Source: Rickettsiales bacterium (GTDB lineage: Bacteria; Pseudomonadota; Alphaproteobacteria; Rickettsiales; UBA3002). From it: a stretch of 35,087 nt of DNA. The notes beneath the pieces are model-generated. The model saw nothing but the letters and a program-made list of their open reading frames with translations, did not search any database and was not told the DNA's origin. A program made the position numbers and the translations under genes. Below, piece by piece: positions 1-35,087 of this stretch (the stretch's first letter is position 1; each line of letters starts with the position of its first letter). The DNA lies in the NCBI GenBank assembly GCA_044225085.1, contig JBGAJE010000001.1, forward strand, positions 1 through 35,087. The letters run 5' to 3'.

Positions 1-1427
1 CGCTTGTTAACGGGCACGAACTTGCGTGGCTCGGAACCAATGAACAATTGGCGTGGGCGGCCGATTTTCATCGTCGGATCTTCGATCATCTCTTTCCACT
101 GGGCGACCCAGCCGGCGGTGCGCGCCACGGCGAATAGCACGGTGAATAGTGCCGTTGGGATGCCAAGGGCACGGTAGATGATACCGGAGTAGAAATCGAC
201 GTTCGGGTAGAGTTTGCGCTGGATGAAGTAATCGTCGTTGAGCGCGATTTTTTCGAGCTCCATCGCGATTTGTAGCAAGGGCTCATCTTCCTGCCCGAGT
301 TCGGAGAGCACTTCATGGCAGGATTTGCGCAGTACGGCGGCACGCGGGTCATAGTTTTTGTAGACGCGGTGACCGAAGCCCATCAGGCGGTAATTATCGT
401 TCTTATCCTTCACGCGCTTGATGAAATGCGGGATGTTTTTCACGTCGCCAATTTCAGTGAGCTGTTGGATTACGGCTTCATTCGCGCCACCGTGAGCTGG
501 GCCCCAGAGGGAGGCGATACCTGCGCCGATGCAAGCAAACGGGTTTGCGCCTGAGGAGCCGGCAAGACGTACGGTGCTGGTGCTCGCGTTCTGTTCGTGA
601 TCGGCGTGGAGGATAAAGATTTTCTCCATCGCATCCGCGATCACCGGGTTCACTTTGTAAGGCTCGCATGGGGTTGCAAACATCATATGCATGAAGTTCT
701 CGCAGAAACCGAGCTCGTTGTTGGGATACATGAACGGCTGGCCGACGGAGTATTTGTAGCACATGGCCGCGAGTGTCGGCATTTTCGCGATCATGCGCAG
801 CATGGCGAGTTCGCGCTCGGCGGGGTTATGAATGTCGAGTGAATCGTGGTAGAAAGCCGACAGCGACGCCACGGAACCGACCATAATCGCCATGGGGTGT
901 GCACGGCGTGGGAAGCCACGATAGAGGAATTGAAGTTGCTCGTGCACCATCGTGTGGTGATTGATTTTATGTTCGAACCAGCATTTTTGATCCGCATTTG
1001 GCAGGTCGCCATAATTCAGCAGATAGGCGGTTTCGAGGAAGTTTGCTTTGGCGGCGAGGTCGGCAATATCATAACCGCGATAGCGCAGGATGCCTTTGTC
1101 GCCGTCGATATAGGTGATCTCGGAATCGCAACTGGCGGTGGAGAGGAAGCCGGGGTCGAACGTGAAATGGCCGGTGGTGGCGTAGAGTTTGCTGATGTCG
1201 ATGACATTCGGACCTTCGACACCTTTGTAAATCGGGAATTCTACCGGTGCTTTGCCTTGCACAGAAAGTTGTGCCGCACCGATGCGTTTGAAACGATTCA
1301 CTTGATCTTTGCGGGCTGCTTGCAATTTTGCAGGGCGCATTGGCGCCAAGCTAGCGCGGGCTTTTTTCCCGAGTTTTTTCTTTGCCGATTTTGCTTTGTT
1401 TTTTGATTTGCTTGCGGCTTTGGCCAT
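1..1427 (-). CDS. gltA: citrate synthase (type II, GltA-like); C-terminal end runs off the window edge
   Basis: My own minus-strand translation; the ORF is not in the track because it has no stop in the window. ATG at 1427-1425, and GAGGAG Shine-Dalgarno (complement of 1434-1439) 6 nt upstream. Contains hallmark stretches [36 protein letters not shown] and [10 protein letters not shown]. About 50 extra Lys/Ala-rich residues precede the conserved core. Confidence 0.93.
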
Positions 1428-1487
1428 GGGATGCTCCTCGGCAATTGAGTTATGATCGAGCTAGGCTAGGAGCGCGTTTTTCAGCCG

Positions 1488-2552
1488 TCAACGCTTGGTG
1501 CGGCGTGACGGCCGTTTCACCAGTTTCTTTTGTGCAGTGTGGCTAATATCAATCAGTGCGAGCACCTTATGGTCAACGCCTGATAGCGGTAGGGCGCTGA
1601 TTTCCTTGCGCGTGTGCCAATGGGTGCCATATTTAGCGGCGGTAAGTGTGCGCAGCATGACTTGGCCTTGAAGCCGAAAATGGCTGTATATCTGCACTAC
1701 CTGGCCAAGGGGTTTGGTATTTTGTATCGCGTGCGAAATAGGAAATTGCGGGAAGCCGTAAAGCCCGCCCAACAAGGCGGCGTCACGCGCTTCAAGATAG
1801 AATTTTCCGACCGCATCCTGTGTCACTTCAATGATGACTTCGCGTGTTGGCACGTGCTTCCTCGCACGCGGGGCGGGATATGATTCGGGTGACGATTGTC
1901 CGAGACAAATTTTATTCGCAGGACATGCCGGGCAATCCGGATTTTTTGGCGTGCAGATGAGGCTTCCCAAATCCATCATCGCCTGGTTGTAATCGAATGG
2001 TTCGGCGTGATTGAGCAATGTCTCCGCTCCTGCCCAAAGTTGCTGTTCCGAAGGCGACTCCCACGCAAAGATCCGTGCAACAATGCGTTTTACATTTGCC
2101 TCGAGAATCGCCACTGGCTGATGGTAAGCGAACGCCGCAATCGCATGCGCCGTATTGCGGCCGATGCCAGGGAGGGCGCGCAACCCCTCAATATCAGTCG
2201 GCAATCCGTTATGGGCGCGCTTCGCTGCTTCATGCAAGAATCCGGCGCGGCGGTAATAGCCGAGGCCTTCCCACGCTTTCATGACCGCTTCGCGTGGCGC
2301 GACGGCGAGGGCTTGAATCGTCGGAAACCGTTCTAGAAACGGATAATAAAACCGCGCCAGCACCGTGGAAACCTGCGTCTGCTGCAGCATCACCTCGGAA
2401 AGCCAGATGTGATACGGATCATCCGTTTTCCGCCAGGGCAGCGCGTGCCGCCCATGCGCCTGATACCATGCCGCGAGCGCTGCATGAAATGTGCGTAACC
2501 TGGGCGGTTTTATTTGCGGCAAGGCCGCAGCGGTGCTAGTGGTTTTGGCCAT
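1488..2552 (-). CDS. mutY: A/G-specific adenine DNA glycosylase MutY
   Basis: The 1488..2660 ORF contains the HhH-GPD motif (LPGIGRNTAHAI) and the 4Fe-4S cluster loop CTPKNPDCPACPANKIC. I prefer the internal ATG at 2552 (MAKTTS...), because the 2660 start would overlap the thiC start region. Confidence 0.88.
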   Translation of the reverse strand: MAKTTSTAAALPQIKPPRLRTFHAALAAWYQAHGRHALPWRKTDDPYHIWLSEVMLQQTQVSTVLARFYYPFLERFPTIQALAVAPREAVMKAWEGLGYYRRAGFLHEAAKRAHNGLPTDIEGLRALPGIGRNTAHAIAAFAYHQPVAILEANVKRIVARIFAWESPSEQQLWAGAETLLNHAEPFDYNQAMMDLGSLICTPKNPDCPACPANKICLGQSSPESYPAPRARKHVPTREVIIEVTQDAVGKFYLEARDAALLGGLYGFPQFPISHAIQNTKPLGQVVQIYSHFRLQGQVMLRTLTAAKYGTHWHTRKEISALPLSGVDHKVLALIDISHTAQKKLVKRPSRRTKR

Positions 2553-2599
2553 TTGATTGGATTGCCACGTCGCTGCCCTTGGAGCAACGACAAACGTAA

Positions 2600-4507
<1,908 letters not shown>

Positions 4508-4520
4508 TGGCGCTGCTGCA

Positions 4521-4572
4521 AGCCCGCACCCAAATCTGCTGCGCAGATTTGACCTCTCCCGCCGGGAGAGGT
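4521..4572. repeat. solo right-end module of the composite palindromic repeat family
   Basis: GCCCGCACCC, then hairpin CAAATCTGC-tgc-GCAGATTTG (4531-4551), then hairpin ACCTCTCCC-gcc-GGGAGAGGT (4552-4572). Same module order as 5014-5065. Begins 14 nt after the thiC stop. Confidence 0.8.
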
Positions 4573-4601
4573 AGAAAGAGGCACCGCATTGCCCCACGGT
4601 C

Positions 4602-4653
4602 ACCTCTCCCACCGGGAGAGGTCTAAATCGCCCTTGCGATTTAGGGTGAGGGC
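4602..4653. repeat. left-end module of the composite palindromic repeat
   Basis: ACCTCTCCC-acc-GGGAGAGGT (4602-4622), CTAAATCG-cccttg-CGATTTAG (4623-4644), GGGTGAGGGC (4644-4653). Stems are identical to 33580-33631 and the loops differ. Confidence 0.85.
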
Positions 4654-4668
4654 TTACAAACTCACCCC

Positions 4669-5067
4669 ATGAAAAAAGCCTACCACAAACCCCCCACCAT
4701 CGACCGCGCTCGAACCTTGCGCGTCACCCGTCCCTCAGTCCAAACACGCCTCTGGCACCACCTCCGCGCCCGCCAACTCGAAGGCTACAAATTCCGCCGT
4801 CAGCACCCCGTCGGCAACTACTTCCTCGACTTCGCCTGTGAGGAATTAAAACTCGCCATCGAGCTTGACGGCGGCCAGCACAACGACCCCGCCCACCAGC
4901 GCTACGATGCCACCCGCACCGCTGCCCTCAAACAATCCGGCTGGCGCTTATTACGTTTTTGGAATAATGAAGTGATGGAAAATATCGAGGGTGTATTGCA
5001 GGTGATTCAGCAAGCCCTCACCCAAAATCCGAAGACGGATTTTGACCTCTCCCGGTGGGAGAGGTAA
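4669..5067 (+). CDS. DUF559 domain protein (Vsr / PD-(D/E)xK-like endonuclease fold)
   Basis: 132-aa ORF with typical DUF559 strings: LWHHLRARQLEGYKFRRQHPVGNYFLDFAC, LAIELDGGQH, WRLLRFWNNEV. The last ~18 codons are encoded by the right-end repeat module. Confidence 0.85.
   Translation: MKKAYHKPPTIDRARTLRVTRPSVQTRLWHHLRARQLEGYKFRRQHPVGNYFLDFACEELKLAIELDGGQHNDPAHQRYDATRTAALKQSGWRLLRFWNNEVMENIEGVLQVIQQALTQNPKTDFDLSRWER
5014..5065. repeat. right-end module of the composite palindromic repeat (inside the 3' end of the DUF559 CDS)
   Basis: GCCCTCACCC (5014-5023), AAAATCCG-aaga-CGGATTTT (5024-5043), ACCTCTCCC-ggt-GGGAGAGGT (5045-5065). This is the inverted order of the modules at 4602-4653. Confidence 0.85.
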
Positions 5068-5108
5068 CGGAGCGAGATTTGTTAAAACACGGGGTGATGA
5101 TTGCGGTA

Positions 5109-5516
5109 TTAGTGACGAATCATTTCAACATAAAGTATTGCAATCATTACTGCAAAACCAGCGACCGCAATCCAGAAAAGTCGCATGCCAGAACCTTTAG
5201 GTAAGATTACTTGATCATAAGTGATATCAGGGTGTTCCTGCAGCTTTTTAAGATTGCTTTTTTGAAAACGCCAACAAGCGGCGTATATAGGTAAAACTAG
5301 AGTATAGATAAGGGCTAATCTGTAAAAATGGAATCCGTGCTGCAATATGTAATGCAAATCCGTTCCAATAGTAATTGCCAAAGAAATAAAAAGACCCCTC
5401 CTCATGTATTTCCAAAATCCACCACGCACTGTTGCTTGCAGAGATAGAATAGCTTTCTCTCGCTTCAGCTGAGCTTGACGTTTAGTTTCTTCGGGATCGA
5501 ATTGGACAGTAAACAT
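5109..5516 (-). CDS. hypothetical small membrane protein (AT-rich ORFan)
   Basis: 135-aa ORF with 3-4 hydrophobic segments. The region is about 40% GC by my hand count (167 G+C in 5101-5520). No family recognised. Confidence 0.5.
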   Translation of the reverse strand: MFTVQFDPEETKRQAQLKREKAILSLQATVRGGFWKYMRRGLFISLAITIGTDLHYILQHGFHFYRLALIYTLVLPIYAACWRFQKSNLKKLQEHPDITYDQVILPKGSGMRLFWIAVAGFAVMIAILYVEMIRH

Positions 5517-5716
5517 GTGGTAATATTATAGATAGGCTGCTGATAAGACAATATGCAAATAGGGTGGAAGTAGAAAACAATGATGGATCTAAAAACATTG
5601 GTATAAACTGCCTGAATTATTGCCCTCATCGGCGCACGCAATAAGTCGGAGCAATAGAGTCCCGCCCCATCATCCACATCGTTTCCTTACACCCCTCATC
5701 TTACACTCCGCTTATG

Positions 5717-5738
5717 TTTACGAAAATGATTTCGTAAA
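5717..5738. promoter_or_regulatory. perfect 9-bp inverted repeat TTTACGAAA-atga-TTTCGTAAA just upstream of the small His/Asp-rich secreted protein gene
   Basis: Read directly. It ends 9 nt before ATG 5747 and 21 nt before ATG 5759. Candidate operator or 5'-UTR hairpin; function unknown. Confidence 0.3.
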
Positions 5739-5746
5739 AACATGAG

Positions 5747-6037
5747 ATGAGAATCCCGATGAAAAAGTTTTTAATGGTGGCCGGTTTAGTGGCGATCAGC
5801 GCAGGGGCGGCCCAGGCGCAGGTGGATGTGGATGTGAATTTGTTCGGCGATCCGCGGCCGGTTTATGTCGAGCAACGTCCCGTTTATGTGGAGCAGCGGC
5901 CGGTCTATTACCGCGAGAATGACCGCGAGCGTCATCGTCATTACGATTGGAGTTATTGGGACCGTGATCGCGATCACGACGATCATCATGATAATGGCCA
6001 TCATTATGGGCGCGACAAAGACGATCATCGCGGCTAG
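5747..6037 (+). CDS. small secreted protein with RPVYVEQ repeats and a His/Asp-rich tail
   Basis: Signal peptide MKKFLMVAGLVAISAGAAQA, so the ATG at 5759 is the likelier start. Has three PVY repeats, the motif ERHRHYDWSYW and the tail DHDDHHDNGHHYGRDKDDHRG. Paralog of 6983..7294. Confidence 0.7.
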   Translation: MRIPMKKFLMVAGLVAISAGAAQAQVDVDVNLFGDPRPVYVEQRPVYVEQRPVYYRENDRERHRHYDWSYWDRDRDHDDHHDNGHHYGRDKDDHRG

Positions 6038-6049
6038 ATTCCGTCGCGT

Positions 6050-6445
6050 ATGATGCAACATCTCGCGACCACGACCAAAACCATTGCCCTCATTGGCGCC
6101 TCCAATAAACCGGAGCGGGCGTCGTATGGCGTCATGGAATTTTTGCTCGCGCGTGGTTATCGCGTTACGCCGGTGAACCCGGGCCTCGCGGGGCAGAGGA
6201 TTCATGGGCAGTTGGTAGTGGCGTCACTGGCCGAGTGCCCCGCGCCCATCGACATGGTCGACATCTTCCGCAACACCGAGGATGCCGCGAAAGTGATCGA
6301 CGAAGCCATCGCGCTGAAAGACAAACTGCAGCTGAAAACCATCTGGTGCCAGCTCGGCGTCACGCCCGTTGAGGCCGCCAAACGCGCGGTGGCGGCAGGC
6401 CTCACCGTGGTGATGGATCACTGCCCCGCCATCGAGTGGGCATAA
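6050..6445 (+). CDS. CoA-binding domain protein (YccU-like)
   Basis: 131-aa ORF. IALIGASNKPERASYGV...GYRVTPVNP...VDIFR pattern typical of the CoA_binding_2 family. Confidence 0.78.
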   Translation: MMQHLATTTKTIALIGASNKPERASYGVMEFLLARGYRVTPVNPGLAGQRIHGQLVVASLAECPAPIDMVDIFRNTEDAAKVIDEAIALKDKLQLKTIWCQLGVTPVEAAKRAVAAGLTVVMDHCPAIEWA

Positions 6446-6447
6446 CG

Positions 6448-6897
6448 ATGAGGAAACACGGTATGATCGCTTACGGCATTCTCATCATCGGCGCACTCGC
6501 GTCGTTTTATTGTTACACCAAACTTTCGGCCCTGTTGCCGATGCGCGATGCGGCGGCGGTGACGCATGCGGATGCCACCATCACCAGCGTGCTCACTCCC
6601 ATGGTGAAAAAGGGCCAAAATGTTAGTGATGTGAAAAGCCAGGTGCTGTTTCGTTTTACGGTGGCTGGGCGGGATTATATTGGCGGGTATAATCTCAGCG
6701 GCGCGGCGGCGTTGCCGGATGTGGGGGCGGTGGAGCCGGTGGTATATCTCACCCGTACGCCGAGCGTTTTCCTGCGTAAAGCGGAATATGACGATTTGCC
6801 GCGCCAACTTGCCGTTCTGCGTTGGATGATTGGCATCTTTGCTGTGGCCGCATTGTTTCTGCCGTTTGTGGTACTCGGCTTCGGCCGCCGGGGCTAA
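6448..6897 (+). CDS. hypothetical membrane protein (TM - soluble domain - TM; DUF3592-like topology)
   Basis: ORF 6436..6897. Possible starts are GTG 6436, ATG 6448 and ATG 6463 (AGGAAA upstream of the last). Hydrophobic N- and C-terminal helices. Family assignment is only a topology-based guess. Confidence 0.55.
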   Translation: MRKHGMIAYGILIIGALASFYCYTKLSALLPMRDAAAVTHADATITSVLTPMVKKGQNVSDVKSQVLFRFTVAGRDYIGGYNLSGAAALPDVGAVEPVVYLTRTPSVFLRKAEYDDLPRQLAVLRWMIGIFAVAALFLPFVVLGFGRRG

Positions 6898-6982
6898 CCT
6901 CCTCAAAAATCGACTAAGAACTGGCTAACCCATAACCATATCGTTTTTTTGTGCGCAGGGGTTTTAAGTAAGGGTACGTATC

Positions 6983-7294
6983 ATGAGTACGCAAACCAGC
7001 GTGGAGAAAATTATGAAAAAGCTAGCAATCCTTCTTGGTGTGATGGCTGTTGTCGGGGCAACCTCGGCGGCGGAAGCGCGCACCAACATCAGTGTCGGTT
7101 TTGGTGTGCCGGCACCGGTTTATTATGAACCAGCACCGGTTTATTATCGGCCGGTTTATTCACCGCCGGTTTATTACGGCCCGTCCTACATCTACTATAA
7201 TACCGGATGGGAACGTCACCGGAATTACAATTGGGGCTATTGGCATGATCGCGGTTACTACGACCGTGATTATGACCGTGGCTGGCACCGCTAG
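6983..7294 (+). CDS. small secreted protein with PVYY repeats and a YNWGYW motif (paralog of 5747..6037)
   Basis: Signal peptide MKKLAILLGVMAVVGATSAAEA (the ATG at 7013 may be the true start). Has four P-V-Y-Y type repeats and ERHRNYNWGYWHDRGYYDRDYDRGWHR. Confidence 0.7.
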   Translation: MSTQTSVEKIMKKLAILLGVMAVVGATSAAEARTNISVGFGVPAPVYYEPAPVYYRPVYSPPVYYGPSYIYYNTGWERHRNYNWGYWHDRGYYDRDYDRGWHR

Positions 7295-7316
7295 TTAATA
7301 GCTAGGTCAAGCACGT

Positions 7317-7340
7317 GCGGGCGTATGTGAATACGCCCGC
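7317..7340. terminator. bidirectional stem-loop terminator between convergent genes
   Basis: GCGGGCGTAT-gtga-ATACGCCCGC is a perfect 10-bp stem. It lies between the stop of 6983..7294 and the stop of mscL (7346). A T-rich tract follows on the + strand (ctatttcttttt). Confidence 0.7.
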
Positions 7341-7345
7341 ATGGC

Positions 7346-7771
7346 CTATTTCTTTTTCAGCGAATCGCGAATTTCGCGTAGCAGCAGCACCTCTTCCGGC
7401 GGCGGTGGAGTGGGGACGCCTGGGATGACATTGCCCAGGCCGGATTTGAGGCGATTGATTTGCTTCACCAGCAAAAATACGACGAATGCAACGATCATGA
7501 ATTTGATTATGGCATTGAGGAAGAGGCCGTATTTGATGACGGGCGCGCCAGCTTTGATGGCGGCATCCAGCGTGTCGTAGTGATGGGTGGTGGAGAGATT
7601 GAGGTAGTATTCCGAGAAATCGAGCCCGCCGATGGCGAGGCCGATAAGTGGGTTGACGATGTCGCTCACCAGCGAGTTGACGATGGCGGTAAATGCCGCG
7701 CCGATGATGATTCCGACAGCAAGATCAACCACGTTGCCACGGGCGATGAAAGCTTTAAATTCATTAAGCAT
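7346..7771 (-). CDS. mscL: large-conductance mechanosensitive channel MscL
   Basis: 141 aa beginning [27 protein letters not shown], the canonical MscL N-terminus/TM1. GGAGG Shine-Dalgarno upstream. Confidence 0.95.
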
Positions 7772-7879
7772 TGGCCCCTCCTAGTGTTTTGACGCCACAA
7801 CTTGCATAATATGCGTGCGGGATCTGTGCAACTGGTTCGTTTCTGGCTGCGGTGAGGTGCCGCGTGTTTATGATGCGGC

Positions 7880-8713
7880 TTGATGCTGTCGCTTTCAAAA
7901 AATGAGATGGAATCAATCGACCATCCGGTGCTCGCACGGGCGGCGAAAGCGGCGGTAGCCCATGCTTGCTATCAGATTGCGAATGCGCCGCTTCGGCTTT
8001 ATCCTGCACCGCATTTCTATATTTCGCCAATATTTCCGCCGGATTACTATGCAGCGATGCTGCGGCATTTTCCGTCACCGCTCGATTTTAAACAAATGCG
8101 TGCTTCGGCGCATGGGAATATGGGGATTCATGAAAGCCGGCATTATCTTTCGTATTTCGATGGGGACTGCGCGAAACTACCAGCGGTGCAGGAGGCGTTT
8201 TGGTCGGCGCTGTTGGCAGAGCTGAGTGCGCAGCAATTTCATACAGTGGTTGCGGCGAAGCTTTTTCCGTATTTCGATTTACCTCGAGCGGTGGCGCTCG
8301 GTAGTCACCGCGATTTGCTGATGATCTCGGATCGAGGTGGTTATTCCATCAGTCCGCATACAGATACGCCGCAAAAGCTTTGCTCATTGCTATTTTATTG
8401 TCCGGCGGATGATCGGCATCCCGAGCTTGGCACTTCGTTCTATACACCGAGGGGCACGGTGCCGCGCAAGGCGCGCTGGTTTGATGGTTGGGGGTATCAA
8501 GGGGATGCGTCGCACTCGCCGTTTGATGGGTACGAGAACATTACCACCATGCCTTATGTGCCCAATGCATTGTTTGGTTTTGTGCGTACGCGGCATTCAT
8601 TCCATGCGGTGGAGCCGGGCCACATCGAGGCAGCGCGGCAATTGCTGATTTATGAAAATTTTTCCACGCGCGATTCGCGAAAGCTTTGCGCGCTACGTCA
8701 GGAGGGGCGATGA
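7880..8713 (+). CDS. hypothetical protein, possibly a 2OG-Fe(II) oxygenase-like tailoring enzyme
   Basis: 277-aa ORF (alternative start ATG 7907). Candidate facial triad: H-x-D in ISPHTDTP plus a distal His in SFHAVEP. The stop overlaps the next start (ATGA at 8710-8713). Product call is weak. Confidence 0.4.
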   Translation: MMLSLSKNEMESIDHPVLARAAKAAVAHACYQIANAPLRLYPAPHFYISPIFPPDYYAAMLRHFPSPLDFKQMRASAHGNMGIHESRHYLSYFDGDCAKLPAVQEAFWSALLAELSAQQFHTVVAAKLFPYFDLPRAVALGSHRDLLMISDRGGYSISPHTDTPQKLCSLLFYCPADDRHPELGTSFYTPRGTVPRKARWFDGWGYQGDASHSPFDGYENITTMPYVPNALFGFVRTRHSFHAVEPGHIEAARQLLIYENFSTRDSRKLCALRQEGR

Positions 8714-9849
8714 CGCCACGCCGCATTTCACCATTTGGGGTGGTGTATCTCGATGTTATGCGAGCCGCTGCGGCGTGTGTGGTGCTACTAGGCCACATCC
8801 ATAATTTGTTGTTTGTGGCCGATCCAATTACCCCGAGTTTTTTTGTGCGATTGTTTTATGCGATAGCGGCGCGCGGGCATGACGCGGTGATCGTATTTTT
8901 CGTGCTAAGTGGCTTATTAATTGCGGCCAGTGTCATGCGCTCGCAGCGGGTGGCGGATGGGTGGGTGCATTATGCCATCGCGCGTCTGGCACGGCTTTAT
9001 GCGGTGTTGTTGCCGGCGTTGCTGCTGACGGCATTATGGGATGCGGTGGGTATTTCCCTCTTTGGCGATACTTATGGGGTGGATGATATTGTCGTTGCTG
9101 CGCGCATGTCGCTGGCGCATTTTTTTGGCAGCGTATTTTTTCTGCAAGATGTGGTGTTGCCGCCATTTGGTTCTAACCAACCGTTATGGAGTTTGGCTTA
9201 CGAGGCGTGGTATTACCTCATGTTTCCGTTGCTGGTTGGCGTGGCGATGCCGCGCACATTCTGGAAGCGTGCGCTTTGCGGCGTTGGCCTGCTTGTGTGT
9301 ATCGCGCTGATCGGCACAAAAATTTCGGGTTATTTTTTGATTTGGCTGATGGGTGCGGCGCTTTTCTTTTTGCCGGCACCGAGTGGGGCATCACGCATGG
9401 CTAGCTATGGTTGGCTAGCTGCTACATGGGCCTTGCTTGCTGCGGTGATTTGGTGTGCGCGTAAGCTATGGTTTGCTGCGGATACCGGCGGCTGGATGGC
9501 GGATATGCTGGTTGGTGCTGCCATTGCCTTGCATCTTTATGGTGCTAAGATTTTAGATCTGCCATTGGCGACATGGTTCGCGCGTGGGGCGCGATGGTTG
9601 GCGGGAATTTCGTTTACGCTGTATCTTTGCCATTTCCCACTGCTATTGCTGCTTGCGCATCTCTTGGTAGGCGATGGGAAATGGCAGCCGGATGGCTTGC
9701 ATCTCGCTGCTGCGGGCGTGATTACTGCGGCCGTTATTGGCTATTGTGCGCTGATTGCGCAGATGACGGAAGCGCGTACGCCGCAGCTTCGCGCATGGTT
9801 GGAGCGGCAGATCAAACCAAGGGGGCGGATAGCCTATGATGCAGCATAA
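8710..9849 (+). CDS. membrane acyltransferase family 3 (OafA/YrhL-like polysaccharide O-acyltransferase)
   Basis: Multi-TM ORF. N-terminal YLDVMRAAAACVVLLGHI and the later FFVLSG strings are typical of Acyltransferase_3. ATG 8710 is chosen for its ATGA coupling with the upstream stop. Confidence 0.78.
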   Translation: MTPRRISPFGVVYLDVMRAAAACVVLLGHIHNLLFVADPITPSFFVRLFYAIAARGHDAVIVFFVLSGLLIAASVMRSQRVADGWVHYAIARLARLYAVLLPALLLTALWDAVGISLFGDTYGVDDIVVAARMSLAHFFGSVFFLQDVVLPPFGSNQPLWSLAYEAWYYLMFPLLVGVAMPRTFWKRALCGVGLLVCIALIGTKISGYFLIWLMGAALFFLPAPSGASRMASYGWLAATWALLAAVIWCARKLWFAADTGGWMADMLVGAAIALHLYGAKILDLPLATWFARGARWLAGISFTLYLCHFPLLLLLAHLLVGDGKWQPDGLHLAAAGVITAAVIGYCALIAQMTEARTPQLRAWLERQIKPRGRIAYDAA

Positions 9850-10804
9850 ACGCGTATTGGTAACGGGCGGCGCGGGCTTCATCGGCCATCGGGTAACGAA
9901 GCTGCTGGCTGCGCGGGGGCAACAGGTGGCGGTGGTGGACAATTCATTTGTGCCGATGCCGATGCCAAAAAAATCCGAGTTTGTAACGCCCTATGCGCAC
10001 GATATCCGCGATGTAGCGGCGATGGCGCAAGTGTTTGTTGCATTCAAGCCGGATGCGGTGATTCATTTAGCGGCGCTGCACCATATCCCGACCTGTGAAG
10101 CAAAGCCGCATTTGGCGATGGATATGAATGTTATGGGCACGCAAGTGGTGCTTGATGCGGCGGCGAAGCATGGGGTGCACGATGTGGTGATGGCCTCATC
10201 CGCGGCGGTGTATGATTGGTGGGAGTCGGCACTTATTGAGGATGAAACGCCGATCACGGCGACGGATGTTTACTCCACCACGAAGATTGCCAACGAACAT
10301 CAGGGGAAGATTTGGGCGGCGAGGACCGATGGTCGTGTGGCGCTGGCGCGTATTTTCAATGCGATCGGGCATGACGACCCCAATGGCCATATTATTCCCG
10401 ATATTTTAAAGCAAGTGTTGCAGGGAGAGTCGGTGGTGAAGCTCGGCAATACCGCGCCGAAGCGGGATTATACGCATGCGGATGATACGGCTGCGGGAGT
10501 GGTTGCGCTGCTTGACCATGTGCATCTTGGGGCGCCGGTTGAGGCGTATAATCTTTCCTTCGGGGCGGATTATTCGGTGGTGGAGTTGGTTGAGGTGATT
10601 GGTGATTATCTCGGGCGGCAGCTCACGATCGTTTCTGATCCCGCGCGGGTGCGCAAGATCGACCGGGTGCATTTACTGGGCGATACGCGGAAAACGCGCC
10701 GGGTTACGGGTTGGCAGGCGCAGATGCCGTTTGTTCAGGCGGTGCAGCAAATTCTCATGAAACTCGTGCCCGAAGTTGCGCGTACGTCGGAGTGTGTCGC
10801 ATGA
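9836..10804 (+). CDS. NAD-dependent epimerase/dehydratase (extended SDR)
   Basis: VLVTGGAGFIGHRV Rossmann motif and catalytic YSTTK (YxxxK). Confidence 0.85.
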   Translation: MMQHKRVLVTGGAGFIGHRVTKLLAARGQQVAVVDNSFVPMPMPKKSEFVTPYAHDIRDVAAMAQVFVAFKPDAVIHLAALHHIPTCEAKPHLAMDMNVMGTQVVLDAAAKHGVHDVVMASSAAVYDWWESALIEDETPITATDVYSTTKIANEHQGKIWAARTDGRVALARIFNAIGHDDPNGHIIPDILKQVLQGESVVKLGNTAPKRDYTHADDTAAGVVALLDHVHLGAPVEAYNLSFGADYSVVELVEVIGDYLGRQLTIVSDPARVRKIDRVHLLGDTRKTRRVTGWQAQMPFVQAVQQILMKLVPEVARTSECVA

Positions 10805-11805
10805 CATGGGCGCGGCGAGGGCTACCAGCATTTGCATTGGAAGATAAGCCGCTTGCCTGCCGGGCTTGTGGGGCGATGGCGGGGCAAATGCCATGCGGGG
10901 AGGAGCGATCGCTTGGCATTGGGCAGGAGTTATTTTTGTGCATGCATTGTGGGCTTGCCTATTTGACGCCGGATTTTACGGATGCAGCATTGTCAGTATT
11001 TTATCGTGATCATTATCGGCATGTCTCGTTGGTAGATGCGGCGCGCCGGCATGATGCGAGATTCTTTAAGCGCAAACTGAATCGGGAATTTGCGGCTAAG
11101 CGGGTGGCATTGATTGCCTCGCAATTGCCAATGGGCGCGCGAGTACTTGAGATCGGTTCGGGGTTTGGGGCCTTCATTGGCCAGCTTCACCGGGTGCGGC
11201 CGGATGTGGTGTTTTATGCGACGGAGGAAGATGTTGCGCATCGTGATTTGCTGCTCGATGGTGCGTCGGTACAATTCATCACCCATGTGGAAATTGTGGA
11301 GCAAGCGCCCTTTAATTTGATTATTGCGTTGCATGTGGTGGAGCATTTGAAGCGGCCCATTGAGGACATGCGATTGTTCGCGCGCATGTTGACGCCATCC
11401 GGCCGATTGGTGGTGGAAGTACCGGATATTTTTGCGGATTGGGGGAACTGGCTTTATGTGCAACCGGCGCATGTGAGTTATTTCAGCGCGGCGTCACTAA
11501 AACGCGCGATGATGCGGGCGGGGGTTGCGCTTGATACGCTCGGCGATCATCCGGCAGGTGCAGTGCTTGCAGGGAATTTATGGGCTGTGGGGCGGCGTAG
11601 TGAGGAGACTGTCGAGGTCGAGGATGCTACGGCGGAGGAGATTACGGCGTTGCACGCGCATATTGTGCGCTATGCGTGGCATGCAAAACCGGCATTGCGC
11701 AAATGGTTGCGGGATATGGTGATTGCATTAGGCGGCGCGCATATGGCGGGCGCGATGGCGCGGCGTCGCTATTATCGGCGCCATGCACATTATTTCGCAT
11801 CGTGA
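10801..11805 (+). CDS. class I SAM-dependent methyltransferase with N-terminal Cys4 zinc-ribbon
   Basis: ATG 10801 overlaps the upstream stop (ATGA). CRACG...CMHCG ribbon and SAM motif I VLEIGSGFG. Paralog of the next gene. Confidence 0.8.
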   Translation: MTWARRGLPAFALEDKPLACRACGAMAGQMPCGEERSLGIGQELFLCMHCGLAYLTPDFTDAALSVFYRDHYRHVSLVDAARRHDARFFKRKLNREFAAKRVALIASQLPMGARVLEIGSGFGAFIGQLHRVRPDVVFYATEEDVAHRDLLLDGASVQFITHVEIVEQAPFNLIIALHVVEHLKRPIEDMRLFARMLTPSGRLVVEVPDIFADWGNWLYVQPAHVSYFSAASLKRAMMRAGVALDTLGDHPAGAVLAGNLWAVGRRSEETVEVEDATAEEITALHAHIVRYAWHAKPALRKWLRDMVIALGGAHMAGAMARRRYYRRHAHYFAS

Positions 11806-11813
11806 GCGCGGGC

Positions 11814-12776
11814 ATGCTGATCGAAAATTTGCGGGATTATCGGGTGGCGATGTTGCAGGAATCTTTCGTGCCGATTGCCTGTCCGGGATGCAGCAGCGAG
11901 CGACGGGAATTGTTGGTGAAATATGATCGGTATTTGCTGCCGGTGCATGTATCACTCTGCACCGATTGTGGGCTGGTTTATACGGCGCATACGGCCAGTG
12001 GTGCGGCGCTTGAACGATTCTATGCGCAAGATTACCGGCGCATGTATGAGCAGGTGGAGCGGGTGACGGCAGCGTATGTGCATCGCTCGAAAGATAAGTT
12101 GGCGGCGGGATATCGGCTACAGCGTATTCGTGAGGTGGTAGGCGAGTTTGCCAGTGTGCTCGAGGTTGGTAGTGGGCTTGGTTACTTTCTCGATGCTTGT
12201 CGGGCGGCGGGGGTGGAGCGCATGCTTGGGCTTGAGCTTGGGGCGGCATTTGCGGCCTATGGTCGTGATGCGCTCGGGCTTGGGGACATCGTGCAGCAAA
12301 AGCGTTATCAGGAGTTTGATGTGCTGCCATTCGCGCCGCAGTTGGTGACGTTATTTCATGTATTTGAACATCTCGAAAACCCGCGTGAGTTTTTGGCGTG
12401 GCTGCAGCCGCGAATGGTGGCGGACGGGTGGGTGGTGATCGAAGTGCCGAATATTTTGGGCGATTGGTCGAGTTTGGGACTTGGCTATTTTCACCTCGCC
12501 CATCGCAGTTATTTTTGTGCGGAGTCGTTGTGCAATATGTTGGCGTCGGCAGGCTTCACCCCACGGTTTGTGATGAGCGACGATCGGGATGGGATTTTTC
12601 CGGGCAATTTGTCGGTTTATGCGCAAGTGGGGCAAGTAGCGGCGGGAACTTATCCGCTGACGGTACCGCAGCATAAAATTCGAGCGACGGTGCAGCAATA
12701 TTGTCGGCCAATGAGTTTGCAACATGGCTATCCGCGTGCTGTGCTGCGCTTAGTGCGGCGGGCGATGCAGCGTTAG
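11814..12776 (+). CDS. class I SAM-dependent methyltransferase with N-terminal Cys4 zinc-ribbon (tandem paralog)
   Basis: CPGCS...CTDCG ribbon and VLEVGSGLG. Shares the H-x-x-EHL, EVP-I-x-DW, AH-SYF and PGNL blocks with 10801..11805. Start is ATG 11814 (alternative GTG 11802). Confidence 0.8.
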   Translation: MLIENLRDYRVAMLQESFVPIACPGCSSERRELLVKYDRYLLPVHVSLCTDCGLVYTAHTASGAALERFYAQDYRRMYEQVERVTAAYVHRSKDKLAAGYRLQRIREVVGEFASVLEVGSGLGYFLDACRAAGVERMLGLELGAAFAAYGRDALGLGDIVQQKRYQEFDVLPFAPQLVTLFHVFEHLENPREFLAWLQPRMVADGWVVIEVPNILGDWSSLGLGYFHLAHRSYFCAESLCNMLASAGFTPRFVMSDDRDGIFPGNLSVYAQVGQVAAGTYPLTVPQHKIRATVQQYCRPMSLQHGYPRAVLRLVRRAMQR

Positions 12777-14164
12777 TGGGTGCGGTGGATATGGCGGTAA
12801 TGCTGCAAGGAGGCGCAGCATAAAAGTGCCGCAATAAACGTGGTGAATGCAGCAGCATAGGGCATGATATTCGTGGCGTAGGGTACGAAACCCAAGGCCA
12901 GAATAATGGCGGTGCCAATGATGGGTAATGGGGAGAGTTTGCAGCGTAATGCGCGGTAAAAAATTACCATTTGTAGGATGCTGGTGATCAAGCGTAGCGC
13001 GAGAATGAGACAGAGATTACCATCAACATAGGTGATGGCGAATTGGGCGGCCATGCTAACGAGGTAGGTGATCAGCATGACGCGAAAGATAAGGAACTCG
13101 CGGTGGCGCGCCATTAGGCTAGTGACGAGGAAGGAGCCCATCACGCCCAGTAAGCGTTCGGCAAGCATGAGGGTGAAGGCGAGCATATGCGCTGGGATGA
13201 CGAGATCATCGATGAGGTAGTCGGTGATGCATAAGAGGGCGAAGAGGACGAAGATCATCGCGCAGATGAGTTTGGCGGTGAGGCTAAAAATTGTGCCAAG
13301 CAAAGGTGAATCCGGCTGGGTTTGATGTTCGCTAGCAAGAGTGGAAAGCAGCACGCGCTGCATTTGCAAATTGAGGCCGCTGATGCCTTGCATGATTTGA
13401 TTGCCGAGGAGGAAATAGACAAGGATCGCAGGCGCGAGATGTTGGACACTGAAAGCAAGTAGTAGTGCGTAAAGTGTGCCGAGGAGGGCGGGAATCCAGA
13501 CCGTGACGGAGCGTTTTAGCATGTCGTTATGGGCGTGAGCAGCTGGGTCGTTGGTGAGGGATTGCCATTCCACGCGGCGGGCAAGGAAGATGGTGTAGGC
13601 AAGGTAGCCCAGCGAGAAGGCGGCACCGATGCCGGCATCGGCATAAGCGGCGGGGAAGAAATACAGGGCGCTGACGGCGATCGCGGCGTAGGTGAGCCAG
13701 AGGATGAGAAGGCCTGCGGCAGCGCGATTGGCGCGGCCTTGCGCAATGAGGAGTGGGGTGGGGTTAAGGATCGAGAGGAACATACCCGGTGTGGCGAAGA
13801 GGATGTAGTGCAGCCCCGGTAGCGCCGCGCCATAATAGCTGCGCCAGAAGATGAGAAGGCCCGCGGTGCCGACCAGTAAGGTGAGGGCGCGCCATATGCA
13901 TCCGTGCCGCCATTGGTGGCGCCAATTGCTGCGGATGCTCGCCTCGCGAATGAAGTAGCTCGGCATGCCGAGCTCGGCGATGAAGATGAGGGAGAGCACG
14001 CAGGTCTGTGCGATGCCGATATTGCCGAATGTTTCTTTGCCGAGCTGGTGGACGATCAAAAGCTGGACGGCGAAATTGATGGCCTGAGCGGCGGCGTAAG
14101 CGAGACCATTGATGGCGGAGCGGGAGAGAACGCGCCGGGTGTTGTGCGCGGGTGCGGCGGTCAT
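12773..14164 (-). CDS. polysaccharide flippase-like multi-TM protein (MOP/Wzx-type)
   Basis: 463 aa with about 12-14 hydrophobic helices, located in the export arm of the cluster. Its ATG overlaps the wzc-like stop (ATGA on the minus strand). Its stop overlaps the stop of the convergent methyltransferase (TTAG at 12773-12776). Confidence 0.6.
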   Translation of the reverse strand: MTAAPAHNTRRVLSRSAINGLAYAAAQAINFAVQLLIVHQLGKETFGNIGIAQTCVLSLIFIAELGMPSYFIREASIRSNWRHQWRHGCIWRALTLLVGTAGLLIFWRSYYGAALPGLHYILFATPGMFLSILNPTPLLIAQGRANRAAAGLLILWLTYAAIAVSALYFFPAAYADAGIGAAFSLGYLAYTIFLARRVEWQSLTNDPAAHAHNDMLKRSVTVWIPALLGTLYALLLAFSVQHLAPAILVYFLLGNQIMQGISGLNLQMQRVLLSTLASEHQTQPDSPLLGTIFSLTAKLICAMIFVLFALLCITDYLIDDLVIPAHMLAFTLMLAERLLGVMGSFLVTSLMARHREFLIFRVMLITYLVSMAAQFAITYVDGNLCLILALRLITSILQMVIFYRALRCKLSPLPIIGTAIILALGFVPYATNIMPYAAAFTTFIAALLCCASLQHYRHIHRTH

Positions 14165-16260
14165 CAGCCGCGTGTGACATCATCAAGGATGATGCCTTTG
14201 ACGTTGGGGCGGATTTGCAATGTGGCAAGGGACTGGCGAACGCGTTCGATTTTTTGCCCGGCGCTGATGACGGGGATGATGGAGCCGACGTAGTTCATCA
14301 GATCACTGTTGATTTGCTCGTCACGGATGGTGGGATAATAGAGCACGATGTAGCGGAAGGTTTTGCCAAACTCCTTTAGCATATCGATGAAGAGGCCTTG
14401 CATGAGCAAATGCGGGCCGTAGCTGGTGGCGGTGCCGCCGGGGAGGAAGTAGAGGTTTTTATCGAGGTTACGCACGGCCTCATCCGGCTGGGCTTTGCCG
14501 ATCATGACATCGGAAAGGCCTGGCTCATTGGGGGTTTGCAGGTAGCGGTGGATGCCACGTTCGAGCATGCTGCCATCGATAAGAAGGGTTTTGTTCAACT
14601 TGGCGTACATGGAAGCGATGTTGGCGGCAACGACGGCAGGCGCATGGCCGGAATTGCCAGTAATCATCACTACGGAGTTTGGCGCACCAAAGGTGGCGAA
14701 GCCGAGATTTTTCATCAGCACAAAAAAATCTTGAAAGATGTTCGGGTCAATCTGCCCACCTAAAATGAGGGGCATGATGCGTTTTTGTTTTCTGCTCAGG
14801 CGCAGGCTGAATGTTGGGATACGTGCCAAAGTGCCGAGCACCGGTAGCGAGGTAAGGTTGCTGATTTGTGAAGATACGCGGAGGCTTGCGAAGGGTGAGA
14901 GGTAAACGACATACACCATCACCGTGCCGATAATGCAGCCAAGTACAAACCCCGCGATGACATTTTTGACGAAGAAAACGAGGCCTGAGCCAGGGATGAT
15001 TTCCGGCGAGTCAACCAGCGTAGCGTAACCAGTGATGCTGGCGGCCTCGTTGCTGAGGTCGGTGTATTTCTCGGAGGTGAGTTGGTACATTTGCTTATAG
15101 GTTTCCACCTCGCGCATGTATTGCAGCAATTGGCGTTGAGTTTCTGGTAAGCGCTCGATGAAAGCTTGCTTGGCGGCTAGATCACCGCTGAGAAATTGCA
15201 GTTGTTCACTCAGTGCGAGTTGCGATGGGTGGGCGGGGGTGTAGTAGGCTGCGAGCTCGCGCTGCTTGGCTTTGATAGTGCGGATTTGGGTTTCAAGATC
15301 CATCACTTGCTGCAGGGCGAACTGCATTTCGGCGGTGATATCCATCATGCCGGATTGTTGTTGGAAGTCTTTGAGATTGCTCTCGGCGGTTTCGAGTTTG
15401 GCTTTAAGGGTTTTGAGTTGGCCGGCCATGTTGTCGAGTGCGCGGAGCTTGCCTTGCGCGCTAAACTCGTAGGCGCGCTTGAGGTAGGTATTGACGAGAG
15501 TATTGAGGAAACGTTTGGTGAACGCCGCATTATCGCCTGAGAAGCTCAGATGCATAAAGCGTGCGTTTTCGCTGCGGCTAACTGCTTGTGCTTTTAGCTG
15601 GCGCTGCAACGAGGCGATAAGATTTTTGGGCGAGCGCGGAATGAGGGTGAAGCGGCTTCCTTCCGGCACGTGGATATCGGTGATTTGTAGTTGAATGGGC
15701 TGTAATGCTGTGCCGGGCTGCGTGAAGCCAGGATCATCGGCGGGCAGGACATCGCTGAAGATGAGGCGATCGTTTGCGTCGAACAGACTGTAGTGGTTTT
15801 TGGCTTCGATTTTGAGGGCAAGCGATTGGTTGAGGAAACGCTCCGGCACTTGCAGTTTGGTGATGTGCAGCCCGGGTTGGGCAGAGGAGAAAATATGCAT
15901 TTGCGGGCGGCCGAGTGCTTTGCGCAGCATGGATTTGAGCGGGGACTCGGTGGCGATGATATCGACGCTTGGGCCCATTGCGTCGAGCGTCATTAGAAAC
16001 ATCGAACGTGAACGGATAAAGTCGATCTCGGAGCTGACGCGCGCTTCTTCGCCTTTGGGGGAGAGCTCGGCATCGAGGCGAATGAGCGCTTCGGCGGTGT
16101 AGGGCTTAATAAAAATAAGCAGGTAAATCGCCGTTATCCAGGCGAAGAAGAGGCCGCAGGCAAACACCGTGCGGCTGCGCTTCCAAAGCCGCGCGAAGAA
16201 ATCCATCACGTTATATTCTTCGGCGTGATCGCGTGGCTGGGTGTGTGAGAGATCGTCCAA
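14164..16260 (-). CDS. polysaccharide co-polymerase (Wzz/GumC-like periplasmic domain) fused to a degenerate BY-kinase-like domain
   Basis: 698 aa: N-terminal TM, long coiled-coil region, second TM, then a C-terminal domain that aligns with Wzc/CpsD. That domain has GNSGHAPAV in place of the Walker A motif G-x4-GK[ST], and no C-terminal Tyr cluster. Confidence 0.8.
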   Translation of the reverse strand: MDDLSHTQPRDHAEEYNVMDFFARLWKRSRTVFACGLFFAWITAIYLLIFIKPYTAEALIRLDAELSPKGEEARVSSEIDFIRSRSMFLMTLDAMGPSVDIIATESPLKSMLRKALGRPQMHIFSSAQPGLHITKLQVPERFLNQSLALKIEAKNHYSLFDANDRLIFSDVLPADDPGFTQPGTALQPIQLQITDIHVPEGSRFTLIPRSPKNLIASLQRQLKAQAVSRSENARFMHLSFSGDNAAFTKRFLNTLVNTYLKRAYEFSAQGKLRALDNMAGQLKTLKAKLETAESNLKDFQQQSGMMDITAEMQFALQQVMDLETQIRTIKAKQRELAAYYTPAHPSQLALSEQLQFLSGDLAAKQAFIERLPETQRQLLQYMREVETYKQMYQLTSEKYTDLSNEAASITGYATLVDSPEIIPGSGLVFFVKNVIAGFVLGCIIGTVMVYVVYLSPFASLRVSSQISNLTSLPVLGTLARIPTFSLRLSRKQKRIMPLILGGQIDPNIFQDFFVLMKNLGFATFGAPNSVVMITGNSGHAPAVVAANIASMYAKLNKTLLIDGSMLERGIHRYLQTPNEPGLSDVMIGKAQPDEAVRNLDKNLYFLPGGTATSYGPHLLMQGLFIDMLKEFGKTFRYIVLYYPTIRDEQINSDLMNYVGSIIPVISAGQKIERVRQSLATLQIRPNVKGIILDDVTRG

Positions 16261-16267
16261 GTGTCGC

Positions 16268-17452
16268 CTAGTTGATGGTTTTGGAAACGCCGATACCGGA
16301 TGGAATCAGCTGGGAAACGAAACGGTGCCATTCGGTGATCGGCGCGGCGGCAATATAGACCACATCACGCGGCTTGAGCAGGAATTGATCGGCAAGGATG
16401 TAGGACGTCGCCACATCGGTGTTTAGGCGATAGATGATAATGGGCTTGCCGTTTTGGTCGATGGTGGTAGTGGCGCCGGTGGCGCCATTGGCTTGAGCGT
16501 AGGCAATGTCGGCTTCGGTGAGCGCGCCGCGAATAACATACACATTACCCGCCGTTGCCGAGATGTTGTTTGGGCCTTGGGAATTGATAACACCATCAGG
16601 CCCTTGTGCATCATTAAGTGCTTCGGTCAATGTCATGCGGCCGGCTTTGATGTAGAGTGCGCCGGTTTTGAGCGCCTCACCCATGAGGAAGACGCGGTTG
16701 CGGTGATTTTCAGTGAGTAGCAGCGTGTCGCCGGCTTGCAGCGTGTGATTTTGTGCATTGTCGGCACGATAGAGTAAGGCAAGGAGATCGACATGCTCGC
16801 GCTTGTTATCGGGGTGAACGATGAGTGCATCTTCAAGATCCGCGTAGGGTTGTGGACCGCCGGCTTTCTCGAGTGCTTTGGCGACATCGAGCGGTTCGTA
16901 GCCGAGATAGAGTGGGCCGGGTTTCACCACTGCGCCGCTAACAAGAATATTTTGGCTGCGGAATTCCTGTAGTTGAATTTCAAAGCGCGGCGCGCGGAAA
17001 TATTTGCTGAGTTTTTCCGTAAGCTCGGTGCGCAACTCGGCGGTGGTTTTTTGGTTGATGTTGAGCGTGCCGATATAGGGAAAGGAGGCGTTGCCGCCCT
17101 CTTCGACCTTAATGGTGAAGGGCTGATCGGCCACGCCGGAATAACCGTGCGGGTTAGGAGATTCGATGCCGTCCCATAAACGTAATTGTAGCACATCGCC
17201 GGGACCGATGCGGTAGGCATAGTCCTCCGCCTTCGGGGCGGGAGCAGTTGGTTTTTCAATGGCGGCGTCTTTGGTTTGTTGGGCGATTAATTCCGGGGTG
17301 ATGCCGATGATGGGGTACTGCGCATTATCTTCTATCCGCTGGCCGGCGGTGCAGCTGCTGAGGATGAGGGCGGTTCCGATGCCGAACCCCACACCGCGCC
17401 AGGCGGTTTTGCCGAATTCGCATCCTAGTAATGACAGCAGCCGTTTACACAT
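16268..17452 (-). CDS. wza: outer-membrane polysaccharide export lipoprotein (Wza-like; Poly_export + SLBB)
   Basis: Lipobox ILSSC, YRIGPGDVLQLRLWD polysaccharide-export motif, and repeated SLBB-like segments. Confidence 0.85.
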   Translation of the reverse strand: MCKRLLSLLGCEFGKTAWRGVGFGIGTALILSSCTAGQRIEDNAQYPIIGITPELIAQQTKDAAIEKPTAPAPKAEDYAYRIGPGDVLQLRLWDGIESPNPHGYSGVADQPFTIKVEEGGNASFPYIGTLNINQKTTAELRTELTEKLSKYFRAPRFEIQLQEFRSQNILVSGAVVKPGPLYLGYEPLDVAKALEKAGGPQPYADLEDALIVHPDNKREHVDLLALLYRADNAQNHTLQAGDTLLLTENHRNRVFLMGEALKTGALYIKAGRMTLTEALNDAQGPDGVINSQGPNNISATAGNVYVIRGALTEADIAYAQANGATGATTTIDQNGKPIIIYRLNTDVATSYILADQFLLKPRDVVYIAAAPITEWHRFVSQLIPSGIGVSKTIN

Positions 17453-17866
17453 GTGAACCGTGTATTTATGTTTTGTTAGGCCCGCCTATCATGGCACCCA
17501 AAGTGCGAGTTTTAGGTGTGTCGTACTGCGTATTTTTAGGGCTACGCCGCGCGACAGATAAGTGCATCTCCTTTTGCATACCTCGAAGCTTTTCTTAATA
17601 CAACATATAGTATTTGCCTGGGTATAAACTGGGTTGAAAAACAAGATGTGGTAGGAAAACCATAATTCCCTGTTTTTGGTAAAAACAACCAAGAGAGCGA
17701 TCACGCATACATAAATAACTGGTAATTGGTGTGTGTTTTGGCTTAGTCCCCTCCAACGCCACGCAATGATGGCGAGCACAGAAGAGGGGATGTACAATGC
17801 GACCGGCCCATGCAGTAATGCGGGGGGCTCCGTGAGTTCGTGGGGCCATGCATTGAATTCGCAAAA

Positions 17867-19015
17867 ATGGGCGGTAGTGCTCGGCACTCGCCCGGAAGCG
17901 ATCAAATGGCGCCCATTGTTTTTCGCGCGCGGCAGATGTCGCAAGTGAGTACATCACTTATTTCCACCGGGCAGCACCGGCATTTACTCGATCGGGCGTT
18001 GCGGGATTTTCATCTGACGCCGGATTATGATCTTAACGTCATGCAGCCCGATCAATCGCTGTCAGAATTGACGGGGCGTATTTTATCTGGCCTCGCTTCC
18101 ATTTTTGCGCGGGAAAAGCCGGATGCGGTGTTGGTGCAAGGTGATACCACCACGGCATTCTGCGGGGCGTTGGCTGCATTTTATGCGGGCGCTCCCGTTT
18201 ATCATATTGAGGCAGGGTTACGTAGCCATCGGATGGATGCTCCGTTTCCCGAAGAGGCCAATCGCTCTCTTATTAGCCGTTTGGCTAAATTGCATTTCGC
18301 GCCAACGCCAACGGCACAAACGAATTTACTGCGTGAGGGCATTGCAGCGAGTGCTATTCATGTCACCGGCAATACAGTGGTCGACGCGTTGCAATGGATG
18401 CAGGCACGGCTGCCGCAAATGTTTCCGGGCGATCCCGCATTGCTTAGCGGTGCGGCAGAAGTGGCAGAAGGTGCGCATCGGTTCATCCTTGTTACGGCCC
18501 ATCGGCGCGAGCATTTTGGGGAGGGCATTGCGCAGTTATGTGATGCGTTGCGTCAGCTTGCCCACGCATTCCCTGATGTGCATTTGTTGTTTCCTGTGCA
18601 CTGCAATCCCCATGTGGTGCGGCCGGTGCAGACATTGCTTTCAGGGCATAAAAATATTCATCTTCTTCCACCACTCGATTACGCGCCCTTTGTGTGGTTA
18701 ATGCAGCGGTGTCACTTCATTATTACCGATTCGGGCGGTATTCAGGAGGAGGCGGCGACACTTAGCAAGCCGCTTATCATCACACGTACGGTGACAGAAC
18801 GCGCAGAAGCAGTTACCGCTCAATCCGCCGTGCTAACGGGTGCCGATGCTGCGAGTATTCTTGCTTGCGCTCGCCGATTGCTTACGGATGCCGCCTTCTA
18901 CCGTACTATGGCGAAAGGGCGCGTCACCTATGGTGACGGTCGTGCTGCTGCACGCATTGTGCAGGCGATAGAGTCGGATCTTGCCGGTGAAGCTATGCGC
19001 GAGGTTGCTCTATGA
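17867..19015 (+). CDS. wecB: UDP-N-acetylglucosamine 2-epimerase (non-hydrolysing, WecB/MnaA), with an apparent frame disruption at the N-terminus
   Basis: Body matches WecB (PDYDLNVMQP, VLVQGDTTT, HIEAGLRS, FPEEANR, VTGNTVVDAL). The conserved N-terminal VVLGTRPEAIK is encoded at 17871-17906 in a different frame from the main ORF. See findings. Confidence 0.75.
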   Translation: MGGSARHSPGSDQMAPIVFRARQMSQVSTSLISTGQHRHLLDRALRDFHLTPDYDLNVMQPDQSLSELTGRILSGLASIFAREKPDAVLVQGDTTTAFCGALAAFYAGAPVYHIEAGLRSHRMDAPFPEEANRSLISRLAKLHFAPTPTAQTNLLREGIAASAIHVTGNTVVDALQWMQARLPQMFPGDPALLSGAAEVAEGAHRFILVTAHRREHFGEGIAQLCDALRQLAHAFPDVHLLFPVHCNPHVVRPVQTLLSGHKNIHLLPPLDYAPFVWLMQRCHFIITDSGGIQEEAATLSKPLIITRTVTERAEAVTAQSAVLTGADAASILACARRLLTDAAFYRTMAKGRVTYGDGRAAARIVQAIESDLAGEAMREVAL

Positions 19016-20496
19016 GCAGCGCGTTGAAAGCCTCCATTGCTGCCGCTGAAATGGCACCCAACAACAATGCACCGATGGCGCGCGTGCTTACTCACGCTGC
19101 CCCGACCGTCGATCCGCTTGGTTATATGGCGATTGCCGATCAGGTAATCTTACTTGGCACCGGCGTTATTTGTTACGCCATGCTCGCGCATTCCGTGCAT
19201 TTGCCTCTTTCGATGATAGGGGCGATGGCAGTCGGCTCTATCATGTTTGCGCTGAGTGCCTATTCGCGCAATCTCTATAGTTATTTCCGGATGGAAAATG
19301 TCATCCGCCAATTCATGCCGTTTGGATTTGCGTGTTTCCAATTCATGATGGCGGTGAGTGCGGCACTGTTTTTAATGCCGCCGTTTGCATTCGCCAAGCC
19401 ATGGGCGTTGTCGTGGTTTGTTATCAGCGCGCTTACGATGGCGGTGCTGCGCGGTAATTTTTGGTTTTCGTTGGAGCATTTGCTGCGTTTGGGGGTTTAT
19501 GCGCGTAAAATTATCCTCGTCGGCACCAGCGAAAAAGCTGGACCAATGATGCAGCATTTTATGCAACATGAGGGACTTTATCACATCGTCGGTTTGTTCG
19601 TGATGGATGCGGCTAACCCAGGAACGCATACGCCTTCTCATATACCTCATCCGGCGAGAATTCCTGAACTTTCTTCTTTCGACGCGCTCACGCGCCTTTG
19701 TCGCGATGCACAGGTGGATGATGTCATTATCACTCCCGAACTTGAACATCATCCAGAAGCAGAGAAGGTGCTAAAAACCCTCGAAGCGTTGCCGTGCAGT
19801 ATTAAATATTGCATTCCGGGTAGTTTTTTTAACCGGCCGCTCGCGCGGGTGGAGCTTATTAGCCATATCCCCGTCGTGACGATTTTTCAGCGGCCGTTGC
19901 GCGGCACGGCGCTTATTATCAAACGTGGCGAAGATATCATTCTTTCATCTCTTGCCCTATGCCTTGCGATTCCGGTGATGCTGGTTATTGCACTGTTTGT
20001 CGCACTCGATGGGCAGGGCCATATTTTGTTCCGCCAAAAACGCCATGGCTTTGGCGGGCGCGAATTCGATATTTATAAGTTCCGCAGTATGCGCGTGCAT
20101 CAGGCGTCGGAGCATGAAGTGGTACAGGCTGCGCGCGACGATATGCGCGTCACGTGGATCGGCAAGATACTGCGCCGGACAAGTATGGACGAGTTGCCGC
20201 AGCTTTTTAACGTGCTCAAAGGCGATATGTCACTGGTCGGTCCGCGGCCGCATGCGGTGGTGCATAACTACCATTATAAGGAGCTCATTAATGGTTATGT
20301 GGCGCGCCAGCGCATTAAGCCGGGAATGACGGGATGGGCGCAAATCAACGGTTGGCGCGGGAAACGGACACTTGAGAAAATGCGCAAGCGTGTGGAGCAT
20401 GATCTTTATTATGTCGAGAATTGGTCGCTTTGGTTTGATATTAAAATTATTATTCTGACGCTGGTGACACTCTTCCGCCAACCGAATGCATACTGA
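19012..20496 (+). CDS. polyprenyl-phosphate hexose-1-phosphate transferase (WbaP/WcaJ-type priming sugar transferase)
   Basis: 494 aa: N-terminal TM block, then the bacterial sugar transferase domain with DELPQLFNVLKGDMSLVGPRP. ATGA coupling with wecB. Confidence 0.92.
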   Translation: MSSALKASIAAAEMAPNNNAPMARVLTHAAPTVDPLGYMAIADQVILLGTGVICYAMLAHSVHLPLSMIGAMAVGSIMFALSAYSRNLYSYFRMENVIRQFMPFGFACFQFMMAVSAALFLMPPFAFAKPWALSWFVISALTMAVLRGNFWFSLEHLLRLGVYARKIILVGTSEKAGPMMQHFMQHEGLYHIVGLFVMDAANPGTHTPSHIPHPARIPELSSFDALTRLCRDAQVDDVIITPELEHHPEAEKVLKTLEALPCSIKYCIPGSFFNRPLARVELISHIPVVTIFQRPLRGTALIIKRGEDIILSSLALCLAIPVMLVIALFVALDGQGHILFRQKRHGFGGREFDIYKFRSMRVHQASEHEVVQAARDDMRVTWIGKILRRTSMDELPQLFNVLKGDMSLVGPRPHAVVHNYHYKELINGYVARQRIKPGMTGWAQINGWRGKRTLEKMRKRVEHDLYYVENWSLWFDIKIIILTLVTLFRQPNAY

Positions 20497-21545
20497 TGCG
20501 GATTATTCACGTGTATCACAGCTATGCGCCGTTCAGCCAAGGGGGAGGGGTGGAACGTTATATTCATCACCTTGCTAGCACGGCGGTGGCGGCGGGTCAT
20601 GAAGTGCGTGTAGTAGCGCAGCGCGGCGATGCGATGGGGCTTCCTTACCCGCTAGTGATTGCATCGGGTTCGGCGATTGTGCGAGAAATTGCGACGGCCG
20701 ATTGTGTTCACTTGCATGGTCCGCGCGGCGCCTATGCGGCATGGGTTGGGCTGATCGCGTGGCGCTTGCGCAAGCCATATTTTTACACAATTCACTGTTT
20801 TTATCGTGGAAAAAACGCTGCACAGATGCTGCAAAAATTTTTATGGGATCATCTTGTCGAACGATGGTTGATGTGGCGATCGCGGCGGGTGATTGTGCTA
20901 TCGGATTATTGGCGGACTTATATTGCAGCACGAGGTTTGCCTACGCGCTCGATTATTGTACTGCCGAATGGGGTAGATGTTGCGACATTACGTGCGCAGC
21001 AGCCGCCACCACTAATGCTGGTTGGAGAGCCAGCGATTCTCTCTGTCAGTCGGCTTGATCCGGTCAAGCGGTTGGAAGATGTAATCGCGGCGCTTGCGCA
21101 GCCTTCGCTTGCAGCGGCGCATCTGCATCTGGTAGGGCGCGGAGAGGACGAGGCCCGATTGCGGACAGTGGCGGCCTCGTTTGCTGTGGCAACACGGGTG
21201 ACGTTTCACGGGTTTCAATCCGACGCGCAGATCGCGGCGATGGCGCGTGCGGCGCATGTGTTTGTGATCGCGTCGGCGGAAGAGGGGATGCCGACGACGA
21301 TTCTTGAAATGCTCGCGCGCGGCGTGCCGGTGGTGGCGTCGGCGATCCCCGGAAATCTCTCACTCACTGAGCCGTTGGAGTGGGATTATACCTATCCGCT
21401 CGGAGATGTGGCGGCATTGGCACTGTGTGTCGCACAGGGGAGCAAAGTGCGAGTTTCCGAAGCGGTGATTGCGGCGCTGACAGCGCGATTTGATTGGTCA
21501 CATATCGGCCGCGCGGTGATTGCCCTTTATGCGGAGGGGCGATGA
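20496..21545 (+). CDS. glycosyltransferase, GT4 (GT-B, retaining) family
   Basis: MRIIHVYHSYAPFSQGGGVERY N-terminus and the C-terminal motif EEGMPTTILEMLARGVPVV (E-x7-E). Confidence 0.85.
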   Translation: MRIIHVYHSYAPFSQGGGVERYIHHLASTAVAAGHEVRVVAQRGDAMGLPYPLVIASGSAIVREIATADCVHLHGPRGAYAAWVGLIAWRLRKPYFYTIHCFYRGKNAAQMLQKFLWDHLVERWLMWRSRRVIVLSDYWRTYIAARGLPTRSIIVLPNGVDVATLRAQQPPPLMLVGEPAILSVSRLDPVKRLEDVIAALAQPSLAAAHLHLVGRGEDEARLRTVAASFAVATRVTFHGFQSDAQIAAMARAAHVFVIASAEEGMPTTILEMLARGVPVVASAIPGNLSLTEPLEWDYTYPLGDVAALALCVAQGSKVRVSEAVIAALTARFDWSHIGRAVIALYAEGR

Positions 21546-23020
21546 CATCCGCGCGCCAATCGTTTTTGGGGTGTCCGGTCGATGCGGTATCGCACGAGGA
21601 AATTTTGGCGCGGGCGCGTACGGCACTGTTGCAGCATGGACGATTGATTATTGAGGGGTTGAACGTCGCCAAGCTTGTCGTGGCGCGGCGCGACCCGGCA
21701 TTGATGGAAGCGCTCACGGCGGCGGATGTCGTGCATGTCGATGGTGCGGGTATTGCGTTTGGAGCGCGGCTGCTTGGGCAACCATTGCCACGGCGGCGGG
21801 CGGGGATTGATGTGATGGATGATTTGCTGCGGCTTTGTGCGGCGGAGGGGAAGCGGGCGTTCTTGCTGGGCGCAACCGCGGAGATCGTTGCGCAGACGGC
21901 GCAGCGGATGCAGGCGCAACATCCCGGATTGATGATTGCGGGTTGCCATCACGGATATTTTGCAGAAGCGGAAGCGGCAGCTATCGCGCGACAGACCGCC
22001 GCGAGTGGTGCGGCATTGCTGCTGGTTGGGATGAGTTCACCCAAAAAGGAAATGTTTCTGCAACGTTATATGCAGGCTTGTGGGGTGCAGGTGGCGATGG
22101 GGGTCGGCGGTGCGTTTGATGTGGTGGCGGGCGTGGTGGTTCGTGCTCCGCTATGGATGCAGCGGGTGGGGTTTGAGTGGGTATTCCGTTTGCTGCAGGA
22201 GCCACGGCGATTGGCAGGGCGGTATGTAAAAACGAACTCTATCTTTGCATGGTTACTGCTGCAGCAAATGGCTACAAAATGCTGCGGTATAATACGACAC
22301 CGTGCCGTTTTGCCTTGGCCAAAATTTCTTGATCGACTGCAGCAAATTCATGGGTTTGAGGCAGCCATTTGTCGGCATGAGATTTATTTTTTGCATTATA
22401 AACGTTGGATGCGGGTGCGGGCGGTGGCAGCTATGGCACGAGATATTGCCTTGCTTTATGTGGCACCATTTTTTGCATCTGTGCCGGCCGTGGATGCGGC
22501 GTGTTATGCAGTAGTTACGCTTGATGGCGCATCAGGTTATGAGACGGTCAAACGGGCAATGGCGGCGCTGCCGTCCCATATAACATGCGCGGTTGTGACG
22601 CATCCACGGGTGAAGTCGGCGGCGCTTTGTCCTGCGCGACCGGTAGGAAGAGCGCTGGTGGATGCGTTGCGAAAGGCAATGCAACGGCTTTTGTTGCCGC
22701 GTGGGGAGTTAAGCCGGGTGGTGGTAGCAAGTTGCGTATTGCGCAGTGTGGTGTGGCAAGCATCGTGGCAGCGGTTTTATACGCAGCATCCGGCGATGCG
22801 CTGGTGCGTGTTGCACAATGATTTCGATATGATGAGTAGCGCAGCGGTGGCGGCGCTTTCGCCATATGTCACTACGATCTGTGTGCAGCACGGTATTCCG
22901 ACGGACGAGTTTTCCCGACACGCGCAGCGATGCAAATTGTGTGGGGTGGAAGTAGCCAGGACGTTTATATGCAGTACGGAACCACGTCTATTACAATGGA
23001 TGCGCTGGGGCGAGGTGTAG
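21542..23020 (+). CDS. WecG/TagA/CpsF-family (GT26) glycosyltransferase fused to a C-terminal domain of unknown family
   Basis: ATG 21542 (ATGA coupling). GT26 hallmarks PKKEMF, GVGGAFDVVAG and RAPLWMQRVGFEWVFRLLQEPRRLAGRY occur within the first ~245 aa. About 250 further in-frame residues are unassigned. The ORF overlaps the next ORF by 91 nt. Confidence 0.8.
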   Translation: MTSARQSFLGCPVDAVSHEEILARARTALLQHGRLIIEGLNVAKLVVARRDPALMEALTAADVVHVDGAGIAFGARLLGQPLPRRRAGIDVMDDLLRLCAAEGKRAFLLGATAEIVAQTAQRMQAQHPGLMIAGCHHGYFAEAEAAAIARQTAASGAALLLVGMSSPKKEMFLQRYMQACGVQVAMGVGGAFDVVAGVVVRAPLWMQRVGFEWVFRLLQEPRRLAGRYVKTNSIFAWLLLQQMATKCCGIIRHRAVLPWPKFLDRLQQIHGFEAAICRHEIYFLHYKRWMRVRAVAAMARDIALLYVAPFFASVPAVDAACYAVVTLDGASGYETVKRAMAALPSHITCAVVTHPRVKSAALCPARPVGRALVDALRKAMQRLLLPRGELSRVVVASCVLRSVVWQASWQRFYTQHPAMRWCVLHNDFDMMSSAAVAALSPYVTTICVQHGIPTDEFSRHAQRCKLCGVEVARTFICSTEPRLLQWMRWGEV

Positions 23021-23559
23021 CGGCGGCGGCAACAACGGAAGCGCCACAGAAGCTGCAGGTGATCTCGCAAACGCATACGCCAGTTTACGGGATCGATTTG
23101 AAGCCGAGGTTTGAAGAGTTGGCCGAGGTGCTTGCTTCACAAATGGGGCAAGGAATGCTGCAAATTTTGCTGCACCCAGGGGAGGTGGGAAATGGCGGCG
23201 TTTACCGCCATATTGATGCATCGCTTATTGCACCACCGCCACATGATATATTACGAGTAGCATCACCCCTATGTTTAGTGGTTGGGTTTATCTCGACGGC
23301 GCTGCTCGAGGCAGCCTGTGCTGGGCACTATGTGGTGGGAATGGATTGGCTGGCGACGGCGAGTATGGGGGCGCAACAGGTTGGTGCGCCGCCGGTGCGG
23401 GTGCATGATGCGGCAGGGGCGCTTGCTTTGTGGGGGCGTTTGCGGGAAAGTGCGGAGGCGCGCACGCAGCATATGGCCGCTCAACGCGCATGGTTGACGA
23501 GAACGTTTACAGCGTCCGGCGCGTTTCGGGCCATGTTTGATAAATCGGCGATGAGGTGA
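22930..23559 (+). CDS. hypothetical protein; probably the frameshifted continuation of 21542..23020 (GT-B-like C-terminal half)
   Basis: 209-aa ORF whose end is coupled to the next gene (TGATG at 23557-23561). It contains PLCLVVGFISTALLEAACAGHYVV, a GT-B C-domain-like string. Whether it starts independently at ATG 22930, 22969 or 22996 is uncertain. Confidence 0.55.
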   Translation: MQIVWGGSSQDVYMQYGTTSITMDALGRGVAAAATTEAPQKLQVISQTHTPVYGIDLKPRFEELAEVLASQMGQGMLQILLHPGEVGNGGVYRHIDASLIAPPPHDILRVASPLCLVVGFISTALLEAACAGHYVVGMDWLATASMGAQQVGAPPVRVHDAAGALALWGRLRESAEARTQHMAAQRAWLTRTFTASGAFRAMFDKSAMR

Positions 23560-24878
23560 TGGTGCAGGCTCCCGCATTTCGAGTAACACAGTGGCTGTTT
23601 TTCTCGGTCGTGTTGCTGTTCCCGGTGCTCGATTTGCTGGGGGCGTATCTTTATCACATAAGTGGGTTCGCGGCTATTGGCGCGATTCGCTATTACCGCG
23701 ATGGCGTGTGTTTGATGTTAGCGACGTTCGGGTTTTGCAATCGGCATTTGCCTTATCAAGTGCGGCTTTCGGCGGGATGTTATGTTGCGATGATCGCCAT
23801 GTATAGTTTGGCGAGTGTGTTGATCGGCCATGTGCCAGTGGGGCTGATTGTGAATTCACTTGGCACGTTGATTATTCCGGTGAGTTTAACGCTGGCGAGT
23901 TTCGCGGCGATTCGCGAGGCGCAGCATATGCGGTGGTTGGTGACGATATTGACGGCATATGGCGTGGCATCGGCGTTGTTTGGCATATGGGAAGTGCAGC
24001 ATACGACGTTTTGGACGGAAACCGTCGAGCTTGGTGATTATATGCGCGCGGTGAAGCATATCGAAAGCGGGTTCCAGCCGGATGTGCCATTACCATGGAA
24101 CTTCGTCGGCTATCAGGGGGTACGGCGGGCGGCGGGGTTGCTTGCGGCGCCGCTAGCGCAGGGGTTTTTTCTCGCGGTGGTGGGATTGGTGGCGTTTGCC
24201 TATTTGCGTGGGCGATCCCTAATGATGGCGGCGCTGGTAATGCTGCTGTGTTTTTATGGTGTGCAGATGAGTGGCACGCGGGGCGCATTGCTTGCAGTGG
24301 CAATGGGGGCAGGGCTTTATTTTCTCTATCCGCGGCCGAGTTTGGCGGGGCGGGTGAATAATGCGCTAATGGGGGCGGGACTTGTGTTGGTGACACTGCC
24401 GGCGGTGCTGCATCATTTTCTCTATACGGTGAAGCTTGAGGATCGCTCAACGGCGGGGCATATCAGCGCGCTGGCGGAGAATATACATCAGCTTTCGGAT
24501 GTGGTGTTGCTGGGGTTTGGCGTCGGCGCGGCAGGTGCGCAGGCCTCTGCCGTGCAGCAGGCAACGCAAGGCGGCGGTGAGGGGGCATTCTTCTCGATCG
24601 CCTATCAGCTTGGTATTCCCGGCGCGTGTTTCTTTTTATGGTTTCTTGGGCGGTTATTTTTGGAGTTATTCAGCTTGCGGCGGCGAGGGGGGATAAGCGG
24701 GGAAATCGCACGTGCCTTGGCGTTTTTGTTCCTTGGTGTGGCGGCGAGCATGTTTACGTCAGAACATATTTTGACCTTCTCGGGCATGGGGGCGTTTTGG
24801 TTTTTGGTGGGCGGATATTTGGGTTATGCGCGGCGAAATCCTCCGTCTGCCCCCGAAGTGGTTGCTTCCCCCGCATAA
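23556..24878 (+). CDS. O-antigen ligase/polymerase family membrane protein (Wzy-like)
   Basis: 440 aa with about 10-12 TM segments and a central MSGTRGALLAVAMG string typical of the Wzy_C/O-antigen ligase family. Start is GTG 23556 or ATG 23559. Confidence 0.65.
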   Translation: MMVQAPAFRVTQWLFFSVVLLFPVLDLLGAYLYHISGFAAIGAIRYYRDGVCLMLATFGFCNRHLPYQVRLSAGCYVAMIAMYSLASVLIGHVPVGLIVNSLGTLIIPVSLTLASFAAIREAQHMRWLVTILTAYGVASALFGIWEVQHTTFWTETVELGDYMRAVKHIESGFQPDVPLPWNFVGYQGVRRAAGLLAAPLAQGFFLAVVGLVAFAYLRGRSLMMAALVMLLCFYGVQMSGTRGALLAVAMGAGLYFLYPRPSLAGRVNNALMGAGLVLVTLPAVLHHFLYTVKLEDRSTAGHISALAENIHQLSDVVLLGFGVGAAGAQASAVQQATQGGGEGAFFSIAYQLGIPGACFFLWFLGRLFLELFSLRRRGGISGEIARALAFLFLGVAASMFTSEHILTFSGMGAFWFLVGGYLGYARRNPPSAPEVVASPA

Positions 24879-24898
24879 TCTGCTAAAAACCCCGGCGC

Positions 24899-24972
24899 GC
24901 GGGTGTAGTTCAATGGTAGAACGAAAGCTTCCCAAGCTTTAGGCCAGGGTTCGATTCCCTGTACCCGCTCCA
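24899..24972 (+). tRNA. tRNA-Gly (anticodon CCC)
   Basis: Hand-folded cloverleaf. Acceptor GCGGGTG/TACCCGC, D-arm GTTC-AATGGTA-GAAC, anticodon arm AAAGC-TTCCCAA-GCTTT, T-arm AGGGT-TCGATTC-CCTGT (one mispaired position), and encoded CCA. Confidence 0.93.
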
Positions 24973-24988
24973 TCTCTTGAGGGTTTGC

Positions 24989-25282
24989 ATGATCAACCTC
25001 TGGTACTACCTTCTCGTCATTAATCTTCTTACTTTCGCTATGTATTGGCAGGATAAACGCGCGTCGCGCCGCAAAGGCTGGCGGGTGTCGGAATATATGT
25101 TGCTGCTGGTGGGTTTCCTTGGGGGCAGCCCCGCAGCGTTGGTCGCTCAACAAACTCTCCGTCACAAAACCAAGAAGCGTAGTTTTCAGTTCAAATTTTG
25201 GGCTTTAGTGGTGGCCCAAATCGCCCTTGTTTTCTTTCCGCCCGCGATGTTACGGGCCATTTTTTCGCGCCTATTCGCCTAG
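24989..25282 (+). CDS. DUF1294 domain membrane protein
   Basis: YWQDKRASRRKGWRVSE...GGSPAALVAQQTLRHKTKK is the typical DUF1294 signature. ATG 24989 is preferred over the TTG 24977 start used by the track. Confidence 0.8.
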   Translation: MINLWYYLLVINLLTFAMYWQDKRASRRKGWRVSEYMLLLVGFLGGSPAALVAQQTLRHKTKKRSFQFKFWALVVAQIALVFFPPAMLRAIFSRLFA

Positions 25283-25411
25283 GAACCGCACAAATCTGCC
25301 ACATCGGCAAAATCAAGCACTATGTTTGGTGCGGTTGCACAGTAACATGCTTCTAATCGCTTGGTTTTTCTGCCATAGTGAAGGCTGAAAACCGAGTCAT
25401 CTGGAGCCATT

Positions 25412-26536
25412 ATGTCCTCTGCCGTCATCGTCGGTTATTTGCGTTCTCCCTTCACCCCGGCCCATAAAGGCGCGCTTGCTGGCACGCGGCCGGATGATTT
25501 GGCCGCGACCGTTATCCAAGCCCTCCTCGCCAAAACCGGCGTGAAGCCCGACGATATCGAAGATGTCATCCTCGGCTGCGCCTTCCCCGAGGGTGAGCAG
25601 GGCTTCAACATGGCGCGTATGGTAGCACTACTCGCGGGCCTACCGATTACCGTTGCGGGTGTCACCGTCAACCGCTGGTGTGGTTCGAGCATGGAGGCGA
25701 TCCACATCGCCGCGGGCAACATTGCCACCGGCAAAGGCGAGGTGTTTATTGCGGCAGGCGTCGAATCCATGACCCGCATCCCCATGGGCGGCTACAATCC
25801 GCTGCCGAACCCCGTGCTGTTTAAAACCCTGCCGGATGCCTATGTCAGCATGGGTATCACGGCTGAGAACGTGGCCAAGCAATGCCATGTCGACCGTAAA
25901 ACGCAGGAAGATTTCGCACTCGCCTCCCACCGCAAAGCCGCCGCCGCCGATATGTCCGGTGAAATCGTACCCATCACTACCAAAGCTGGTGTGGTCAATA
26001 AGGATGGCACCATTCGCGCTAATTCCACGCTGGAAGATCTGGCGAAACTGAGTCCGGTGTTTGATGTGTATGGTACCGTCACCGCCGGCACTTCCTCACC
26101 GCTGACCGACGGCGCCGCCGCTGTGCTCGTCGTCAGCGAAGCCTACGCCAAAAAACACAAACTCCCGATCCTCGCCAAAATCAAATCCATGGCCGTGACC
26201 GGGCTCGACCCCGCCGTCATGGGCCTTGGTCCCATCAGCGCCAGCAAAAAAGCGCTCGATCGCGCGGGGCTGACGATCAAAGACATCGACGTGATGGAAA
26301 TCAACGAAGCCTTCTCTGCCCAATCCATCCCCTGCATCGCCCAGATCGGCGCGCCGATGGAGAAGGTGAACATCGAAGGCGGCGCGATTGCACTTGGCCA
26401 CCCGCTCGGCGCTTCCGGCGCGCGCATCACCGGCAAAGCTGCGCTGTTGCTCAGCCGCGGCAAGGGCAAATATGCGCTGGCGACTGCCTGCATCGGCGGC
26501 GGCATGGGCATCGCGACTGTGCTGGAGCGCGCGTAA
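25412..26536 (+). CDS. fadA: acetyl-CoA C-acyltransferase (3-ketoacyl-CoA thiolase)
   Basis: NRWCGSSMEAI (nucleophilic Cys), NEAFSAQ, GHPLGASGAR and CIGGGMG thiolase signatures. Confidence 0.92.
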   Translation: MSSAVIVGYLRSPFTPAHKGALAGTRPDDLAATVIQALLAKTGVKPDDIEDVILGCAFPEGEQGFNMARMVALLAGLPITVAGVTVNRWCGSSMEAIHIAAGNIATGKGEVFIAAGVESMTRIPMGGYNPLPNPVLFKTLPDAYVSMGITAENVAKQCHVDRKTQEDFALASHRKAAAADMSGEIVPITTKAGVVNKDGTIRANSTLEDLAKLSPVFDVYGTVTAGTSSPLTDGAAAVLVVSEAYAKKHKLPILAKIKSMAVTGLDPAVMGLGPISASKKALDRAGLTIKDIDVMEINEAFSAQSIPCIAQIGAPMEKVNIEGGAIALGHPLGASGARITGKAALLLSRGKGKYALATACIGGGMGIATVLERA

Positions 26537-26841
26537 TGCGTTGGGGAGCAGCACTTTTGGTGCTGGTGGCACCCATCGCAGCGTCGGCGTATGTGCTGCC
26601 TCCGCCACCGGCGGATGCGAAGCAATGGCATGTCTGCGAAACGGATGCGGATTGCGTTCTGATTCCTGGCCCGTGCGGGCTAACAGCAGTGAATCAAACA
26701 TCTAAACAATCAGCGACGGATTATTACAAACCCGTGGCCGATGCCAATGCCGAGTCGTGCAAAAAAGAATTCTGGGTGCCAAAAGCGAATGCAGCGCGTT
26801 GCCGAATCAACGCCTGCGAAGCCGTGGTGGATAGCCAATAA
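26536..26841 (+). CDS. hypothetical small secreted Cys-rich protein
   Basis: 101 aa with signal peptide MRWGAALLVLVAPIAASA and 6 Cys. Its start overlaps the thiolase stop (TAATG). Confidence 0.55.
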   Translation: MRWGAALLVLVAPIAASAYVLPPPPADAKQWHVCETDADCVLIPGPCGLTAVNQTSKQSATDYYKPVADANAESCKKEFWVPKANAARCRINACEAVVDSQ

Positions 26842-26856
26842 TGAATAGCGACATAA

Positions 26857-29256
26857 GTGGAGCAAATCGTGACTGAGATCAAAAAAGTAGCTGTCCTAGG
26901 TTCCGGCGTCATGGGGTCTGGCATTGCTGCCGTGCTTGCGAATGCGGGCATTCCCGTGTTGCTGCTCGACATTGTGCCCAAAGAGGGCGGCCGTAATTCC
27001 CTCGCCGAAGGCGCGATCGAAAAACAAGCCAAAGGTGGCACGCCTGGCTTCGCCCATCCCAAATTCAAAAAGCTCGTCACGCCCGGGAATTTCGAAGATG
27101 ATTTGCCCAAGCTCGCCGAATGCGACTGGATCGTCGAAGTCGTACTTGAAAAGCTGGAAGTGAAGCAGGACGTCTACCGCAAAGTCGAAGCCGTGCGCAA
27201 AAAAGGCTCCATTGTCTCAAGTAACACTTCAACATTGCCACTGCACGTGCTCATCGAAGGCATGCCGAAATCGTTCCAGGACGATTTCCTCATCACCCAT
27301 TTCTTCAACCCGCCCCGCTTCATGCGCCTGCTCGAAGTCGCCAAAAGCCCCAGTTTTGCTGCAGATCGTTTTGCAGCATTTTGTGACTTTGCTGATCGCG
27401 CTCTCGGCAAAGGCGTCGTCCCCGCCAAGGACACACCTGGCTTCCTCGCCAACCGCATCGGTGTGTTCTGGATGACGGAAGGGCTCATCGAAGCCATGCG
27501 CCTGGGCATCACCGTCGAGGAAGCGGATGCCGTGATGGGCAAACCCCTCGGCTTCCCCAAAACCGGCATGTTCGGCCTCTACGATTTGATCGGCATCGAC
27601 CTCATGCCACTCATCGCGCAATCCCTGCTAGCGACGCTGCCTAAAGACGACGCCTTCCGCAGCCTCTACGAACTGCCCGACCTCGTGAAAAAAATGATCG
27701 CCGATGGCTATACCGGCCGCAAAGGCAAGGGCGGCTTTTACCGCATGGTGCCGGACGCATCGGGCAAGAAAAAGAAGGAATCCATCGACCTCAAAACCGG
27801 CGACTACCGCCCCGAGAAAAAAGCCAAGCTCGAAAGCGTGGATGCCGCAAAAGCAGGCCTCGCCGCCCTGCTCACCCACAAAGACATCGGCGGGCAATAT
27901 GCCGCTGCCGTGATGCTCAAAACGTTGCATTACGCCGCGTCCCTCATCCCCGAAATCTCGGATGATATCGACTCCGTCGACGCCGCCATGCGCACCGGCT
28001 ACAACTGGAAATATGGGCCGTTCCAGATGATCGACCGGCTTGCCGCCCAAGGCAAATCCGGCACCGAAATTTTTGCAGGCGCGCTGCAGCAAGCGGGCAT
28101 GTCTGTTCCGCCCATCATCCAGCAATCCCTCGGCAAAAAACTCTACGATGTCGTCGGTGGCAAGCGTGAGCAATTCAATATCGGCGGCAAATACACCGCC
28201 GTTCCAATCCCCGCCGGTTCGCTGATGTTAGAAGACATCAAACTCACCCAAAAACCCGTGCACAAAACCGCCTCGGCGCAATTGTGGGATTTGGGCGACG
28301 GCGTCGCCTGCATGGAGCTCACCAGCAAGCAAAACACGTGGGACCCCGAGAACCTGAAAATGGTGCAGCAATTGCCGGATATTGTGCGCAGCAATTTCCG
28401 CGCCCTCGTCATCGGCACGGATGCGGAGCATTTCAGCTTCGGTGCCAATATCGGCTACTTCCTCCTTGCCTGCAACACGGCGAGCTGGTGGGCGATTTCC
28501 GACATGGTGAAGCAAGGCCAGTCCGGCTTCATGGGCCTAAAATACGCGCCGTTCCCCGTCGTCACCTCGCTCGCGGGCATGGCGCTCGGCGGCGGCTGCG
28601 AGCTGCAACTGCATGCGGATGCCGTGCAGGCGCATATGGAATCCTATGTCGGCCTCGTCGAAGCCGGCATCGGCGTCATCCCCGGCTGGGGTGGCTGTAA
28701 GGAGATGCTGTTCCGCCACGTTGCCGCCGCTGAAGCCACGCAAAAATCCATCGCTAAAGGCGAGAAACCCGCGCACCTCATGCCCGGCGGGCCGATGCCG
28801 GCGCTCAGCAAAGCGTTTGAATATATCTCCACCGCCAAAGTCGCCGGTTCCGCCGCCGAGGCGCAGGATATGCTCATCCTCAACGATAAATCCGGCATCA
28901 CCATGAACCGCCGCCGCGTGCTGGCGGATGCCAAAGCCCGTGCGCTGAAACTGGCTGAGAATTATCAACCGCCCGAGACACGAACTGTCCGCCTCCCTGG
29001 CGAAACCGGCCGCGTCGCGCTGCAGCTCGCCGTCGACAACTACCGCAAATCCGGCAAGGCGACGCCGCATGATGAAGTCGTCTCCATGCACCTCGCCTAC
29101 GTCCTCACCGGTGGCAATACTGACATCACGCAGGAAGTGAGCGAACAACAACTCCTCGACCTCGAACACGACATGTTTATGGAGCTCTGCAAAACCACCG
29201 CCACCCGCGACCGCATCGCGCACATGCTGAACACCAGCAAACCGTTGAGGAATTGA
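26857..29256 (+). CDS. 3-hydroxyacyl-CoA dehydrogenase / enoyl-CoA hydratase fusion (dehydrogenase N-terminal, crotonase C-terminal)
   Basis: VAVLGSGVMGSGIAAVLANAGIPVLLLD NAD-binding fold. The C-terminal crotonase-like GMALGGGCELQLHAD follows. GTG start at 26857 or 26869. Confidence 0.9.
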   Translation: MEQIVTEIKKVAVLGSGVMGSGIAAVLANAGIPVLLLDIVPKEGGRNSLAEGAIEKQAKGGTPGFAHPKFKKLVTPGNFEDDLPKLAECDWIVEVVLEKLEVKQDVYRKVEAVRKKGSIVSSNTSTLPLHVLIEGMPKSFQDDFLITHFFNPPRFMRLLEVAKSPSFAADRFAAFCDFADRALGKGVVPAKDTPGFLANRIGVFWMTEGLIEAMRLGITVEEADAVMGKPLGFPKTGMFGLYDLIGIDLMPLIAQSLLATLPKDDAFRSLYELPDLVKKMIADGYTGRKGKGGFYRMVPDASGKKKKESIDLKTGDYRPEKKAKLESVDAAKAGLAALLTHKDIGGQYAAAVMLKTLHYAASLIPEISDDIDSVDAAMRTGYNWKYGPFQMIDRLAAQGKSGTEIFAGALQQAGMSVPPIIQQSLGKKLYDVVGGKREQFNIGGKYTAVPIPAGSLMLEDIKLTQKPVHKTASAQLWDLGDGVACMELTSKQNTWDPENLKMVQQLPDIVRSNFRALVIGTDAEHFSFGANIGYFLLACNTASWWAISDMVKQGQSGFMGLKYAPFPVVTSLAGMALGGGCELQLHADAVQAHMESYVGLVEAGIGVIPGWGGCKEMLFRHVAAAEATQKSIAKGEKPAHLMPGGPMPALSKAFEYISTAKVAGSAAEAQDMLILNDKSGITMNRRRVLADAKARALKLAENYQPPETRTVRLPGETGRVALQLAVDNYRKSGKATPHDEVVSMHLAYVLTGGNTDITQEVSEQQLLDLEHDMFMELCKTTATRDRIAHMLNTSKPLRN

Positions 29257-29259
29257 TCA

Positions 29260-29499
29260 ATGTCGCTAGAGATCTTGAATATTTTTGAAGTATTTTTTCA
29301 GCCTTTTAAGCCATCCAATATAATTAGTTTTTGGCGAGGATTTCTCATAATTACAGCATTTGCTGTTCTTGCGACAATTTTATCTATCTTCGTTGGTATT
29401 TGGGGTTTGGCGCTCATTGCACCTGGAGTGCTGATAGCAATGTGGGTGGAAATAAATCGCTGTTTTAAGCCAGAAGAAACAAAAAGCACGGGGAGCTAA
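29260..29499 (+). CDS. hypothetical 79-aa two-TM membrane protein (AT-rich ORFan inside the fad operon)
   Basis: GAGGAA Shine-Dalgarno (29247-29252) 7 nt before the ATG. Two hydrophobic helices. 93 G+C in 240 nt (about 39%) by hand count. The Shine-Dalgarno of the next gene (GGGGAG 29490-29495) lies within its 3' end. Confidence 0.55.
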   Translation: MSLEILNIFEVFFQPFKPSNIISFWRGFLIITAFAVLATILSIFVGIWGLALIAPGVLIAMWVEINRCFKPEETKSTGS

Positions 29500-29503
29500 C
29501 TTT

Positions 29504-31276
29504 ATGCCCACCTACACCGCACCGCTGAAAGACTATCAATTCCTCATCAACCATTTCCTGGAGCTCGACAACTATGCCGATGTTCCCGGTTTCGCGGAGG
29601 CGCGCGAGTTGGTCACACCGCTGCTGGAGGAATCCGCCAAGCTGTGCGAGGAAGTGCTGTTCCCGCTCAACACCGTCGGCGACAAGCAGGGGCTGAAATA
29701 TAAGGACGGCAACGTCACCACGCCGGACGGTTTTAAGGAAGCCTACAAAGCCTATGTCGAAGGCGGCTGGCCGACGCTCACCTGGCCGCAGGAATATGGC
29801 GGGCAGGGGATGCCGGAATTCTTGAACATGCCGATGCTGGAGATGGTCTGCTCCAGCAACCTCAGCTTCGGCCTCACGCCGGGCCTGACGCATGGGGCGA
29901 TTCACGCACTGTTGCTCCATGCGACCGACGAACTGAAACAAAAGTTTTTGCCGAAAATGATTTCGGGTGAATGGTCCGGCGTCATGTGCCTCACCGAGCC
30001 TGTCGCGGGCACGGATTTAGGCCTCCTCAAAACCCGCGCCGAGCTGCAGGCGGATGGCAGCTATAAAATCACCGGCAACAAAATTTTCATCTCCGCCGGG
30101 GAGCAGGATCAGACGGAAAACATCATCCACCTCGTCCTCGCCCGCTTGCCAGATGCACCCAAAGGCAGCAAAGGCATCTCGCTTTTCGTCTGTCCGAAAG
30201 TGATGGTGAATGCGGATGGTTCGCTAGGCGAACGCAACGCATTTTCCTGCGCCGGTATCGAACATAAAATGGGCATCCATGCCTCGCCGACCTGTGTGAT
30301 GAATTACGACGGCGCCACCGGCTGGCTCGTCGGTCAGCCGCATCGCGGCCTGCCTGCGATGTTTACCATGATGAACACCGCACGGCTTTATGTCGGCGTG
30401 CAAGGCCTCGGCGTTGGCGAAGCGGCCTACCAAAATGCGCTCGCTTATACGAAGGAACGTCTGCAAGGCCGCGCGCTCACCGGCCCGCAATTCCCCGACA
30501 AACCCGCCGACCCCATCACCGTCCACCCCGATGTGCGGCGGATGCTCTACACCATGAAGTGCTTCACCGAAGGCGCCCGCGCGCTTGCGATCTGGACGGC
30601 GTGCGAAACCGACATCGCCCATCGCCACCCCGACACAGCGCGGCAGCAGCAGGCGGATGATTTCGTGCAACTCGTCACCCCCATCATGAAATCAACGCTA
30701 ACGGATGGCGGATTCGAAACCGCCTCTACCGCCATGCAATGTTTCGGCGGTTACGGCTATATCGAGGAATATGGCGCGAGCCAATATCTGCGCGACGCGC
30801 GCATCGCGATGATCTACGAAGGCACCAACGGCGTGCAGGCGATGGATTTAGTGGGCCGTAAATTGCCGACCGATACGGGGCGCTACCTCAGCCGCTTCTT
30901 CCATCCGGTCGATGCGTTCATCGCCGCCAACCGGAATGATCCCGCGATGGCCGAATTCACCAAACCCCTCAAAGCACATCTCAAATACCTGCAGCAGGCG
31001 ACGATGTGGATCGGCACCATGGGCTTCGTAAACCCCAACCATGCCGGGGCAGGGGCAGTGGAATATCAGAAGATGTTCTCGCTCGTGCTGTTTGCCTTCA
31101 TCTGGGCGAAACAGGCCAAGCTCGCGCTGGCGCATATGGGTGAGGATAAGGAGTTCTACGAATCGAAGCTGGCAACCGCCCGCTTCTACTTCGCCAAAAT
31201 CCTGCCGGGGACGACGAGTTTGCTTGCCTCGATTACGGCGGGTGCAGATCCGGTGATGGCGAAGTCGGATTTTTAG
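29504..31276 (+). CDS. long-form acyl-CoA dehydrogenase (about 590 aa, with C-terminal extension domain)
   Basis: CLTEPVAGTDL, FISAGEQD and QCFGGYGYIEEY motifs of the ACAD fold, plus about 130 extra C-terminal residues. Confidence 0.9.
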   Translation: MPTYTAPLKDYQFLINHFLELDNYADVPGFAEARELVTPLLEESAKLCEEVLFPLNTVGDKQGLKYKDGNVTTPDGFKEAYKAYVEGGWPTLTWPQEYGGQGMPEFLNMPMLEMVCSSNLSFGLTPGLTHGAIHALLLHATDELKQKFLPKMISGEWSGVMCLTEPVAGTDLGLLKTRAELQADGSYKITGNKIFISAGEQDQTENIIHLVLARLPDAPKGSKGISLFVCPKVMVNADGSLGERNAFSCAGIEHKMGIHASPTCVMNYDGATGWLVGQPHRGLPAMFTMMNTARLYVGVQGLGVGEAAYQNALAYTKERLQGRALTGPQFPDKPADPITVHPDVRRMLYTMKCFTEGARALAIWTACETDIAHRHPDTARQQQADDFVQLVTPIMKSTLTDGGFETASTAMQCFGGYGYIEEYGASQYLRDARIAMIYEGTNGVQAMDLVGRKLPTDTGRYLSRFFHPVDAFIAANRNDPAMAEFTKPLKAHLKYLQQATMWIGTMGFVNPNHAGAGAVEYQKMFSLVLFAFIWAKQAKLALAHMGEDKEFYESKLATARFYFAKILPGTTSLLASITAGADPVMAKSDF

Positions 31277-31285
31277 ACGGCGAAC

Positions 31286-31318
31286 TTCACCGCCATCAAT
31301 TGTCACAGAAAGTTCACA
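31286..31318 (+). promoter_or_regulatory. phased direct repeats TTCAC-N11-GTCACA-N5-TTCACA (copy 1)
   Basis: ATTGTCACA-N5-TTCACA (31299-31318) matches 31902-31921 at all 15 fixed positions. It lies 63 nt upstream of ATG 31381. Confidence 0.4.
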
Positions 31319-31380
31319 AACCGTGGCTCAGGAATTTGCTATGAAGGCGTTACTGTCATCATGCATATGAGGAGGCGGCT

Positions 31381-31857
31381 ATGACCGACACGGCCCTCAA
31401 TCATCCAGGTCTAAAATTGCTTGGCGAAAATCCCGATATTCAGCTTGCCTATGGGGCGTGTCCGGATTGGGATCGGCCCAGCGGTAGATTTCTGACGTAT
31501 CAGCGTTGCGTAACACCGGAGGGATTTGGTTACAATATTCCTATTGCTCCCTATGTGCCGGTGCCGCGTTATTATATTCCGCCACCTTATTACTATCACC
31601 CTCCTCGTCACTATTACCATCGTCCGGAACCGCCGCACCGTCATCCGGAACCACCACGGCGGCCGCATGGGCGCCATGGGGAGTTGGAGCAGCAGGGGGA
31701 TGCACCTGCGCTGGTATCAGCACCCTCGGAGATGACCCAAGCGGTGCTTGCCTTGCAGGAAGCAGGCGTTACCCCGGCCGCGATGGCTCGGCCTTCTGCG
31801 TTGGTGGCGGGTGTTGGCCGGGCGGCCGATGGGGCCGATCGGGTAAAATTATCATAA
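31381..31857 (+). CDS. hypothetical Pro/Tyr/His-rich protein
   Basis: Strong GAGGAGG Shine-Dalgarno (31369-31375). 158 aa with the low-complexity core PYVPVPRYYIPPPYYYHPPRHYYHRPEPPHRHPEPPRRPHGRHG. No signal peptide recognised. Other frames are also open here, so the frame choice rests on the Shine-Dalgarno/ATG. Confidence 0.55.
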   Translation: MTDTALNHPGLKLLGENPDIQLAYGACPDWDRPSGRFLTYQRCVTPEGFGYNIPIAPYVPVPRYYIPPPYYYHPPRHYYHRPEPPHRHPEPPRRPHGRHGELEQQGDAPALVSAPSEMTQAVLALQEAGVTPAAMARPSALVAGVGRAADGADRVKLS

Positions 31858-31887
31858 AAACAATTGGTTGAAGTATTTTTTTGGCCT

Positions 31888-31921
31888 TTCACGATTTGGT
31901 GATTGTCACACAATCTTCACA
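31888..31921 (+). promoter_or_regulatory. phased direct repeats TTCAC-N12-GTCACA-N5-TTCACA (copy 2)
   Basis: ATTGTCACA-caatc-TTCACA at 31902-31921, 134 nt upstream of ATG 32055. Confidence 0.4.
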
Positions 31922-32054
31922 TTTCTTCCGGGTGGGTTTTGCTATAGTGAATGTGAAAAGCTCTCCTGGCGGCCGTTTTGCTGGGTGGTTTATAAACATT
32001 AACGAATTATTTACCGTTGCTACGGTAAGATTAGTAAAAGTTTAGGAGTGTCCT

Positions 32055-32933
32055 ATGAGCGGGTTCGGTGGATGGGTTGGTGCCTTTAGGGATATCGGCA
32101 GAATGACCAGTTATGCACGCGGCATCGTGCACAATGCCGATTATGTTATTGTAGGCACCGCGCGCGATGTTGGTCACGCAGCGGGCTTCGGGAATGTCGT
32201 TAGTGGTGGTTATAAACAGACTGTACGCTATGATGGTGCGAATGGTGCTGCTGCTAACAGAGCGCAGCTTGCCGAAGGCATCACGGGTGAACAACTAAAT
32301 GATTTTCGTGCATGGCAAGCGGCGCGTCACGCAGCGGCGGCTGGTCAGCCGGTGCAAGTGGCGCAAGCTGGTCCTGTTGCGCAACCTCAACCTCAGTCAC
32401 AACCGCAGCCTGGTGCGCCGGTGCCGCTTCATGGTGGCGGACAGCCTAGCCCGCAGCAGCCGGTTACGCAGGAAGCATTGATTCCAGCAGGCAGTGGCGA
32501 AGATGCGCATAATTACAATGCGCCGCGCATGCCGCAGCATTTGAAACAGAACCAGGTAAAGGCGCTTCAGGAATTGCTGGCACGTGGTGGTTTCAACCCT
32601 GGTGCAGCGGATGAAAAATGGGGGCCGAAAAGCGAAACCGCGTTTGAAGCGGCCGCGGCGAAAGCAGGATTCCCTGATCCGACCAAGTTTGATTTTGCTA
32701 ACCCAGACCATGTGAGAAAGCTGCAGGGTGCACTGGTTGTGTCGCAAGGCCAAGGTACGGGCGCGCCTGTGCAAACAGCGTGGGGTGCTGCCCCGGTTGC
32801 TGGGCAGCAGGTAGTTGGTGCCTATACGAACAGCAATTTTGCTGAAGGGCATTTTGTGGAGTCCCCGCGTGTGTCGGATGCACGTCCGAAGCAATTTGTT
32901 GCAGAGCGTGACAGCGGTGGTAGCCGCGCATAA
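32055..32933 (+). CDS. hypothetical protein with a peptidoglycan-binding (PG_binding_1-like) domain and a Gln/Pro-rich linker
   Basis: TAGGAG Shine-Dalgarno. VKALQELLARGGFNPGAADEKWGPKSETAFEAAAAKAGF fits the PG-binding helix-bundle consensus (LQ..L...G...G..DG.fG..T..A...FQ). QPQPQSQPQPG linker. Confidence 0.6.
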   Translation: MSGFGGWVGAFRDIGRMTSYARGIVHNADYVIVGTARDVGHAAGFGNVVSGGYKQTVRYDGANGAAANRAQLAEGITGEQLNDFRAWQAARHAAAAGQPVQVAQAGPVAQPQPQSQPQPGAPVPLHGGGQPSPQQPVTQEALIPAGSGEDAHNYNAPRMPQHLKQNQVKALQELLARGGFNPGAADEKWGPKSETAFEAAAAKAGFPDPTKFDFANPDHVRKLQGALVVSQGQGTGAPVQTAWGAAPVAGQQVVGAYTNSNFAEGHFVESPRVSDARPKQFVAERDSGGSRA

Positions 32934-33055
32934 GCGGTATTTAGTTGGTCTTCCTGTTCTAGTTTTGTTACGGTTAGTGGCGTTACCTCTTATCGTGGAG
33001 CAGTCGGCTGAATTCTTCTCCTCAAGATACGACCCCCGTCTATAAAGTTGGCGCG

Positions 33056-33562
33056 GTGATTGTGCGGCGAGTGGCTGGTCAGCCACCTGAGATTTTCATC
33101 ATTCAACCTAAACCTAAACATTCCGGCGAAGTGCCGCCGTGGGTGTTGCCACGCGGTAGCCGCCAATATTGGGAATGGCAGGGCGATGGGCGAGTTTATA
33201 CCGATATTCGCGACGCAGCGACGGCGGTGGCGCATGCAGAGCAGCTAGAATCTTTCACCCGCACGCTGCGGCGCGAGATGGAAGAGGAAGCGGGTATTGC
33301 GCCGGAGGTGCTCGAGCGCATCCCGGTGCTCGAGTTAGGGGCGATGGATTTCACCTCGCGCACGAAGGGGATTTATCCCATCCAATGGTTTTTGCTGCAG
33401 CCGGACGAGGCATGCCAGGCTATGATGGCCAACCACCCACCCGTTGATACGCTGCAAACGCGCTGGGCCGCGGTCGAGCAGATCGAAGCGATGATTGCGG
33501 CGGGAGAATTCTCAGCAGGTTATTTGCCAGTGATTGCGCATGCGCTGACGATGGTGGAGTGA
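33056..33562 (+). CDS. NUDIX hydrolase family protein
   Basis: Nudix box core REMEEEAGI (RE-x2-EE-x-G-U) preceded by G...E. GTG start with no clear Shine-Dalgarno, so the start is uncertain. Confidence 0.65.
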   Translation: MIVRRVAGQPPEIFIIQPKPKHSGEVPPWVLPRGSRQYWEWQGDGRVYTDIRDAATAVAHAEQLESFTRTLRREMEEEAGIAPEVLERIPVLELGAMDFTSRTKGIYPIQWFLLQPDEACQAMMANHPPVDTLQTRWAAVEQIEAMIAAGEFSAGYLPVIAHALTMVE

Positions 33563-33579
33563 GTCCAGCCTCATCTGTT

Positions 33580-33700
33580 ACCTCTCCCTTGGGAGAGGTC
33601 TAAATCGGCGCAGACGATTTAGGGTGAGGGCTCTCCTCGGGCATTGGCGGGCCCTCACCCTGCTCGCAAGGGCTCGCAGACCTCTCCCGATGGGAGAGGT
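33580..33700. repeat. cargo-less copy of the composite palindromic repeat
   Basis: ACCTCTCCC-tt-GGGAGAGGT (33580-33599), CTAAATCG-gcgcaga-CGATTTAG (33600-33622), GGGTGAGGGC (33622-33631), 19-nt loop, GCCCTCACCC (33651-33660), 19 nt, ACCTCTCCC-gat-GGGAGAGGT (33680-33700). It fills the gap between the convergent NUDIX and rnd stops. Confidence 0.85.
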
Positions 33701-33701
33701 G

Positions 33702-34871
33702 TTAGCTCCACACCAATCCAAACCCACCACGATAAGGGCTGACGCGGGCGGTGAGGTTGCCGGCGAGGAGTGATTCGGCATCGCGCCCGAACACGTCGTA
33801 GCGCCAACCATGGCCGATGCTGCTTGCGGCCAAGGTGATTTTGCCGCGCACGATATCTTCCAACTCTTGCTTATCGACCACCAAGCGTGGGACGAGATGC
33901 GTGTCCTCGCATTTTTGGCGTAGAAGAAGTTTGAGTTGATCGAAGCAGGCTTCTTGCGCGGCGGGCATGTGACGATCACGCTCGGGCGGGTTGGGCCAAT
34001 TTTCCTTCGGCGCGGTGCGCGCGGTATTGAGGGCTTCGATCAGTGAGGCCATCGATTCCTTACTCAATTGGCCGGTGATGCCGCGTACATCGGTCAGCGC
34101 TTCTACGGTTTGCGGCATTTGGGTGGCGACTTGCACGACCCAATCGTCTTTCAAAACGCGTTGGCGGGGAACGTCTTTCTTAGCGGCCATTTCTTCACGC
34201 CAGGCAGCCGCAGCGCGCAGCAATTGCAGCACCAGCGGTGAGCGGGTTTTGGCTTTCAGTCGCATCCAAGCACGGTTAGCATCGACGCGGTATTGGCTGA
34301 TGTTGGTGATGGCTTCCATCTCCTCGGCGATCCAGGGGCTGCGGCCTTCCTGTTCGATTTTTTCTTTGAGTTTGTCGTAGACCACGCGCAGATGGATCAC
34401 ATCATCAAGCGCGTAGACGAGTTGGCGGTCGCTGAGGGGGCGGCGGGCCCAATCGGTAAAGCGTGACGCTTTGTCGAGGCTCGCGCCCACGAGTTCGCGC
34501 ACGAGGGTTTCGTAGCTCACCGATTCGCCGAAACCGCACACCATGGCGGCGATTTGGGTATCATAGAGTGGGTAGGGAACGCGGCCGGAATCATGGACGA
34601 AAATTTCGATATCCTGCTTGGCGGCATGGAAGACTTTGATCAGCGACTCGTTGGCAAATGCATCGTAAAGCGGCGTGAGGTCGATATCCGGATTGGCGAT
34701 GGGGTCGATGGCGACGGCTTCCGTACTGGTCGCCACTTGCATGAGGCATAGCTGGGGGAAATAGGTGCGTTCGCGGATAAACTCAGTATCGACAGTGATG
34801 AACTGTTCGTCGCCAAAACTGGCACAAAATTGAGCTAAATCAATGGAATCAGTGATAATGCGGGTTTTCAT
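33702..34871 (-). CDS. rnd: ribonuclease D
   Basis: 389 aa. DEDD exonuclease motif ITVDTEFIRERTYFPQLCLMQV, then YALDDVIHL, followed by HRDC-type C-terminal domains. Confidence 0.9.
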   Translation of the reverse strand: MKTRIITDSIDLAQFCASFGDEQFITVDTEFIRERTYFPQLCLMQVATSTEAVAIDPIANPDIDLTPLYDAFANESLIKVFHAAKQDIEIFVHDSGRVPYPLYDTQIAAMVCGFGESVSYETLVRELVGASLDKASRFTDWARRPLSDRQLVYALDDVIHLRVVYDKLKEKIEQEGRSPWIAEEMEAITNISQYRVDANRAWMRLKAKTRSPLVLQLLRAAAAWREEMAAKKDVPRQRVLKDDWVVQVATQMPQTVEALTDVRGITGQLSKESMASLIEALNTARTAPKENWPNPPERDRHMPAAQEACFDQLKLLLRQKCEDTHLVPRLVVDKQELEDIVRGKITLAASSIGHGWRYDVFGRDAESLLAGNLTARVSPYRGGFGLVWS

Positions 34872-35021
34872 AGGCCCGTTACTACAGCAGTCCGCCCAAG
34901 GGGGGCAAGGGCTATGATGAGGATGTGGGTAGGCTCATCATTAAAAGTTAATCGTATTTTAATCATCTTTGGATAACGTAATCGGTGTAAATGCGGAAAA
35001 ATCGTGCCGGATTGGTAGGTT

Positions 35022-35087
35022 ATGGCTGACGATGAGCAACAGGCGAAAGAATGGGCTGCGCGGCTAACTGCTGCAGGTCAGCCGCAT
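35022..35087 (+). CDS. possible 5' end of an unidentified gene (22 codons only)
   Basis: ATG 35022 reads MADDEQQAKEWAARLTAAGQPH and is open to the window edge. Too short to identify. Confidence 0.25.
   Translation, partial: MADDEQQAKEWAARLTAAGQPH

Follow-up and report, generated by a model that had tools for sequence, protein, structure and literature searches.

A DUF559 nuclease gene enclosed by BoxC/PIT/TMECO-like repeats: a conserved, polymorphic unit across bacterial phyla

The locus and its repeat modules

The window, a stretch of 35,087 nucleotides at the start of contig JBGAJE010000001.1 (assembly GCA_044225085.1) from a Rickettsiales bacterium, carries beyond thiC a small DUF559 endonuclease gene enclosed by two inverted repeat modules (Table 1). 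A Pfam scan of five ORFs (1488-2660 and 2609-6445) identified mutY, thiC, DUF559, an unknown ORF and a CoA-binding protein, with no methyltransferase gene among them, and an Rfam scan of the locus returned no intron, known RNA family or riboswitch.

A repeat search showed the two ends to be a 68-nt inverted repeat with 82% complementarity, longer than the modules given in a preliminary description of this DNA, whose coordinates and sequences for both ends, arms, hairpins and ORF were otherwise all correct, as was its account of a gene-less copy with arms 19 nt apart. The left end comprises a hairpin, H1, formed from a C-block and a G-block (ACCTCTCCC-acc-GGGAGAGGT, 4602-4622); a variable hairpin, H2 (4623-4644), standing where a second loop of 3 nt is usual; and a mirror G-block that is also the arm (GGGTGAGGGC, 4644-4653), with the triple ACCTCTCC/GGAGAGGT/GGGTGAGG scoring as a triplex motif in a motif scan. 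The ORF terminates within the right module, which encodes its final ~18 codons and stop, the arm itself supplying codons A-L-T. The two arms lie 360 nt apart, the H2 hairpins of the two ends differ from each other, and the length of the element falls within the 414-657 bp range of 56 related loci.

The H1 pattern, ACCTCTCCC-N2-3-GGGAGAGGT, with a stem of 9 bp in each case, is found at 4602, 5045, 4552, 33580 and 33680; four copies were counted against 0.00 expected, the fifth, at about 33580, having a 2-nt loop. The exact 10-nt arm occurs in the window only at 4644 and 33622 on the forward strand, and at 5014 and 33651 on the reverse. Folded computationally as single-stranded DNA, each module yields a pair of neighbouring 9-bp hairpins (z-scores -5.5 to -7.2). 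A solo module, overlooked in the preliminary description, begins 15 nt past the thiC stop and stands tail-to-tail with the left end of the loaded element, 29 nt away. As a search of the left end for a sigma-70-like promoter found none, the DUF559 gene is probably co-transcribed with thiC.

Table 1. Features of the repeat-associated DUF559 locus and of the gene-less copy in the window
Feature	Position	Strand	Remarks
Lineage-specific segment, thiC to CoA-binding-protein gene	4508-6079		Solo module, loaded element and AT-rich stretch
Solo module, right-hand type	4522-4572	-	Arm variant GCCCGCACCC, own H2, then H1
Complete loaded element (DUF559 gene between left and right inverted ends)	4599-5068	+	470 bp, inverted repeat
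Left inverted end, triplex-type module	4599-4666	+	H1, H2 and mirror G-block/arm
DUF559 (YcjD-family, Vsr-like PD-(D/E)xK) endonuclease gene	4669-5067	+	132 aa; Pfam
Right inverted end	5001-5068	-	Arm GCCCTCACCC 5014-5023, H2' 5024-5043, H1 5045-5065
Gene-less (empty) doublet	33580-33700		Left module 33580-33631, spacer 19 nt, right module 33651-33700

The enclosed nuclease

DUF559 (PF04480; E=1.1e-38, residues 12-117) is the sole domain of the encoded protein, which also matches PDB 3HRL (E=2.6e-26) and is 49% identical to E. coli YcjD. Every residue invariant in the family by alignment column is present (E65, D67, G68-G69, Q70, H71, D80, R83 and R96-F97-W98-N99), and the full-length gene looks intact. 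In an AF2 model the core has pLDDT above 85, falling from 58 to 40 over residues 121-132, and the C-terminal tail encoded by the right module is predicted to be disordered. Foldseek with this model returned 3HRL first, followed by the catalytic domain of I-Bth0305I (PDB 3R3P; profile E=4.9e-4; Foldseek E=3.9e-4, TM 0.73), one of the EDxHD/Vsr-like homing endonucleases (PMC3239194), which by profile and by fold is the closest characterised relative. Fold and catalytic residues are likewise those of Vsr. VsrA of Caulobacter, which contains a DUF559 domain, damages DNA in vivo, is SOS-induced and is functionally tied to a cytosine methyltransferase (PMC12907096), and in Legionella repeated segments containing DUF559 are recombination hotspots (PMC12308824).

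Several features of the locus would suit a once-mobile unit that is now decaying or domesticated here, with the gene perhaps serving another role: the inverted ends are only 82% complementary, their H2 hairpins differ, and a promoter-like site was not found. The complete set of invariant residues in a full-length ORF and the high-confidence core of the model argue against such a relic, which we consider improbable, as does the size of the family, which at 50% identity numbers 26,668 clusters with E<=1e-3 and 11,450 with E<=1e-10, many of its members being intact.

Identity of the repeat

BoxC/PIT/TMECO motifs have been catalogued from the early 1990s onward, their literature reportedly including Bergler 1992, Bachellier 1999, and Hoyne and Maher 2000. 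In the consensus, a C-rich 9-mer pairs with a G-rich 9-mer (CCCTCNCCC N3-6 GGGNGAGGG), and a third, G-rich block mirrors the second, with A to T allowed (GGGNGAGGG). The preliminary description had treated the window repeat as an undescribed type with REP kinship; this view had to be abandoned, as by sequence the repeat belongs with these known intrastrand-triplex motifs (PMC4666352), as a variant rather than a canonical member.

The likeness lies in the three-block logic (C-rich block, complementary G-rich block, mirror G-rich block) and a shared core (CCTCTCCC / GGGAGAGG / GGGTGAGGG): window H1 agrees with the consensus core at 8 of 9 positions, and the mirror block is present as GGGTGAGGGC at 4644 and 33622, and as its complement at 5014 and 33651. 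In intergenic DNA both kinds of repeat are found singly or in tandem inverted pairs, and both are widespread in Proteobacteria and beyond. They differ in the second loop, which has 3 nt in the consensus, whereas the window family has a 20-26-nt variable hairpin, and in the DUF559 gene that the window carries between two motifs, published work having found no gene associated with the motifs. The 135 modules compared contain 117 different H2 sequences, whose median stem measures 8 bp versus 2.4 in shuffles. Across 73 loci the three blocks covary (CCCTCTCC/GGAGAGGG/GGGTGAGG, CCCTCCCC/GGGGAGGG/GGGTGGGG, CCTTCCCC/GGGGAAGG/GGATGGGG), and thus both the hairpin and the mirror third strand are preserved.

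The E. coli motif, TMECO, forms an intrastrand triplex in vitro by CD and NMR, the NMR data supporting a triplex and arguing against a quadruplex (Holder et al. 2015, PMC4666352). A G-quadruplex interpretation of the G-runs in the window was dropped, the third block obeying the mirror rule of purine-motif triplexes. A conserved hairpin mismatch was also considered as a Vsr-like cue and rejected: the G.A mismatch, though common in the E. coli motifs, is seldom seen in others (8/106). The same authors counted the motifs 3,610 times across 262 proteobacterial genomes, never saw a transposase or integrase near them, and termed their origin and spread unclear (PMC4666352).

The unit across bacterial phyla

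Gene and inverted ends form a conserved unit across bacterial phyla. Flanking inverted repeats score at least 20 in 56/74 homolog loci, compared with 14 or less in shuffles, and triplex-type modules, counted only when in the correct orientation, lie upstream of the gene at 59, downstream at 65 and on both sides at 55 of 73 testable DUF559 loci from many phyla, against a background of 0.11 per kb in the same loci and a rate of 1 per 290 kb once sequences are shuffled. Two expectations of the preliminary description, that other DUF559 genes would have like flanks and that modules would be enriched beside them, were thereby borne out. Convergent module pairs 250-600 nt apart enclose DUF559 in 68/70 cases, those less than 250 nt apart in 0/119; DUF559 is essentially the only cargo of paired modules. 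Some loci sit less comfortably with an element mobilised by its own nuclease: about a quarter have no detectable motif on one side, and in the Deinococcus and Synechocystis copies the bracketing motifs have opposite polarity. Motif type, too, follows the protein tree only in part, which weighs against the same reading and led us to drop the idea that the two co-evolved strictly.

Gene-less modules far outnumber DUF559 genes. In metagenomes, at least 120 stretches contain a window-type module, with a DUF559 gene in only 6 and adjacent in only 3; the doublet is the common form, 82/135 metagenome modules having a partner arm within 120 nt, mostly at 20-29 nt. Genomes hold tens of unoccupied doublets and usually one DUF559 gene, with one copy in most replicons. 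Many empty-doublet spacers are themselves palindromic, and the idea that they are deletion remnants of a loaded copy was set aside, no similarity being apparent by eye. Target-site duplication was sought at 56 loci, where no consistent one emerged, direct repeats at the flanks reaching no greater length than in shuffled controls; the 15-18-nt direct repeat of two loci (L013, L079) seems to reflect duplication of a gene's end and start at one insertion. Plasmids and phages were rejected as carriers, the gene being rare there: phage records number 3 and plasmid records 28, most of the latter being chromids or mislabelled chromosomes.

This rarity, together with a single-copy gene inherited vertically within genera and the methyltransferase tie and SOS induction of Caulobacter VsrA (PMC12907096), would fit a housekeeping nuclease of Vsr-type mismatch or structure repair, as proposed for VsrA, near which motifs accumulate or travel as insulating or regulatory elements. 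We judge this very improbable. Chance accumulation at the background density cannot give the observed two-sided, correctly oriented loci, nor place the right arm within the last codons, and a repair role leaves several things unaccounted for: the bracketing repeats, the entry of the complete unit into unrelated genes in frame and, described below, the element-only homology between phyla and the two copies in one genome. The five ORFs examined around the element include no evident cytosine methyltransferase gene, and the motifs had no promoter or terminator activity in the earlier work of Maher and colleagues, according to Holder et al. (PMC4666352).

Presence, absence and duplication of the unit

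Orthologous sites differ in whether they hold the unit. In three close relatives (L206-L208), loci of ~7.9 kb contain no DUF559 gene and no repeat motif at all; blastn homology to the window ends at 4503-4507 in L206-L209 and restarts, at 6080, only in the pair of loci with the CoA-binding gene (L206 and L207), other genes taking the place of the 4508-6079 segment in the close relatives. Elsewhere the unit lies upstream of thiC in one relative and in frame inside thiC in three, the ThiC insertion point being identical in L030, P0225 and P0233. The thiC 3' flank is thus not strictly syntenic, in keeping with the mobility suggested in the preliminary description.

The unit can also be duplicated within a genome: two loci of one MAG (L025 and L058) are 91.5% identical over 599 nt in unrelated flanks. 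Between a deltaproteobacterial locus (L044) and one from Dadabacteria (L071), 80% identity is confined to the element. Syntenic copies recur within genera and families (five in Dyella, three in Xanthomonadaceae, three in Sideroxydans/Nitrosomonadales), and the DUF559 gene being usually single-copy and vertically inherited within genera, recent movement must be rare, which weighs against an actively spreading element.

In related loci the unit has entered thiC, hsdS, hsdM, priA and methylase genes in frame. Restriction-modification genes are over-represented as hosts, a further point in favour of a domesticated relic, for which a restriction-modification-linked role may be envisaged because the unit often resides in hsdS and methylase genes. 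The insertion point in hsdS, in its central conserved region, is common to Nitrospira, Binatia and Gammaproteobacteria, and there the flanking hsdS DNA is 82-91% similar versus 76-79% for the element. In two loci (L045, L068) the host gene of the loaded copy also bears in-frame gene-less modules.

These recurrent hsdS and ThiC sites, the doubly marked host genes and flanks more similar than the element favour a free-standing DUF559 homing endonuclease gene that copies only itself into pre-existing doublets or conserved genes, the modules being short homology arms for break repair and the doublets spreading by some other process. The position of the ORF exactly between the arms, the lack of target-site duplication and the kinship with a homing endonuclease point the same way, and selfish-gene contexts are common to DUF559 and I-Bth0305I, which share the Vsr-like catalytic core, E65, D67, H71 and D80 being invariant in DUF559. 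Even so, we regard such a homing-only parasite as rather unlikely. Efficient homing should fill the doublets, whereas tens stay unoccupied for what is usually one gene; the homology arms are short, at 35-70 bp; and the small protein lacks the N-terminal NUMOD/HTH DNA-binding region of I-Bth0305I. The unit differs from that enzyme's setting further in having no intron or intein, and in placing its gene in a dispersed repeat rather than a single conserved target.

The E. coli counterpart

BoxC was reportedly first described beside envM/fabI, which neighbours ycjD. On the 3' side of ycjD, a hairpin overlaps the stop codon and a full BoxC-like motif follows ~170 nt downstream, with a duplicated fragment of the ycjD 3' end between the two. 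There is no motif upstream of the gene, contrary to what a nuclease-driven element would lead one to expect, and ycjD is therefore only a partial second example; loss of the upstream motif and the partial duplicate alongside are as a relic would have them.

Among sampled chromosomes, matching places number 11-28 (median 17) with ycjD and 1-23 (median 3) without it. This difference speaks for the nuclease as the agent of spread, but the correlation is confounded by phylogeny, and some ycjD- lineages retain 11-23 motifs, which tells against it. The ycjD+ lineages are nevertheless richer in motifs overall, not merely in occupied ones, which is at odds with homing alone. Published counts, as read off, are 13-30 in A/B1-type strains and 1-2 in B2 (PMC4666352 supplement), the phylogroup distribution of ycjD being taken from PMC12817139. 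K-12, with ycjD and 23 motifs, and B2 strains, with no ycjD and no more than 1-2 motifs, make a convenient test system.

Relation to known mobile repeats and elements

Similar in organisation are the REPIN/RAYT systems (REPtrons), in which a usually single-copy, largely vertical gene is flanked by inverted short hairpin repeats that are dispersed genome-wide as gene-less inverted doublets without target-site duplication, and which E. coli lineages lacking the gene have in smaller numbers. In contrast to these systems, the ORF bracketed here encodes a hydrolytic Vsr-like PD-(D/E)xK nuclease (DUF559 only) rather than an HUH/Y1 transposase, the window module ends lack the GTAG/CGTC tag, the repeats add a third, triplex-forming block, and the unit also enters protein-coding genes in frame.

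MITEs and their parent insertion sequences similarly combine terminal inverted repeats around a single small gene with far commoner gene-less short copies that have identical ends, but the DUF559 unit has no DDE, serine or tyrosine transposase, produces no target-site duplication, and its gene-less spacers are not obvious deletion remnants. Rickettsia palindromic elements (RPEs) are short palindromic repeats lying in frame in protein genes and translated as extra peptide segments, and insertions of this kind are seen in related loci, some from Rickettsiales-labelled MAGs; RPEs, however, carry no gene, have no known associated enzyme and belong to a different sequence family.

Interpretation and significance

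The window appears to hold a gene-carrying member of the BoxC/PIT/TMECO family, a unit of ~470 bp ended by two inverted modules with a Vsr-like DUF559 endonuclease as sole cargo, and from the conserved, polymorphic and sometimes duplicated association we infer that this nuclease is the family's own enzyme and acts on the repeats, a combined reading to which we give slightly less than an even chance. The nuclease would recognise the folded or duplex module and nick or cut there, probably reading shape rather than exact sequence, because covarying changes keep both hairpin and mirror third block intact. Host repair and replication would then copy the unit or its doublets, without target-site duplication, in a relation that may resemble that of a single-copy RAYT gene with its REPINs. 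To our knowledge, strand transfer is impossible for a hydrolytic nuclease, which is a difficulty for the spread of doublets to new sites.

On a broader view, DUF559 nucleases and BoxC/PIT/TMECO motifs could together represent an unrecognised class of prokaryotic mobile element, in which a ~120-aa hydrolytic Vsr-like nuclease, through shape recognition of hairpin- or triplex-forming ends and host repair, spreads the gene that encodes it together with gene-less doublets by the hundred, certain insertions falling in frame in protein genes, notably restriction-modification specificity genes; this we hold to be possible, if doubtful. If true, both the origin of BoxC/PIT and the function of a family exceeding 10,000 sequence clusters would have an explanation.

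The repeat family was known; its pairing with DUF559, general across phyla, appears to be new, and as the preliminary description had supposed, no formal account of it was found in the open-access literature. The pairing makes the DUF559 nuclease the first concrete candidate for what spreads or maintains BoxC/PIT/TMECO repeats, and offers a testable explanation for both the origin of the repeats and the role of DUF559, including E. coli YcjD. Should the nuclease prove to act on such structures, an element with only a PD-(D/E)xK enzyme would join the known kinds of mobile DNA, the extra peptide segments of many annotated proteins would be explained, and a small structure-specific nuclease would become available as a tool.

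The DUF559 element in the window

The preliminary description placed a DUF559 gene between two composite palindromic ends, each a module of one hairpin (H1), a second hairpin (H2) and an arm, and the sequence reads exactly so; H1 pairs a C-block with a G-block, which the arm mirrors. The symmetry is present, but it extends further than was proposed, a repeat search of the window returning an inverted repeat of 68 nt, 82% complementary (4599–4666 against 5001–5068). The arms lie 360 nt apart, and in the ORF Pfam recognises a complete DUF559 domain (E=1.1e-38). Four matches to the H1 pattern were counted in the window where none is expected by chance, and a fifth copy with a 2-nt loop lies at 33581; the exact arm is found only at 4644, 5014, 33622 and 33651. 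On folding as single-stranded DNA, each module forms two adjacent 9-bp hairpins (z-scores −5.5 to −7.2). The gene-less doublet of two inverted modules at 33580–33700 is real, with 19 nt between its arms. All modules initially listed are genuine, but a third, solo module had been overlooked at 4522–4572, 15 nt past the thiC stop and tail-to-tail with the left end of the gene-carrying element.

Parts of the gene-carrying element, in window coordinates
Feature	Position	Sequence or remark
H1 hairpin, left end	4602–4622	ACCTCTCCC-acc-GGGAGAGGT
H2 hairpin, left end	4623–4644	
Arm, left end	4644–4653	GGGTGAGGGC
Right end	5014–5065	three parts of the left end in inverted order
DUF559 ORF	4669–5067	fills the inter-arm space; ends inside the right module

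The region 3′ of the element (5068–6049) is AT-rich (GC 0.37–0.45, against ~0.6 elsewhere), and contains a minus-strand ORF of 135 aa without a Pfam match (5109–5516) and, at 5619–5652, a 34-nt, 82% identical copy of the 5′ end of the CoA-binding gene (6083–6116), suggesting a local rearrangement or foreign insertion. Two small ORFs, 5747–6037 (96 aa) and 6983–7294 (103 aa), share N-termini that resemble signal peptides by eye, PVYY-type proline/tyrosine repeats, and His-, Asp- and Arg-rich tails; the two appear to be paralogues.

Identity of the repeat

Each module comprises a C-rich block, a complementary G-rich block, and a third G-rich block mirroring the second with A replaced by T. This is the architecture called BoxC in E. 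coli, and later PIT (potential intrastrand triplex) and TMECO, so that the repeat is a variant of a published family and not, as first thought, of an undescribed type; nor is it a REP. The published consensus is CCCTCNCCC N3-6 GGGNGAGGG N3 GGGNGAGGG (Holder et al. 2015, PMC4666352). The same study counted 23 copies in MG1655, with inverted tandem pairs at five of the sites, and 3,610 across 262 proteobacterial genomes. It found that the single strand forms a triplex in vitro, and reported elevated genetic variability around the motifs, whose origin “remains unclear” and near which a transposase or integrase is “never” found (PMC4666352). The window modules depart from this consensus in one respect, the H2 hairpin replacing the 3-nt second loop. 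Among 135 listed modules of the window subtype (130 from metagenomic and viral contigs, five from the window), H2 takes 117 different sequences and its stem is nearly always formed (median 8 bp versus 2.4 in shuffles); H2 is conserved in structure, not in sequence.

Bracketing of DUF559 genes across bacteria

Scanning a DUF559 alignment against one genome per species gave 593 relatives, of which the best 80 loci were kept, with hosts in the Alpha-, Beta-, Gamma-, Delta- and Zetaproteobacteria, Nitrospira, Binatia, Bdellovibrionota, Gastranaerophilales, Dadabacteria, Anaerolineae and Myxococcota. When the 200 nt upstream were compared with the reverse complement of the 200 nt downstream, 56 of 74 loci scored at least 20, and shuffles never scored above 14. 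A three-block detector was run on 73 testable loci including the window. Of these, 59 have a motif in the correct orientation on the upstream side, 65 have one on the downstream side and 55 have both, against a background of 0.11 per kb in the remainder of the same loci and 1 in 290 kb of shuffled sequence. Gene and ends form a conserved unit, bracketed in an orientation-specific manner, and the blocks covary (CCCTCTCC/GGAGAGGG/GGGTGAGG; CCCTCCCC/GGGGAGGG/GGGTGGGG; CCTTCCCC/GGGGAAGG/GGATGGGG; CACTCCCC/GGGGAGTC/CGGTGGGG), their joint changes preserving the hairpin as well as the mirrored third strand. Across all fetched loci the spacing of convergent motif pairs is bimodal: none of the 101 pairs less than 60 nt apart has DUF559 inside, and 68 of the 70 pairs 250–600 nt apart enclose DUF559, which is in practice their sole cargo.

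The S. meliloti gene is a clean bracketed copy, and the Deinococcus and Synechocystis copies show bracketing of opposite polarity. Cyanobacterial genes on Picosynechococcus PCC 7002 pAQ6 (L211) and a Synechocystis B12 plasmid (L215) adjoin or split DUF1156 methylase genes, as in locus L068, and the Picosynechococcus flanks carry a shorter form, CCCC/GGGG/GGGGG, outside the detector's scoring. One homologue of 231 aa (P0002) has two DUF559 domains in tandem, followed by a repeat-derived tail (…NPLPLDGGGMGRG). Many others (P0005, P0009, P0011, P0014, P0026 and P0053 among them) end in ...ALTRNHEG, which, back-translated by hand from the protein, would give the arm GCCCTCA closely followed by its complement TGAGGGC; the right end would then be laid out differently at these loci.

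Gene-less copies

When metagenome contigs were searched for exact matches to the module pattern of the window subtype, at least 120 stretches were returned, and those listed, together with two viral contigs, hold 130 modules. With the window's five included, 61% of the 135 listed modules are paired with an inverted arm no more than 120 nt away, usually at 20–29 nt. A DUF559 gene is present in only six of the listed loci, and in only three of them does it directly adjoin a module, showing that gene-less doublets vastly outnumber gene-carrying units. Two IMG/VR contigs classed as viral (L081 and L082) each carry one window-type module and no DUF559 gene.

Mobility and insertion sites

Two loci of one Caulobacterales MAG (L025 and L058) are 91.5% identical across 599 nt, comprising the gene and ~140 nt on each side, and have unrelated flanks; a deltaproteobacterial and a Dadabacteria locus share 80% identity confined to the element. 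The unit is found both duplicated within a genome and shared between phyla. A housekeeping repair nuclease with hitch-hiking repeats, a less likely interpretation, leaves this element-only homology unexplained, together with the geometry of the bracketing.

The closest ThiC relatives (88–90% amino acid identity) retain gltA-mutY-thiC synteny. DNA homology with the window ends at the thiC stop (4503–4507) in all four. In the two that have a CoA-binding gene (L206 and L207) it returns at 6080, inside that gene. Three of the four have neither DUF559 gene nor motif in their ~7.9-kb loci, and the fourth (L209) has a unit upstream of thiC; the window's own site is polymorphic for presence of the unit. 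In more distant relatives (L030, 8135–10453; P0225; P0233) the entire unit lies in frame in ThiC, after ...SQEVR(D/E)FA, in proteins of 745–792 aa whose repeat ends are translated as PSP/GEG-rich linkers. Taken with the upstream unit of L209 and the downstream unit of the window, these insertions mark the surroundings of thiC as a recurring location for the unit in this alphaproteobacterial group.

Further in-frame hosts are hsdS (L012, L020, L023, L043, L067), hsdM (L039), priA, a large N6-methylase and a DUF1156 methylase (methylases in L045 and L068), with extra gene-less modules at times translated within the same ORF. The hsdS insertion occupies an identical position in five taxa, spanning Nitrospira, Binatia and Gammaproteobacteria. 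By our count, ~40% of the best 150 family representatives are long proteins with DUF559 embedded internally, and ten examined (within P0253–P0328) included six HsdS, one Type ISP and one Eco57I-type enzyme, the last with two DUF559 copies. Restriction-modification specificity and methylase genes are strikingly over-represented among in-frame hosts.

No consistent target-site duplication was found across the element loci compared. In L013 and L079 the element lies between direct repeats of 15–18 nt, GAGGTGGAC(C/A)GGTGA, duplicating the upstream gene's stop and the downstream gene's ribosome-binding and start region, the sole case resembling a long target duplication. The unit is mostly single-copy per replicon, rare on plasmids and phages, and syntenic in five Dyella species, three Xanthomonadaceae and three Nitrosomonadales/Sideroxydans genomes, which argues against frequent movement.

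The enzyme

All family-invariant residues are present in the window protein. The gene is intact, which contradicts the reading as a decaying relic, again a less likely one. The one solved structure close in sequence is 3HRL, an uncharacterised N. gonorrhoeae protein, followed in the profile search by 3R3P, the catalytic domain of the homing endonuclease I-Bth0305I (E=4.9e-4), with Vsr behind (E=0.15). Foldseek gave the same order (3HRL, 3R3P at E=3.9e-4 and TM 0.73, then Vsr-like folds). The AlphaFold model has a mean pLDDT of 82.5, above 85 in the core and falling from 58 to 40 in the C-terminal tail encoded by the right end. The only in vivo family data found concern Caulobacter VsrA, a DUF559-domain protein that causes an SOS response upon cytosine methyltransferase deletion (PMC12907096); separately, in Legionella experimental evolution, repeated transposase/DUF559 segments act as recombination hotspots (PMC12308824). 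The preliminary description knew of no formal account of the pairing, and the open-access papers searched included none linking DUF559, YcjD, PF04480 or COG2852 to BoxC, PIT, TMECO, REP or MITE.

E. coli ycjD

In K-12 the homologue is ycjD, which shares 49% identity with the window protein. Its 3′ side has a BoxC-like hairpin overlapping the stop codon and, ~170 nt further downstream, a full motif; the upstream side has none. BoxC was reportedly first described beside envM (fabI), the gene adjoining ycjD. Between hairpin and full motif (4240–4420 of the K-12 locus, L203) is a duplicated ycjD 3′-end fragment (…GAGACGGTGCTGGAGAATATTC…), apparently left over from either a second copy or a rearrangement.

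Phylogroups A, B1 and C, together with ST69 and ST182, carry the gene between fabI and sapF, and other lineages have the eefRABCD operon at this position (PMC12817139), as confirmed in CFT073 and O157:H7. The K-12-type locus occurs in 3,346–3,377 of 5,426 complete E. coli genomes. Grouped here by phylogroup, published motif counts are 13–30 in the A/B1-type strains considered, 1–2 in B2 strains, 15 in UMN026, 10–11 in O157 and O55, 12–13 in strain 042, and 6–7 in IAI39 and SMS-3-5 (PMC4666352). In an evenly spaced sample of chromosomes, queried with ycjD joined to the motif, those with ycjD (n=35) had 11–28 matching places (median 17, ycjD locus included), and those without (n=21) had 1–23 (median 3), bimodally at 1–3 and 11–15 with one at 23. 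Motifs clearly persist without ycjD. The direction fits a gene-dependent repeat population decaying after gene loss, in a comparison confounded by phylogeny; decay in the same direction has been described for REPINs after RAYT loss.

Mechanism and significance

We tentatively favour, at slightly short of an even chance, a relationship like that of a RAYT gene and its REPINs, in which the DUF559 nuclease would act on the modules, recognising their shape, and copying would then fall to host repair or replication, since a hydrolytic PD-(D/E)xK enzyme cannot join strands. The main rival, which we consider unlikely, is a free-standing homing endonuclease gene for which pre-existing doublets and conserved genes such as hsdS would be landing sites, the doublets spreading by other means. 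Relatedness to I-Bth0305I and insertion at identical points within hsdS and within thiC speak for homing, but many doublets are unoccupied and the E. coli motif counts run against it.

The repeat is one variant within a family already described, and the protein falls in a catalogued domain family without assigned function; the novelty appears to lie in their association, in the type of enzyme and in the triplex-type ends. REPIN/RAYT systems, homing endonuclease genes and MITE/IS pairs follow similar logic, but the DUF559 unit lacks the Y1 transposase that defines the first, the intron or intein of the second, and the target-site duplication of the third. That it constitutes a distinct class of mobile element is possible, if doubtful. 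A long-standing repeat puzzle and a large family of unknown function have thereby become directly testable in E. coli K-12.
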